64,000 nucleotides of DNA from positions 37,526 to 101,525 of the IMG/VR virus record IMGVR_UViG_3300032335_001269; one strand, given 5' to 3'. This DNA is from a virus. Its lineage: Duplodnaviria; Caudoviricetes. Within the stretch, counting starts at the first letter, position 1. The number at the start of each line of letters is the position of its first letter. The notes beneath the pieces are model-generated. The model saw only the letters and a program-made list of their open reading frames with translations. It made no database searches and was not told the origin of the DNA. This document shows positions 1 to 64,000 of this stretch, in pieces. The position numbers were made by a program, and so were the translations under genes.

Positions 1-3000
1 GTATTCAAATCCCTCATTTACGATTCTACTTTGCGTAATCTTACCAATAGTTTCAGATGATGGAATAATAAATGCACCTTTACCATTTGTAGAATTGGAT
101 CCTGTAAAACGAGGAAGTGATTTGTAACCATATCCACCAGAAATAAGATTTACCTTATTAATTCCTCCAGTTGCTGTAGTGGAACTAGTGGTATATTCTA
201 ATACATCACAATCATTTTTCTGATAAGAAAGTTTTTCTGGAATATTCTTTAAAGAAACCGTAAAAGTAGTAGTTGCTATTCCAATTACATCATATCTCCC
301 TTTATATTCACTATCTACAAATATTATTTCAGAATAATTGACAACATCAGAATCTGCAGTACCAATATAACCAGATTTCTCTAGATTATAATAGAGTTTT
401 TCTGGTACAGAATCAGTGTAGTCTAGAGTTAATGAAGCATTGGTAGACACACCAACAGTACCAACTCCAGAAATAGAAAGGGATGTGGTAGTTGCAACAG
501 AAACAAATTCTTTACTAAAATCTTTATCATAGTAAATTTTTAAGTTATAACCAGATAGTGAAGAATCTGATAAATTGAACGCAAGATTATTATTTTTAAT
601 TACTTCAATTTGAGGATTAATGAGTGAAATAACTTGATTTGATCCTCCAGTGAATCCAACTGAAACGGAATTTATTGGATACTCCGTTACATCTTTATAT
701 GTTTGACCTAGTTTAAATTTACTATCATCAACTTTATGAACAAAATATTCTCCATCATCCAATGGAATGAATTGACTTGTATTACTTAAATATAAAATTT
801 TATCTCCACTTTTCAATCCATGATTTGTAATTTGGAAATAACCTTCAAGTGACCCCGAACCATAATATCCACCCAATCCAAGTCCTGGAGTAGTGGCAAA
901 TCTATAAATCATCAGTCCATCACCCAACGGTGCCACACTTCCACCACCATCTATATCATAGCAAGAACTAAATGGTGATATACCAATTGTGCTACCAATT
1001 CCTACACCACCAGTTACAGAACTAATATAAGATCTAATTGAAGTTGCGGTTGTTCTTGTTGCACCTTCTGGGAAAGTAATGCCTGTTGTTAAGGCAGCAC
1101 CAGGAAAAGAACCAAACATCTCTCTTATAATAATAAAACCATCAACAGAACTAACTATACCATCACCATCTACATCAAATTTATCATAATTATCCCACAC
1201 ATAATCATAAATTTGCTGAGCATTTCTTGTTGCTGAGGGTGTTATTACTTTATCAATCCATGCTATTCCGACTTGATAGTCTATTGTTGGTTGTCTAGTT
1301 GCAGAATCATAATAAATTGAAGTTGGAAACACACTTTCTGATCCAAATCCAATTGGATTGATCATTAATTTTCCATATTTTGTATTATATAATACTTTTA
1401 TAGAAGATGAGGTTCCTATTCCTACAGATAAATCTGGATTCACATTTAATGATACTTTATCGCCAATTGATAGATTGTGGGATGTTGAAACAGAAACTAC
1501 TGTGTTTATTTTGTTAATATCTGCAGTGACTTGAGTAAAGTTTGATTCAATTGAGTACCTATAATCATCATTTGCAGAAGACCAACTGGTATTTCTAAAG
1601 AATAATCCATTAGTATTTGTCGTTAATCCAACATTAGTTACTATACCAATATAATCTTTAGACTTATTAATTGCATATAATGTTTCAGAGTTACCACTTA
1701 AAATATTGAACGAAGCACTCGTAGAAGTATTTGAAACTGTAATAGGATCTCCACCAGTTGGTTTTCTGAAGATTACTTGCTGACCAGTAACAAATGGGTG
1801 ATTTGGTACAAAAATACTTTGAGTTGGAATGAAAGTATTATATGTTGTTATTCCAATGTTATAGTTTACATTTATACCTACTCCAACCGTTGTACCAATT
1901 CCTACCGATTTTGTGGGGTTATAATATACTTTATCATTTACTTTTGACTCAAAGTAATCTGTAGAATTATTTACAGTAAATGAATCTGGGAGAAAGTAAA
2001 CTGGAGTTGTTTGAGTATGTATTCCACCACTTGCATTTCTACTTACTCTAACCACACCAAAATTATTGTAGATATTAAGAACTGAGAAAATTTCATTATC
2101 AATTTTAAAACTACTTCCAACTGCAACATTTTGTGGTATTGATGTTAAATAAACATCAGTTACTATTCCTGTAGAAGCATACGCAGGAATTTGCTTATCT
2201 AATATTGTGGAATATGTTGTTAATCCAATTTGATATGATCCATTGATATTTAAAACTTGATTAGATAATCCAGAGATATTGATATTGTCTCTATTTAAAA
2301 ATTCATGGTATGGTGCAATATAAACTCTAACAGTATTTCCATTAACCCAAGTAATAAGAGAATCATTATATGATTGAATAGTAGTATTAATATCATTTAT
2401 TTGTTTACCTTTTATTTCTGATACTTTTGCAAATATTCCACTACCTTCAGTATCACTTTCGTCAAATATTATTTGATCATTTACTTTATAGTCAGATCCA
2501 GAATTTACAACTTCTAAAGTAGAGACACTACCAGAAGATACTGATTCTACTAATGTCTTTTGCTGTATTATCTCATTTGATTCTGTAATGAAATCATTAT
2601 CAGCATACTCATCATTTACTTTATATGGTAAAGTATTTCTAAGTAATTTAGAATTATTGAAATCAAATGACTGATCTAACTCAATGTTTTCTTCCAAATA
2701 TGGAGACCTATATTCATTTCCAATAAAATATGGGAATTTTCCTACAAGTTGCCCATCAATATTAGTTTCTGTGGTGGCAAAGTATGCATATACTCCATCA
2801 GGAAAATCTTTAGTTTTTCCAAATCTACCATTATATTGATCTAAATTTCCACTGCCAGTATATTCATAATCCTCAACAAAATATCCATATGGGAACTGAG
2901 TAGTTGATGGTCTATTGTCCAAATCAACTAAAGAATATCCTGGTTGTAATTTTTTTATAGAAGAATTAGTATCATTGGGATCTTCATATCCAAAAGATCC

Positions 3001-6000
3001 ATAAATCGGATTTCCATCATAAGCCCACCCAATAATATCCGAATGTTGTCCAGATAAATCTCCATTATCATTGAAATTCGTTTTTGTGTTTTGAGAATAA
3101 CCAATGACTGCATATTGCAATCCCTCACCGTAAGTTTCAATTAATACTTCACTTGATGGATTTCTATAAAATTCGTTTTGAACTCCATATTTGTAAGAAT
3201 TATTGAGTGTAAGACTTCTAATATTTACTTTCAATACTTCATTTTTACCTACAGGCACAACTTTAATTATAGTGTCTGTTGATGTATATCCTGTTCCGGG
3301 ATTAACAACTACTACATCGGTTATTTTATTATCTAAAATGACAGGTTTAACAATAGCACCTATTCCACTTCCACTAACAACCAAATCTGGAGTTGAATAG
3401 TATTCTACTCCACCATATAATACTTGCACATCAGTTATTCTTCCATTTGTAATCGTTGGTCTGAGTTGAGCATTTTTTCCATTCTTAATAATGACTTGAG
3501 GTCTTTTATGAACGTTTAATGTCGTTGTACCATAATTAGATCCTTTATCATAAACATAAACTTCTGAAATTTTTCCTCTAATAATAGGAGTTGCATTAAT
3601 AATTCCTCTAACTTGTGTACTTCCAAGACCAACTGACGAATATTCTACAGATAGAGAAATATTTGGATATTTGAATATTTGATATCCACTTCCCGTTGAA
3701 TTAAACTTTACGTAGTTTTTTCTTTGATAATTTGAAGTATCCTTACCACCTATTCCAGCACTGCAAAGTCTGAACGTATCTGAATCTAATTTTAAAATTA
3801 CATAGTTATTGGATGTTGATAATCCAGTAATTGGTGCAGTTTGATAGTCATATGAAATAATTTCTCCGTCACTAAATCCGTGATTTTTAAAAGTAATTGT
3901 ATTGTTGTAAGTAGATACTCCTACTTGAGATACTCTTAAAAGTCTATTTGCATATCCGGACCCATTGCTAATTACTGAAATTCCTGTGAGTTTATTTTTT
4001 GGTTCGGTTTTAAACTTTTGAATGCCAGAATTACCTGTAGTAGTAAATCCTACAGTATTAATACCAATAGTATAGTCGGAAAGTGATTGGTATAATTCAA
4101 TTGTTCTATCGTTTACAACTTTGGTGTAATAAGTTGCACCACTTACCAAAGTTTTTGATTGATCTAAATTAGATCCGTTAAAAGTACCAACTCCAATAGC
4201 AGAATTAAAATTTCTATCATATACAATAGGTTGACCATTAACTAAACTATGCGTTGATGCAAATGAAATTCTATCGTTATTAACATCCAATCCACCACCA
4301 TTGGAAATTGACCTTGCATCAAATTCTAATTCTCGCACATATTTTTCAATAATTGGCTCAAAACTCGCCCCAGATCCATTTCCTCCAGTAAGAGAGATTG
4401 AAACAATAACATCGATATCAAAATCTTGGGGGTCAACAAATATTTTTTTGACAGATCCAATTATTACTGGTTGTATTAGAGCAGATCCATAAGATAACTC
4501 TAAAAGTGGAGGATTAATTACATCAAATTCACTACCACCGTTTAAAACATCAACATTTTCGATTGGTCCATAATAGATTTTATCATTTGTTTTGAAGTTG
4601 TATATTTCAACTCCATTTTTTAGCATTCCAATTGCACCAGGAAGAGTCTGATGTCTCCCATTGCTTCCTAGATCTGGATTTAATTTAAATTTTTTAAGTA
4701 TTTTTTGTCCTGAAATTTTATTTGATCTTTGGGAATATAATGTAAAGTTATGAGTTCCGGTTGGTGTTGATGATTGACCTGCACCGAAATAAACAAAATC
4801 TTCGCTTCCAACAACAGGACCACTCAAATATAACTTAACTTGTCTTTTGTTACTTAATACTTCAACGAAATAATTACCTTCCTCCAATCCATTAATAGGA
4901 TTGCTATCGCTAGTTGAGTAAAAAACTCTATCTCCAGTTATAAAAGAAATTTCAGTATTAAAATCAATTATTGAATATGATTCATTGCTACTGTCATATC
5001 CGGATAATTCAAAAACATCATATCCAAAAACATCAACCCGAATTTCATATGATGGCAATGAATTAGATGCAACATAAAAATAATCTGGTCTTTCGATATA
5101 AACATTCTGCACATCAGATATCAATTTATTATTTCCAAAATCAATTGGAATTATTGAAGATGTTGCTTTATTAATAATTCTTCTAACATCATATTCATCT
5201 GACGAATTTAATAAAGAAGTATTTACATTAATTGAAATTACATTTCCTGAAATTGAGTTGATATTTACATTTTCAAATCCAGTAACTACAATTTCCGTAT
5301 TTCTTTTTAAAATTTCAACGATATCGCCAGTCTTCAGGCTTGATGAATCTATACTAGACTTTGTTATTATTGTATTTCCAACAAAAGAATCAATTTGATA
5401 TCGTGAACTTGTATTATAAATCCAAGAATTTGCAAATATTTCTTTTGTCGTGTCTCCCTGCTCGATTACTTCTCCAAGATTTTTTGGGTAAATGATATCA
5501 TTACTTAATAATTCATAGTTTTCAGTTTCAATATCAAGGTCAGATAATACGCCAGTAATTCTAAATTCTACTTTTTTTGTAGTATCTCCATCTTCATATC
5601 CATAATATGTGTCATTTGAAATTAAAAATGATTTTTTAGGTATTGCTATTGAATTTGTAGATTTAACATAACAACCTAAAAATTGATTAACACTTTTGTC
5701 AGAATAAAAAATTTCTTGGGAACCATAAAAAATACTTCCCGAATTTAAAAATCCAATAGTAGAGTCAACACTAATAACGGTTTCACCATCTTCTAATGGA
5801 GTTACGGTTACTTCTTCAATAACTTTGGTATTTGGTGTAATGGTAAATGTCCCAGTAACATTGGGATAAGTATCATCATATCCAACAAAAAAATTAAGTT
5901 TATAGTAAGTTATACCATTTCTAGTAATAGTTTCTACTTCGGATACTGCAGCACTAGTGAATTCATCTGTTGTTTTTTTAATTGTCTGACCAACTAGTTT

Positions 6001-6765
6001 TGTTGGATTGCCGGAAATATTACTTATAATCGCAACATCTCTTCTAATATAACCAGCATCTGATGGTTTAATTAAAAATTTCTCAAGATTAATTACACTT
6101 GGTGTTTCCCCATACAATACATTAAAAAGTATTCTAAAAGATTCAGGAGTTCCTTTAGACTCATATAAAGTTCTTGCTTCTTTTATGAAATTTCCTGCAT
6201 CAAGATTTTCAGTAAAATCTAAACCTTCTAGTCCAGGTGTTAAACTAAACTTTATTTTCTTATAAAATTCTTGTAAAAAGAGAGAACTTAAATTTTGTAC
6301 TGAAGATCCTGATTCGTGAGAAGTAGCAGAAGATTGACTAAAAACTAATTCTCCATATTGCAAATCTTTATGATAATTAGTAACACCACTAAATCCTCTT
6401 ATACACCCAGTGAAAGTATTTCCGGATATAGCAGTATATGTAATAATCTCATTATCAATTTTGAAGAGACCATACTTTGCAGGAAAACCTCTAGTACTTG
6501 ATACTGAAATTATGGTAGAAGTTGTTGTAATATCGTCTTCAAGAGTTGTATAACCAATAACTACTTCTGGAGTAAGATTATCAAGTTCAATATATTGATC
6601 TAAATTTTCAGCGATATCTACAGGACCACCCTGATACTCTTGGGAGATATAGTATTGCTTTAAAAATTCAGCAGCCTTTGGACTTTCATCTAAAATAAAT
6701 TCTGGAAGCTGACTATCGATTATTTGTTGTACTTTTACTCTAGATTCAAAACCCGTTTGTATCAT
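1..6765 (-). CDS. gp7: Baseplate wedge protein gp7-like (cyanophage type), 3' end outside window
   Basis: ATG at 6765 reads MIQTGFESRVKVQQIIDSQLPEFILDESPKAAEFLKQYYISQEYQGGPVDIAENLDQY, the typical cyanophage gp7 N-terminus. It follows gp6 directly. Spot-checked segments are in frame, including a GWAYDGNPIYG...GRFGKT...PDGVYAYF YHYH-like segment. Missing from the ORF track, consistent with no stop in the window. Confidence 0.85.
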   Translation of the reverse strand, partial: MIQTGFESRVKVQQIIDSQLPEFILDESPKAAEFLKQYYISQEYQGGPVDIAENLDQYIELDNLTPEVVIGYTTLEDDITTTSTIISVSSTRGFPAKYGLFKIDNEIITYTAISGNTFTGCIRGFSGVTNYHKDLQYGELVFSQSSATSHESGSSVQNLSSLFLQEFYKKIKFSLTPGLEGLDFTENLDAGNFIKEARTLYESKGTPESFRILFNVLYGETPSVINLEKFLIKPSDAGYIRRDVAIISNISGNPTKLVGQTIKKTTDEFTSAAVSEVETITRNGITYYKLNFFVGYDDTYPNVTGTFTITPNTKVIEEVTVTPLEDGETVISVDSTIGFLNSGSIFYGSQEIFYSDKSVNQFLGCYVKSTNSIAIPKKSFLISNDTYYGYEDGDTTKKVEFRITGVLSDLDIETENYELLSNDIIYPKNLGEVIEQGDTTKEIFANSWIYNTSSRYQIDSFVGNTIITKSSIDSSSLKTGDIVEILKRNTEIVVTGFENVNINSISGNVISINVNTSLLNSSDEYDVRRIINKATSSIIPIDFGNNKLISDVQNVYIERPDYFYVASNSLPSYEIRVDVFGYDVFELSGYDSSNESYSIIDFNTEISFITGDRVFYSTSDSNPINGLEEGNYFVEVLSNKRQVKLYLSGPVVGSEDFVYFGAGQSSTPTGTHNFTLYSQRSNKISGQKILKKFKLNPDLGSNGRHQTLPGAIGMLKNGVEIYNFKTNDKIYYGPIENVDVLNGGSEFDVINPPLLELSYGSALIQPVIIGSVKKIFVDPQDFDIDVIVSISLTGGNGSGASFEPIIEKYVRELEFDARSISNGGGLDVNNDRISFASTHSLVNGQPIVYDRNFNSAIGVGTFNGSNLDQSKTLVSGATYYTKVVNDRTIELYQSLSDYTIGINTVGFTTTGNSGIQKFKTEPKNKLTGISVISNGSGYANRLLRVSQVGVSTYNNTITFKNHGFSDGEIISYDYQTAPITGLSTSNNYVILKLDSDTFRLCSAGIGGKDTSNYQRKNYVKFNSTGSGYQIFKYPNISLSVEYSSVGLGSTQVRGIINATPIIRGKISEVYVYDKGSNYGTTTLNVHKRPQVIIKNGKNAQLRPTITNGRITDVQVLYGGVEYYSTPDLVVSGSGIGAIVKPVILDNKITDVVVVNPGTGYTSTDTIIKVVPVGKNEVLKVNIRSLTLNNSYKYGVQNEFYRNPSSEVLIETYGEGLQYAVIGYSQNTKTNFNDNGDLSGQHSDIIGWAYDGNPIYGSFGYEDPNDTNSSIKKLQPGYSLVDLDNRPSTTQFPYGYFVEDYEYTGSGNLDQYNGRFGKTKDFPDGVYAYFATTETNIDGQLVGKFPYFIGNEYRSPYLEENIELDQSFDFNNSKLLRNTLPYKVNDEYADNDFITESNEIIQQKTLVESVSSGSVSTLEVVNSGSDYKVNDQIIFDESDTEGSGIFAKVSEIKGKQINDINTTIQSYNDSLITWVNGNTVRVYIAPYHEFLNRDNINISGLSNQVLNINGSYQIGLTTYSTILDKQIPAYASTGIVTDVYLTSIPQNVAVGSSFKIDNEIFSVLNIYNNFGVVRVSRNASGGIHTQTTPVYFLPDSFTVNNSTDYFESKVNDKVYYNPTKSVGIGTTVGVGINVNYNIGITTYNTFIPTQSIFVPNHPFVTGQQVIFRKPTGGDPITVSNTSTSASFNILSGNSETLYAINKSKDYIGIVTNVGLTTNTNGLFFRNTSWSSANDDYRYSIESNFTQVTADINKINTVVSVSTSHNLSIGDKVSLNVNPDLSVGIGTSSSIKVLYNTKYGKLMINPIGFGSESVFPTSIYYDSATRQPTIDYQVGIAWIDKVITPSATRNAQQIYDYVWDNYDKFDVDGDGIVSSVDGFIIIREMFGSFPGAALTTGITFPEGATRTTATSIRSYISSVTGGVGIGSTIGISPFSSCYDIDGGGSVAPLGDGLMIYRFATTPGLGLGGYYGSGSLEGYFQITNHGLKSGDKILYLSNTSQFIPLDDGEYFVHKVDDSKFKLGQTYKDVTEYPINSVSVGFTGGSNQVISLINPQIEVIKNNNLAFNLSDSSLSGYNLKIYYDKDFSKEFVSVATTTSLSISGVGTVGVSTNASLTLDYTDSVPEKLYYNLEKSGYIGTADSDVVNYSEIIFVDSEYKGRYDVIGIATTTFTVSLKNIPEKLSYQKNDCDVLEYTTSSTTATGGINKVNLISGGYGYKSLPRFTGSNSTNGKGAFIIPSSETIGKITQSRIVNEGFEY

Positions 6766-6766
6766 A

Positions 6767-8716
6767 TTACGACCTCATTAATTTCCCGTTTGAGTAACTT
6801 GAGCGATACGAATTTTTTGTGAAGACAACTCCGGAAATATCTTCTCCAGATGCAATTGTATCTTTTACCATATTTATTTGACTTTTCGAAACATCAAAAG
6901 ACACATAAAGATCTTTAAGACCGATGACATCATTTGATTCTGGATATGCTTGTATTTCTATTAAATCATTCCCCAATTGTGTAGATGTAATTGTAATTGT
7001 ATTCAGAGTTATCTCTCCATTTGCATAATTTACGACTCCAGCGGATTGTACAACTACAAACGGAGATAGTGATGCAGTAGATGCTCCTGTTGAAGTTTCA
7101 ATAGGTTTTACAATTGAAATAACTCCTGTCACACCATCAGCGTTTGGAGTATCTGTCAAATAAACTATATCTGGTTCGTCTTTAATATTGAATCCGGTTG
7201 ACTTGATATTATACTCTGACGAATTTACGTGGAATTGATTACCAAAACATATTTCATATTGAGCTGGGGAATTTATGAGTGCTTTTAAGTCTCTCCTAAT
7301 TCTAACCCTAGTAATGTTTGATGTAATTGCAGTGTCGGTATTATCAATAACTTGAAGAAGTTTACTATATTTAAATCTGCCGCCAAATTTGTTTAAATCT
7401 ACAGACTGAGAGTATTTGTTAAGTGAGTTAGTTACTCTTGTTTTTAAATCGGAAACGCTTCCAACTTGATTATAATTATAGTAAATATAAGATTCAACTT
7501 CAACATATAGTATCTTAAGATCTACTATTTTAGGACGCACTCCAGAAACACTATATTGAGTTAATTTAGATAGTATCTGCTCTTTATCAAAATCAGAAAC
7601 AAATGTTCCATTTTTTGGTTTAATACTAATTGAGACAGTTCCATATTCTGGAGGACTTAATTCTTCACCACCAACAACAGAAACAGACTCTGCGTTTCCA
7701 TAAATTTTTGATTTAATAATTGTTTCATAATCACTTGCAGTTACTGCTCTATACTGGGAAGAATATAGACGAGGTGCAAAGTAACGAATTGAATCTATTG
7801 TTTCTATATCAGACCCATTTTGAGCACTTTGATTTGTAGTTACACTAATTGTATTTGTTGCAATAACATTTCTATCATCCGCATCTTTAAAAGAACCGGC
7901 AAAACTAAATGTGTCGGCACCATTTCCATCTTTACCACTTGTTATAATATAATTTGCAGTAATAACTGAAGAATTTTCAAGTTTTTTACCAAATATCCCA
8001 TCACCAAAAAGAAGTTGATATTTTTCATCTTGAACTTCTTGAACTAAAAAGATTTCAGAACTTGAATCAACATTAAAGATATTATCAACTAAAGAATATA
8101 AAGAACCAAGACCACTGTCACTAACACCCTTAATATAAACTCTGATAGTAGAAGTATCAATAAAAGGATTATCAAGAACAAACTTTTGATCTAGTGATGC
8201 ATCAACCGTAAACTTTTTAGTTAAGAAAGTTCCTTCTCTGATTGTAATATTGCTAAATGTTGCAATCCCGTTTACAACAGGAACTGTAACACTTTGGGGA
8301 ATTGAAAATACGTAAGAAGACCCTCTTACAGAACCAGTGCATACGAGACCTGCTTGTAAAGTAATTGCAGATGTATATACTGGGGTGCCGTCTTGTAATA
8401 TTTGATCTGGGTCTACGGTTATGTTAAATGAAACTATTGCACTTGCCGCATTTCTGGAGTATGGGACATATCCAATATTTCTAGCAAGTGAGACAACATT
8501 TTCTCTTACAGTTGCAGAATCCAAAAAGGATTCATTAACAACCATATTTGAGTTGAATGCAGTAATATATGTGTTATATGCTAACGTGTCGATTAAAACA
8601 GAAAAATTCGATCCTTCAAAATCAAAGTCCGTAAATGTAGAGTTAGCACGGAGATAATCTTTGATTGAAGTTTTTATCTGATCGAAATCTAGATTTGTAA
8701 ATTGAGTAAAAGGCAT
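6767..8716 (-). CDS. gp6: Baseplate wedge subunit gp6
   Basis: LDFDQIK...FTDFDFEGSNFSVLIDTLAYNTY, ESFLDSAT.RENVVSLARNIGY, FGDGIFGKK and RAVTASDY motifs; gp25-gp6-gp7 synteny. Confidence 0.95.
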   Translation of the reverse strand: MPFTQFTNLDFDQIKTSIKDYLRANSTFTDFDFEGSNFSVLIDTLAYNTYITAFNSNMVVNESFLDSATVRENVVSLARNIGYVPYSRNAASAIVSFNITVDPDQILQDGTPVYTSAITLQAGLVCTGSVRGSSYVFSIPQSVTVPVVNGIATFSNITIREGTFLTKKFTVDASLDQKFVLDNPFIDTSTIRVYIKGVSDSGLGSLYSLVDNIFNVDSSSEIFLVQEVQDEKYQLLFGDGIFGKKLENSSVITANYIITSGKDGNGADTFSFAGSFKDADDRNVIATNTISVTTNQSAQNGSDIETIDSIRYFAPRLYSSQYRAVTASDYETIIKSKIYGNAESVSVVGGEELSPPEYGTVSISIKPKNGTFVSDFDKEQILSKLTQYSVSGVRPKIVDLKILYVEVESYIYYNYNQVGSVSDLKTRVTNSLNKYSQSVDLNKFGGRFKYSKLLQVIDNTDTAITSNITRVRIRRDLKALINSPAQYEICFGNQFHVNSSEYNIKSTGFNIKDEPDIVYLTDTPNADGVTGVISIVKPIETSTGASTASLSPFVVVQSAGVVNYANGEITLNTITITSTQLGNDLIEIQAYPESNDVIGLKDLYVSFDVSKSQINMVKDTIASGEDISGVVFTKNSYRSSYSNGKLMRS

Positions 8717-8717
8717 T

Positions 8718-9119
8718 TTATCTTGTTGCCTCTAATATGAATGAAAATTGTTGTGTTGGTACTTCTTGCCCAATAATATCAAAAATTACAGTCACTTCAA
8801 ATTCATTTGTGTCTGGACTTGGATTGACTTCAACGTCCACATTATCAACTCTAGGTTCATAGTTGGAAATTGTATTTATAATTTGCTCCCTGATTACAGA
8901 TGCAGTTGCAAAATCAACAAACTCAAATAAACTAGAGCGGACATCAGATCCCAAACTTGGATTAAAAAATCTTTCATTTGGGATTGTTTCTACAAGATTG
9001 CGAATTGAGCGTATAATTGCATTTTGATTTTTCAAAATTGGCAGATCTTTTGTCACAGGATGTGCTTCAAAAGACAGGCTAATATCTTTAAATGATCTAG
9101 ATATTCGTGTGACTGCCAT
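8718..9119 (-). CDS. gp25: Baseplate wedge subunit gp25
   Basis: FKDISLSF, ERFFNPSLGS and YEPRV motifs; adjacent to gp6. Confidence 0.93.
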   Translation of the reverse strand: MAVTRISRSFKDISLSFEAHPVTKDLPILKNQNAIIRSIRNLVETIPNERFFNPSLGSDVRSSLFEFVDFATASVIREQIINTISNYEPRVDNVDVEVNPSPDTNEFEVTVIFDIIGQEVPTQQFSFILEATR

Positions 9120-9140
9120 TGGATATGAAATTTCTTGGAT

Positions 9141-9148
9141 TATTTATG
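9141..9148 (-). promoter_or_regulatory. T4-type late promoter (CATAAATA) for gp25-gp6-gp7
   Basis: NATAAATA about 20 nt upstream of the gp25 ATG. Confidence 0.6.
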
Positions 9149-9149
9149 T

Positions 9150-9392
9150 TTATTTCCAGAGAGATCCATATCCAGGCTCAGTCCCATATTCCCAATCATC
9201 ATAATCTTCATCATTACGAATTTTTTCATGAAGTTCTTGTTGTTTCTTTAAATCATGTTTTGGTGCCAAATCATGCATAACCTCTTGAATGACTCTTTTT
9301 GATGGTACATTTTCATAATCTGTAATCAGGTGAGTAGTTCCCCACATTTCTCTCATATAATTCGAATCTCTATCTACTGGTAAGTTTGACAT
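9150..9392 (-). CDS. Conserved cyanophage hypothetical protein
   Basis: 80-aa ORF with AGGAG SD; resembles the small ORF commonly found upstream of gp25 in cyanomyophages. Confidence 0.75.
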   Translation of the reverse strand: MSNLPVDRDSNYMREMWGTTHLITDYENVPSKRVIQEVMHDLAPKHDLKKQQELHEKIRNDEDYDDWEYGTEPGYGSLWK

Positions 9393-9459
9393 TTTGCTCC
9401 TGTTTTAAATGAATAAAACAGAACTTTTATGAAGGAGGTTGCTATCTCCTTATTTCTAT

Positions 9460-9801
9460 TTAACGATCCACTTCTCTCAATGAATAATTATCCGAATCTA
9501 GGTATTTAAGCATTTCTAAAGCAACTAATTTGGGATTTCCTTCACCGCAAGTATAAACATCAATTGCAATACACCCCTCTTCTGGCCAAGTATGGCAAGA
9601 TACATGACTTTCCGCAAGGGCAATAACTATTGTGCAACCTTGAGGTAAAAAACAATGTGAAAATATATTCAGAATTGTCATTTTGGCACGTTCGATGCCC
9701 CTGATCATGACGTTCTGTAGAGATTCTACATCATTGATTAGGTGAAAATCGACATTATACACCTCTAAGAGTAGGTGTTTGCCCATCGAAAACTGTTTCA
9801 A
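9460..9801 (-). CDS. speD: S-adenosylmethionine decarboxylase proenzyme family (start probably at MGKHLL, 9786)
   Basis: GKHLLLE, F.PQG.T, LAESHVSCHTWPE (pyruvoyl self-cleavage ES motif), IDVYTCG. Confidence 0.92.
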   Translation of the reverse strand: MKQFSMGKHLLLEVYNVDFHLINDVESLQNVMIRGIERAKMTILNIFSHCFLPQGCTIVIALAESHVSCHTWPEEGCIAIDVYTCGEGNPKLVALEMLKYLDSDNYSLREVDR

Positions 9802-9834
9802 TTGAGTTTTGGGGAATAAAGGTATATTTATTAT

Positions 9835-10326
9835 CTATTTCCAGTGATTATTTGGTCTTTCCCACCAAAAATGAAGATCTTCCTTTGTATCATCATAGTA
9901 TAAAGAAACAAAATCACTTTTAAATTTACTATGAATGTTCTCACATAGGGCAACAGTGTAGTATTTTTGAGTGATTAGGTCAGTAATCCAGGTGTAATTT
10001 CCCCCACGTATAACCCCTGCTTCAATTAAGACAAATTTTTTCCATTTTTTTGACCATTTTGAATAATTTGCAATAAAATCCTTCTGATATTCCTTTACAT
10101 TTTCATCAGGAAACGGAACATTGACTGCTTCAATATGATATATTTCACGATTAATGCTTAAAGAATGTGAAAGATGTTGTGTTACTACTGCAGAATAGTC
10201 TGGAGAGACCATTAAAAAACAAGTATCAGAAGGATTGATATCAATCCCCGATACTTGAATTCTATAAGTCATTTCTTGAATTAGTGCTTTTTCTTTATCT
10301 TCCGAAATAAAAAGCAAAGACTTCAT
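9835..10326 (-). CDS. Phosphoribosyltransferase-like protein
   Basis: FVLIEAGVIRGGNY resembles a degenerate PRPP-binding loop; C-terminal FWWE. Confidence 0.45.
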   Translation of the reverse strand: MKSLLFISEDKEKALIQEMTYRIQVSGIDINPSDTCFLMVSPDYSAVVTQHLSHSLSINREIYHIEAVNVPFPDENVKEYQKDFIANYSKWSKKWKKFVLIEAGVIRGGNYTWITDLITQKYYTVALCENIHSKFKSDFVSLYYDDTKEDLHFWWERPNNHWK

Positions 10327-10469
10327 CTTTTCCCCTGACCCCTATACTTTTTACGAGCGGAATTACGAGAAGACGCTGAGTATTTAGTATTAGAACCACA
10401 TCCTTGCCGAGTATTCTTTGGATGAGACTCAACTTCTTTGCCACCACTCAAAGATTTTTTAATTGCCAT
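10323..10469 (-). CDS. Small basic protein (48 aa, ends KKYRGQGKR)
   Basis: Translated by hand: MAIKKSLSGGKEVESHPKNTRQGCGSNTKYSASSRNSARKKYRGQGKR; ATGA overlap with the next gene. Confidence 0.7.
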   Translation of the reverse strand: MAIKKSLSGGKEVESHPKNTRQGCGSNTKYSASSRNSARKKYRGQGKR

Positions 10470-10472
10470 AAG

Positions 10473-10634
10473 TTATTCTCCAATAATTTCTGTTTCAAGT
10501 TCTTCAGGGCGTGGAGAACCTGTCTGATAGAATTCGATTGACAGATCCTCCATAATATTGAAATATTCTTCTTCAGAAAGATTTGAATAAATTTTTCTTC
10601 CTTTACAAAGAATATTGTAAGATTCGTTAGTCAT
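10473..10634 (-). CDS. Small hypothetical protein (MTNESYNILCKG...)
   Basis: Likely real start within ORF 10473..10787; abuts the upstream gene's stop. Confidence 0.65.
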   Translation of the reverse strand: MTNESYNILCKGRKIYSNLSEEEYFNIMEDLSIEFYQTGSPRPEELETEIIGE

Positions 10635-10635
10635 C

Positions 10636-11394
10636 TCAAATAATTCTTGTTTTTTCGTGCCCAACGCGAATGCGAGGATCGCACCAAATTTCAAATCCTG
10701 CTTCTTTTGCATCCAAACAGAATGATACATCCTCTCCACACATATCCTGAACTTCTCCAGATTCAAAGACTTGCATCTTTGGGGCAAACCAAGGATACTT
10801 CATTTCAGAGTGCTCAAAGACACCGTGCTTAATCAGCAACCAACCAAAACCTGCATAATCCACAGTGAATGGTTTACGGCGCTTTGAGATGCTTTCGACG
10901 GTTTCATGATTCATTACACCACCATTGTTTCTGAAGTCATCTTCTTCCATCCAATGAGCAACCGAAGTCGTGTGCCCATCTTCTGTTGCATACCAACCAG
11001 AAGCAATGTCTCTGTCCATCAGAACCAATTGCCAGAACTTTTCTGAAGTGAACACAATGTCAGAGTCAATCCAGAGTTGCCAATCATATTTCAGTTTACC
11101 ATCCCAAGGAACTTGGTCTGGTCCACGAAGAACATTTGCACCAAGACATTTGCATCGTGCAAAGTTGACCATTGAGGAATAGTCTTGTGAGATTTGAATA
11201 CTTGCGCCGCTTTGCACCAAATCAAAACAGAGTTGTACAAAGTTTTTCAGATAGGTATATGAAACACCTCTACCTGGAAGACAAAAGACAATTGACTTGC
11301 CTCTTACCATTTCTCTTGCAAGGTCATAGTCCCATTCTTCTGTTGGTTTTTGAGTGACGGGCGATTTTGCTTTTACCGTAAATCCTTTTGCCAT
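10636..11394 (-). CDS. Conserved cyanophage GT-A-fold glycosyltransferase-like protein
   Basis: LWIDSD (DxD), GFGWLLI and GEDVSFC...GHEK motifs; TTGACA-N17-TATGAT promoter at 11417-11445. Confidence 0.8.
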   Translation of the reverse strand: MAKGFTVKAKSPVTQKPTEEWDYDLAREMVRGKSIVFCLPGRGVSYTYLKNFVQLCFDLVQSGASIQISQDYSSMVNFARCKCLGANVLRGPDQVPWDGKLKYDWQLWIDSDIVFTSEKFWQLVLMDRDIASGWYATEDGHTTSVAHWMEEDDFRNNGGVMNHETVESISKRRKPFTVDYAGFGWLLIKHGVFEHSEMKYPWFAPKMQVFESGEVQDMCGEDVSFCLDAKEAGFEIWCDPRIRVGHEKTRII

Positions 11395-11416
11395 AATTTC
11401 AAGTGATTACTAAAGT

Positions 11417-11445
11417 ATCATACCTCATTATATAGCAGTTGTCAA
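11417..11445 (-). promoter_or_regulatory. Sigma70-type promoter
   Basis: TTGACA-N17-TATGAT. Similar minus-strand promoters at 15790-15818, 18398-18426, 21537-21565, 31839-31867, 34933-34961, 59514-59542 and 60249-60277. Confidence 0.8.
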
Positions 11446-11615
11446 TCTGTTGATTCGGAAAGAATAACCTCACCCCCATCCATAGTAAAGCATATCTTAG
11501 TATCTTCATACCAAGAAAGTTCATTCATAATTTGCTCTGGAATTTTGATGAAGTATTCTCCACTAATTGGATCAACCTCTATGGGCTCAAAAATATTCCC
11601 GGAATTTTTTTTCAT
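11442..11615 (-). CDS. AbrB/MazE-like small DNA-binding protein
   Basis: Probable start MKKNSGNIF; YFIKIPEQIMNELSWYEDTKICF matches the AbrB I.IP..+...L.W..G pattern. Confidence 0.65.
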   Translation of the reverse strand: MKKNSGNIFEPIEVDPISGEYFIKIPEQIMNELSWYEDTKICFTMDGGEVILSESTD

Positions 11616-11836
11616 TTCTGTAAAACCTTTTTTCGTTTTTATATAGGGAAAAAAATTTTTATAATGAGTGTAATAATTAGATCGCTTTCGTAACACTTTG
11701 TAGGTTAGGGGGACCCATCGATTTTATATACGGGGGGGGTTATCTTATAACACGCCGCCGGCGGGGGCGGGCACAATACCCGGACCCCTGCCAAACACGA
11801 ACGAATGAGACTGCCCCTCACGAACAATGCAAGGGG

Positions 11837-12127
11837 TCAGGCACCCCTACGCTCCAGAGCAGCAGCGCGGCGATCGTTGCGGTACTGATCACGGGCACGG
11901 ATCATCACTGCCTCAAGGTCAGCAACCATCACACTGCCCAACCCTGTGACGCGGGTGATGGTCAGACCCTTACCCGAACCAACGGCATGGGACGAACCAC
12001 CGGCAGGCAAATCAGAATCACGAACGGAACCAATGGCAGCACCCCGCCCGTGCTGAGAGTTACGGCTGAGGGTCTCACCCTTACGGGGACCGCGACGGGG
12101 CAGGCGGGTGACGGTATAGATGGTCAT
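11837..12127 (-). CDS. Basic Arg/Gly-rich hypothetical early protein
   Basis: Start MTIYTVTRLPRRG lies just downstream of the repeat promoter at 12144-12166. Confidence 0.65.
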   Translation of the reverse strand: MTIYTVTRLPRRGPRKGETLSRNSQHGRGAAIGSVRDSDLPAGGSSHAVGSGKGLTITRVTGLGSVMVADLEAVMIRARDQYRNDRRAAALERRGA

Positions 12128-12176
12128 CGGTTCAGGGGGTGTCGGTTGAGAGTATTGTAGCAGATCGGCGGAGGGG

Positions 12177-12389
12177 TCACCCCCATTGAGTGCTGCGCCA
12201 CCCGCTGATGGGGCAGGGGGCAACGTCACCAGCAAGGGTCTCAGAGTATTGGGCAGCAATCGCGGTAGCGGGCACTCCCCAATGAATGTAGGCGGAAGGG
12301 CGGGACCCGTTCTTCAGTTGGTCAGCACGGGAGACCCACTTGACCTGACGGGTAGCAAGGTCAGAGCAGGCAGCAAGGGGGAAACGCAT
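12177..12389 (-). CDS. Hypothetical early protein
   Basis: ORF between two repeat promoters. Confidence 0.6.
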   Translation of the reverse strand: MRFPLAACSDLATRQVKWVSRADQLKNGSRPSAYIHWGVPATAIAAQYSETLAGDVAPCPISGWRSTQWG

Positions 12390-12427
12390 CAGGTCGGTGT
12401 CGGTTGACTTGAGAGTATTGTAGCAGG

Positions 12428-12634
12428 TCAGCGGTCGTTCAGGTATTGCTCAAACCCCCGTGCCATTCCCTGCAGAAAAGCGGCGGCGATGCCCTGCCAG
12501 AACCCAGGGTCCTTGACGCAAGCGGTCAGACCATCCATCCAGTCTTGGGCGGTAGCGTTGGCGATTGCTTCCCGCTCTGCAGGGGTCAGGTCATCCAGGA
12601 ACTGCTGCAGGTCATCGGTTGCGTTGCGGGTCAT
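12428..12634 (-). CDS. Hypothetical early protein
   Basis: ORF between repeat promoters; its TGA lies inside the repeat. Confidence 0.7.
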   Translation of the reverse strand: MTRNATDDLQQFLDDLTPAEREAIANATAQDWMDGLTACVKDPGFWQGIAAAFLQGMARGFEQYLNDR

Positions 12635-12668
12635 CAGAGTGCCTTGCGGTTGAAAGAATTATAGCAGG

Positions 12669-12875
12669 TCAGCGGGCAGCAGGCAGCAGGCAGCGGCTGA
12701 CCTCACCGGGTGCCCTCAACACTTGACCGCCCTGCTGCTGGCAACGGGATTCGATGCGGACGTTAGCGCGGTTGAGCAGCAGGAACAGACCTGCCGCTGC
12801 CAGAGTGATGCCTGCAAAGAACAGAGCATAGACCGCAGCATCTTTCAGGCGCTCTTGCAGTTCGAAGGTGGTCAT
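12669..12875 (-). CDS. Small membrane protein with C...GG...C motif
   Basis: MTTFELQERL start; hydrophobic helix followed by CQQQGGQVL...C. Confidence 0.7.
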   Translation of the reverse strand: MTTFELQERLKDAAVYALFFAGITLAAAGLFLLLNRANVRIESRCQQQGGQVLRAPGEVSRCLLPAAR

Positions 12876-12942
12876 CGGGGTTCCTTGCGGTTGAGAGTAT
12901 TGTAGCAGGTCGGGGGCAGGGGTCAACCTGCCCCGTAGGGGG

Positions 12943-13122
12943 TCAGCGGATCACCTTGACCACTTCGCCCTTGTGGCGAATCACGATGGAGGTGAAGGAG
13001 GGGTGGAACCCCTTGGCGCTGCGAACGGCACCTGCCAGGGAGGTGCAGTGGGTCATGCAGGATGCTGCATCGGGGGTGGAACCAGCAACAACGGTGAAGT
13101 CGCGGGTCTTGGTGGTTGCCAT
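12943..13122 (-). CDS. Hypothetical early protein
   Basis: MATTKTRDF start downstream of the -10 at 13147-13152. Confidence 0.6.
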   Translation of the reverse strand: MATTKTRDFTVVAGSTPDAASCMTHCTSLAGAVRSAKGFHPSFTSIVIRHKGEVVKVIR

Positions 13123-13193
13123 GGGGTGGGGGTGTGAACTGGAATCAGTATAGGGGCAAAAGGGAGGGGGTGTGCCCCTCCGTTGTGCCACTA

Positions 13194-13325
13194 TCAGAAT
13201 TGGATCTCCTGCAGGGTCGGGGCGTCAGCAGCGTCACCCTCAGCGGTCAGGGTCTCCAGAATCTGCAGCAGTTCGGCGCCAGTGGCAGCACGGTTCAGCA
13301 GGGCAACGGCAAGGTCAGCGGTCAT
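13194..13325 (-). CDS. Small hypothetical protein (43 aa)
   Basis: Translated by hand: MTADLAVALLNRAATGAELLQILETLTAEGDAADAPTLQEIQF; flanked by promoter elements. Confidence 0.65.
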   Translation of the reverse strand: MTADLAVALLNRAATGAELLQILETLTAEGDAADAPTLQEIQF

Positions 13326-13391
13326 GGTTGAAATAGGGTTGAGGTTTGCTGGGCGTCTTTCAGGGCGCACCCGCTCCCGTATTGTATCAGG

Positions 13392-13553
13392 TCAGCGGGC
13401 GAACTGTGCCAGACTGCTGGGAGCGACGTGAGCAGGGGACCCGCAGGACCTGTAGAAGTCTACCATACGCTCTGCCTCCTGCAGGGTGGGGAACCACTGG
13501 GAGCGCCACTCGCAGGCGTTGTAGGGGGTCTGGTAACGGACTTCGATTCGCAT
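13392..13553 (-). CDS. Small hypothetical protein (53 aa)
   Basis: Translated by hand: MRIEVRYQTPYNACEWRSQWFPTLQEAERMVDFYRSCGSPAHVAPSSLAQFAR; flanked by repeat promoters. Confidence 0.7.
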   Translation of the reverse strand: MRIEVRYQTPYNACEWRSQWFPTLQEAERMVDFYRSCGSPAHVAPSSLAQFAR

Positions 13554-13617
13554 GGGTTGGTTGCGGTTGAGAGTATTGTAGCAGGTCAGGGGGGTCGGGT
13601 GTGACCCCCCAGCGGGT

Positions 13618-13878
13618 TTAGAAGTCGAACACGTCGCCGTTGATTTCAGCGCGGTTGACTTTAGGGTCGTCCCATTTCACACCGTCAGGAGTTTCTTTGG
13701 TGCCAAATTCATAAAATGCTTCCAGCAGTTCTTCATAGCAGCAGACATCATTCTCCTGAATGAAGTTATGAATGCTCTCATCATTCTCAATCCAGAGCAC
13801 AACATTCCAGGTCTCATAATTGGTCCAACCGTTGTAGGTTTGGTCGGTGAGGCAGGTCTGGTAGGTAGTGGCAGGCAT
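13618..13878 (-). CDS. Conserved phage protein (YNGWTNYETW family)
   Basis: YNGWTNYETWNV.LWI.NDE motif is widespread in phage early proteins. Confidence 0.8.
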   Translation of the reverse strand: MPATTYQTCLTDQTYNGWTNYETWNVVLWIENDESIHNFIQENDVCCYEELLEAFYEFGTKETPDGVKWDDPKVNRAEINGDVFDF

Positions 13879-13951
13879 TGGTTTGTCTGTGGTTGACTTG
13901 TTAATTGTAAGGGGTCAGGCGGGGGGTTGGTGCCCCCCTTGTGCCAGTTCG

Positions 13952-14152
13952 TCAGGCGTCCGAGACTGCCAACTCACCGATGCGGGATTCCAGGCAGACC
14001 TCCCGCACCTCCATCCGGGCATAATCGTATCCCTGATCCAATTCCAGTTCCTGCCGATAGAGGTCAGCAGCAGTGCGGCAATCGAACAGGCGGAGGGAAT
14101 CAAAGGACTCGCCTTCATAATCCCAACCACCGATGACAGCGTAGACTTGCAT
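13952..14152 (-). CDS. Hypothetical early protein
   Basis: Has its own palindrome promoter; VYAVIGGWDYEG. Confidence 0.7.
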   Translation of the reverse strand: MQVYAVIGGWDYEGESFDSLRLFDCRTAADLYRQELELDQGYDYARMEVREVCLESRIGELAVSDA

Positions 14153-14232
14153 GGGTTGCTCCGTTTGGTATGAATCAATTATAGGGGGTCAGGGCAGGGT
14201 CTGGGGTTGTCAGGGTGCCAGTTCGGAGACTG

Positions 14233-14817
14233 TCACAGCACCTCCTTGCCGAACTTGCCGCAGAGGTAGAATGCCATCCCTTTATCTTTCAGGGTGCATC
14301 CTGCAAAGGTCAAAGGAACATAGCGACCGTTGGTTTTAGATGCTTTGGTCCGAATCTGCAGCAGACCGTTAGGACCAGTCACAGTGTTAAGTTCACTGCC
14401 GGCATCAAATGCACTACGGATGGCATCACAAATGAACTGATAATCTTCTGCCAGTTCCTGATAGTGTTCGGGATGAGTTTCGGGATTCAGAACCTCAGTG
14501 CCGACATAATCGTTGGAGCGGGTGAACCCAACGTAGATGGTTTGAGAGAGTTTCTCACCGACCTTACTATCAGCGAAACTAACACCGTCCTCAATGATTT
14601 CGGAGAGGCAATGCTTCAGTTGGGTGACAGCGATAGACTCACCAACAGTGAAGGTCTTAAGTTCACCATCCACCAAATCTTTCAGGTTGGAACTGTTAGG
14701 AATGCCCAGAGCAGTTTCAATCAGTTGCCCACGGGAACCTTTGTTTTTTGCGGGTTTGGCAAATGCAGAAAAGTCAGTGACCTTCAGTTGGGCAGCGACT
14801 TGCAGGGTTTCGAGCAT
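14233..14817 (-). CDS. MutH/Sau3AI-family PD-(D/E)xK endonuclease
   Basis: NKGSRGQLIETALG...DLVDGELKT and LLQIRTK match MutH/Sau3AI motifs; start MLETLQ follows a palindrome promoter. Confidence 0.8.
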   Translation of the reverse strand: MLETLQVAAQLKVTDFSAFAKPAKNKGSRGQLIETALGIPNSSNLKDLVDGELKTFTVGESIAVTQLKHCLSEIIEDGVSFADSKVGEKLSQTIYVGFTRSNDYVGTEVLNPETHPEHYQELAEDYQFICDAIRSAFDAGSELNTVTGPNGLLQIRTKASKTNGRYVPLTFAGCTLKDKGMAFYLCGKFGKEVL

Positions 14818-14886
14818 CGGGTGGGTTGCTGATGAGTTAATTGTAGGGCATCGGGCGGACCCCACAAGGGGGTCTGTGCCACCTTA

Positions 14887-15783
14887 TCAACTGGCACACT
14901 GAAAGCGCCCGCTGTTGAAATTATGATATGAAAAGACCTCACGGTTCACCAGTTTGAACATACCAAACTCATTGGTCATGACATAACCTTCGGCATCAAT
15001 CCTCTCCTGCCCGATATAAGCGGCAGGACCATCATTGCGGCACAGATAGAGACAATCTGCCTTGATGGATTTCACCAGTGCCCACAACCCCAGCAGGTTA
15101 GGATCGCAGTCGAATTCAGTATTCACAACAGGACGATTCTCACGAATGCAGGCATTCAGTTGTTGCTTAATCTTTGCTGCCTCTTTATCAGTCACAAACT
15201 TAACCGCAAGTGCCATCACCCGTGCAAACTTGCAGACCTCCTCAACATCAGCGAAGGACTCTTGCCCGTGCTGAATGTATGCTTGCGGTTTCACAAATTT
15301 GCAGTAGTGAGTGTCAGTGATGATAAAGTTCATCGGGTGAGCAACAGCATCACGCAAATCATTCTCTGCCGTATAGACAGTGTGAGGTGCGACAATAATC
15401 TCCTGATAGACTACTTCAGAAAACTTGTAAGTGAGCGTATTGGGAGTATACTCATCGCTACCACCAAACCCAATAAAATCACCTTGAATGATAGCATTTG
15501 TGCGAGGAAGATAATCAAAGCAAGCGTGAAGAATACGCGCAACTTCACCCTGATAGAATGCATCAATCTCTTCATGATTGTGAGCGATACGAATCTTTTT
15601 CTTGTTAAAGACTGCTTTGGTTCCTACAAAGAACTCACCGCAGGCAGGGTCAATACCCCAGACAATTGCAGGGGCACCATCAATCTTAACGCTCAAGTTA
15701 CCAGGATTGACGAACCAATCCAGGACAGAAAGGTCACCCGTGAGGATAGAATCTTCGGGGTGCTCAAGGTGGGTGTTTTTCAT
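14887..15783 (-). CDS. Conserved cyanophage protein (DUF6267-like) with ligase/nucleotidyltransferase-type motifs
   Basis: KNTHLEHPED N-terminus; SVKIDG, IQGD, EGYV and FKLV motifs. Confidence 0.75.
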   Translation of the reverse strand: MKNTHLEHPEDSILTGDLSVLDWFVNPGNLSVKIDGAPAIVWGIDPACGEFFVGTKAVFNKKKIRIAHNHEEIDAFYQGEVARILHACFDYLPRTNAIIQGDFIGFGGSDEYTPNTLTYKFSEVVYQEIIVAPHTVYTAENDLRDAVAHPMNFIITDTHYCKFVKPQAYIQHGQESFADVEEVCKFARVMALAVKFVTDKEAAKIKQQLNACIRENRPVVNTEFDCDPNLLGLWALVKSIKADCLYLCRNDGPAAYIGQERIDAEGYVMTNEFGMFKLVNREVFSYHNFNSGRFQCAS

Positions 15784-15837
15784 ATCTTTATATTAGCGCG
15801 GTTCGGGGCGGAAGTCAAGGGGTGGTAACCGAACCAC

Positions 15838-16041
15838 TCAGACCTTCACAGGCTTGCCTGTGCGCCAGCAGAGCTCCCACAAGGTGAGGGGGGTTGGCGT
15901 GCCCTTGCTTTGGTGGCAGAGGGTCAGACCCTCCTCTACGGTGCTGACCTCATCAGCCCACGAGCTGTCGAACTCACCCCACTCGGTGGGTTGGACGAAG
16001 AAGCGGGAGGTGAAGCTGGTCATTTCGGTTTCGTTTTTCAT
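15838..16041 (-). CDS. Hypothetical protein
   Basis: ORF downstream of the palindrome promoter at 16048-16107. Confidence 0.55.
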   Translation of the reverse strand: MKNETEMTSFTSRFFVQPTEWGEFDSSWADEVSTVEEGLTLCHQSKGTPTPLTLWELCWRTGKPVKV

Positions 16042-16094
16042 ACTGCTATTGTAAGGGGTCCTGTGGGGGTCTGGGGTGGGTCTTGTGCCAGTTG

Positions 16095-16304
16095 TCAGGG
16101 TGTCACAGTCTCCTTAAGTTGCTCTGCAGGATAGTTAAAAAGTTTATTAATCCTTTCAACTTCACTCTCAAAAAACTCCATTGCTTCCAAAGGTTCAATG
16201 TCATACTTGTCAGCAAGTCTATCAAGTTTCCACCGCAGATTATTCATCTCCCAAAGTTGGGTGAGAATGAACAAACGAACTTCGTGCTTTTGTGATTGCT
16301 TCAT
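16095..16304 (-). CDS. Hypothetical protein
   Basis: ORF between two palindrome elements; its C-terminus runs into the element. Confidence 0.6.
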   Translation of the reverse strand: MKQSQKHEVRLFILTQLWEMNNLRWKLDRLADKYDIEPLEAMEFFESEVERINKLFNYPAEQLKETVTP

Positions 16305-16511
16305 CAGGTCCCTTTGCTGTTGAAACTACTATAAGGCGTCAGGCACCCCCTACAAGGGGTCTTGTGCCACCTTACGAACTGGCACAGGGTCACTGGTCTG
16401 GGGGTCCTCTGGGGTCTATGATAAGGGGACAAACGAAGGAGGGGCAGGGTCGCCCTGATGACGCAAACGGTCGTCACTGGGGCAGCTTTGAAATAATACA
16501 AAACAAAATAT

Positions 16512-16537
16512 AAAAAAAGGGAGGCATTGTGCCCCCC
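16512..16537 (-). terminator. Rho-independent terminator
   Basis: Minus strand GGGGGGCA-CAA-TGCCTCCC followed by T7, immediately after ORF 16544..16891. Confidence 0.8.
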
Positions 16538-16543
16538 AATTCT

Positions 16544-16891
16544 CTATGCAAACATCATACCATTCACAAACTCACTCTCATTGTAGACAGGAGAAGTTCC
16601 TGCCTGCCCGATGAACTTGTGAACGAACCAATCGAAGTTCCGTTGAAACACACATTCGCCCTTGATTCCGTGCTCTTTGAGAATCGCATTCAGACGCGAT
16701 TTGGTGGTCGCAGACTGATAACCACCGTCGAAGATTTGCACGAAGTCTTCACCAACGGTAGCGATGTGATTGCCGAACAGAAACACTTTGGACTCTTGAG
16801 TTTCAGGGTCAAAGGTGACTTCAGTGTTGCCAGACTTCCAGTTCAGGGAGTCACGAATGGCAGCGTTCATCTGGGTTTCAATCTTGCGCAT
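16544..16891 (-). CDS. Conserved cyanophage hypothetical protein (MRKIE..M..AI family)
   Basis: WKSGNT.V, LFGN.IA and DGGYQS.TTKSRLNAIL motifs. Confidence 0.8.
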   Translation of the reverse strand: MRKIETQMNAAIRDSLNWKSGNTEVTFDPETQESKVFLFGNHIATVGEDFVQIFDGGYQSATTKSRLNAILKEHGIKGECVFQRNFDWFVHKFIGQAGTSPVYNESEFVNGMMFA

Positions 16892-16964
16892 TTGGGGGTT
16901 TCCCGCTCAACAAAGGTAGTATGGACCAGATTGGGGGGAATCGCAACCCCCCTTGTGCCAGTTC

Positions 16965-17840
16965 CTAAACTGTCACATCCTCCAGCAGTTCGGGATAGTA
17001 TTCACGAACCTCTGTAATCAGTTCACCATCACTATACTTGTCGTAACTTTCCATCAGATAATCATAACAAAGACCCACCAAAGTTTGCATATCCATACCA
17101 TCAATAATTTGCTGGACCAGGTGATTTTGAAGTTCAGAACGGTTCATTTCAGTGAGTGTTAAGAATGTGAACGAAATCAAGAGAGACAACACACCAACAA
17201 GTGTAATCTGTCACCTCTTCAACTAACGCTTGAGCAATCTGTTCGTCATCATCGTCATCATCAACTTCTACCTCAAAGACATTACCGACAACAGAATTGA
17301 TCACCTCTTGTTGTTCTTCAAGAGTGAAATCTTCATCATCAAAATCAAATGTAACTTCGGTGACTTGAAGTGTAAGAGTTCTCATTTACGAAGAGGAGAA
17401 TTGTAGTAACGACGAAAGGCAGTGAGAAGAATAATGCCCGTTGAAACAACACCAACCAAACCAAGGAAGGTGACAGCATCACCGGCAAAAGTGTAAGTGT
17501 CAGGATTCATTTCAGTAATCATAATTTGCGTTCAGGTATTCATTGACATCGAACTTCTCATCACGAAGTTCGGGAATGTCAAGGTCGAAGATTTCACCGG
17601 GAGCATCCTGAATCTCACTCCAGAGTTCATCAAACATGGTCTGTCTCTCAAGGACGAATGTAATTTATCAGGGTTTGGTCAGGGTCGCAAGGGGTCTTGT
17701 GCCACTTCCCCAACTGTCACACTCAGGGTCTTCAATTCTTTAAACTTACGGTGAGAATACGGGACCTTTTTAGTACTCCAAATAAACGAATGTTCAATAA
17801 CATTCACGGGGCATTTTCCAATTGAAAGATAATTAATCAT
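16965..17840 (-). other. Cluster of small acidic and membrane ORFs (16965-17156, 17149-17385, 17382-17510, 17512-17637, 17679-17840)
   Basis: ORF track plus hand translation; tightly packed, with palindrome promoters at 17698 and 17899. Confidence 0.6.
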
Positions 17841-17922
17841 CGAATTTCTCAGGGACGAATGTAAATTATCAGGAATTCATCCCCAGCGCAAGGGGGTTTG
17901 TGCCACTTCGAGAACTGTCACA

Positions 17923-18075
17923 CTAGACGAAGATATCGACCTCTTTGATGCTAACATCGACATCTTCGTCACCTTCGAGTTCTAATATTTGTCTCCAATT
18001 AATATCCTCAAGATCTAGATCATCATAACACTCTACATCTAGAGTAACACGTACTAGGCGTTTGTGTGCTATCAT
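17923..18075 (-). CDS. Small acidic protein (50 aa)
   Basis: MIAHKRLVRVTLDVECYDDLDLEDINWRQILELEGDEDVDVSIKEVDIFV. Confidence 0.65.
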   Translation of the reverse strand: MIAHKRLVRVTLDVECYDDLDLEDINWRQILELEGDEDVDVSIKEVDIFV

Positions 18076-18081
18076 GATATA

Positions 18082-18222
18082 TTATGCGTAATGCCTGTAT
18101 GCTAGGTCCTGATAATCATGCGTGTCTCGTGCATAATCATCATCTAGATCTAGTGTATAATGCTCATCTAGATCCGCGTAATCGTTCGTGTATGTGTAGT
18201 CGAAATCGTAATCGTCGTACAT
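18082..18222 (-). CDS. Asp/Tyr-rich peptide (46 aa)
   Basis: MYDDYDFDYTYTNDYADLDEHYTLDLDDDYARDTHDYQDLAYRHYA; TATAAT upstream at 18254-18259. Confidence 0.6.
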   Translation of the reverse strand: MYDDYDFDYTYTNDYADLDEHYTLDLDDDYARDTHDYQDLAYRHYA

Positions 18223-18224
18223 AG

Positions 18225-18463
18225 CTCGTCGAGATCGTGTGAGTGACTTGTGTATTATAGCATAGAGCTCGACGAGATTGCAATAGGTGTGTGCAGGTCT
18301 CGTCGAGATTCATATGGTAGTATATATGAATCTAGATGCTTCTAGATGGGTCTCGACTAGATTGTATGAGAGTCTCGTGACATAATGCCTCGTCGAGATT
18401 CTATCATACTCTGATAAGAATGTCAAGTCTCGTCTAGATTTTATGTGCGGGTCTCGTCTAGAT
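18225..18463. repeat. Iteron-like repeat CTCG(T/A)C(G/T)AGAT x7
   Basis: Copies at 18225, 18268, 18299, 18352, 18389, 18429 and 18453. Confidence 0.85.
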
Positions 18464-18499
18464 TTTATGAGGGTCTGGGGATTTTTATGGGGGCGGGGG

Positions 18500-18528
18500 T
18501 TGACAAACTGCAAGTCTTATGGTACGCT
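18500..18528 (+). promoter_or_regulatory. Plus-strand sigma70 promoter with no downstream plus-strand gene
   Basis: TTGACA-N17-TACGCT with TG extension. Confidence 0.6.
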
Positions 18529-18598
18529 CGCTAAACTCACAAGACCTGGACACATTTATAAGCACTTATAAGGTATTAGAGAGCATACATTTATAAAG

Positions 18599-18638
18599 TT
18601 TTCCACATAATTAAATACTTTTCCACAGGTTTTCCACA
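18599..18638 (+). promoter_or_regulatory. Three TTTTCCACA DnaA-box-like sites followed by an AT-rich tract
   Basis: TTTTCCACA at 18599, 18619 and 18630; this is the cyanobacterial DnaA-box consensus. Confidence 0.6.
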
Positions 18639-18687
18639 ACTAAACAAAATACACTTATATATTTTTTAATACATTTTTTTAATTAAT

Positions 18688-18876
18688 TTAACCTTTTTTA
18701 TCCTTTCTTTCTTGTGCTGCTGTCTGTGCTAAATGAATATTTGTATGAAGACGTTGTAGATTTGCATAACGATTATGCTGACGTGTTATAACAGAGTTTG
18801 CTTTAATTCTTGCAGCATTAACATTTGACTGTTGTGCTGTAGGAATCTGTTCCATGAATTGAAAGAACGTCTTCAT
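18688..18876 (-). CDS. Small late protein (MKTF.QFME prohead-protease-cleavage-type N-terminus)
   Basis: CTAAATA late promoter at ~18900-18906; this N-terminus is typical of T4-like capsid-internal proteins. Confidence 0.6.
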   Translation of the reverse strand: MKTFFQFMEQIPTAQQSNVNAARIKANSVITRQHNRYANLQRLHTNIHLAQTAAQERKDKKG

Positions 18877-18927
18877 TGCTATACTTAAGACTGTAATGAT
18901 ATTTAGAATCTGGTTGATTATAATACA

Positions 18928-19350
18928 TCAATTCACAAAATCCCACATTCCACCATTCCATTGCCACTTACGATCTTTCCATTCATAACTATCACCTACA
19001 TTTGGATTTATAGGAAACCTTGGACCACTATCTTCCTGGTCTGAACTCTGCACCTTATTAATAACCTCATCGAACTTTCCATTTAACCAATCATTATCTG
19101 ACACTGACCACTTATTAATTGGACACGAATCTAATGCAAAGTTAGTCTTATGATCTAAAAAACATCCACAATGCTTACACCTTACTTGATTGGCATCATA
19201 ATACTCACACTGTTTACATATATCAAGTCTTTCCTGTTTAACTTCAGGCGATACAAACAATGCATTAGATGAGAACGCTTGCTTTACAACTTCAAATGTA
19301 AACTTTGCAAGATTCTTTCCTTGTTCTGGTAATGATGGATAGTCAGTCAT
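18928..19350 (-). CDS. Cys-rich (CxxC) protein with C-terminal FP..P..GD.Y.W...W.W.G..W module
   Basis: RLDICKQC...CKHCGCFL...CPINKW. Confidence 0.75.
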   Translation of the reverse strand: MTDYPSLPEQGKNLAKFTFEVVKQAFSSNALFVSPEVKQERLDICKQCEYYDANQVRCKHCGCFLDHKTNFALDSCPINKWSVSDNDWLNGKFDEVINKVQSSDQEDSGPRFPINPNVGDSYEWKDRKWQWNGGMWDFVN

Positions 19351-19353
19351 TTG

Positions 19354-20472
19354 TTATGGTTGATATGCTCCCTTAATTGTAGCAGAGTTTATCGTTCCTG
19401 TCACGCTATAATTAGAACCTGTAATCGCTCTTGCTCCAAATCCTCCTGAACCTGAATTGTTTGTACTTCCACCTGATGCTCCCCAGTCTCCTCCATTACC
19501 ACCAGTCTCTCCAGTATCACCAGTATTACCATAAGATGGGCAACCACCTGGTGTTCCTGATGCTCCTGATGCTCCATTAGTTCTGGGCTGACCGTAACCT
19601 TGACCTACACCACCATTTCCACCTTCACCACCTGGGGCGCCTGGTACTCCATATGGAATAGTTTGACGACAGACAGAAACATATGAAGTGTTACTACATC
19701 CACCCTTTCCACAATTACACCCACCAGTGCCATAACAGTTAATCTGCTCATCTGCACCACATCCAGGGCATCCACCACAACTCCCACCTGTAGTGTATTC
19801 TGAATAATTATAACACGTTCCAGTCGCTCCTGTCGCACCCGTAGATCCTTTTTCTCCTCCTCCACCACCACCATAGATGTTTGCGGAACCATTGACTTCT
19901 ACAATCACTTCAGAACCTGTGGACTGAACATACATTGCTGGACCTGCATTTCCACCACTAATTGATGCGGAAGTTCCATTTGCTCCACCCGCACCATAGA
20001 TTCCACCTGATACATTGACTCTTAAGTTATGTGCCTCTGCGAGTAAATAAGCAGCGTATTGAGAAATATTAGATGATCCGATTGTACCGTTCAGATACAT
20101 ATACTTTCGAACGTTTTTGTTAAGATTGGAATTCCAGGTCTGTGTGCCAATGTTGAATCCAGGTGATGATGGTGATGCCGTATTATCATCAGTAGATGTC
20201 TGAGTAATATAATAATACTTGATAGAATTGCGAAACTGTGAAATCTTAAGATCTGAAGATGTTGAGATATTTGCGTTTTCGGTTGCATCAGGTACAACTG
20301 CAGTTGTATTTGATGTACTGGTAACTCTTCTTAACTCTGACGCTTTAATTGGTAGTGTATCGACACTGAAACTACCACCAGGTTGTTGTGCTCGGAAATT
20401 ACTTCTTAAGGACGAGAAGGAGATACTTCCGGAAGTATAATATGGTCCTGCTTTTGTGACTGCCGCTGACAT
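19354..20472 (-). CDS. Glycine-rich gp38-like adhesin / tail-fibre tip protein
   Basis: IYGAGG..G, GGNAGPA and IYGGGGGG polyglycine motifs; CTAAATA late promoter at 20501-20507. Confidence 0.7.
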   Translation of the reverse strand: MSAAVTKAGPYYTSGSISFSSLRSNFRAQQPGGSFSVDTLPIKASELRRVTSTSNTTAVVPDATENANISTSSDLKISQFRNSIKYYYITQTSTDDNTASPSSPGFNIGTQTWNSNLNKNVRKYMYLNGTIGSSNISQYAAYLLAEAHNLRVNVSGGIYGAGGANGTSASISGGNAGPAMYVQSTGSEVIVEVNGSANIYGGGGGGEKGSTGATGATGTCYNYSEYTTGGSCGGCPGCGADEQINCYGTGGCNCGKGGCSNTSYVSVCRQTIPYGVPGAPGGEGGNGGVGQGYGQPRTNGASGASGTPGGCPSYGNTGDTGETGGNGGDWGASGGSTNNSGSGGFGARAITGSNYSVTGTINSATIKGAYQP

Positions 20473-23400
20473 TCTTGAATGGAGGAATCCTGTGTGTCAC
20501 TATTTAGAGAATCATTCCAATGTCTTACCACTCCTGCAATAATAAAACAATTAGTCATCAGATAAGATACAAAGATGAATGTTCGAATCAATGCTATCTT
20601 ATCTGACTCCTTATTACATTTGGATGCTTTCTCTCCTAATGCTTTTGCCCACAGTCTCCACAACTTCATTTATCTGATTCTTTTAAAAGTTTAACTTGAT
20701 TCCATTGACTCTTATACACCAACACACAAGTATCATTCACTCTGTAATCACCAACTCTTACACAGATTGAAATGTATTCATCACAGATAAATCGGACTTC
20801 ACCAATCCAATCTCTATACTGAACAACAATACCCTCACTGAAAGTTGGTCTCATACAAATGCTGCTGTCAATGGATTATATTTCAATGGCATTGCTGTAT
20901 AAGGAGTTGTATCTTTTGGATTTATACGCTTACCAATGGTCTTACTATTAATGGGGGAGAAATACTCTTTTGTTTTGGTGTTGTAAAATCCCCAGATACA
21001 TTTAACAGGTTTGCCAAGATTATAATCAAAGCACCGATCATAACAAATCCAAATCGCGGTGACATTGCGCTTGAAATCTTCATATTCATAATGCATTCCT
21101 TTTGGTGCTTTGTGAGGAAATTCAATCGTTGTCATAAACTGCACGGAGACGATTGGGTGGATAACCTAATGACAAATAATTATTCAACATCAAATCACAT
21201 TGCTCTTTTGTCAGTTTTGTTGCTTCCTCACCAATCAATTCCCATCCTGTGGTTGTCAGTTCTTGAATACGATACAGTTGTGTCATGTAGTAAATGCCTC
21301 CAGAATACCAGACTCATACTCATCTTGTAAAGCAAACTTCTGGGCATTGATGATTCTTTCCATAATGCGATCTGTATACCGATCATCAAACTGTTTTTCA
21401 TCTGCCAGAAGAGTAAATGCTTCGGTGTCAGATTCAGCAATCAGATTAATCAAACCGCCATATTCTGAAGAAGGAAAAGGAACCCAGTAGTCTACAATGT
21501 AAAGATACTTCATTTCTTGTGTTAAATTACTCCTTGATTTTAATAGAATGTTTGGAATTTGTCAACTGTCGATTCAACTCAACTTTTATCTGAATCAGAT
21601 GCGAATGTAGATAGACAGCATACTCATTGGTTGAAAGCAATGAAATCAGATTCTCAATTTGCAATAATGCCAGAATCAGTTTGGTGTTCTCATTCATACA
21701 AACTCTTGAATATAATAGTCTACAGTAATCTCCAGCTCTGCTGCCTTTTGTTCATAAAAGTTGTCAGTGTATTGTTTTGCAATAGTCCAGGCATCGTGCT
21801 TGACTTGTTCGACTTCTGAATGTTTCATGAAATCGGAGAATGATTTGATAAACTGTGAGATGTCTTCGTCGTTCATTTGTTTTGATAAGAGCAGTTGGTA
21901 GGAGCACAGGCATCGTATGCCTTAAACAGTTTTGCATCACGTTGAATTAGAAATGCATTCCAACCCAGAATCGCAATGAATGCAAGATAGATGTAAGAGG
22001 TTTTCATCAGCACGCTCCTGCCATAGGATTCACATTCACCGATTCAGTATTGAAACCGGTCACATTATAACCCAGACCAATACGCTCTTCACACTCACGC
22101 TCAAAGTCACGCTTGCTGATGCACTTGGTGCTCATTGTATCCACACCTTGAAACTTCAGCACCTTGTACATAAATTGAGTGCTGCCTTGAATCGGATAAT
22201 AATCAACAACCATTGTGCCAGTGGTAGAGGTCAGTTGCATTGAGAGTGTCTCGCGATTACCTTTGTATTATAGAGCACCCCCAGAGGTCTGGGAGTGCCT
22301 GCTGTGCCAGTTCCTCAACTGGTTGGGAAGATGTCAGAGTTTCCTCCATCAATCCAAAGATTGTCATCAACCTGAATGAAACCTACCTCATTTACATTGT
22401 CATAATGTTCTTGAAGTCGAGCAACCTTATCCTTCAAACTAACATGCTCAACAACATATCCTTCAAGAGTTTGTGTTGTGGCATCGGGGTCATCACTCTT
22501 ATCTTCCAAACGTTCACGTTCTTGATGGTCTACAAGAGGGGCAAGAGTTTCCCAACTGTTACCATGACCATTGGCAAGAATGTGATTGCAATTCAACTTA
22601 TACATCAAATTGGTAATCATCGTATGAATATTTTCTGCATTTGGTTCATCAAGTGTATACTCAAATGCCTCCGCAAGACCAAGACCACATTCACCAGTTT
22701 TGATAGGGTCAATACCAGTGGATTCATATTCTACGGAGAGTCCCATACCATCTTCATCTCTGGTTTCTGAAACAACTCTTGAAGCAGAAGAATAGTCAAT
22801 ATCTTTCAAGCAGAGTTCTGGTTCTTGATGAACACAATTCCAAGCCCATTCAAGGATATTGCAAAGTGAATCATATTCAGTTGAAGTCAAAATCGGTTTA
22901 GTCATAATATCAAAGATAGTTGTAAAGTATTACAGAGTCAGAACGACGGCACCACGTCGTTGCGTAGACCAGTTTGCGAACTGTCCATCTGCTCATAGAG
23001 AGTGTAAAGTTTGTTGTGCAGTGCTGGCACACTTCCATACTCTCTGGCAATCATTCTTTCTTCTCTAATCTCCAGAAGTTGAAGTGCAGATAAAATCACA
23101 CCAATTTCATGAACATTCAGTCTTACAAAATCTTCAGTCATCATTTCAATTCAATACGATCAAATACTAGCATACCAATTTCAAAAAGTAAATCTTCATC
23201 CATATCTCCCATCACACTGCGAATCCCTTCAACCACTGCGGTCTGCATATATTCAGTGAATCCTTCATCCTCATAGATGTAATTGATAATTGCAGGTTTG
23301 AGTGCATCCGCAATCTTGGAAACAGAAGTGTTAGAGAGTTTCATTGTCATTGGATGTTGAGATACTTTTCGTTGCGAATCATATGGTCAAGAACTTCACC

Positions 23401-23720
23401 AATCATTTGACGGTAAGTTTCATCATAGTTTTTGCTACACTCTTCATAAGCATCATACAGTTTGGTGTAGAGTGTATCCCAGTGTTGACGAGTAATCACA
23501 GTCATCAGTAGTGTGCCTCCGAATAATCAAGTTGAGCAGAATACTTTGCAATGGCATCATAACACTTACCCCGCATACCTTCATCAGCACCCACAATGAA
23601 CTCAAAGCAATACTTCATACGCTGCTCGGGATGTGAATTGATTCGTGCAATCTCTTGCTGTTGCTTGTTGTAAGCAAACATCTCACGGTCAGCAAAACTG
23701 GTGGTGTAGTAGGGGTGCAT
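20406..23720 (-). other. Run of small hypothetical ORFs (20406-20669, 20666-20854, 20851-21144, 21283-21513, 21694-21876, 22007-22240, 22315-22905, 22938-23144, 23141-23350, 23505-23720)
   Basis: Tightly packed minus-strand ORFs with ATGA overlaps and palindrome or sigma70 promoters. Confidence 0.7.
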
Positions 23721-23747
23721 CAGGCGTTTCCGTTGATTACCTTGTAA

Positions 23748-24245
23748 TTATACTGCCTGCATCAGGCGGTTCGGGAACCACTGTGCCACTTTGGGGACTG
23801 GCACACGGTTCTTCTCAATCAGATATTCCAGATATAAGGTTTCTTCTTGCTCTCGTGCCTCAATTTCGTGTGGTTGATGCCAATACTCAATATCTTCGAC
23901 GCATTCTTTACCATAATACATTTTTCCACGCTTGGACCGCAGCGAACCTACTACCCACTGTCGCAGATGTGTCAGTTCGTGCAAAAGAGTTTTTATATAC
24001 AACTCCTTACACATATGCGTGTCAAGTTCAATCAGGAACTCACGCGGGCGATAAGATTCTCCCACATAGTCACAGTAACCATAAACTTCTTCACGACGCA
24101 GACCACGATGAAGAATCTCCACTTCAATCTTGTGTCGTGGCAGAAACTTATTCAAAAACCAAGAGGTAACGTCCTCACAGAGGCGTTTAGAGTAACCATA
24201 TCCAGAAGTGTAAATGCAACTTTGCATGACCAATGAGAAAACCAA
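23748..24245 (-). CDS. Putative zinc metallopeptidase (HExxH)
   Basis: TLLHELTHLRQW ... PHEIEA. Confidence 0.8.
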   Translation of the reverse strand: MVFSLVMQSCIYTSGYGYSKRLCEDVTSWFLNKFLPRHKIEVEILHRGLRREEVYGYCDYVGESYRPREFLIELDTHMCKELYIKTLLHELTHLRQWVVGSLRSKRGKMYYGKECVEDIEYWHQPHEIEAREQEETLYLEYLIEKNRVPVPKVAQWFPNRLMQAV

Positions 24246-24282
24246 ATGAACGAAAACATGAAAAGCAAACGGTCAAAGTTAT

Positions 24283-24672
24283 TCAATTGCATCCGAACAT
24301 TGCTCCTCCAATTGCAGCACCAACAGGTACAGACCAATAATATCCATTACCACGACTCATACTTGCAGCAACACCACCACCTAACAAAGCACCCAATACA
24401 GACCGGGTTGGATTACAATATCTTCTACCATATCCACCATAACCATTCCCATAATACTGATTGGCAGGTCGATATCCTTGATTTACATTGTTGCAAGGAA
24501 CATTGTAAGATTGCACACTCACACCACCGGGAACATAATTACCATATTGGTCATATCCACCGGGTTGATAGACCTCCTGATTTTGAGTGCAGACTGCATA
24601 ATTGTTGATTTGTTGTGCTTGCACTGGAACAGATAGAAGTGTCAGTGGAAGAAGAAAAAGAAGTTTTTTCAT
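24283..24672 (-). CDS. Secreted glycine-zipper protein
   Basis: Signal peptide; GALLGGGVAA...GAAIGGA. Confidence 0.75.
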   Translation of the reverse strand: MKKLLFLLPLTLLSVPVQAQQINNYAVCTQNQEVYQPGGYDQYGNYVPGGVSVQSYNVPCNNVNQGYRPANQYYGNGYGGYGRRYCNPTRSVLGALLGGGVAASMSRGNGYYWSVPVGAAIGGAMFGCN

Positions 24673-25169
24673 TTTAGTAGTTTATAACCTTTACAAGTTG
24701 TTCCAGGATTGCGTAAAGTTCTCAACATAGTTCCAGATGAAGAATGATTTAAAACCTCACGGCACCATTTTGTGAGATTTGTGATTTCAATAGTTTCGCC
24801 AGTTGGTGTTTCAATCAGTCGGGTTTTTGCTTGTGAATATTCTACATTATCAGCATTACTCATCCACTCCAAGTTATCAACTCTATTATCAGTTTTATCC
24901 TCGTTGATGTGATTAACTGTATCATAGTTATGGGGATTTGGAATGTAAGTTTCTGCCACTAATCTATGAATACTTGTATTTTTCATTCTGTTTGTGTTTT
25001 GTTCCAGAATGATTATCAGATAACCTTTTTTTGACAGTTGTGGTTTTAGTTCTCTTTTATAAGAATAATCAAGAACTTTTCCTTTACCATTACCCCCAGG
25101 TTTTTTGTGTGAGAATACTTTACCATCTGGTGTGATAGAGTATTCTGGATAGTTTGGAATGAGTTTCAT
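24669..25169 (-). CDS. HNH homing endonuclease (NUMOD4/HNH type)
   Basis: YSITPDGKVFS, IHRLVAETYIPNP, VNHINEDKTDNRVDNLEW; late promoter TATAAATA at 25194-25201. Confidence 0.92.
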   Translation of the reverse strand: MKLIPNYPEYSITPDGKVFSHKKPGGNGKGKVLDYSYKRELKPQLSKKGYLIIILEQNTNRMKNTSIHRLVAETYIPNPHNYDTVNHINEDKTDNRVDNLEWMSNADNVEYSQAKTRLIETPTGETIEITNLTKWCREVLNHSSSGTMLRTLRNPGTTCKGYKLLK

Positions 25170-25226
25170 AAATGACTGGAAGTGATTTATCTTTATTTAT
25201 AAGTATAATACCTCCAGTCACATTAG

Positions 25227-25580
25227 TCAACGTTTGTAGAGGTAACTTCCGTGCCAAGTTGCATTCTCAAGCAACCATTCACGCTGCTCAATGATGCGAA
25301 GGTCATAACGAACACCTTTGGCAGGTGCTTTGAGACTCGCAGGTTTGTAGATTTCACCAGTCTTTTTATCAATGAAGCAATGAATGCTGTCACGACGACC
25401 ATCAATGCACATAAAGATTTTGTGATACTTACGACCCGAAGAATTAAGTTCGTAACCATAACCATCAGGAGCATCTTGAATGAGAGCATCACACAGCATC
25501 AGACCATACTTAACAACATTCAACTGAATGGTGTTACGGGCGGTTTGCTGGGCAGCGTAGTCAGCGAAGGTGGCAGTCAT
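25227..25580 (-). CDS. Conserved phage hypothetical protein
   Basis: GRKYHKI...HCFIDKKTGEIYKPAS.KAPAKGVRY motif. Confidence 0.8.
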   Translation of the reverse strand: MTATFADYAAQQTARNTIQLNVVKYGLMLCDALIQDAPDGYGYELNSSGRKYHKIFMCIDGRRDSIHCFIDKKTGEIYKPASLKAPAKGVRYDLRIIEQREWLLENATWHGSYLYKR

Positions 25581-25649
25581 CGGTTGATTGCGTATGTGCT
25601 TATTATAGGGGCACACAGGCGCCTCTGGGAGGGTCAGTGTGCCAGTTCA

Positions 25650-26324
25650 TCAACTGTCCATAAAGGACAGAATACTTTCGGTTTGACTGTAGATTCTTTC
25701 TTTGGTCATTTCAAAATATTCTGGATTCATTTCAACACCAATAAAGTTTCTACCACACTGTTTTGCAGCAACACCAATTGCACCACTTCCCATACAAGGA
25801 TCAAATACGGTGTCACCAATGTTTGAACTTGCTTCAATCAATCTTGCCATTAACTTAATTGGTTTTGGTGTTGGGTGATCCTTATAGTGTTCAGTTGCAG
25901 AACGCCAGACAGCAGATTTACAGTGCTCATTGAACACTGCTCCCGACTTCTTGGCAAACACACAATTCTCTATACTGGACAACCATATATGTTGTCCATT
26001 CATTGGAGAAGGATTAGTTTTCTCCCATATGCAGTGCCTCACAGATAAACCGTGCTCGATCAATCGGTTGCGAATATGTGAGACCTGAACCGATCCGCAA
26101 AAGATATAAATGCTTCCCGAAGTCACACGAACAACCTCATCAATAAAATCATCAAGAGGAAATGTGATAATATCTGCGTGACTCTTATCAAGATTTCTTA
26201 ACCCACCACTCTTGCGATTTACCTCATCATACGGTATATCTGTAAGCGTAAGCGAAATGCTCCCATCCGCAAGGGTAGGGAGCACATTCATACAATCTTC
26301 GTTATAAAGTTTTACATCACTCAT
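25650..26324 (-). CDS. DNA methyltransferase, N6-A/N4-C beta class
   Basis: TDIPY (motif IV variant) precedes HPTPKP and FDPCMGSG (motif I). Confidence 0.9.
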   Translation of the reverse strand: MSDVKLYNEDCMNVLPTLADGSISLTLTDIPYDEVNRKSGGLRNLDKSHADIITFPLDDFIDEVVRVTSGSIYIFCGSVQVSHIRNRLIEHGLSVRHCIWEKTNPSPMNGQHIWLSSIENCVFAKKSGAVFNEHCKSAVWRSATEHYKDHPTPKPIKLMARLIEASSNIGDTVFDPCMGSGAIGVAAKQCGRNFIGVEMNPEYFEMTKERIYSQTESILSFMDS

Positions 26325-26949
26325 AGTTGAATATAATTGTTTTTGGACATACTTTAGTTAGGCGCTCCCAATCAATGGTATAACTGATTGTATCCCAACC
26401 TTTATTTTTTGCAATTTTGCGGCGACGATCGTTAAGAGGGAAACGACTTTTATCAAATCCCATTTTCAATTCTTCACGAAACACAAAAGCTGCTTTTTTG
26501 TGATAAGGAAGGATATAAAGTATAGCATCATTGATCTTATGTTTGCAAGTTGCCCAACCCTGAACAATCGGTTTTTTTGAATTAAATCGAATAAAATCTT
26601 GACTTACAGTTTCCGCGAGAAAATCATCCCAAACAGCATTAGGATCGCGGAACTTATAATCAATTGTAAATCCTTCTTTTAAAATTTTACCAGTTTTAAT
26701 GGAAATCAAATTAAAAGAAGCATCAACTCCAGCCCTATTTTTGAATTGAGACACACTATCATTTCCATAATTATCTTCAAAAGATTCAAAATCAATTCTA
26801 AATCCACGATTTTCAAACTCAACATTCAGTTGATGAATAACCGCAAGATGTTCTCCCCTTTCAATAATTTTTTTCTCTTTAGATAGAGATTGATGAAAAT
26901 CGTGAACTTTATGGTTTTTGAGAAAGGGGCGTTTGATTGAATAAGTCAT
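26317..26949 (-). CDS. Putative PD-(D/E)xK restriction-like endonuclease
   Basis: GE....(V)D...IDYK pattern; overlaps the methyltransferase start. Confidence 0.55.
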   Translation of the reverse strand: MTYSIKRPFLKNHKVHDFHQSLSKEKKIIERGEHLAVIHQLNVEFENRGFRIDFESFEDNYGNDSVSQFKNRAGVDASFNLISIKTGKILKEGFTIDYKFRDPNAVWDDFLAETVSQDFIRFNSKKPIVQGWATCKHKINDAILYILPYHKKAAFVFREELKMGFDKSRFPLNDRRRKIAKNKGWDTISYTIDWERLTKVCPKTIIFNYE

Positions 26950-26974
26950 TGATAAAAAATAATAAAATAATGAT

Positions 26975-27109
26975 TTAATAGGCTAATTCTGAATCTGGCA
27001 CATAGTAGTCATCATTCTCCAAGTATCCCATCCAATCTGTTGGTTCAGAACCATAGATTTGAATTTCCCGAATTTCATCAATCAATTCAGACAGTTCAAC
27101 AGAATTCAT
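26975..27109 (-). CDS. Small acidic protein (44 aa)
   Basis: MNSVELSELIDEIREIQIYGSEPTDWMGYLENDDYYVPDSELAY; palindrome promoter upstream. Confidence 0.6.
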   Translation of the reverse strand: MNSVELSELIDEIREIQIYGSEPTDWMGYLENDDYYVPDSELAY

Positions 27110-27328
27110 TGGAGTTTCTCTCAACTACAAGTATATTATAACAGAAAACCCGCCTTTTGGGCGGGTCTTGTGCCAGTTACTGAACTGGCGGTGGAAGTTG
27201 TGGTTGATTCATTTCTACTGTAGTCTTTTGAAGATTAAACATTGCACCGTCAAGAACTTTGGCAATAGGACCAAATCCAACAGTTGCAGCGATAATCCCA
27301 AAAATCACACCAGAAATGAAGTTAAACA

Positions 27329-27733
27329 TCACTTATTCATTTGCAGAGTAGGAACTGGCATCCCACCTTCGGTAGGAACATAGATGGTCACATTACCTTT
27401 GTTAGAACCTTCTTCCAGACCAGTGATATACAGATACTGCAGATACTCACGGTTATCTTTCAGTGAATTGCCAATGATTTGGTTTGCTTTGGCAACACCA
27501 GTAGCACGAATCACTTCAGCATCAGCAAGTTGTTGAGCACTATCTTTCTTTGCTTGTGCTTCCAGAACTGCAACTTGACGAGTGTATTCTGCTTTTTGAA
27601 GTTCTGCCTTACCTTGCAGAGATTGTGCCCACACATTATAGAGAGGTCCAACCACTGCGTTGATAATCATCAGACTCAAAAGAAAAGAAACGCCAATGAT
27701 ACTAGCGTTACGAAGAGTGTTATCAGGTTTCAT
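27329..27733 (-). CDS. Membrane-anchored SPFH/band-7 coiled-coil-like protein
   Basis: TM helix, GKAEL..AE..RQ, A.GVA.AN.IIG.SL, IYVPTEGGMP. Confidence 0.75.
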   Translation of the reverse strand: MKPDNTLRNASIIGVSFLLSLMIINAVVGPLYNVWAQSLQGKAELQKAEYTRQVAVLEAQAKKDSAQQLADAEVIRATGVAKANQIIGNSLKDNREYLQYLYITGLEEGSNKGNVTIYVPTEGGMPVPTLQMNK

Positions 27734-27921
27734 TTTGAAGAGACTCCAGTGTTTTTGAAAATCATATTAGCAAGAACTACAATAGCAAGATTTTGCCAAA
27801 TAGTCAAAGAAACATTAAACCAAGACAGAATCAGTCCAAGCAACCATGCTTCAAAGAATAGGAAGGCAACTGCAAGAACAATCGCACCAAAAGCAATACC
27901 AAGAGCAGTAGAAGTTTTCAT
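27730..27921 (-). CDS. Small membrane protein
   Basis: Two hydrophobic segments; ATGA overlap. Confidence 0.65.
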   Translation of the reverse strand: MKTSTALGIAFGAIVLAVAFLFFEAWLLGLILSWFNVSLTIWQNLAIVVLANMIFKNTGVSSK

Positions 27922-27924
27922 AAG

Positions 27925-28311
27925 TCAAGCAGCAAGAGCACCAGAGGGAATTTCAACGACTTCAGGAAGTTTGCTGTCGTCAAACTGGTGCATATTATAG
28001 CACACCCATTCACCACTACGGAAGACATAGGCATACTCTTCACTGTTGCCAGGAAGAAGATACTCACACAGGTCAGCATCAAGGCGAGGAGGGCAATTCT
28101 CACCACGAGCACTATAATACTCGGGTTTCTTATCTTCTGCCCAACAAGTGCTCATATCACCACCATCAATCAGTTCAGCAGCAAGTTCTTTGCTGTTGTA
28201 GTGGGTGCGAAGAATGCGACCCAACCAAGACTCATAACCATCCCAATGGTGGTAAGCAGAGAGAATAGAACCGTCAGCAAGTTCAAGACCGATGCGGGAG
28301 CGAGTTGCCAT
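27925..28311 (-). CDS. Conserved phage hypothetical protein (MATRSRIG...YHHWDGY)
   Basis: Widespread phage family motif; has its own palindrome promoter. Confidence 0.8.
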   Translation of the reverse strand: MATRSRIGLELADGSILSAYHHWDGYESWLGRILRTHYNSKELAAELIDGGDMSTCWAEDKKPEYYSARGENCPPRLDADLCEYLLPGNSEEYAYVFRSGEWVCYNMHQFDDSKLPEVVEIPSGALAA

Positions 28312-28383
28312 TGGGGCGTTTCGTTGATTACCCATATATTATAAGGGGTCCCCAGTGCCCCGAGAACCCCCTGTGTGCCAGTT

Positions 28384-29202
28384 TCAGGACTGCCACACGG
28401 CAATCAGTTCATTTGCCTTTTTTCTGCTTTCCTTATTTGCAGCAATAGACCTAGACACCTGAATAGCATGAATTTCAGCATTTTTATAAAGTTCTCTTGC
28501 AACAGGCACATCATGATTGGATAAAATCACTCTAATGCCACGATTCGCAAGAGATTCTGCTAAATCCCGTAATTGAATCTGTTGGTCATGAGTAAATCCA
28601 TCTGTTGCATAACTTGTAAAGTTAGAAGTATCAGATGCAGGAATATATGGAGGATCAAAGTAAACAACATCTCCTGTTTGCAGATTCTCATAGAGTGACA
28701 TGTCTTCAAATGAAAGAGATGTAAACCTTACTAACTTACGGGATAGAAAGTAAGAACGAAACTCTAGAAGTTCTTTTTGTGGAAAATATGCTGATTTGTA
28801 TTTACCAAATGGCACATTAAACTCACCTTTCTTGTTATATCTGGTCAGACCATTAAAACAATGACGATTCAGATAAACAAACAGTTTTGCCTTCTCATTA
28901 ATATCTGTTGTAGCATTGAATGCAGTTCTCATTGCATAAAAAGATTCTTCAGTATTCACTTCCATAGTGAAATATTTCTGAAACTCATGAGTTACATCTT
29001 CAGGTCCAGTAAGATACTGATAGAGATGCACAAGGTCTTCGTTGACATCATTGAGAATATATTCGTCTGCCCCTACATTTAGAGCTACAGACAAACTTCC
29101 ACCAAAAGGTTCACAATATCTGGTGGGTGTTCCAATTAAAGGTAAAAGATGGGGCAGGACCCTAAATTTGTTTCCTGCCCACTTCAAAGGGGGTTTAATC
29201 AT
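28384..29202 (-). CDS. dam: DNA adenine methylase (Dam, D12 class)
   Basis: LKWAGNK, EPFGGS, YLNRHCFNGL.RYN..GEFNVPFGKY, YFDPPY, LSN. Confidence 0.95.
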   Translation of the reverse strand: MIKPPLKWAGNKFRVLPHLLPLIGTPTRYCEPFGGSLSVALNVGADEYILNDVNEDLVHLYQYLTGPEDVTHEFQKYFTMEVNTEESFYAMRTAFNATTDINEKAKLFVYLNRHCFNGLTRYNKKGEFNVPFGKYKSAYFPQKELLEFRSYFLSRKLVRFTSLSFEDMSLYENLQTGDVVYFDPPYIPASDTSNFTSYATDGFTHDQQIQLRDLAESLANRGIRVILSNHDVPVARELYKNAEIHAIQVSRSIAANKESRKKANELIAVWQS

Positions 29203-29225
29203 TAAATTAAAAGTAATTATAACAT

Positions 29226-29249
29226 AAAAAAGAGGGTTGACAACCCTCT
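29226..29249 (-). terminator. Rho-independent terminator after CP12
   Basis: AGAGGGTTG/CAACCCTCT inverted repeat followed by a T-run on the minus strand. Confidence 0.75.
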
Positions 29250-29254
29250 AGTAT

Positions 29255-29467
29255 TCAATCCTCATAAATTCTACACTCAAGTGCATCAGGATTGGCATCG
29301 CAATAAAGTTCAAATGCATTTGGATCATAATCATCATCCGGATGATTTGCTTTATATGCTTTAAGTGATTCTAATTCTTCTTCTGTATGTCTTCTTGCTT
29401 GTGGAGATGTCATAGGATCATTCAAGAGATTCTCATCTCTTTGAATGTGTTGATCTATTGTGCTCAT
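29255..29467 (-). CDS. cp12: CP12 Calvin-cycle inhibitor (auxiliary metabolic gene)
   Basis: C-terminal ELYCDANPDALECRIYED; SPQARRH.EEEL typical of cyanophage CP12. Confidence 0.93.
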   Translation of the reverse strand: MSTIDQHIQRDENLLNDPMTSPQARRHTEEELESLKAYKANHPDDDYDPNAFELYCDANPDALECRIYED

Positions 29468-29497
29468 TATTTTATAGCAGTGTGATATATTTATTTT

Positions 29498-29737
29498 TCA
29501 TTCACTCAGAGGACTACCTCTCCAATTCTTAGGTGGTGGAGGATCACATTTGCCTTCAAGTGAACGAACTAGTAATTCGGTGAATTTTTCCATTTTTTGA
29601 GGATGAACTGTAGCAGGGTTGTCATTAATTGCCTCTTTGAGTGCTACAAGTTCTTCCCATTCCTCAGGAGTGAGAATTTCGGGTCCTGTTTTTGCAAGTG
29701 TCATAGTGTTGTTACGTTGTGTCCCAAATGTTAGCAT
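29498..29737 (-). CDS. Hypothetical protein
   Basis: ORF track; EWEELVALK.AI...PA.V.P..ME.F.ELL. Confidence 0.65.
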   Translation of the reverse strand: MLTFGTQRNNTMTLAKTGPEILTPEEWEELVALKEAINDNPATVHPQKMEKFTELLVRSLEGKCDPPPPKNWRGSPLSE

Positions 29738-29789
29738 TTCAATATATTAATATCTAGTAATTTAATGTTTTCTTTGGGATTATGAAACA

Positions 29790-30659
29790 TTAGTTAATAT
29801 AATTTGATAAGTAGTCTAATTTCAAATCTACGGATAAAATATAACGATCATTGAGTCCGCTGTGAAAAACACTATGATAGTATGGTCCACCATCTTTAAA
29901 TGCTAGAAGTTTACCTTCTTCCCAAGTTCTAGTCTCATCGCCAACAGTAATTTTACATTTGGGATCACATATCAGACCAAGATGGATTCTCATATAATCT
30001 TTAGAATATCCCTGATGGGGACGAATGATAACTCCCGGTGAAAGTATGCTAACAAACACATTTGTAAGTATCTGATCTTGATCTGCCTGATTTATAATAT
30101 TGTGTAGAGTTGGAAGAAGTTTAGACCTATATCTCTTTACAAGTTTCTCTAAAGTATTTCCACCTGTTTTTTCTGCTCTATTATTTTCTGCCTGATAATT
30201 CTCATCTAATTTACTCAAAGCAGTGATTATCCAATTATTATCATACATCTTAACACTTTCGTTTGTATCAGGATCTGTGACCTTGAACTTTGGATACTTA
30301 ACAAACCATTGGTGATGTGTTTCTTGTAGTTGAAGAATCTCATCACGTATTGTCTGCCAATTATTTAAAAGTGCTTTGCAAATTGGTTCTTTCTGCAGTT
30401 TATCCTGCCAAAATGCTGGTTCTTTTTCTAACTTTGCCATTTCTTTTTCGTAGAATCGTAAAATTTCATCCTCAAACTCACTTAAATGTTTCTGAAGCAT
30501 AATTGATCCAGTCACATTACAAGCATAAAGAGTCGAATCATATCTACAGGCAGTCCAAGTGAGCATCAAATATTTGTAAAGTTCAGAATGATTGTGCTTA
30601 TGAGGTTCTACAAGATCAATCAGTTCTCGTAACATCTCCCGACTCATTAGACGTTTCAT
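29790..30659 (-). CDS. Aspartyl/asparaginyl beta-hydroxylase-family 2OG-Fe(II) oxygenase
   Basis: SILSPG..IRPHQG, RIHLGL, W.EGK...F.D...HSV.H...R..L.VD. Confidence 0.85.
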   Translation of the reverse strand: MKRLMSREMLRELIDLVEPHKHNHSELYKYLMLTWTACRYDSTLYACNVTGSIMLQKHLSEFEDEILRFYEKEMAKLEKEPAFWQDKLQKEPICKALLNNWQTIRDEILQLQETHHQWFVKYPKFKVTDPDTNESVKMYDNNWIITALSKLDENYQAENNRAEKTGGNTLEKLVKRYRSKLLPTLHNIINQADQDQILTNVFVSILSPGVIIRPHQGYSKDYMRIHLGLICDPKCKITVGDETRTWEEGKLLAFKDGGPYYHSVFHSGLNDRYILSVDLKLDYLSNYIN

Positions 30660-32599
30660 TTTTTCTCTCCAAAAAAGAGTCAAGTGTATCTAGATCGTTC
30701 AGAAATTCCCTGCTATTTTTCATATCATGATAATAAGACCAGAGAGCATTATGCACATCCATAAGATTATCAATCCAGAAACCTGTAGGGTAGATTCCCA
30801 GTGCGTCCATAAGAGCACGATGAGAGCAACCCCCACTTTCTGCCTTACACATAATGTAACAAATTGCCTGAACCATATCCAGTTTGTCTGATTCAGAAAG
30901 CATAAAATACTTTCCTACTGCTCTCTGCTTTGCCTCTTCAGTTTCTTTTTGAAGTTGCTTACAAGCATCAGAATCCCACCATTCTTGCAATGCTTTGCCG
31001 AATTCGTTATGTTCAGTCATCTTTATGAAAAAAATTGCCAAAGAATCCGGAGTCACCTGATTTACGATTCTCAAGTTTATCTAGAAGACTATCGGTGGTT
31101 TGTAGAGTTTCAATGCGATGAATAAGGTCTGCAATTACACTACAAACCATTGGGCGCTCTTGACGGGCAGCATATGATAGAGCATTACGCAGTGCTGCTT
31201 CTGCTTCTTTAAGTGATTCTTCAACTGATTGTGATAGTGCCATAATTAATTTGCCTTTTTAATAAGATAAGATCCATCACCATTATCTACCCATTCAACT
31301 CTATCACCTTCGTTAAGATTTGCTGCTTCTAAAAGGTCTTCGGGAAATGTTATACAATATTCATCTTTATCAGTGTCTTCATCTCTGACCACTTCAACAG
31401 GAAGAACCCACTTTTTTACTTTATCCGTCTTTTGATTGGCAACCAAATACTCAAGGTCACTATGACCCCAAGGTCTCATACCATCATCAGTTTCCTCCCA
31501 AAAAGAAGTCCAAGACTTTTTACATTCTGGTGATGGATCATTTTTATCACAAGACAGTTGTGATTCTTCAGGATAATAAGTCTTTTCCCAAGCATCCCAA
31601 CCTTCAATATGCCCCTTACCATTACCATTCAGTAGTGCCAAGAGATCATAACAACGACCAGTATGATGCTTGAAGTAATGATACTCTTCATTCACAACAC
31701 CTTTGATGGTATCATAGATTTCCTGTGGAGACACTTCCGCAGAAACCAAAGCATCTCTCACCCAAGTTTCTACTTGTTTAAGGGAATGTTTTTTGTAGTC
31801 AAAGTCACTCATTTTCATAGTCCTTGATTGCTTGTTCTATTATAACACCCAACTCTTTGCCGGTCAATCCATTCAACCATTTCCAGTTTGGGTCTTGCGG
31901 GTCCCAATCTGCTGTATAAGACCCATCATCGTTCTTTGTGATTCTAAAAGTATCTTCCATCAGAACCAAGAACCATTCAGTGATTTATGAGATTGCTTCA
32001 GTGCCTTGTAAAGTTTTTTAATTTCTTGATAAGAATCTTCTGGTTTCATCTTCCCACCAATTGCCATATTTGTCAGATAGGAGACGTGATGAGAAAAGTT
32101 ATTGAGATTGTTGATTTGAGCAATTTCAAGAAAACTCATATCAGCATCTGGACTAATTGGAGGAGTTGGAAATAAAAACTCCTCTTTTGCTTGCTTTGCA
32201 GTTGTCATTTGTCGAGTGTATAATTATTTAAATTATAAGGTTCTGATGCCAGAATGTCAATCCTTTCATCTATACCATTCATAGAGTTCATAATTTCATA
32301 AAGAACATTTGTGGTTTCAATGTTTTCTTCTTCAAGTTTTTGAACTTTCATTTCCAATTCTACCAATCTCTTATAAACATCATCCATAGGGACTTCATCT
32401 AACTTGCCCCACTTCTTTTGAAACCAGTTTGCATCACTCATAATACACCTACAGATTTTAAATAACGACGATATGCCATAAACCTACCTACACTTGGTTG
32501 CCCTGAAACATTCAATTGATGGCAGATTTCACAGTATTGAATCCATTCGTACCAAGGAGTTGTAGGATCTAATTCGTGATAAGGATAATCTTTACTCAT
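30616..32599 (-). other. Small hypothetical ORFs (30616-31074, 31013-31243, 31246-31818 with C-terminal AbrB-like domain, 31960-32208, 32205-32441, 32438-32599)
   Basis: ORF track; ITFPEDLLEAANLNEGDRVEW in 31246-31818 is AbrB-like. Confidence 0.7.
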
Positions 32600-33287
32600 A
32601 TTCTATTTTCCAACCATTAGTACAAATTCCATTTCTAAAATGTAATCCACAATACATTGTATCATATGATATTTTATGTTGCATACAAAAATTTCTCAAT
32701 CCACTAGAAATGGAATATTTGTTTCCAACATCATCAATTATAGCATATTTTTTTAAATTAAATGCCCTTCCTTTCTTTGCCCTAGATAATTTTTCTTTTG
32801 TTTCTTCTGTAAAAATTCTACCCTTACGAGACTCACTCATTTTTTGTTTTGTTGCTTCAGACAATTTTCTTCCTTTTAATTTGTCACTGATTTTTTGTTT
32901 AGTTTCTTCGCTTATTACATTTCCTTTCAAAGATTTACTTATTTTTTCTAAATGTTCTGGTGTAAAAGTTCTATCTTTTAGAGATTTACTTATTTTATTT
33001 CTCAATTCCAAAGACCTAATTGCACCAGAAGAACCATCACCACCATCGGTTCTATTATACAAAATACCAGTTCCTAAATCTTTTCTACCGAATACAGCAA
33101 TCATATAAATTTCGTGTTTGAATGCTTCCTCTTCAATTAAATTTTGTTTTAAAAAAATAATTCTTGATTTATCTTTTGGTGGTTTTATTTCATTTTTTGT
33201 TTTTTTATAAATTCTTTTTCCACTTCCCTTACCAATATAATAAGGTGTGCTGTCTTCACGCAAGTATGCGTAAGTGTAGTATTCCAT
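32592..33287 (-). CDS. GIY-YIG-type homing endonuclease with NUMOD3 repeats
   Basis: True start MEYYTYAYLR...PYYIGKGSGKR; E.YMIAVFGRKDLGTGILYNRTDGGDG; repeated SEET(K)QK(I/M)S...KG; late promoter at 33311-33318. Confidence 0.88.
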   Translation of the reverse strand: MEYYTYAYLREDSTPYYIGKGSGKRIYKKTKNEIKPPKDKSRIIFLKQNLIEEEAFKHEIYMIAVFGRKDLGTGILYNRTDGGDGSSGAIRSLELRNKISKSLKDRTFTPEHLEKISKSLKGNVISEETKQKISDKLKGRKLSEATKQKMSESRKGRIFTEETKEKLSRAKKGRAFNLKKYAIIDDVGNKYSISSGLRNFCMQHKISYDTMYCGLHFRNGICTNGWKIEYE

Positions 33288-33319
33288 CTGCTTTTTGTTT
33301 GTGGTAATACTATTTATAG

Positions 33320-33378
33320 AAGAAAAGGAGCATTTCTGCTCCCAATCTTTGCCTTTGAATAACCACAAACAAAAGCAT
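33320..33378 (-). ncRNA. Candidate two-hairpin antisense sRNA for the downstream endonuclease gene
   Basis: Own late promoter (33382-33389), hairpin 1, GAUU linker, terminator GGAGCA-GAAA-UGCUCC-UUUU; the 5' segment is complementary to the endonuclease 5' UTR (33289-33305). Confidence 0.6.
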
Positions 33379-33384
33379 TATTAT

Positions 33385-33615
33385 TTATAGTTTATAATCC
33401 ATACTACCAGAATACTTACTCACATTTTCTCCATTATTTTTGGATTCAAACTTATTTTCCTGCCGGAATTGCAATAGAAAACGGGTTGCTGATATACACG
33501 ACTCTTCAGTGAGAGAGGTGATAAGTCCATTACCTTCTTTGTCCGTCGAATACCAGAGTCCATACTTTTTTTCATCGACATAAAAGGCATCATCGATTAG
33601 TTTCTTTTCGGTCAT
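33385..33615 (-). CDS. Hypothetical protein
   Basis: ORF track; IDD.FYV....G.W.S.D.EG..LITSL. Confidence 0.7.
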   Translation of the reverse strand: MTEKKLIDDAFYVDEKKYGLWYSTDKEGNGLITSLTEESCISATRFLLQFRQENKFESKNNGENVSKYSGSMDYKL

Positions 33616-33720
33616 TGACTTTCTTTACAGTTTCGTGCAGTTCTTTAAGTGCTTGAATGGTTTCAGGAGTTTCTTCCCAACTCCAATCATTGTCATTTTT
33701 GTCTTTATAAGTTCTTTCAG

Positions 33721-34746
33721 TCATAGTGTAATCCACCTTTCGTTTTTAAGAGTCCAATTAGTTACTTCTGCGATACGTTCCCGAACAGATTTGGCAGGTT
33801 CCCATCCCAGTTCTTTCATTTTATCACCGTCCAATGCATAACGCAAGTCATGTCCGGGACGCGAAGAATGAAAATCAACAAGTTCATAATTTAATTCTTT
33901 TCCTTGAGCATTTGCAATAATTTGAGCAAGTTCAAGATTATTTAATTCTTCTGAACCTACGATATTGAACTTTGGACACTTTGCGTTTCCCCATGTAGAT
34001 TCAAATTCACCTTCATAGTTCAATAAAAATAGAACAGCAGATGAAACATCTTCAGCGTGAATATAATGCCTCGATCCGGGAATAGTTTTAGTAGAATCAC
34101 TATGAATCGTTACAGTTTCGCCATCACGAATTCTACGAATACACATTGGAATATATTTTTCAGGATGCTGACGCTCCCCAAACACATTCATTGTATGAGT
34201 AATATAAATTGGCAATCCGTAAGTATTCTCATAAGCAACAGCGAGTTCTTCACCACCTGCTTTTGTAGCACTATAGGGGTTTGTGGAATTATAACGATCA
34301 TTTTCCTTATACTTGATTCCATCAGGAGCAGGTCCAAAGACTTCATCAGTACTGAAGTAAATAAACCTTTTCAGGTCATTTTGTTTGCGGGCAAACTCAA
34401 GAATGTTACAAGTTCCAACAACATTATCCAACACAAATTCCATTGGATAATCAATACTGCGATCCACATGAGAACCAGCAGCAAGATGTAGAATGTAATC
34501 AACTTGCCCAACTTCAGAACAAACCAGAGGGTTCATTTCTGCTTTTAAATCATGATGAATTACCTTGACACGTTTGCGAACTTCTGGATCAAAGGAAAGC
34601 ATCAGATCATGAAGACGATTCAAATTTCCACTGTAATCAAGACGATCAAGAGTTACAACCTCCCAATCAGTCGTTTTAAGAATTTGTCCGATCAAGTGGT
34701 GGGCAATGAATCCGGCGCCACCAGTAATTAATGCTCGTTTAGTCAT
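33721..34746 (-). CDS. rmlB: dTDP-glucose 4,6-dehydratase-like NAD-dependent epimerase/dehydratase
   Basis: TGGAGFI, LAAGSHVDRSI, STDEVFG, PYSATK, RPGHDLRY. Confidence 0.92.
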   Translation of the reverse strand: MTKRALITGGAGFIAHHLIGQILKTTDWEVVTLDRLDYSGNLNRLHDLMLSFDPEVRKRVKVIHHDLKAEMNPLVCSEVGQVDYILHLAAGSHVDRSIDYPMEFVLDNVVGTCNILEFARKQNDLKRFIYFSTDEVFGPAPDGIKYKENDRYNSTNPYSATKAGGEELAVAYENTYGLPIYITHTMNVFGERQHPEKYIPMCIRRIRDGETVTIHSDSTKTIPGSRHYIHAEDVSSAVLFLLNYEGEFESTWGNAKCPKFNIVGSEELNNLELAQIIANAQGKELNYELVDFHSSRPGHDLRYALDGDKMKELGWEPAKSVRERIAEVTNWTLKNERWITL

Positions 34747-34962
34747 ACTTGTAACTCAATTGAATGTCTTTCTTTTTTAGATTGTAACGGTCAATGTGCT
34801 GCTTTCGATGGTCTTCAGTTTGAAAATAGCACTTGCGGGTTTCTTTGCCATCTTTATGAACCAATTTATAAGGAAACTGGTCAAAAGGAAACTCTTCAGT
34901 GTGTTCCATAATGTTGATTGCTCACGGTTTTGAGTATAGGATGAGATGTGGGATTTGTCAAG

Positions 34963-36742
34963 TCATTTAAATCCTTTTGTCTTCTCTTTGATATCTAACA
35001 CTTCAATATGACTCAAAAATTGATTTGCTGTTTGCAACCACGCTGCCTGCACTTCCATATAATCTTCAAAAACAATCTCCCTACCATTAGAAAGAATCAA
35101 CTTGTAATGATGACGATTATAAGGGTCGTTTGATGTTTGCTTAAATGTCTTCACTTCTTGTTTATCGTTGTCAGTAGAGTCCAAAACCAAACCTCCACAA
35201 TAATTAGAATAATAATCTCAACAAATACTGGTGGAAGACTCATTCTTCATCATCCCACAATGCTTTACGATTCATAAGTTCTTTAATTCTCTCCACCACA
35301 GCAGGGTCTTGTGGTTCATTGATTTGTCGCACAAGTTCATCATAATCCTCTACTGATAGAGTAATCTTTGGTAGTTTTTGTGCCAATCTCAACCTACGTT
35401 CTGGACTGATAGTTAGATTGTAGGGGTCATCGTAAGGATAGATGTATTCTTGAAACCAACCAATACTCAAACTCTCCCAGAACTCACCATAACCCCATTC
35501 ATCACCGTCATTATAACAGTCAAGAATATACAGGACATTACGAAATCCATCAAGGAAAAGTTCTAATTTTGTTGGGTTTTCAAATCTCATAATGTTTCAT
35601 CCACAATTAGGCATCCAGATGGTAGAGAGTTTGTTTTTCTTTGCAGTGATATTGAAGTGGTCAATCTGCCCATTCTTATGATAGATTCCGCACCAGAGGA
35701 ATCCATCATCCATCATCTCAAAGTGTATCATATCTATGTCCTTGACGACAATCTCATCAGGATTCTTTTCGTCGTTCATTTCTTCCACTTCCACTCACTT
35801 TTGATACTCCACTCTGGTCTAATGTAGGAGTAGTTTAGATAATCCCAAAAAATGCCTTGATAATCCTCAAAGTCCCATTCAGGGTCAGTTCCATCATAAG
35901 TCATCAAGTCTTTCCACAACTGAAAACATATCTTAAAGAGTTTCATTATGCTTTATTGAAGTGTAAACGAGTTTGCCAGATAGTTAGACTTTTGTCTCTC
36001 AACATATGAGCAGTCATATCAGGAAGAAGTCGTGTATATCTATCAAGAAACTCTCTTTCGGTGAGTTCTTCTGCTCCTTGTAAATAATAATCATAATTTA
36101 CAAAGTGTTTCCACTCTTTCTCATAATGTTCATCATTGTGATTATTGAGTGAGATTTGAAGATAAATTGACCTTCCATTTCCAGTCCCATAATAATCAAT
36201 CGCAAAGAAACGATAGAGTGGTTGTTCAGTCATCTTCACCAACCTTCATTTTATCAATATAAAAACCACCAGGAACATTATGTGGTCTCATATAAAAAAC
36301 AATTTCATCACCACGAGCAAGTTGTTCTTCAATTCCTTCCATAGTTCCATACATTCCAGTTCTTACAGATTCTGGAATTAAATTAAGTGCATCTTCAATT
36401 GTTTGTCGTTGTTCTTGTGTTAGTTTAGTCATTTACTTCTCCTTTCAGGTTTCTAACTCGTTCAAGAAATGCAGTTGCTTGTTCGTCCAATCGTGCAATC
36501 AAGTCCTCAATATCACTAATTGCAATCTCATTATACTCACGATTGAGGTTCTCACAACGAAGTGCGTCAATTGCGGACTGTAGGGTGATGATTTGCATAT
36601 GTTCCATCGTTATAGGCATACCTTGAGGCATACCAGAGGTTTCAAGATTATAAAAATCATTATATCGTTGAAGAACACGATTACTTTTTTCCCTCCTTTC
36701 GGCAACCTCAAACATCTCATCAGGATAAAACCTGTCTTCCAT
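34963..36742 (-). other. Run of small hypothetical ORFs
   Basis: Packed minus-strand ORFs 34963-35190, 35240-35590, 35597-35794, 35946-36242, 36226-36432, 36425-36742. Confidence 0.7.
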
Positions 36743-36822
36743 AATGGTTCCTTTGATTTCTCATATTATACAACAAAAGGCACCTGATTTCAAGTGCCCT
36801 TGTACCAGTTCTTCAAGTGTCC

Positions 36823-37518
36823 TTACAATACTCTAACTCTTTTAGAAGTATCTATATTTCTCTTTCTTTGATATCTTGTAAGTGGACCAAAAGTTGATAC
36901 AACCCCAGTTTCAAGACACATCCATTTTTGAGAATTTATCACTTTTGCTGCTTTTCTACCATCTTCAGTCATTTTTTCTTTTGTTCTTCCGTGAATACCA
37001 ACACCAAGTTCATAAGTAAGTTTTCCAACTTTACTTGAGTGTTCTATTATTTCTTCTTTTGTGAGTCCAAATATACCAATACCAAGTTCTTTTATTTTTT
37101 GACCACCCCTTCTACCATCTTTACTCATCTGCTCTTTATTTCTACCACAGACCCCAGTTTTATTTTCTTTAGATTTTTTCCCTGATATTTTTCCACCCAT
37201 CTTTCCTGCTTTACTTTTTTGTTCTAATGAAAAATTTCCACCACAACTTTCATTCAAACACCATTTATCTGTATTGAAGAATGGTTTTATCAATCGTTTT
37301 TCAACTTCTTGTGATTTCATCCATCCATCACCATTATAATCAAAAAATTCCAATATTTGTTTCTTTGGTGTATAAAGTTCCCAACACCATTTATGAGTTA
37401 TAGGAGTTCCCCAATACTCTTCATCAAATACTTTTTCTTTATGAACTCCATAATAGTAATATGGAACTTCTTCAAAAGTAATTTTATATAAGTATATTCT
37501 TGGACTTTGTGAAGTCAT
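36823..37518 (-). CDS. Seg-like (GIY-YIG-related) homing endonuclease
   Basis: IYLYKITF...YYYYGVH...YWGTP, E..LI, CLNE..GG; G(I/V)(F/H/C)G.TKE repeats; late promoter at 37544-37551. Confidence 0.75.
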   Translation of the reverse strand: MTSQSPRIYLYKITFEEVPYYYYGVHKEKVFDEEYWGTPITHKWCWELYTPKKQILEFFDYNGDGWMKSQEVEKRLIKPFFNTDKWCLNESCGGNFSLEQKSKAGKMGGKISGKKSKENKTGVCGRNKEQMSKDGRRGGQKIKELGIGIFGLTKEEIIEHSSKVGKLTYELGVGIHGRTKEKMTEDGRKAAKVINSQKWMCLETGVVSTFGPLTRYQRKRNIDTSKRVRVL

Positions 37519-37552
37519 CGTAATCTTGTTAGAACGGCATTATTATTTATAA

Positions 37553-37612
37553 TAGAAAAGGTGCCCGAAAGCACCTAATCTGTCCGTAGAGAATTGCCGT
37601 TCCAACAGACAT
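37553..37612 (-). ncRNA. Candidate two-hairpin antisense sRNA for the downstream endonuclease gene
   Basis: Own late promoter (37616-37623), hairpin 1, GAUU linker, terminator GGUGCU-UUCG-GGCACC-UUUU; the 5' segment is complementary to the 5' UTR (37524-37539). Confidence 0.6.
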
Positions 37613-37766
37613 TTTTATTTATCAGTATTTTCTTTATCCTGTTTTTCTTTGAGTTTCTTTAATTGCTCTCTACCATAAGTCGTTAATTCCTTTTTAGTAT
37701 TTCTCAAATTCTCAATTTCACTTTGAGAAAGAAAGAAAGCATCAGGAATATGCCCGTATTTTTCAG

Positions 37767-40700
37767 TCATCGCAACATTTCCTTGATTTTACGCAAACAA
37801 TCATTAAATCCATCAACAAGCAATTCAGTATCTACATTTTGACTTCCTGCTGCTGATTGTTCTTTCGGCAACCATTCTTCTACTGCGGATATAATATCAT
37901 CACAAGTTGCTGAAATATAATCATATTTGTTTGACAAAATATTCCAAAGTTTTTGAGATTTATGTTTCTCCACCAATCTATTCACAACCTCATCGGTAAT
38001 GTATGAAGCAGGATTATCTTTCTTATCCCAATATGCTCTCACATTCCTATAAGGTTCATCAGGACAATGTGGTTCATTATCCTTTGATTGTGCTGCCTGA
38101 AAACCTGCTTGGAATCCTTGCCACCTTGTATCATCATATTTGGAATCAGTTTCCAATTCAGGATATTGCCCCCACCAAACTCTGTATGCGTTTTCTACTG
38201 GTGATTTATATGTCTCAATCTCTTTGAGGAGTTCCAACTTTTTTTGAAGTACTTTAATTTCTGCTTCTGTTTTTTGAATATCGGGGTTAAAAGTCATTTG
38301 TTTAAGATAAGGAGTAGCATCCATCACACCATCTTTCTTTGCTTGTCTAAAAGCATTACGTAGACCTTCATCTACTTGCTCTGGTGTTTGTGGTTTTGGT
38401 TGAAATTCAGTCATTGTTTGTCAGTCCTGTTTGTTCTTCCAGTTTAGCATAGTTTGCTGCTTCCCAACCAGCAACAAAAGATGCGTGAATCCAACCATAC
38501 ATAATGTCCTCACGGGTCTTTTCGTCTTCTACTTTACAGTCTCCATAAAACCACTCACTACGAAAAGTATAAAGACTATAAAAGTCATTGAACCATTTTA
38601 CAAAGGCATCCTCTGCTTCATCGTGAAAGTTCCAGTTGTTGGTTGGATGTTTCATAAGTCTAATGGTTGCTGGGGGTCTCTTTTCCAAGTTTCCTTATAA
38701 GTAATCCACCGTTCCACACCAATTTCTTGTTGAGCAACCCAGTGTATTCCATTCTCATCAATCGCATCAAGATGATGAACACCAGTCTTGGGGCAGATGA
38801 CTCTGGATACTTGTGTGAATTTTAGTTTGTTAGTCATTCTTCCAAACTTTTAATACATTTTTGAATCAGGTCATTCCATCTCTTTGGAGTAAGTTTCTCA
38901 CTCGCATAAGAACTCCTAAAAGGATACTTATACCAATAAAGTCTAAAGTTTTCACTTGGGATTTCAAAGTTAGGTTTATCCATTTCATCTTCTTCATCAC
39001 CCCAATAATAAGGACGGATGATAAAGAAATCGTTGGAGAAATGTGGAGTGTATCCATAATCTTTTTCTCCTGTCTTTTCTGTAATCGCATCAATCAGGAT
39101 TTGGAATGGACCACCCATCCATTTCTCACGAGGAACACTATATTCCTCTGTGGGATTTCCAAACAACATTTGCCCAAGTTCAAGTTCAGTCATTTTCTTT
39201 CATACAAGGGTATTCAAACTTTTCACCAATACATTCTAACATAGTGCGGGCAAAGGTAATCTCACCATAAGCACAACCATCTTCAAAGGCATCATCATAA
39301 CTACCAGCACTTGGAGTATAATCATCTCCATCTACATCATAGCAGTGTTTTACCTCTGCGTATTCTTTGAGAACCTTGAGGAGAAGTGTGAGTTTTTCTT
39401 CGTTAGTCATCTTTTGCTCCATCAAGGTAATCACCAGTAGTATAAAGGAATAAGACAGCAGTTATAACCAGAGAAGAAATCCAAAAGTTATCACCGACAA
39501 TTGAATTTACTCCAAAAACTAAAAAGTAAAGTAGTGGTATTTGAAGTAGATATTTGATTAAGAGTTTCATTTGAAAATACCAACAACATATGCTATTCCC
39601 CAACAAAGAATGATTGTTTGATAAGCATTCAGTAAAACAATAGTGTTGAGTTTCATTTTACCCCCAGAAGTTCTCTTTCTTCATCAGTCAAACGAGCAAG
39701 AAGTTCTTGTCGTTTTTGTTCTTTGATTTCCTTTTGTAGTCGTTCTTCCAATTTTTCATCAAGAACATCCATCATAGTATCAAAACTATAACACCCCTTG
39801 TTCCAGTTGCTCTCAGCATTTTGAGTGATGAATACTTTTTCCTCAAACTTTTCTGGACGGAACATTTCAAAGATACGGATTACATAATCCCCATCTTTGT
39901 CCTCACGAACCTCAACACTTAAATCAAGTTGTTTTGCTTTGGAAAAGAGTTTGAGAAGTTCAGTTGCTTTGATAGTCATTTCAAATTCCGCAAAGTGTGA
40001 ATAAGTTCTGGAATATAAGACCGATGAATATCCATCACATATTCACTCTCAGGTTCATCAGGTTGTCCCAACCATACTCTTACAACTTCATTTTCAATTT
40101 GAGTGTAGAAAGGATTATCTTTGTGTTTTTCTTGTTCCTTATGTTTTTGGATTTGAAGTTCAAGTTCGTTGAGTTGTTCTTCGGTCAGTTGTGTAAGGTC
40201 AATCATCAGGTTTCTGTGTGTATGAGAGTATTATAAGGCATCCAGAGACACCCAGAGCATCCCCTGTGCCAGTTCGTCAAGTGTCCAAATAAACCTCAAA
40301 GGTTATTTTATTCATATGGTCTCCAAATTCCATATTCATACTTACCACCTGTGCCTTATCATTTTGGAGTTTTTCTGCTACTTGTTGAAATGATGCTTTC
40401 AAGTCATCAAGGTCATAAGATTTGAGTTTTGGAAATTTTGGTTTCTCTACTGGTTTTGGAGGTTCTGGTGGTTTTGAATTGTAGAGTTCATTATATTTTT
40501 CAATTAGAGGATTATTAGTCATCCTTCAACATCTCCACTCACTACAATAGGTTCTACATCACCACAGACAACTTCTGCTTTCATTTGTTCCATAATAATA
40601 GACACCTTATCCATAACTCTTTCTCTGGTTTCTTGTGTCCAAATACTATTTCCAACGACACTCAAACTTTTATAAAGAGTGTTATGAATTACCATTAAAT

Positions 40701-43700
40701 CCCCAGCAGACAAAGTAGTTTTAGTCATTTTTCATCCTTTTGTGAGTTTTTACTTCTATGCCAAATCGTATGAAGTTCATCAACACGATTTTCCCAAATC
40801 ATAGTATCTACAATATAGTCATATGGGGTTTCATAAGTGTCTTCATACACTTCTCTAATGAAGATAGATTTATTTACTGATTGTGGGTATTTCATTTATC
40901 TTTCCAAGTAAAGTCAAGAAGCAGTTTAGTAAAGTATCTCACAACACGATTTGGTTTCTTTTTCAGATATACTTTGATGTTTGGTTTGATGTCCCAGTAT
41001 CCTACCTCATCTTTACCAATTCTAAATTCTGTAGTCCAATCTACAGCACTGCTCACACCAAGAGTAGAACAATCTAAATTACCTATTGTAAGTCTGACTG
41101 GAAATTGTCCGTGTTCCTTCGCATACTCAAAGTTCTCAATAATTCTATTGAACTTTGTTTCATACAAAGTTTCAGCAATATACTTTGACTTATAAAAACT
41201 ATTCTTTGTTCTCTCAATCAAATCATCAAACTTCTCTTCACATTCTTGTTGGATTTCTTCTAATGATTTAGGTGGTTCAGGAATATCAAGATAAGGTTTG
41301 ATTACATCAAAATACTCAAAATCTTCGGTGTAATAAAAAGCACCAACAACATAAGGAAGAATACTTTGAGGTGCTTTTTTGAGTTTGTTTGGATTGAGTT
41401 TATATCCTATTTTTTCAGTCATTTTTCATATTCTCCCACTTCAACACAACCTTTTCAGCAACATAAGGAATAGTAAAATACTCTTTGAGAAGTTCATACT
41501 GTTCGTTGCCTTCTTCAGCAGAAGCATACAAATTCATACACTCAAAGACATTTCGCACATCTTCAAGAGTTTTAATTTTACTTACATCAAGTTTGTGATT
41601 TAGTGGTTCAGTCATTTGACATTCTCATTAATAGGGGGGTCAATCAATCCTGGTGGAATTACATACCAGATAATGTTGTTTGTTTTGCGAATATCTGTTA
41701 GAGCATACATAAACTCATCAATAGTATTAAAAGATAATACTTCAAAGTCCTCTTCTTGATGAAGAGAAATCTTTTTATTTTGAATATCTACCACATATTT
41801 TACTGGAGTTTTAAGGAGTTCAGTCATTTGTGATAATAATCCCAAATCCGTTGTTCCACCAATTCTAACACATCAGGAGGCACATAGGAAGTGTCTGTGG
41901 TTTTTGGAAGTTTTGCGACTTCCTCACAGATGAGTTCAAGTTCCATTAGGGTATAGTCAATCATTCTTCAATCTCCACATTTCCCCAACGATTTAATGCT
42001 TCACGAATAGTTTTCCTAACTTCGGGATAAAGATTGTAATACCCTCCAATCTCATCCCAGAGTTCATCAAGTTGTTCGTCGGTTGGTTCAGTCATAATCA
42101 ATAATCAACTCCTTCTACTCTATTATCCCAATTTGGTCTCATTACACCTTTTTTATCCCAATGTGCTCTCACATCTTTAAACCTAAAATCATAAAGTCGT
42201 TGAACAGCACCATTGCGATTTATGATTTCGTTTTCCAACTGACGAATGTAGATATAAACTGGGTCGGGCACTTCAAAGTGTTGAAGGTCTTTGTAGGGCA
42301 TATTATAGCACGAAATGTAAGATTTAGTCATTTCTGGTTCTCTTGAAGTTTGAGGTAATCATAAGCAATCTTACACTCTTTGGGTTTCTCTACACAATAC
42401 ACAATACCTTCATTTTTCCCTTCTATGACACCATCATCAAAACCAAACCGAGTGCCTAAAAGAAATGCAACACCAATGGTTGCGAGAATACCAAAACAAA
42501 CTGTTCCAATAGCAAAATCATCGTTCATTTCACTTCACCTCATTATAAAATACAGGAACTTCACCACAAATAGAATTTGCTGAATGACCTACGGTATAAG
42601 ATTTCCTACATTCTATCACAATCTCATAAGATTTCAAGAACATCTCTCTGTCCTTTTGAGTATTGTAAGTGTTTAGTAGTTCCATAGAAAGGAAATAACC
42701 AGTAATGATAAGAAGTGGAATGATGAGAGTAAAGATAAAAAGTTTCATAGTTTTTCAATCTCCTCACACAATTCCAAAAAATCAGCACACATAATCACAC
42801 CAGGGCTTTGTTGGAGTTGGTTAATTACCTCACGGAAAGCATCAGTAAGGTTTAGAGTTGGATCGTGCTGTGGATCATCATAATAAGCAGAAAATACTTT
42901 CTTTGCTTTTTCTTTCATATCAGGCATAATACATTTCCTCTTCGTAGGCAACATAATCACTTTGAAGATAGTTAAAGAACTCTCCGTCTTCATTTCTCAT
43001 AGTATAACACCATTCATTCCAACATTCACCAAACCAATAATACCCAGCAGAAAGTTTCTCAAAGAAGTTCATAGGACGATCGTAGAGTTTAGTCATTTTT
43101 CTTCCCGATTACTAATAAAAACTTTGAGAGTTCTTCCGTCATCCTGAAAGGACAACTCTACCTTATTATTGTCGTCCCAATTTACATAAGACCTTCCATC
43201 TTGGTCAATCACTTCTACACGGGTTACATTATCAGTTGAGTAAGTCATTTTTTCACACAACTAATAAATCCACAACCTTCCTCACCACAACCACACACAA
43301 CATAAGAATATTTTGTTGGTTGTTCAATTTCTCCTCGTTTTACTCTTGAATTTAGAATATTCTGTGCTCTTACAGCAGCAGAAAGGTCTTTTGGGGTCAT
43401 CCATCTAAAACTCATTTTAATACCTCACAAAGTGGGAATACTCTTACTGAACTGATAAATCCTGGTTTTGTATATTTTTCTCTGTAATCTGCTGCGAACT
43501 CTTTTGCTTTTTCTTTGGTTTCAAAAACTCCAAAGTATCTATGAAGTCCCTCTACACCTTCATATTTGTTATAAAGTCCCACTATCCACTTATGAGAATG
43601 TTCTGGGTAGTTGTCGTTTTCATCAATCCAGTCGTAGTATGCGTCCTTATTCATCATTTACTTTAAGCATCGTTTTTTCGGTGATAATGTCCTTTTCCAG

Positions 43701-46700
43701 TTCGTATGGTGATGCTACTTGAAGATAGGTTTGATACTGATGCTCGTTGAGGTCTTGTGATGGAATGTATCCTTTATAAGTCAGCATTTTTTGAATTGCT
43801 TTTTTAGTTGGTTCTTCCCAGTCCTCTTTGAAGTTAAACATCAGTCATTCCACCCAGAAAAGTATGTTGTGAAAAAGTTAAAACTGAAACCAACCTTGCC
43901 AACTTGAAAATCTGCTCCAAACAAAGAAGAAGAAGTGAAAAATGAGAGTAGGATATGAAGACCACCATTACTATGGACTAAACTACTGGGGTTCTCATAA
44001 TTCACCCACAGGAATGAACGATTTTTGAAAATACCAAACTGCCAAGTGTGTGAGGTTTCACCTTCATCCCAGACTTTTTTATCGTATTGAAAGAGTTTAG
44101 TCATAATTAATCAAAGGTAATTCAACAGGTAGAGAAACACTATCAAGTCGTTCTCCATTTTCTACATCAAGAAGTTTCCAGATAGGAACTCCAATTCTTG
44201 TATCAAAAGCACCATCTCTTGTGGTGACAGTAATAGTGATTTTGTATCGTTTGAGGTCAGTCATAGCAACTCCATTTTACATTTACCATTTACATCATAA
44301 ACTACTTTGACTTGATAATCCACTGACATATCTGCTCTCCACATAGCATCTTTGAACTCTTGTGTTTCTTTTTCTGGGTATTTGGGAACAAGTTTGAAGT
44401 TCTCATCATACTCATTACAATTCACATCACCAAGATAATGGAGATTTAGATAACGACGGAGTTGTTGTCTTTGTTCGTGGTCAAGTTGAATTCTTACAAA
44501 TGTGACGAATTCGTTTGATACTGGGAATTCTTCGTTAGTCATTCTTCATCCTCCTCTTCATCACCATCCCAATCAATCTCAACGGTTTCAAACTGTTCTA
44601 CATTAGTGTAAGGCATAGGATTTGCAGGTCCTCCCATCTCATAATGGATTTTATCAAACAATTCATTAAGCACTAAACTCTCAAATCCTTCTTGGTCTGG
44701 ATAATCCTCCCAATCCTCAAACATTTCAGTTGTGGGAGAAACTGTGAGAGTTCGGGTGTAAGTAACTGTGATTGCTTTGAGTTGGATTTTAGTCATTCTT
44801 CACCAATCAAATTTGCAAGTTGTTGAACAGTCATATCTCTAAGAGTTCCAAGAGATACAGTTTCTTCTTCTGCTCTTTCCGTTCCTCGTTTGAAACCTTC
44901 TTCATATGCCCTCTTAAACTCAGCAGTAGTGTCTTTCTTCAGTTCTCTATATCTGCGTGAATGTTCAATCAGTCGTGATACAGTAATTTTACATTCTGGA
45001 GTATAAAGAACACCAAAGATTTCTTTTGAGTATTCTTCAATTAGTTGTTCGTCAGTCATTCTTCATCCTCACAAGGGAACAGTTCGTTGTATGCTTCATC
45101 AGTCAGCACAAGATACTCTACATTTTCAGCATCTTTGTGGTCTTCGTAATACACACAACGATAATGGTTGAATTGGTTGAGGTCTGTGCTGCCGTATTCT
45201 ACGACACCATCAACAAGGCAGAGGTAGTTCATTCTACAATCAGGCAATAACGACATTGGAAAGCAAAAGTTTCTTTTTGCCAGATTTTCTTCACACCATT
45301 TTCTTCCCAAGAATAAACTACTTCATACCAAGGGTCTGTGCTCCCATAAGAATTGAGACCTTCAACGGTCACATAACCTTTAGAACCATCTGCCCGTGCC
45401 CAACGAGAACCAACTTGGATTTCGTGTGATTTGAAGAAATGACGGACAACTGCTTTGCGTCCATCTATAATTTCAGTTTCGTAGTCCATCGGTGTTTGTT
45501 GTGTATGAGAGTATTATAAGGCAAAAAGGAGTCTTGTGGAGACCCCCTGTGCCAGTTTCTCAACTGACCCTTTCAAGTTTAGCAAGTGGTTCAGTTCCCC
45601 ATTTCATAGGTAAATCAAAATCCACAGTGATAGGCATTTCATTTCTGGAAACATTTTCATTCTCAATAATGCCCTGTTCTACTGCTCGTTCCACAGAAAG
45701 TTTCCTACGAATGACCCGATGAAGGTCATAAAGAATACCATTACTTTCTGGAAGGTCTGGATGTCCTACCCCAAGTGATGAAGCACCACCATCAATACCA
45801 TCAATCATATGTTTGGATAGAATTGCTCCAATAATTTTCATATCCTGATGAAATTCCCCATAATCAATGGGTTTTTGAAGAGGTAGATTATCTTGAATTT
45901 CTCTCCACTGACCAAGTTGAACTCTTTGAAGCAAATCAGTAGCATCTACAAGTGCTCGTGCCTGCTTTTCAGTGATGGTGAGATTGTAGGTTTTCATTGA
46001 TTTTCAATAATGATTTTGATTTGTTTGAGGTCTTCTATTCGTTGTTTTGTGAGGTCGTATTGTTCTACATACCAATCAATATCATTGACTTCGTGATTGG
46101 TTTCTTCACGAATGTCCCATTCATAACACTGAAGGTCTCCTTCTTGGTCTTGTATGAAGTAGTTGAGAGTATCAAGGAGTGACATTTTCGGGAACAGGGG
46201 GAGGAGGTGTTACTGGTGGTAGTATAGCAGGTTGTGGTGCTACTGTTTGAACTGGTGGTGGAAGTTTTACTGGTTCTGGAGCAACTTGTGGTTGTTGTGC
46301 TTGGTCAAGTTTTTTTTCCAACTCCATTACCTTTTGGTCTAATGGACTCAAAGGAACTTCTTTTTGAGAATCTGCCAGTTTCCAACCAGTTGCACCGGCA
46401 GCAAAGATACTTGCAAGAGCAGCAAAGACTGAAATTGTTTTAGAAAAACTCATTCAATAACCTCCCAATGTGCATCAGATTTGTCACCGAAACGATTAGT
46501 GCCAGTTCTTGTGCTTACCCAGAAGAAGTATTTGCGATTTTCTGATGCCAAGAACAACTCACCACCAGTATCCTGCTCTACAATACAGACAGGGTTACTG
46601 TCCATAATGTTAGCAAGGCGGTTCTTTGCTTTGCTGGACTTTGGTTTGACTGTTACTTTTCTCATTTTGAATCTCAAGGTTCAGTTTGCGAATACCAGTA

Positions 46701-48801
46701 ATAAAGTAAGCAAAATCTCTTGTTTCAGTAATCGGTTTGATTTGCTCGCATACATCACACTTTGACTCATACACACTGCTGCAACCAACACTATAAACTC
46801 CAAATTCCTTACCGCAATCAAAACAAGTGTTGTAAGCATTCTCAAGTTTCTTGAGTAGTGCCTTCTTCTCTTTGAGGTTCATAGTAGAGTTCAACTCCGT
46901 ATTTGTTTTTGAGGTTGTCTGTGAGGTAATCATACAGCAGGTCGGCAAACCCGTAGTGGGGTCTTGTGCCAGTTTCCAAACTGCCACTCGTTGCGACCGT
47001 CCACATAATATCCAATTCTTTTTTATCAGGTAAAGTCTTCATCATTTAACTCCACATCATCTGTAAGGTCTTTTAGTCTATTAAAGAAATCTTCATCTAC
47101 GGGATAGACCTTTTCTTCACCACGATCGATTCTGTCACACATTTCCATCAGGTATTCTAGAAACTCTTTGGGATATGTTTCATCTAGGTTAATGCTTGTC
47201 CAGAACCATTCATAACACTCCTGAAAGGGGTCGTCATTCTTCAGTAGAGCATAACTCTCATAGTTTCCACTAATAAGGTCTCTCCACATCTTGAAGTTGT
47301 TCCAGACTTCTCTCCAACCAGTTTGGAAGCAGTGACCGAAGTAATACTCAAACCAGTTCAGTTTCGTCTTCATTCATTTTCTCCAGATAATCCCATTTCC
47401 AAGTGCGACTCAAGACATCAATATCAAAACCAAACTTATATGCCCAGAAGAGAATACTCAACAGACCATTGCTTCCGCAGGTAAATTGAAAATATGGAAA
47501 ACTAGGATAGTCACTCCAACTCACAGAAAGTTGAAGCAAACTCCAACGCTTAATATTAATAATTTGAACATACCAATTGTGCCCGAAATCGTAATAGTGT
47601 TTAAATTTAATCAGTTTCATTGATTCAGTTCCTCTGCAAGTTGTAACATATCATTCTTATCCAAAACAATTCTACCATCTTGTGCCTGAAAAAACTGAAT
47701 ATTTTCTGCTGCAACCTGTAGAATCGCAGAAACCAGTTTTTCTTCTGTGTCAGCACCAGCATTTCGTGCTTCCCAGATTCTATTCATAAACTCTTGTGCT
47801 CTATCAGTCATCTTTAAATCCATCCTCAAAGTCAAACCATTCATACAGGGAATTCATCGCACCATCAACCACACAATCAACCACAGCATCCTGGTGTGGG
47901 TTCTCTACGTGTTTATGAGCACGGTTGTATCCAAAGCGGACACCTTCTTCCAGTGCCATCTCCAATACCTTACGAAAGTTGGGTTTCATTGTTTAAATTC
48001 CTTTTCAAGTTCTTTTGCAAGTTTTAGAGCACGACGCCACATTAAGTATTTTACCACAGGATTGCGTGGATTGTGAAGTAACCACCATCTTTTCTTTGCA
48101 AACCAAATTCCTACTAATTTGGAAATAAGATTCACCATAATTGCAACACTATTATCAGTTACGATAAAGTAAGCAATTACGGCAAAAGCAAAAAACCAAA
48201 AGTAGTAGGAAGATGTCATTGAATTAAAGCATTATGTCTATTTAATACCGTTAAACTGCCTCATAAATCGCACACACTTTTGAAATTGTTCCCATTGCTT
48301 ATCAGAAAAATTATCCGATGCATAAGGAATTTGCACGACTGCAGCACAAACCCGATTTACATTTACAGTAATCATCATTTCATTTGCAGATGCTGGAGTT
48401 GCACACGCAATCAGAAATGGAATTGCAAGAAGTTTTTTCATAGAAATTCGTCCAGAGTTGAAACAGATGCACCTTTTGCCGCTTTTTGAATGTAGGACTT
48501 TGCGGACTTATAGTTGTTCGCAGTATGAACCTGCTGCCCTTTGTAAATGATGATGTACTTTTTTCCAGTCCAGCATACTGCTGCCCATTCACCATCTTTG
48601 CTTACAAAACCATTTGGGTCTCCTGGTTTAGGATTCAGAAGACCCTCATTTTGGATATTCACCGGTTTCCACCAGTAACATTTACAATGCGAGCATTTGG
48701 ATTTCTTGCCTTTACAACCTCTTGTGCCTCACGAGGACTGTTTGCATAAACCTCTTCAGCAAGATGATGATTGCCTGCAACAAAGATTACGTTGTACTTC
48801 A
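37767..48801 (-). other. Hyperplastic array of more than 35 small hypothetical ORFs
   Basis: Contiguous minus-strand ORFs of ~50-215 aa, mostly joined by ATGA overlaps, with palindrome promoters at 40265, 45548, 46965 and 48866. Confidence 0.75.
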
Positions 48802-48884
48802 TGGGAGGGGGGTGTTTTGATTACGAATGTATTATAAGGGATTTTAGTGGTCTTGAAGTGACCGTTGTGACAGTTTGGAAGGTG

Positions 48885-49586
48885 TCACATCCAAAAAGGA
48901 TCTATACTGTATCCAAAATACTCAAAATCATCAGCATAGATCTTTTGAACCCAATTAATCAAATAATCATTGTAGATTTCCGAATAATTTTTAGAATAAT
49001 TTCCTGAATTATATTTTGTTGTATGAATGTCTGTTAGATTATAATCTTTAGCAATTTGATCCAATTCTGTTTCCATTTTATAGAAACGATCTATTGTAAC
49101 AACATCATTAATATCTTTTATATAATCAACCTGTTGAGTTTTATAACTGTGAGGAAATCTATCAATAATGGATTGGATTGTTGAGTTAGACAAAAAATCA
49201 ACAAAACTCATATTTTGATTTGCAGTTACTCCAAACAATCTTAAGACTTGTTTACACATAGAAACTGCTCTCGTATAAGGATTACGAACAATTGTTATGA
49301 TTTTATGATCATTCCAATCTCCAGACTTCTGCCACACCCACAATGGAGAATGTTTTGTTGTCAGATAATCAACTTCAGAGAGTTGTAAAAAGGGATGCTC
49401 CAAAATATCTGAAATATATATTTCTTCCCAAAATATATTCCTGGCAGAAATGCTTAAGTTTTTAATTTTACCAACTTCATCATAGTCTATGATGTCATTG
49501 GAAGAATTATGAAATACTTGACGTAGATTGGTTCCCGATGTTTTGGGAATATGAATATACATATCCTCCCGATTGATAATGAACAT
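48885..49586 (-). CDS. Sulfotransferase family 2 protein
   Basis: True start MFIINRED (GGAGG SD); HIPKTSGT 5'-PSB and VRNPYTRAVS 3'-PB motifs; YADDFEYFGY. Confidence 0.88.
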   Translation of the reverse strand: MFIINREDMYIHIPKTSGTNLRQVFHNSSNDIIDYDEVGKIKNLSISARNIFWEEIYISDILEHPFLQLSEVDYLTTKHSPLWVWQKSGDWNDHKIITIVRNPYTRAVSMCKQVLRLFGVTANQNMSFVDFLSNSTIQSIIDRFPHSYKTQQVDYIKDINDVVTIDRFYKMETELDQIAKDYNLTDIHTTKYNSGNYSKNYSEIYNDYLINWVQKIYADDFEYFGYSIDPFWM

Positions 49587-49587
49587 A

Positions 49588-50823
49588 TCACCTCCTGACA
49601 ACGCTGACGGCAACCTCACCTTGCTTGAAGATGATGTCCACCACATTCTGGACTGCCTTCGCAGTGCCCGTGGATGCCTTGTCAAAGACCGGGCAGACCA
49701 CCAGACCATAGGATTTGGCATAGGACGCCAGGTCGCCTGCCTGAAGGGCACCAGAGCGGATTCCAGCGGCGTCTTGGGGGTGCAGTCGCAGGGTACGACC
49801 AACGGTCTGACCGATGCCCACAACGTCCATAGAGCGCAAGAACACGACCGCTTCCAGAGCAGAAATGTTGATACCTTCTGCCAGAATGCTGTGATGCAGG
49901 ACCACAAACTTTTTGTCAGGGTCTTTGCCCCAAGCATTCAGAGTGTCAAAAAACACCTCACGATTGACCTTCTGCCCGTCAATAAAAGCACCGTGCTTGG
50001 CAGTGATGTGCAGCACAGAGTAACCTTGCTCGGCAAGTTGGTCAGCAAAGTCAGATTCAGACAGAAGAGCAATGATGTGACGAGTTGCCTTTGCACACAC
50101 CAGAATCTTATCAACAGGATTGTCCTGAATGATTTGCATCAGATACTCACAGTCCCGTTGAGCAATATCCTCACCCTTGACCGACAGACGCATCGGAACA
50201 GTAATCACTTTGGGAGGAATGATATAACCACCCTGCACCAATTCAGGAGCAGGAACTTTGGCAATGATGTTGCCATACACAGCAACATCATTCATACCAG
50301 GTTTTGCAACGGTGGCAGAATACTTGGGAGTTGCGGTAAAGAAATAGCAACGCTTTGCTTCAGCAGCAAAATGCTCTACAGCAGGAAAGAAGTGACGTTG
50401 AACGCTATTGTGTGCCTCATCAAAGTAAATCGTATCCACCTCAATATCTGCCTTTGCAAGTTGCTGCAGAGAATTGTAAGTGGTAAAAATCAGTTTATGA
50501 CCTTGAGTTTGCTCATACCAAGTGCGAATCACATTGGGACGGGTGCTGCTGAAGTGATGCGTCTCACCACTATGAACATGCAACACAGAAGCATTGGTGA
50601 TAAACTCAAGGAACTCACTAGACAGTTGCTCTGCCAGGAGGATGCGCGGCGCCGTCACTACAATAGTCTTGGGGGTAGCAGACTCAAACACACGCAGAGC
50701 ATCAAAGATGCCCACGTTGGTCTTACCACCGCCGGTGGGAAAGACGCACACCCCTTTGAGATGCTGTGCCAGAGCATCCAGAGCAACTTGTTGGTGAGGA
50801 CGAAGTTGAATCATCGGTCTCAT
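49588..50823 (-). CDS. Superfamily 2 (DEAH, ResIII-like) helicase
   Basis: QLRPHQ, PTGGGKT, DEAH, TATP, LAEGIN, QTVGRTLR. Confidence 0.92.
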   Translation of the reverse strand: MRPMIQLRPHQQVALDALAQHLKGVCVFPTGGGKTNVGIFDALRVFESATPKTIVVTAPRILLAEQLSSEFLEFITNASVLHVHSGETHHFSSTRPNVIRTWYEQTQGHKLIFTTYNSLQQLAKADIEVDTIYFDEAHNSVQRHFFPAVEHFAAEAKRCYFFTATPKYSATVAKPGMNDVAVYGNIIAKVPAPELVQGGYIIPPKVITVPMRLSVKGEDIAQRDCEYLMQIIQDNPVDKILVCAKATRHIIALLSESDFADQLAEQGYSVLHITAKHGAFIDGQKVNREVFFDTLNAWGKDPDKKFVVLHHSILAEGINISALEAVVFLRSMDVVGIGQTVGRTLRLHPQDAAGIRSGALQAGDLASYAKSYGLVVCPVFDKASTGTAKAVQNVVDIIFKQGEVAVSVVRR

Positions 50824-50965
50824 TGAATATAGGAATATTATAGCAGCAAAAAAGGGGTCCTGCGACCCCCCTGTGCCAGTTGTGAAAGTGTCCTATAGGA
50901 GCTTAGATTCTTATCTTCAACCGGGACAAAGGTACTCTAGCAGTATTAGAGAGTTATGTCAAGTA

Positions 50966-52969
50966 TTAATAAAAATCATTCCAAGTAGATCCATTATAAC
51001 CCTGATGTCTTCCGGTATTGGAGTTGTAAATAATTGCACCAGCAGCAACATATGTTGGAGTAAGTGCATTCCTTTCTGATGTTGTTAATACGGGTGGATA
51101 GAAAGCACCTCTTAATGATGCTGTAAGATTCGCAAAACGTAAGTCAATTGCTCCAATAGGAAAGGCAGAGTTAATTCCAATTCCACCAATTCCGCGAATA
51201 ATAATATTACTATTATAGATATTGGTTTGACCAAATACTTGTAAGGATCCAGAATCAAGAATTCCATTCGTAGGATCATTGATTTGTGCAAGTGGTGCTG
51301 TGGTTCCAATGCCAATTTTTTCAACAATTCCTACTGTACCATTAACAAATAATTGCGGATTGAAGTTTGAATTTGTGGTAGAAATACCGATTCTATTGAA
51401 CAATCCAGTTTGTAATCGCGCATCTAAACCTACAATTGGACTTGTAGTTCCTATTCCAACCGACGAGACTCCAGATACGTGAAGTTCTGATAGTGTAGTA
51501 ATTCCTGATGTGTTGTTTAGATTAACATTCCGAAGAATACCACTAGAACTTCCAAGAATTGCCTTGTTTTCCCCAGACCCAATTGTAAGAGATCCAAGAA
51601 CTTCAGCAGATGCACCAAAATAAGCAGTACCTGTAACAGTTGAAGTTCCAACAACATGAAGATTGCTTGATGGATTTGTAATTCCAATACCCAATCTACC
51701 ATTATAAGTCAGAGACATCAATTCAGCATTTGTCTGACCATAAATCCAATCAAATCTTCCTGTGCCAATGCCGGAAGGTCCTGCGTGAAGATAAAGATTT
51801 ATATTTCCAGTGTCATTATTCAAAATGTCTAAAGTTTTATTTGTATTTCCAAATCTAATAACTGCTGTGCTTCTACCAACACCAACAGATTGACCAATAC
51901 TAATTCTTGCTTGATTTGTTTGGGAAATAACCTCTACCAAAGAATCATTATTTTTAATGATTTGCAATTCTGACGTTGGAATTGCAGTCCCAACACCAAT
52001 TCTTCCAGTGTTTAATGCAGAAAATCCCGTACCATCAGTTCCAACATTTAGAGAATTGGATGCTGTAGCAATTGCGACAGAAATATTTGGATTTCCAGAC
52101 AACGAAGTGGCAGTAGTGGCAGTGCCAGTTAAATTGCCGGTAAAAGTAGTTGCCGTTACAGTACCGACGCTGATATTGGATGGAAGTCTTGCGTTATTTA
52201 ATGTTCCTAATGAAATATTAGAAGCATTAATTCCAGAAATATCAGTTCCAAATCCACTAAAACTATATCCACTTATAGTACCAGTGACGCTGATATTGGA
52301 TGGAAGTCTTGCGTTATTTAATGTTCCTAATGAAATATTAGAAGCATTAATTCCAGAAATATCAGTTCCAAATCCACTAAAACTATATCCTGTTATAATA
52401 CCGGAGAGATTAATATTTGATGGAAGTCTTGCGTTATTTAATGTTCCTAATGAAATATTAGAAGCATTAATTTGAGTAATGTTGGATCCAATCCCAGCAA
52501 AACTAGAAGCAGTTACAATTCCAGTGTATGTTGCATTTCCATCATTATTAATTGTGACTGCAATCCCAACTTGCAAATTACCTGTGGGAAGAGTTGTTCC
52601 AATTCCTACTTTTGATATTGTAGAGATACTACCTGCAGTAACGTGCCATCCATCCACAGCAATTGCATAAATGTTTGTCAATCCAGTAGCACTTCCATAA
52701 AAAGTTGTTGCAGTAACAACTCCAGAAGTATTAATATTTTGCGCTGTTAAAAATCCAACTGTAGTGATTCCAGTAACATTTAAATTAACAACATTTATGG
52801 TTGCTGCTGTAACTAATCCAGTGACTCTAGTATCGCCATATACATTCAAAAGATATCCTTCGGGAATCGTTGTTCCAATTCCAACTAAACCGTTAGCATT
52901 TACAACAAAGTTGTCATTATCAACTTGAACCCCATTCCTAAAGTTAAATGACTTATTATAATTTGCCAT
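50966..52969 (-). CDS. Tail fibre protein
   Basis: Repeated VGIGTT.P motifs, Gly/Thr/Ser-rich; late promoter GATAAATA at ~52990. Confidence 0.85.
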   Translation of the reverse strand: MANYNKSFNFRNGVQVDNDNFVVNANGLVGIGTTIPEGYLLNVYGDTRVTGLVTAATINVVNLNVTGITTVGFLTAQNINTSGVVTATTFYGSATGLTNIYAIAVDGWHVTAGSISTISKVGIGTTLPTGNLQVGIAVTINNDGNATYTGIVTASSFAGIGSNITQINASNISLGTLNNARLPSNINLSGIITGYSFSGFGTDISGINASNISLGTLNNARLPSNISVTGTISGYSFSGFGTDISGINASNISLGTLNNARLPSNISVGTVTATTFTGNLTGTATTATSLSGNPNISVAIATASNSLNVGTDGTGFSALNTGRIGVGTAIPTSELQIIKNNDSLVEVISQTNQARISIGQSVGVGRSTAVIRFGNTNKTLDILNNDTGNINLYLHAGPSGIGTGRFDWIYGQTNAELMSLTYNGRLGIGITNPSSNLHVVGTSTVTGTAYFGASAEVLGSLTIGSGENKAILGSSSGILRNVNLNNTSGITTLSELHVSGVSSVGIGTTSPIVGLDARLQTGLFNRIGISTTNSNFNPQLFVNGTVGIVEKIGIGTTAPLAQINDPTNGILDSGSLQVFGQTNIYNSNIIIRGIGGIGINSAFPIGAIDLRFANLTASLRGAFYPPVLTTSERNALTPTYVAAGAIIYNSNTGRHQGYNGSTWNDFY
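52166..52472 (-). repeat. 120-bp in-frame tandem repeat (2.5 copies) in the tail fibre
   Basis: 52166-52270 and 52286-52390 are identical; partial third copy to 52472; encodes INASNISLGTLNNARLPSNI. Confidence 0.95.
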
Positions 52970-52988
52970 CTTTTGAATACATTTTTAG

Positions 52989-55900
52989 TTATTTATCTTG
53001 GAGTTTTTGCTCTAATACTTCAACTTTATGTGAAAGATCTTTAATTGCTTCAACAAGAAGTGGAACAATTCTCTGATAATCAACTGCCAAGTAACCATTA
53101 TCTCTAGTTGTAACTGCTTCAGGAAGAACTTCTAAAACTTCTTGTGCAATTACACCAACATCATTTCCTTCTTTTCCAGATTTCTCATTCCAAGAATAAG
53201 TATTACCACTGATTGAAAGAACTTTAGCAAGTGGATTTTCAATTAGTCGAATATTATCTTTCAGTCTTTGGTCAGAAGTATAATAAGCAATGATATCTTC
53301 TGTAACTCTCAACTCACCATTTACAGTTGTAATGTCACTACTATCATTACCAAGAGTTGAATTGCCATTGACACTTAAAGTGCTACTGACTGAAAGTGTT
53401 CCCGTTACACTGACATCATCGTCAAGAGTTGTAGTGCCGCCAGCAGAATCGATTGTCAAATTACCTGTAGAGGTATCAATCTCATTATCACCTGTGATTC
53501 CGATTTGAATGTTATCAATCGATGCACCGCCATTAGCATCTAGCAGACCTGTAACTGTTGCAATTCCAGTAATACTGACATTATCATCAATAGTTGTAGT
53601 ACCACCAGCAGAATCAATGGTCAGATTGCCGGTAGAAGTATCGATTTCATTATCGCCAGTGACACCAATTTGTACATTATCAATTGTTGCACCATTATTT
53701 GCATCAAGAAGACCAGTAACTGTTAATATTCCGCCGACATTTAAATTCTTTACAATTCCAACTCCACCAGAGACTGTAAGTGATCCGGTAGTTGTTGATG
53801 TAGATTGAGTTGTATTTGCAATTGAAACCGTTCCCGTATAAGTGGTATTTCCACCAACATAAAGATTTTCACCAATTCCAACTCCACCCTTAACAGTCAG
53901 AGCACCTTTTCCTACAGAATCTGAAGTTGCTGTATTAGTGATTCTAACCTGACCACTAAAGGTCACAGCATCTTTTGCTCTAATTTGCTTGTTGAATGTA
54001 ACTGGACCATCAAACTGGGAAAGGATTGTGCCAGAATCGCCACCTTCTACAAGGAGTCTTTCTTTAATGGTGACTTCATCATAAACAACACTAGATTTAG
54101 AAGGGTCTTCACCAGTTACTGTTGGAGTTGGAATATCATATGAAGTGATTTCACCAGAAGATGAAGATGTTTTGGTGTTTCCGCTGAAGAAATCACCACT
54201 ATTATTCATACCAGTATAAACAACAATACCACCAGACCTTTCTTGAGATTGCACTAGGAAGTCTTCTCTTTCAGTCAGGGACTTCAATTGAACTTGAGGA
54301 AGACCTGTGGAGTAGTTTCCAGGACCATATCCAAGATATTCAAATGTATGTCCAGAAGCACGAATAATAGACGGTCTGCGGAACTCAACGGGAAGTGGAT
54401 TAATTTTGCGAATCAAAGAACCGGCATCGTGACTTTCTTTTCTTGTTCCAAGAGAACCACGAATAACTGTAAATTGAGAGTTATTACTTGAAGAAGTAAT
54501 TCGCATTACCTCACTATCAACCTGAATGTAAGAACCCATTGGGAATCTTGCACCAGTGCCAATACCTGAAGTGATGGAAGAAACTTGAAGAGTTGTTGCA
54601 GCAGAATCGTCTGCAATTGCTGCAGTAAGTCTTACAATTTCATTTCCATAGAAAGAAATTTGACGGACACCAAAGTTTTCTTCTCTAACATCAGAGATTG
54701 CATCATTTGCAGACAGAGAGTGCTTTAAAACAAATCCATTTGCAACACTTAAAGATTTATTCGTTATTGCTGTAAATGTAGTAACACCCACTCTTTCTTT
54801 TACAGTGTAGTCTCCAACATTATTATTTGAAGAATCAATAATTCTAAACTTATTTCCTGCCAACAATCCGTGTGGAGTTGCTGTTGTAAATGTTGCAATT
54901 CCTGTTACAGAACTATAACTTGTTGTTGTAACTCTTGCGGATGGACCAACAACCACAACATATTGCCCAACAACAGGATTTGGGTCTCCTGCAGTTTTAG
55001 CAATGGAGATTTGAGTTGTAGAGTCAACTGCACTGATACGATGATAAGAATCTGCGGTTGTGCCAATACCAGTAACCTGAACTACATCACCAATGCTTGT
55101 AGAAATACCAGCAGTAGATAGGGTATATCTTGCATTACCATCGCCAGCACCAATTCTGGTGTTATCAAAGTAGAGTGCCTCTCCATTTGTATAAGCAGAA
55201 CCAGCAGAAATAATATCAACAGAAGTAACTTGACCTCCAGATACAACAACTTTTGCTGTTGCACCTTTCCAAGTTCCAACAAGTGGATTTGGGTTGGTAT
55301 TTAAGAGTTTTACATCATAATAAGTTCCATTATTATAGGATGCTCCTGCAGTAATGGCACCGAGAGTAATTGCACCAAATCCGTGTCTTCTACCAAATGT
55401 GAGTGTTGAACTCGTTGGTGTTGTGGATGTTGCAGTAATTGATTGACCAATTCTCAAAGATGTTGCAAATTTATCAACAGTTTCTCTGGTGATACTCTTC
55501 TTTAAATCACTGGTGTTTGTGTCACCAATTGGAGCACGAAGAGCAAATGTCTTTGCCGATGGGGGATTTGCCTCAACATTATCTCTATCCAACTGTGGAT
55601 AAAGGTCTACAGGACTCTGGGAATATTTAAGATTGATAAACTCTTCTGGAATTCCATTGCTTGCATTTAAAACATACAAGTGATAAATTCCATCCTGCTG
55701 CCCTTGAACATATGGAGAGATGACTTCATTTCTATAGATATAGAGATTCTGTTGAATATCATTTCTTTCAAAGCGAGGGAGATCTCTAACTTGGTCATCT
55801 GTAACTCTCAAGTCAATATTATTTGTGCTCGTTGCTCCAGGAATATGAACTCTTCCACTTAAGTCAGTTGTAGAATATGTAAATGACACATCATCTACAA

Positions 55901-58556
55901 CGGATGCAACACGGAAGCGGCCGTTGTATCCACGATTATCTGTGCCGGTTAGATTGCTACTATCAGTTACATTCTTAACAACAACAATATCACCAATATT
56001 CAAATCGTGAGGAAGTTCAGATAAGACTGTAACTGTTCCGGAACTTACAGAACAGGTTGTAATAAATCTTGGATTCTTGTTATACTCATAATCCGTGCTC
56101 GCAATACTAGTTCTTGTAAAGTCATTCGGACGAGCGCCAGTTGTGCTTGAATCCTGAATAATAAATCCTTCTTCAGGGTCTTTAGCGGCAGTCAGTTCTT
56201 TTGGAATAACTGCTCTAATCTTATAAACTCTCTCATCCAAACTTCTTTCATCAATAATTCTCTTAACATAAGTAAGATCAGTGGTCTCACTTAATCCAGC
56301 AACACCAAGCGCATTGATTTGATTATAAATTTCGTTTGCACTATTTACAGTAACATACCAGTTTCCTGCAGCAGAGTCAAATTGAATTGGTGATCCAATA
56401 TCACCTGCAATTTTATCAGAAACTCTACTATAAACCTTCAGTTGAGTTCCACCATAAAGAGTCAGTGCTTCATTGTTCAGAGCATTAGTGAATGATGTTG
56501 CAAGACGAATTTGAGTTGAGTTAACACGAATTGCATAATAAACAATGTGCGGAGTTACATTTTCTGGAAGATCTCCAGTTTCACTATTAATAATAATCTT
56601 CTCACCTGTTTGAATGGTGTGAGTTCCAAGAGTTAGAGTTGAAGAAGATACAATTGTTACTGAATATGTATGGAAGGAGCTCGTAACTCCATCCTGCATA
56701 TAAATGTTTGCAAAATATTCTGTCCCATTAATTTCGAGATATAATTTATCACTAACTCTTGCGCCAATTCGATATCCTTGAGTAACACTTACAGGAATAC
56801 TATCTGATGCATTTAATCCATAAAGATAAAGGTGGGTTGATACCCCAACAGAAGTTGTAAGACCAACATCGATTGATAGCCATTCAATATCTTCTTCTAC
56901 CGGATTAATATCTCTAGGTGTGATAATTGATGTAATGAAAGCATTATTATCTTTTGAAAATGCTGCTGCCTTATATCCGTCAGAGTTTAATGAAATTTGA
57001 CCAAAGTTGGAGTTTGAGTTGGTAATCGATGCATCACCACCAGATTCTAGGTCAAAGTGCTTGTTAAATCCAATTGCGAAAACTGATACGATTTGAATAA
57101 AAGCATCATTTGTCACTTTAATGTGACTCGTTTCCCATCCATTACGATAAATGGCATCTGGATCTAGGTGATAAACTTTTGTGGTATCCGTTTGTGAAGC
57201 ACCAGTCGGTAAATTTCCACCATAAACAGTACTATAAATTACCCCATTATAAGATCTTGTTTGTTTATCATACTTTACAAATGCACGGTCGTCTTTTTGA
57301 AGTGACACAGCGGTAAACTGTGCAACAACCATCGAACGGAATCCTGATGCTTTGCTACCATCAGCGTGCATTCCATTCATACCCCAAACCGATCTCAATG
57401 AGCAGTTAAAGATATAAGGAGATGCACCAGATACAGTATCAGTTTCAACTACAACTGTTGCGCCTGATGCGCTTGGAGCTGCAGGAAGAGTAATTGGGAA
57501 TGTTTCAAGTAAATATGTAAACTGGGTATCACTAATTACAGATTGCACCACTGAAGCAATATTATATTCTGGTGCAGAAACACCTCTGATTTTAATTGGA
57601 GTTCCTACATTTAGATTATGTGACTCTGAAGTTGTTACGGTAACTTGTGTACTTGCTGTAGTTCCATTTCCAGAAATAATTGAAGAAATATCGACTGGAT
57701 CTGATGCAAATGCACCAACAATCTGCCACTCTGGATTTCTCTTTGCAAAATCTTCAGTACTAGCAGGAAACTTTGCAGTTGATGGAATTGGACGATATGA
57801 ATTAAAAGCATTCGATAACTTGCTATAATACATATCAAGGTCAGTTAGACCATAAGTACCAACTTCATTGACACCATCAGCATACTCAAAACAAGTCAGT
57901 TTGTGGTGAGAGAATCTTGGAGTTGATTGATAGTTGCCTGTGAAGAATGTTGGGTGAGTGTAAACAAGACCAGAATCATCCCCATCAAAGAAAGAAAACT
58001 GCCAGAAGTAGCAAGCACCAGTAACTCTAAAAATTGCTGATTTGGCAACTAATGGATCTGTTGGATTAGGAACATACTTTGGTCTGACTTTTGTTTTTCT
58101 TAAGTCAAGACCTACGATAGAAGTTCCTCTAGGAACTACAACACCACCATTGACACTATTAAACTTATAGAGAATATTATCTTCTTGCGTTAAGTCAAAA
58201 TTAGAGTCTAGTTCTAATGATAGGACGCCTTGTGCAGGAGATCCAATTCCTCCCGTTGGAGGCACCGCATAGGCAGATCCACCATTATCATAAATTGCAA
58301 AACCAGGTCTATTATCAATTAAATGCTCACCTGGCCAAACTAAAATGGTTGTCTTTTCTACTAAATCATTATCCTTTCCATTCACAAAAGAAAATCTTGC
58401 CGCTTCTAACAGTGCTCTTTGTATAGTTTTGAATGGTTGGGCAAGAGAATTGCCCGAGTTAGTAATGGCATCCGTAGCGTCTAAATCATTAGGATTTACA
58501 TATAATGTGCGTCCTTCAACGTTTTTGATAAAATTTTCAAGTTTGTTGAGTGGCAT
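52989..58556 (-). CDS. Large tail fibre/baseplate-associated protein with C-terminal peptidase S74 chaperone domain
   Basis: MPLNKLENF..., PFKTIQRALLEAARFS; H.L..G FCCH-like repeats; SDQRLKDNI...GVIAQEV..VLPEAV...LAVDY.RIVPLLVEAIK. Confidence 0.9.
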   Translation of the reverse strand: MPLNKLENFIKNVEGRTLYVNPNDLDATDAITNSGNSLAQPFKTIQRALLEAARFSFVNGKDNDLVEKTTILVWPGEHLIDNRPGFAIYDNGGSAYAVPPTGGIGSPAQGVLSLELDSNFDLTQEDNILYKFNSVNGGVVVPRGTSIVGLDLRKTKVRPKYVPNPTDPLVAKSAIFRVTGACYFWQFSFFDGDDSGLVYTHPTFFTGNYQSTPRFSHHKLTCFEYADGVNEVGTYGLTDLDMYYSKLSNAFNSYRPIPSTAKFPASTEDFAKRNPEWQIVGAFASDPVDISSIISGNGTTASTQVTVTTSESHNLNVGTPIKIRGVSAPEYNIASVVQSVISDTQFTYLLETFPITLPAAPSASGATVVVETDTVSGASPYIFNCSLRSVWGMNGMHADGSKASGFRSMVVAQFTAVSLQKDDRAFVKYDKQTRSYNGVIYSTVYGGNLPTGASQTDTTKVYHLDPDAIYRNGWETSHIKVTNDAFIQIVSVFAIGFNKHFDLESGGDASITNSNSNFGQISLNSDGYKAAAFSKDNNAFITSIITPRDINPVEEDIEWLSIDVGLTTSVGVSTHLYLYGLNASDSIPVSVTQGYRIGARVSDKLYLEINGTEYFANIYMQDGVTSSFHTYSVTIVSSSTLTLGTHTIQTGEKIIINSETGDLPENVTPHIVYYAIRVNSTQIRLATSFTNALNNEALTLYGGTQLKVYSRVSDKIAGDIGSPIQFDSAAGNWYVTVNSANEIYNQINALGVAGLSETTDLTYVKRIIDERSLDERVYKIRAVIPKELTAAKDPEEGFIIQDSSTTGARPNDFTRTSIASTDYEYNKNPRFITTCSVSSGTVTVLSELPHDLNIGDIVVVKNVTDSSNLTGTDNRGYNGRFRVASVVDDVSFTYSTTDLSGRVHIPGATSTNNIDLRVTDDQVRDLPRFERNDIQQNLYIYRNEVISPYVQGQQDGIYHLYVLNASNGIPEEFINLKYSQSPVDLYPQLDRDNVEANPPSAKTFALRAPIGDTNTSDLKKSITRETVDKFATSLRIGQSITATSTTPTSSTLTFGRRHGFGAITLGAITAGASYNNGTYYDVKLLNTNPNPLVGTWKGATAKVVVSGGQVTSVDIISAGSAYTNGEALYFDNTRIGAGDGNARYTLSTAGISTSIGDVVQVTGIGTTADSYHRISAVDSTTQISIAKTAGDPNPVVGQYVVVVGPSARVTTTSYSSVTGIATFTTATPHGLLAGNKFRIIDSSNNNVGDYTVKERVGVTTFTAITNKSLSVANGFVLKHSLSANDAISDVREENFGVRQISFYGNEIVRLTAAIADDSAATTLQVSSITSGIGTGARFPMGSYIQVDSEVMRITSSSNNSQFTVIRGSLGTRKESHDAGSLIRKINPLPVEFRRPSIIRASGHTFEYLGYGPGNYSTGLPQVQLKSLTEREDFLVQSQERSGGIVVYTGMNNSGDFFSGNTKTSSSSGEITSYDIPTPTVTGEDPSKSSVVYDEVTIKERLLVEGGDSGTILSQFDGPVTFNKQIRAKDAVTFSGQVRITNTATSDSVGKGALTVKGGVGIGENLYVGGNTTYTGTVSIANTTQSTSTTTGSLTVSGGVGIVKNLNVGGILTVTGLLDANNGATIDNVQIGVTGDNEIDTSTGNLTIDSAGGTTTIDDNVSITGIATVTGLLDANGGASIDNIQIGITGDNEIDTSTGNLTIDSAGGTTTLDDDVSVTGTLSVSSTLSVNGNSTLGNDSSDITTVNGELRVTEDIIAYYTSDQRLKDNIRLIENPLAKVLSISGNTYSWNEKSGKEGNDVGVIAQEVLEVLPEAVTTRDNGYLAVDYQRIVPLLVEAIKDLSHKVEVLEQKLQDK

Positions 58557-58591
58557 TTTATTATAACTTCTAAAATATTTCTATGTTTTAT

Positions 58592-58900
58592 TTAGTTAGT
58601 GAGATCCTCCTCATTAAGACCATCTGGCAAGTCTTCTGGGTTTTCTAAATCAACATCAAAGAAGCAAGGATGCGCTTCCTCATCTATCAAATAGAAAGAA
58701 TTTAAGTATAAGTCTTCTGGTTCGTATGCTAGATATTTGTCTGCTTCTCTACAAAGATCCTGATCGTATAAATGACCTTCTGGCAATTCATCGAATGTAA
58801 ATGGAATCTCTGATATAAAATACATCAATACGATTTGGGATGCATTATTATACCAACAGTAAGCTTTGGTAATTCTGTACGACATAGGGTATTCTCCCAT
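58592..58900 (-). CDS. Conserved cyanophage hypothetical protein
   Basis: IVLMYFI..IPFTFDEL, YLIDEEAHP.F. Confidence 0.75.
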   Translation of the reverse strand: MGEYPMSYRITKAYCWYNNASQIVLMYFISEIPFTFDELPEGHLYDQDLCREADKYLAYEPEDLYLNSFYLIDEEAHPCFFDVDLENPEDLPDGLNEEDLTN

Positions 58901-58909
58901 ATCTTGTAT

Positions 58910-59380
58910 TTATTTTTTATTCTTACCCCTATAGGTGTCTGTTTGAGCGTGACAGTTGGGGCACAGGATACGAAGGTTTTCTAAACGATTATCGTGATGG
59001 TTGCCGTTTATGTGGTCTAATTCTATAGGTGCTGGTTTTCCATTCCATTCAGTTATGCCACAGCACTCACACTTATGTTGTTTGAGACCTTCTGCCAATA
59101 GACGATTTTTGAGTTTATATGATGGGTAAGAATGCTCTCTATCATCAACTAAAAGAGTTTCTATCGGTTTTTTATTCCACTCGTGAGTTTTCCCCTTTAA
59201 ATGACCTTGACCGGTCATATGTGAAGTATCTAGACCCATATTTTTTATTCTTTGTTTCATTACAGAATAGTTTCCACCAGCTTCTTTTAGACCAAGTTTA
59301 GATAAAACTTGTCTATAACTTAAAGAATTTTCTACTGCTTCAATAAACTGTTGGTCTGTATATGTTCTCGGTTTTCCCAT
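58910..59380 (-). CDS. HNH homing endonuclease adjacent to the tRNA cluster
   Basis: CECCG..EWNGK, ELDHINGNHHDNRLENLRILCPNCHAQT; late promoter at 59404-59411. Confidence 0.93.
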   Translation of the reverse strand: MGKPRTYTDQQFIEAVENSLSYRQVLSKLGLKEAGGNYSVMKQRIKNMGLDTSHMTGQGHLKGKTHEWNKKPIETLLVDDREHSYPSYKLKNRLLAEGLKQHKCECCGITEWNGKPAPIELDHINGNHHDNRLENLRILCPNCHAQTDTYRGKNKK

Positions 59381-59427
59381 TACGGTAAAGACATACTTAA
59401 TGTTATTTATATAACTTTACCTTTTAA

Positions 59428-59500
59428 TACCCGTGAGTGGATTCGAACCACCGCTTGGAACATTTTAAGTGTTCTGCCTCTTCCGCTGGGCTACACGGGC
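59428..59500 (-). tRNA. trnL: tRNA-Leu(UAA), short variable loop
   Basis: Acceptor GCCCGTG/CACGGGT-A; anticodon arm GAACA-CTTAAAA-TGTTC; T-arm GGTGG-TTCGAAT-CCACT. Confidence 0.88.
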
Positions 59501-59542
59501 GTGATGTATGACAATCATAGCAAGTCTTGCTTGGATTGTCAA

Positions 59543-59614
59543 TGGGTTATGTTGGATTTGAACCAACGACTAATCGGTTAAAATCCGAATACTCTACCGC
59601 TGAGTTAATAACCC
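59543..59614 (-). tRNA. trnK: tRNA-Lys(UUU)
   Basis: Acceptor GGGTTAT/ATAACCC-A; anticodon loop ATTTTAA; T-arm GTTGG-TTCAAAT-CCAAC. Confidence 0.88.
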
Positions 59615-59618
59615 AGAG

Positions 59619-59691
59619 TGCTCCTTGTCGGGATCGAACCGACCTTAGCCGAATTATGAGTTCGGAGCTTTCGCCAGAGAGCTAAAGGAGC
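59619..59691 (-). tRNA. tRNA with CAU anticodon (elongator Met or Ile2)
   Basis: Acceptor GCTCCTT/AAGGAGC-A; CCGAA-CTCATAA-TTCGG; lacks initiator features. Confidence 0.88.
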
Positions 59692-59715
59692 ATTCGCTAT
59701 TCGCGAATAGCGAAT
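59692..59715. repeat. Perfect 24-bp palindrome between tRNA genes
   Basis: ATTCGCTATTCG|CGAATAGCGAAT. Confidence 0.9.
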
Positions 59716-59720
59716 AGCAA

Positions 59721-59808
59721 TACGAGTGCCTGGATTCGAACCAGGTCAAAGCCGCTAATCTGGCGGAAAGAGTTTATAAGACTCCTCTGACTACCAAGTC
59801 TCACTCGC
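59721..59808 (-). tRNA. Atypical tRNA with UAU (Ile) anticodon and long variable arm
   Basis: Acceptor GCGAGTG/CACTCGT-A; GACT-TGGT-AGTC D-arm; GGAGT-CTTATAA-ACTCT; V-arm CCGC-CAGATTA-GCGG; CCTGG-TTCGAAT-CCAGG. Confidence 0.8.
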
Positions 59809-59849
59809 ATAAAGTCTCCAAACCACTTTATCAGATTTGGAGAGTCTTG

Positions 59850-60032
59850 TCAACAACCTTCTTCGTGATCCGTATATATTCGAATCAGGTCATCAACTTC
59901 TTCTATCACATTTGCTGGCACCATCACAACATCGCCAGTTTCACTTGAAATGATAAAGGATTCACCTGCCTCAACTTTATCTAGGTACTCTTCAAACTTG
60001 GTTTGAAGTTCTTCAACCGTGATTTTTTTCAT
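59850..60032 (-). CDS. Phd/YefM antitoxin-like protein
   Basis: MKKITVEELQTKFEEYLDKVEAGESFII......VVMVP matches the Phd/YefM N-terminal pattern. Confidence 0.7.
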   Translation of the reverse strand: MKKITVEELQTKFEEYLDKVEAGESFIISSETGDVVMVPANVIEEVDDLIRIYTDHEEGC

Positions 60033-60222
60033 AGATTGCAATGTCAGCGTACTCGATTTGTTCGGGGTCAAGATTACTGGTCACAACTTCCAGCACATTC
60101 ATAAATTCTTCGGTGGTTTCACAATTGACCTCTTTAGTGTTCCCATGATCACTCAAAAGAAGAAAGGACTTGCTGCAGACATCAATCACAATACCCTGTA
60201 CGGTTTCTTGTGCAGTGCTCAT
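60013..60222 (-). CDS. Conserved cyanophage hypothetical protein
   Basis: Own TTGACA-N17-TATACT promoter at 60249-60277. Confidence 0.7.
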   Translation of the reverse strand: MSTAQETVQGIVIDVCSKSFLLLSDHGNTKEVNCETTEEFMNVLEVVTSNLDPEQIEYADIAIYEKNHG

Positions 60223-60283
60223 TTGGTGGTCTTGTCGATTACCCCCATAGTATAGGGCATCTGGGGGCGGTTGTCAAGAGGGA

Positions 60284-61597
60284 TCAGAATCCCAAATTTT
60301 TACTGCGGACAAATTCAAGATCATAAGACGTATAGGATATTGGAAAATCTAATTTGTCAAATGGATTTTTATACGGATTAAAATATTCCCATTCCAATCC
60401 CCTCCAATATGGACCCCATTTTGTTGACAAGTAACCAACATTTACTTCATTAGAATATTCTAATTTATCTTTTAATAAAACATCCAATTTAATTGTTTGT
60501 GATCCAGAATTTTCATAATTACTATCTCCATGTAAATGTTTTATTTCTAAATGATCTGATTTAATATCCGCATTTAATAATCTCAAAAAATAATCACAAT
60601 CCTCAGCATAGGCAGGATAAAGATTTTCATCAAATAATCCACATTTTTGAACTACCCAATCTTTAATTAGAAATAAATCCCATTGAAATTCTTTACCTTT
60701 AATCACACCATATTGGTCATTTTTTGATCTTTCAACTAGTTCTTTAAGAAGTCCTGGTGTAAATGCAACATCATTATTTACTATTAACCAGTATGGTTCC
60801 ATCATATAAGATTTAATAATCAAATTCCATGCACCAGAACATCCTATATTTGCTGGAAGATGGCAGATTTTAATATTTTCAATAAATTTATGCGGTGTTT
60901 TAGAGAGCATTTCTAAATCATCATCAAGTTCTCCTCTCCCATTATTATTAATTACACATAATTCTTTAACTGGATAATCAATACTATCAACTAATCTTTG
61001 TAACCAATGAAACCCATTAACAATTGGAACTCCAATTACTGGAATCTGTTCAACACTATTTTTACTAACAATTCCCCAAAAATATAAGTCATGCGATTCT
61101 TGATTAACTTCAAAACTATAATCTTTGAAATATGAATTAAAATCTAAATTATCTATAAAATCATTCTCAGTCAAATTTTGATAATAATCCCATCCAATTC
61201 CCACTGTAAGTGGAGAATCCTGTGGGGTTGTTCTAGTTGTTCCATGTTCAGGTCTACCTTCAGTAGCACAAGTAAATAAAACTAATCCATCATTTTTACA
61301 TAATCGGATCATGTTTTGAAATGTTTCTAACCAATATGGATTATGTTCGAAACATTCTGCCGAACATACAACATCATAACTATTGTCGGGTGCATTATAA
61401 TTTTGCCCCCCACAAATAACATCAACTCCATTACCAGAAGATACATCTAATCCGATGTATCTACAATTATCAAAAAACTCTCTAATAGATCCATTGATAT
61501 TTAAACTTCCTACTTCTAGAACTTTATTATTATTAAAGTAATGCGGAAATTTATCTTTTATAGATTTAATGTATACTTTTTGCTCTAAATGTGCCAT
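60284..61597 (-). CDS. SAM-dependent methyltransferase / GT2 glycosyltransferase fusion
   Basis: VLEVGS.NING, ECFEH.P.W; C-terminal VINN, N.G.SGAWN, NNDV, FDENLYPAY.EDCDY. Confidence 0.85.
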   Translation of the reverse strand: MAHLEQKVYIKSIKDKFPHYFNNNKVLEVGSLNINGSIREFFDNCRYIGLDVSSGNGVDVICGGQNYNAPDNSYDVVCSAECFEHNPYWLETFQNMIRLCKNDGLVLFTCATEGRPEHGTTRTTPQDSPLTVGIGWDYYQNLTENDFIDNLDFNSYFKDYSFEVNQESHDLYFWGIVSKNSVEQIPVIGVPIVNGFHWLQRLVDSIDYPVKELCVINNNGRGELDDDLEMLSKTPHKFIENIKICHLPANIGCSGAWNLIIKSYMMEPYWLIVNNDVAFTPGLLKELVERSKNDQYGVIKGKEFQWDLFLIKDWVVQKCGLFDENLYPAYAEDCDYFLRLLNADIKSDHLEIKHLHGDSNYENSGSQTIKLDVLLKDKLEYSNEVNVGYLSTKWGPYWRGLEWEYFNPYKNPFDKLDFPISYTSYDLEFVRSKNLGF

Positions 61598-61598
61598 A

Positions 61599-62240
61599 CT
61601 AATTATGAGTCATTAAATACTTATCAATTTTTTTAATATCAAATATTTTATATACTTTTCGGTATTCATTTATTTCATTAATAAAAAATGCATCAGCATT
61701 GAAATCTCTACGATTAAATCCGACATCATATGCAATATCAGATCTAACAATGAAGGAACCAATATCACACCTATATCCAATAAAATCTGTATTTAATGTG
61801 GAATAAGTTCCAAATCCCTGATCATGAGAATGAACCATATTAAAATAAACTATTCCCGTATTATCATCTATTTGGCAAAATAATTGCTCAACAAATTTTG
61901 GGCAATAATAATTATCCGAATTGGTAATTAAAAAATACTTATAGTCTTTGTGAAATTTTTTAATTCCCCAATCTCTTAATGAATGCCCATAATCATTATA
62001 TCTAGATTCAGTATTATGAAGAAAAATATTATCAGTAATATATTTTTCTTCATATAAACTATTCTTTATTTCATTATTCCATTCCCCATCATGAATAATA
62101 TGAAGATCAAAATTTTGAAGGGTTTGTGATTTAAAAGAGTTTATAAGTGTCTTTAATGGATAATTTTGATTATAGGAAACAGAAATAATTCCCAAGTCTT
62201 TCATTTTGTAATATTCAATATATACAGACCACCTTTCCAA
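61599..62240 (-). CDS. Glycosyltransferase family 2
   Basis: SYNQ...SF.SQT, IIHDG, R..G, TNSDNYY. Confidence 0.8.
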   Translation of the reverse strand: MERWSVYIEYYKMKDLGIISVSYNQNYPLKTLINSFKSQTLQNFDLHIIHDGEWNNEIKNSLYEEKYITDNIFLHNTESRYNDYGHSLRDWGIKKFHKDYKYFLITNSDNYYCPKFVEQLFCQIDDNTGIVYFNMVHSHDQGFGTYSTLNTDFIGYRCDIGSFIVRSDIAYDVGFNRRDFNADAFFINEINEYRKVYKIFDIKKIDKYLMTHN

Positions 62241-64000
62241 CGATTAAGCAGTTCTGGAGTCTTTTGTTTATTAGTCATATCAACAACCTCACATACAGAA
62301 TATCCCAAAGATTTGGATAAGTCTGACAGTGGATTGACCCAAGAGGGATTGATAATATCTTCAATTACTAGACTACCACCCGACTTAAGTTTGGAAAAAT
62401 ATTTTTGCATTAAAAGAACAAAAGATTCAAATGTATGTGGACCATCATCAATTATCAAATCAAAATATTCATCCGCAAATTTTGCAACCTGATCATCCGA
62501 ATACATATCCCCAATAACAGAATATGTTCCTTCAACATGCTCAAAATAGTTTATATCAGAAGCATAAATCTCAGATTCTGGGTGTAGATAATCTCGCCAA
62601 AGTTTAATAGATCCTCCATTATACACACCAATTTCAATAAAGTTGATGGTTTTGTTTGCAAACTTTAAGAAGAAATTATCATAAAAATTTTCAATATATC
62701 CTAAATCATTTTTATCAGTATCATAGTTACCATTATTAAAAATATCTGAAACTTTAGATATGATCTCAATTTTTTGAATTGGATTAATATCAACATTAAT
62801 TTTTTTCAAATTTTCTTCAACAGATTTTTTGTAATTTTTTGATAAGGGGTAATTGTGTATTAAATCTAAAAATATTTCCTTAGATTCTTTATCCTTACCC
62901 CACCAATACCCAGAAACTGCTTTTTCAAAAAGCAGACCATACTTGCCTGGATATTCTACGTCAGTAAGAAGAGAAGAATAAGATTCATGATCAGCAAACA
63001 TTAATCCTTGATCTGCATAAATGTAGCAATCTTGCCACCATTGCCTTCTTTCCGCAAATTTACTTAAAAGAAAATATGCTTCAGGTCTTTTTGGCATTAG
63101 GCAAAGTGCTTGCTCAAGAAGAGATTTTGCACTACCATCTCTAGTACCTTGCTTATCATAACAATATGATCCACGAATAAGTGCTTCATAAGCAAGATTA
63201 TTGTCTTCTGATCTTTCTGCACATCTTAAAAAGTATGATAATGCTGGAGCAGTATGTCCCTCATTTTCATACCAAATACCTAAGTTAAAATTATGAAGTG
63301 GATTTTCAGTATCCAAAGAATAATTACTTAAAAGTTGTTCCAATTCAGTTTTTGGTGCATTTTGCATATTCTTTTCTTTCGATTTCCAATAATTTAATAC
63401 TTTTTCATTAGCAATGCGATGATTATTTTTTTGTCCCGCATTTACATCATCATCTTGTTCTTTTGAAAATGTAGAATCAAATTCTATATTTTCAACAAAT
63501 AATGGTATAGTGTAACATTTTCCTAAATTTGTAAATAAAATATTTTCAATTAAAGGCATTATATCCAGATTTGGAATCTCTAAATGAAAAATATCATCTT
63601 TAATATAATTATCTATAAGCTTTTTAGCATAGTCTCTCGTGATGATATACGCTGTTGCTCCCCAATCATTCCATAATCTATCACGAATTGAAAATGTTTC
63701 AAAATCATTTCTAATAGTCAATAACTGAACACATTCAGCATCTTCTGGAAGAGAAAAAATAAATTCTTCCCAAGTAAAATCCCAATATTGAATTGTTTCT
63801 AAACTCAGATCATCTTCACAAAAAAATGCATAGTTTTCATCAGTTTTTTCATACCACTCTTTAATTGTTTTAAGATGAGAAACGCAACATCCAGTTGTTC
63901 CCGCATTTAATTGATGTAGATATTTTCCAGTTACTTTATCATTAGATTCTGAAAATCTTTTTGAGATGATTGAAATTGGTGTTATTTCGTATTGCTTAAA
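62201..64000 (-). CDS. GT25-like glycosyltransferase / TPR / methyltransferase fusion (5' end outside window)
   Basis: The frame continues upstream of 63721: GCCVSHL..IKEWY...FFCEDD (GT25 motifs); TPR-like helices; IEIGVYNGGS and IIDDGPH...GG..VIEDI. Confidence 0.8.
   Translation of the reverse strand, partial: FKQYEITPISIISKRFSESNDKVTGKYLHQLNAGTTGCCVSHLKTIKEWYEKTDENYAFFCEDDLSLETIQYWDFTWEEFIFSLPEDAECVQLLTIRNDFETFSIRDRLWNDWGATAYIITRDYAKKLIDNYIKDDIFHLEIPNLDIMPLIENILFTNLGKCYTIPLFVENIEFDSTFSKEQDDDVNAGQKNNHRIANEKVLNYWKSKEKNMQNAPKTELEQLLSNYSLDTENPLHNFNLGIWYENEGHTAPALSYFLRCAERSEDNNLAYEALIRGSYCYDKQGTRDGSAKSLLEQALCLMPKRPEAYFLLSKFAERRQWWQDCYIYADQGLMFADHESYSSLLTDVEYPGKYGLLFEKAVSGYWWGKDKESKEIFLDLIHNYPLSKNYKKSVEENLKKINVDINPIQKIEIISKVSDIFNNGNYDTDKNDLGYIENFYDNFFLKFANKTINFIEIGVYNGGSIKLWRDYLHPESEIYASDINYFEHVEGTYSVIGDMYSDDQVAKFADEYFDLIIDDGPHTFESFVLLMQKYFSKLKSGGSLVIEDIINPSWVNPLSDLSKSLGYSVCEVVDMTNKQKTPELLNRWKGGLYILNITK

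Follow-up and report, generated by a model that had tools for sequence, protein, structure and literature searches.

Two homing endonuclease genes (HEGs) in the window analysed here, a stretch of 64,000 nucleotides from the Caudoviricetes record IMGVR_UViG_3300032335_001269, are each preceded by the same compact unit, which is probably a portable expression-control cassette that moves with free-standing HEGs in a freshwater lineage of T4-like cyanophages. The RNA structures of this unit, their covariation and their linkage to HEGs recur across a family of viral contigs, and the arrangement of two complementary arms around a late promoter motif suggests how the genes might be kept silent until late in infection.

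Layout of the two units

On the minus strand, unit 1 (33389-33285) and unit 2 (37623-37516) share one layout, as had been claimed in a first-pass annotation of this DNA reading from an upstream promoter (P2) to the ATG. Each runs from xATAAATA (P2) through 5 nt, an arm A that lies within hairpin 1, a purine linker and a GC hairpin with a U-run to TATAAATA (P1), followed by 5 nt, the arm A'' and then the endonuclease gene, where A'' is the complement of A and ends 2-4 nt 5' of the ATG. In unit 1, P2 is the late-promoter-like TATAAATA (33382-33389), which overlaps the TAA stop of an upstream DUF7468 ORF (33385-33615). It is followed by hairpin 1 (33351-33376, with arm A at 33376-33362), by a terminator-like stretch of linker, GC stem-loop and U-run UUUUCUUC (33319-33349; stem 33343-33326, then TTTCTTCT), by the late promoter motif P1, TATAAATA, which lies inside the long hairpin (33311-33318), and by the 5' UTR of the predicted late mRNA (33288-33305), in which arm A'' spans 33305-33290 and leaves 2 nt to the ATG (33287).

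In unit 2, P2 is GATAAATA (37616-37623), imperfect relative to TATAAATA. Here P2 provides the TAA stop (37617-37615) for the ORF lying upstream (37615-37770) and is the left boundary of the inserted DNA; it is followed by hairpin 1 (37582-37610, with arm A at 37610-37595), a terminator-like stretch of linker AGAUU, GC stem-loop and U-run UUUUCUAU (37552-37581; stem 37576-37559), the late promoter motif P1, TATAAATA (37544-37551), and the 5' UTR of the predicted late mRNA (37519-37538), with arm A'' at 37538-37523 and 4 nt to the ATG (37518). Transcripts from P2 would presumably begin at 33376 in unit 1 and 37610 in unit 2, the sixth nucleotide after the motif, on the spacing rule of T4. The GAUU linker of the original description is present in some copies, but across the family this position is held by sequence rich in purines, which pairs with the U-run.

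The only two occurrences of CCTTTTCTNNTATAAATA in the 64-kb window are at the units, and three of the six occurrences of TATAAATA, all on the minus strand, lie inside them. Both terminator-like stems (33343-33326 and 37576-37559) were called by a consensus scan for a GC-rich stem-loop directly before a U-run. On the minus strand, neither unit has a called sigma-70-like site, the promoter motifs there being of the late type, and co-directional ORFs directly adjoin both units upstream.

The endonuclease genes and the HEG2 insert

HEG1 (32592-33287, minus strand, 231 aa) is a homing endonuclease with matches to PHROG 314 (E 6.7e-19) and NUMOD3, whose final codons extend into the beginning of the following ORF (32438-32599), and HEG2 (36823-37518, minus strand, 231 aa) is homing-endonuclease-like (PHROG 314, E 2e-5). 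The two had been called dissimilar in sequence, and BLASTP indeed detects no similarity between them (best E 0.11). They had also been called GIY-YIG-type; PHROG 314 assigns both to homing endonucleases, but neither reaches Pfam GIY-YIG, HEG1 having a sub-threshold LEM-3 GIY-YIG match (E 0.1) and HEG2 no Pfam match, so that the GIY-YIG label is a motif reading and least firm for HEG2, whose structure model (pLDDT 49) is too poor for use.

Contigs of relatives skip 32591-33475, the HEG1 region, and HEG2 is missing from related phages, one of whose contigs joins 36823 to 37666 without cassette and HEG2. When aligned to the contig bridging this site, the HEG2 insert has its left end at the P2 motif. 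The view of a modular architecture that travels with these endonucleases is upheld by this bridged site.

Folding of the units and a predicted cis silencing mechanism

The short RNAs predicted for units 1 and 2 fold into two hairpins each, at -23.0 kcal/mol (z -4.3) in unit 1 and -22.7 kcal/mol (z -4.4) in unit 2, and in neither case did any of 200 shuffles do as well. In both units the hairpin-1 loop contains the bases that complement the predicted 5' end of the mRNA, as had been reported. In the read-through RNAs (131 and 136 nt), a long A:A'' stem forms around the terminator and P1 (-34.6 and -38.5 kcal/mol; z -5.0 and -5.6), and RNAs that start at P1 lack structure around their start (0 and -1.7 kcal/mol). 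Pairing between the arms extends over 14-20 bp, and coverage of the initiation region by the 3' arm holds family-wide. The units have no clear Shine-Dalgarno sequence, only an AGAG/AAAG-like stretch, so that the claim of a covered ribosome-binding site is a positional one (-3 to -22).

Promoter activity at P1 and P2, the efficiency of termination, translational silencing and any action of a short RNA are predictions from sequence, and on these predictions the cassette would operate as follows. The GC hairpin and U-run would halt part of the transcription arriving from upstream. On RNA that reads through, arm A would pair along those 14-20 bp with A'', hiding the ribosome-binding region to 2-4 nt before the AUG, and this pairing would leave the HEG untranslated. 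Since P1 lies between the arms, late transcripts would start at the beginning of A'', without arm A, and be translatable. The first-pass annotation had mentioned such a cis mechanism but set it aside in favour of an RNA acting in trans, yet the A:A'' fold of the read-through RNA fully explains the complementarity. The core mechanism is the known T4-type cis hairpin with a late promoter inside it, as in I-TevI, gene e and Aeh1 mobE.

A family of cassettes with covarying arms

A motif scan of viral contigs found at least 124 loci and at least 122 usable matches (two being the window's own), with flanking inverted arms in at least 89. Among these armed matches listed, 82 are distinct; an upstream TAAATA is present in 78 of the 82, the other four are not cassettes, and the scan yields at least 76 distinct cassette copies. 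Alignment A1 and the 76-unit counts given below use units drawn from the motif-scan matches listed, and the protein-anchored samples consist of relatives of HEG1 or HEG2 chosen independently of the motif. In these relatives, covariance model R1 detects a cassette that runs up to the start of the gene in 19 of 19 cases for HEG2 and 65 of 80 for HEG1. A covariance-model search of cyanophages had been proposed along with the first annotation, and R1 finds six copies in isolate S-SRM01 and two in the contig from which the window was taken. Downstream of the cassettes, the ORFs encode homing endonucleases that belong to several PHROG families (314, 655 and 5123). A second cassette type (type B), in which the arms and P1 are kept with no consistent P2, is present at 10 of the 80 HEG1-family loci, and the shared principle thus needs no dedicated promoter. 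The cassette is a good candidate for an RNA family; neither unit matches any of the Rfam 15 covariance models at gathering thresholds or up to E = 5, in keeping with the earlier remark that it was not recognised as a described family.

Covariation of the 5' arm with the adjacent UTR had been predicted and was found. In 76 units among the matches listed, the duplex of arm A with the UTR has an energy of -21.0 +/- 2.1 kcal/mol for cognate partners as opposed to -9.0 +/- 4.0 kcal/mol for non-cognate ones, and the cognate partner is ranked best in 48 of these 76 units and in the top three in 67. In alignment A1, 86.4% of cells are paired, compared with 41-54% when the partner is slid, and 16 of 17 A:A'' pairs show changes on both sides, with 0 of 500 shuffles reaching the score. 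Hairpin 1 is likewise present in all 76 units among the matches listed, with a mean of -6.6 kcal/mol versus -3.3 kcal/mol for chimeras, and its outer helix has both-side changes in six of six pairs.

How arms are distributed among the nucleases bears on whether the RNA could steer the endonuclease to nucleic acid as its guide or cofactor, a role for which only the co-location with nuclease genes speaks and which is highly improbable. The same arm set stands before at least five unrelated endonuclease N-terminal types, as with the arm CCTGTAAGTCGCA, which precedes the MTSQSPR, MNYLK, MEYYTYAYL, METPKEY and MELKEY types, and one HEG type carries many different arms, while the only conserved complement of an arm is the UTR of its own gene. 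The PHROG 314, PHROG 655 and NUMOD3 families of HEGs are known as protein-only enzymes, which also counts against such a role. Which arm a cassette carries does not follow nuclease family, and this speaks against the guide-like function suggested at first.

The upstream promoter-like motif and a putative short antisense RNA

The hexamer TAAATA is present at P2 in 76 of 76 aligned units among the matches listed and in 55 of 57 protein-anchored units, one of the two misses being cut off by the locus end. Its position is fixed while spacer, arms and stems all vary, and in 74 of 76 units among the matches listed it is followed by 5 nt and then a purine, the first base of arm A; the same TAAATA-N5-purine geometry is found at P1. 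Among the 57 protein-anchored units, a perfect TATAAATA occupies P2 in 11 and P1 in 53, and 16 have CTAAATA as P2, which departs from the published consensus NATAAATA (PMC2984593). In the whole contig, the background of TAAATA is 78 per 101.5 kb on the same strand, and ATAAATA occurs 23 times on the coding strand versus once on the other. CTAAATA is also strand-biased (8 versus 2), lies at promoter-like intergenic positions in the contig, and takes the position of P1 in one cassette (L156).

The cis mechanism needs neither P2 nor hairpin 1, and the most economical reading is therefore that late transcription would also yield arm A within a terminated RNA of about 52-62 nt; the conservation of both elements fits a small RNA gene. 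It is plausible, though tentative, that P2 is active and the GC hairpin terminates efficiently, producing a discrete late RNA of about this length (55-60 nt in the first-pass annotation) matched in each case to its own HEG mRNA. The hairpin-1 loop of this RNA would capture the 5' end of the P1 mRNA, with pairing then spreading over the ribosome-binding region and HEG translation being lowered in trans. Such an RNA would be an addition to the cis mechanism and not exclusive of it, and has been likened to a type I antitoxin RNA or IS10 RNA-OUT, where "antitoxin-like" is meant as an analogy only. The fixed spacing and invariance of P2, the geometry that it shares with P1 and the behaviour of CTAAATA all argue for this, as do the universal and covarying hairpin 1 and the position of P2 at the left edge of the mobile insert. 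At least four pairs to mRNA nucleotides 1-8 fall on hairpin-1 loop bases in 76 of 76 units among the matches listed. In cofolding, arm pairing is favourable and specific, with a ddG of -11.5 and -11.4 kcal/mol for the cognate pairs of the window versus -1.9 and 0.0 kcal/mol for the crossed pairs.

Several observations weigh against a short RNA acting in trans. P2 is mostly sub-consensus and overlaps stop codons, type-B cassettes have no consistent P2, and no orphan short unit outside a full cassette was found in S-SRM01, B23 or the contig of the window. The U-run is variable, only 31 of 53 scored protein-anchored units having at least five T among the 8 nt that follow the GC stem; being short and interrupted, it may terminate weakly. 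In addition, P2 and P1 would fire together, with no evident gain from a co-expressed repressor. If the trans-acting RNA is real, the cassette would be a self-contained, context-independent module that joins a nuclease to its matched repressor RNA and comes in dozens of orthogonal arm specificities, and its RNA would be the first class of trans-acting regulatory RNA described in T4-like phages.

The overlap with stop codons has another possible meaning. The stop of the upstream ORF falls within the P2 motif in 54 of 77 units among the matches listed (offsets -1, +2, +6 and +9) and at most 8 nt upstream of it in 13 more, so that part of the conservation of P2 could reflect a stop signal or a boundary. 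P2 might then be no promoter, with TAAATA(A) being the left boundary of the cassette and either giving the interrupted gene a stop codon in two frames or serving as an AU-rich RNase E-type site, hairpin 1 and the terminator stabilising the 3' end of the upstream mRNA, and arm A acting in cis only. The insert starting exactly at the P2 motif agrees with this, as do descriptions of RNase E cutting the transcripts of the HEGs segB and segG of T4 and mobE of Aeh1 (PMC2988022). It is nevertheless less likely than not. A stop takes 3 nt in one frame and not an invariant hexamer; 21 of the 77 listed units keep TAAATA with the stop outside the motif (two further units have no upstream ORF of at least 40 codons); the hexamer is the core of the late promoter of this lineage, as the strand distribution of ATAAATA indicates; and a 3'-end stabiliser has no need of a covarying second hairpin built from the anti-RBS arm.

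The terminator adjoins P1 in all copies, the U-run ending 2-10 nt before the TATAAATA of P1. Together with the conservation of P2, this could point to interference between tandem promoters, in which polymerases from P2 that end at the U-run would occlude P1 and throttle HEG transcription, and the arms would silence read-through RNA only; such interference leaves the covariation and loop geometry of hairpin 1 unexplained and is improbable.

Comparison with known systems

Type I toxin-antitoxin systems with a separate antitoxin sRNA include tisB/IstR-1 and zor/orz. As in those pairs, a short and here putative RNA gene lies beside its target, with complementarity of 15-20 nt to the target 5' UTR; unlike in those pairs, the target here is the DNA endonuclease of a selfish element and not a membrane peptide, and both predicted promoters are of the phage late type and on the same strand. 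In the RNA-OUT/RNA-IN system of IS10, a mobile element limits its own transposase by antisense pairing from a loop to the mRNA 5' end over the ribosome-binding site, and a comparable loop-to-5'-end geometry is present in 76 of 76 units among the matches listed. RNA-OUT, being transcribed from the opposite strand, is genuinely cis-antisense. An origin of that type was rejected for the putative RNA of the cassette, as arm A is on the same strand as the HEG and 70 nt upstream; the complement here belongs to a same-strand upstream inverted repeat with predicted tandem promoters.

Other small elements of T4-like phages share some of these features. The PeSLs are composite terminator/early-promoter cassettes (PMC2839356; PMC4122927) and, like the units described here, are small conserved modules of terminator and promoter that recur across the plastic parts of T4-like genomes and are associated with gene shuffling. 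Identity with PeSLs was rejected, since PeSLs have a sigma-70-type early promoter and no anti-RBS arms, in contrast to the late type found here; the word "cyanophage" does not occur in the 2014 PeSL paper (PMC4122927). The CfrI RNA of cyanophage S-PM2, as cited in PMC2984593 and PMC5931967, is about 225 nt long and runs antisense through HEG and psbA coding regions, and like the putative RNA of the cassette it is non-coding, comes from a T4-like cyanophage and is associated with a homing endonuclease gene. Covariance model R1 finds no cassette in S-PM2, its sole match there (E 0.059) being a plain terminator and late promoter.

Closer still are the hairpins before free-standing HEGs at "fractured gene" loci in ocean and lake metagenomes (Dassa et al., 2009; PMC2677866), found in 15 of 16 HEG 5' UTRs and with TATAAATA inside 10 of them. 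Those loci are in cyanophage-like DNA with the HEG 3' end overlapping the next gene, as for HEG1 here, and the sequences printed are simple hairpins of 55-65 nt; the main text of that paper does not contain the word "terminator", and the stretches printed in its Fig. S4B have no second hairpin or upstream TAAATA. A hairpin with an embedded late promoter before cyanophage-like HEGs is therefore not in itself new, simpler forms having been published (PMC2677866).

The closest mechanism is the cis hairpin with an internal late promoter of T4 e, soc, 49 and I-TevI (PMC3014915) and of Aeromonas phage Aeh1 mobE (PMC2988022), a group that also includes I-TevII, I-TevIII and segB. In these, as here, an upstream arm pairs with the initiation region on read-through RNA, TATAAATA lies between the arms so that late transcripts escape, and the device is used for homing endonuclease genes. 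New in the present units are the terminator nested between the arms, hairpin 1, and the promoter-like motif that is conserved upstream. Unlike the T4-type hairpins, the present structure has a loop of about 65 nt that holds a conserved terminator-like hairpin, a 5' arm with its own covarying hairpin and a second late-promoter-like motif before that arm, and the whole cassette is a mobile module common to many HEG families, with dozens of arm variants.

Architecture of the cassette and its downstream genes

On the minus strand, two cassette copies share one plan, in which an upstream late-promoter-like motif (P2) is followed by a hairpin, a linker, a terminator-like stem, a late promoter (P1) and a short 5' UTR leading into a homing endonuclease gene (HEG), as the first-pass annotation had described. 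In unit 1 (33389-33285), P2 (TATAAATA, 33389-33382) overlaps a DUF7468 ORF at its TAA stop and is separated by the spacer ATAAT from the 5' arm, arm A (GCTTTTGTTTGTGGT...), which folds as hairpin 1 (33376-33351); the linker AAGATT then leads to the stem GGGAGCAGAAATGCTCC and TTTTCTTC. P1 (TATAAATA, 33318-33311), the spacer GTATT, the complementary arm A'' (ACCACAAACAAAAAGC) and AG precede the ATG of HEG1 (32592-33287) at 33287. In unit 2 (37623-37516), P2 (GATAAATA, 37623-37616) provides the stop of the upstream ORF and is followed by hairpin 1 (37610-37582), the stem (37576-37559), P1 (37551-37544), arm A'' (37538-37523) and the ATG of HEG2 (36823-37518) at 37518. Both stems were scored as terminator-like by a consensus scanner. 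Within the 64-kb window, only units 1 and 2 match all 16 specified bases of CCTTTTCTNNTATAAATA, and TATAAATA occurs six times in the window, each time on the coding strand.

HEG1 and HEG2 encode proteins of 231 aa each, with no detectable similarity to one another. Both match PHROG 314 'homing endonuclease' and NUMOD3 is present in HEG1, so their identification as homing endonucleases is supported, whereas the earlier label 'GIY-YIG-type' is a motif reading only, since neither protein reaches the Pfam GIY-YIG model and the AlphaFold model of HEG2 (7-sequence alignment; mean pLDDT 49, pTM 0.26) is too poor for a fold search. The HEG2 sequence gave no meaningful match against the PDB.

Family size and distribution

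A scan of viral contigs with an 18-nt core recovered at least 124 loci, with 122 usable matches among those listed and two further that are the window's own units. Inverted arms flank P1 in 89 of the 122 usable matches listed, and 82 of these 89 are distinct armed units. In 78 of the 82, TAAATA stands 4-12 nt ahead of arm A; the remaining four are plainly not cassettes. The alignment A1 comprises 76 distinct units, excluding one locus (L122) identical to unit 2. Because this sample was picked by its core motif, protein-anchored samples were added, in which a covariance model of the cassette (R1) found a cassette ending at the gene start in 19/19 HEG2-relative loci (E <= 2.3e-7) and a cassette in 65 of the best 80 of 427 HEG1-relative loci. 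The observation is confirmed, and it reaches to a large and abundant family, with more than 100 copies as a lower bound.

Isolate S-SRM01 carries six copies, B23 at least two and one variant, and the window's own 101.5-kb contig only units 1 and 2. No cassette was found by R1 at E <= 1 in Syn9, P-SSM2 or S-CRM01, nor in S-PM2, where the single match (E 0.059) is a terminator and late promoter only; a BLAST search of one cassette against isolated phages returned S-SRM01 only. Behind one of the six S-SRM01 cassettes lies a HEG2-type gene (MW015081, 56059-56742) whose deposited annotation is 'hypothetical protein'. The runs listed as carrying sequence of the window are 20 DNA runs from freshwater metagenomes and include no RNA run.

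Covariation of arm A with two partners

The expected covariation of the 5' arm with the adjacent endonuclease UTR is clearly seen. Across the 76 units, the arm A:UTR duplex averages -21.0 kcal/mol (sd 2.1) for cognate and -9.0 (sd 4.0) for non-cognate pairs, and in this duplex swap, which is independent of the A1 alignment, the cognate UTR is the best partner for 48/76 arms and among the top three for 67/76. In A1, aligned by MAFFT, 16 of 17 A:A'' pairs have changes on both sides and 0/500 shuffles match the score; in the long-range structure, 86.4% of cells are paired versus 41-54% with slid partners, a control that flatters the result somewhat because the structure was taken from folds of these very sequences. 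Such per-sequence folds were used since MAFFT and RNAalifold on full units, with arms of differing length, gave only 9 long-range pairs. Hairpin 1, where arm A pairs with A', was found in 76/76 units (mean -6.6 kcal/mol versus -3.3 in chimeras), and all 6 pairs of its outer helix have both-side changes, with 86.5% of cells paired. Coevolution thus ties arm A both to A' within hairpin 1 and to A'' within the UTR. With this three-way covariation, and since Rfam 15 has no match at either unit, the cassette is ready for RNA-family curation.

Probable silencing in cis and a possible small RNA

In the predicted folds of units 1 and 2, RNA from just past P2 to the U-run adopts a two-hairpin structure (-23.0 and -22.7 kcal/mol, z about -4.3), while extension through the ATG gives a long A:A'' stem (-34.6 and -38.5 kcal/mol; z -5.0 and -5.6) that surrounds P1 and the terminator hairpin, and RNAs beginning past P1 have an unstructured start site. 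The A:A'' stem would hide the initiation region in read-through transcripts, and transcripts begun at the enclosed late promoter would leave it open. The core mechanism is probably one already known, a hairpin that silences in cis and encloses a late promoter.

The first-pass annotation had instead proposed an antisense RNA acting in trans on the HEG mRNA, and a late trans-acting small RNA from the P2-to-terminator half, added to the cis mechanism, may be considered a live and testable, if doubtful, possibility. TAAATA stands at P2 in 76/76 aligned and 55/57 protein-anchored units (in one of the two exceptions the motif is cut off by the locus end), against a background of 78 per 101.5 kb on P2's strand, and the spacer, arms and stems around it vary freely; however, a perfect TATAAATA is found as P2 in only 11/57 units versus 53/57 for P1, and P2 overlaps the upstream stop in 54/77 units. 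Arm A begins with a purine, and 5 nt separate this base from P2 in 74/76 units, the same spacing as at P1; in the own contig ATAAATA has a strand bias of 23:1 and CTAAATA of 8:2, with several of the latter's placements intergenic and promoter-like. Neither P2 nor hairpin 1 is required by the cis mechanism. On the other side, a second cassette type, seen before HEG1-type genes, retains P1 and both arms and lacks a consistent P2. The geometry of hairpin-1 loop to mRNA 5' end is present in 76/76 units, and cofolding of the window units is favourable and specific (cognate -11.5 and -11.4, crossed -1.9 and 0.0 kcal/mol). Against this, the U-run is short, with at least 5 T of 8 in 31/53 units (tallied by a GC-closed-stem rule, a fold-based tally having been misled by the purine linker pairing with the U-run), and no orphan short units apart from full cassettes were found in S-SRM01, B23 or the own contig by R2, a model from P2 to the U-run in which RNAalifold retained only 5 pairs and whose extra matches had E 0.67 and 0.19. 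If the short RNA exists, the family would offer dozens of natural orthogonal sRNA/UTR pairs and, in the isolated phage S-SRM01 with its six copies, a tractable test.

A conserved small ORF within the short RNA was rejected, as many copies have GTG or ATA in place of the ATG past P2.

Modularity and mobility

The ORFs downstream of the cassettes have at least six N-terminal types, representatives of which match the homing-endonuclease PHROGs 314, 655 and 5123, one with Pfam GIY-YIG. One arm set precedes five different endonuclease types and one endonuclease type bears many arm sets and several terminator stems, which argues that the arms are not a property of the nuclease and makes the suggested guide-like role of the RNA very unlikely. 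Arms also differ within genomes (5-6 in S-SRM01, 4 on one contig, 2 in the window), numbers too few for a selection test.

Insert-less alleles are included among contigs of other samples: in one of 564 nt, only 34 diverged letters separate 36823 from 37666, and contigs of two runs pass over 32591-33475. Aligned by eye, the HEG2 insert would begin at GATAAATAA, which is P2, and end just past the HEG2 stop, with a short target stretch, GGACACT, apparently on both sides.

Other loci in various states were also seen. Cassettes at L009, L113 and L010 look whole or almost whole, with truncated ORFs (43, 5 and 31 codons) behind them, and at L101 the 3' arm is decayed with no ORF downstream; the HEGs at these four loci are probably decaying. 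At L077 the cassette begins directly past the 3' end of an apparent tRNA gene, and in the window three tandem tRNA genes (59428-59691, minus) are followed by TATAAATA at 59411. Contigs of three runs lack the 1022 nt between 33718 and 34741 (33719-34740), with a 7-nt shared junction, so that the GDP-mannose dehydratase/epimerase-like gene (33721-34746) is present in some close relatives and absent from others.

Variant cassettes and related elements

A second architecture was observed before HEG1-type genes at 10 of the best 80 loci (L167, L175, L178, L184, L185, L188, L202, L212, L215, L235). Its single long hairpin, GGAGG/GTGGG...CCTCC/CCCAC, is placed some 110 nt upstream of the HEG start, often with a T-run after it, and holds an 11-14-nt anti-RBS arm (e.g. 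GTGTCTTGGCG) in its apical loop; a late promoter follows the hairpin, the complementary arm comes next and adjoins the ATG, and the upstream TAAATA is present in some copies only. At L155, L156, L168, L193, L200 and L229, an insertion of about 11 nt has left a degenerate TATAAA(C/G) in front of the working P1; at L156 the sequence at the P1 position is ACTAAATA.

Immediately past HEG2 (36765-36801, minus), a terminator-like hairpin bears TTGAAA-17-TATAAT (11/12 matches) in its loop and tail and is thereby a PeSL-like terminator/early-promoter composite; the HEG2-less contig runs on into it, which indicates that it belongs to the native intergenic region. Two late-promoter motifs also lie between short inverted repeats whose 3' arm adjoins an ATG, namely CATAAATA at 9148 between TGGATATGGA/TTCATATCCA (about 9100-9160, minus) and TATAAATA at 25201 between TGACTGGA/TCCAGTCA (about 25150-25230, minus). 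Both may represent simple hairpins acting in cis on late genes other than HEGs, with scores near the chance range.

Comparison with known systems

Hairpins have been described in 15/16 5' UTRs of free-standing HEGs at cyanophage-like metagenomic loci, 10 of the 15 enclosing TATAAATA, and were read as mobE-like translational hairpins (Dassa et al., 2009). The sequences printed in that paper's supplement are simple 55-65-nt hairpins, and the word 'terminator' does not occur in its main text. A full-text literature search, thin on subscription papers, returned no paper describing the composite cassette, nor any describing a small RNA upstream of HEGs in phages. According to a 2010 review (PMC3014915), T4 had no characterised trans-acting small RNA.

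HEGs are selfish DNA, tolerable to a phage only if kept nearly silent. Read-through hairpins with an internal late promoter have been reported for e, soc, 49, I-TevI and Aeh1 mobE (PMC3014915; PMC2988022), and the predicted fold geometry of units 1 and 2 equals this classical T4 device. The cassette would then be one lineage's silencing made into a portable, recombining module, in which an anti-RBS arm is combined with a terminator and a late promoter, and possibly with an antisense RNA gene of its own, and which serves at least six endonuclease N-terminal types.
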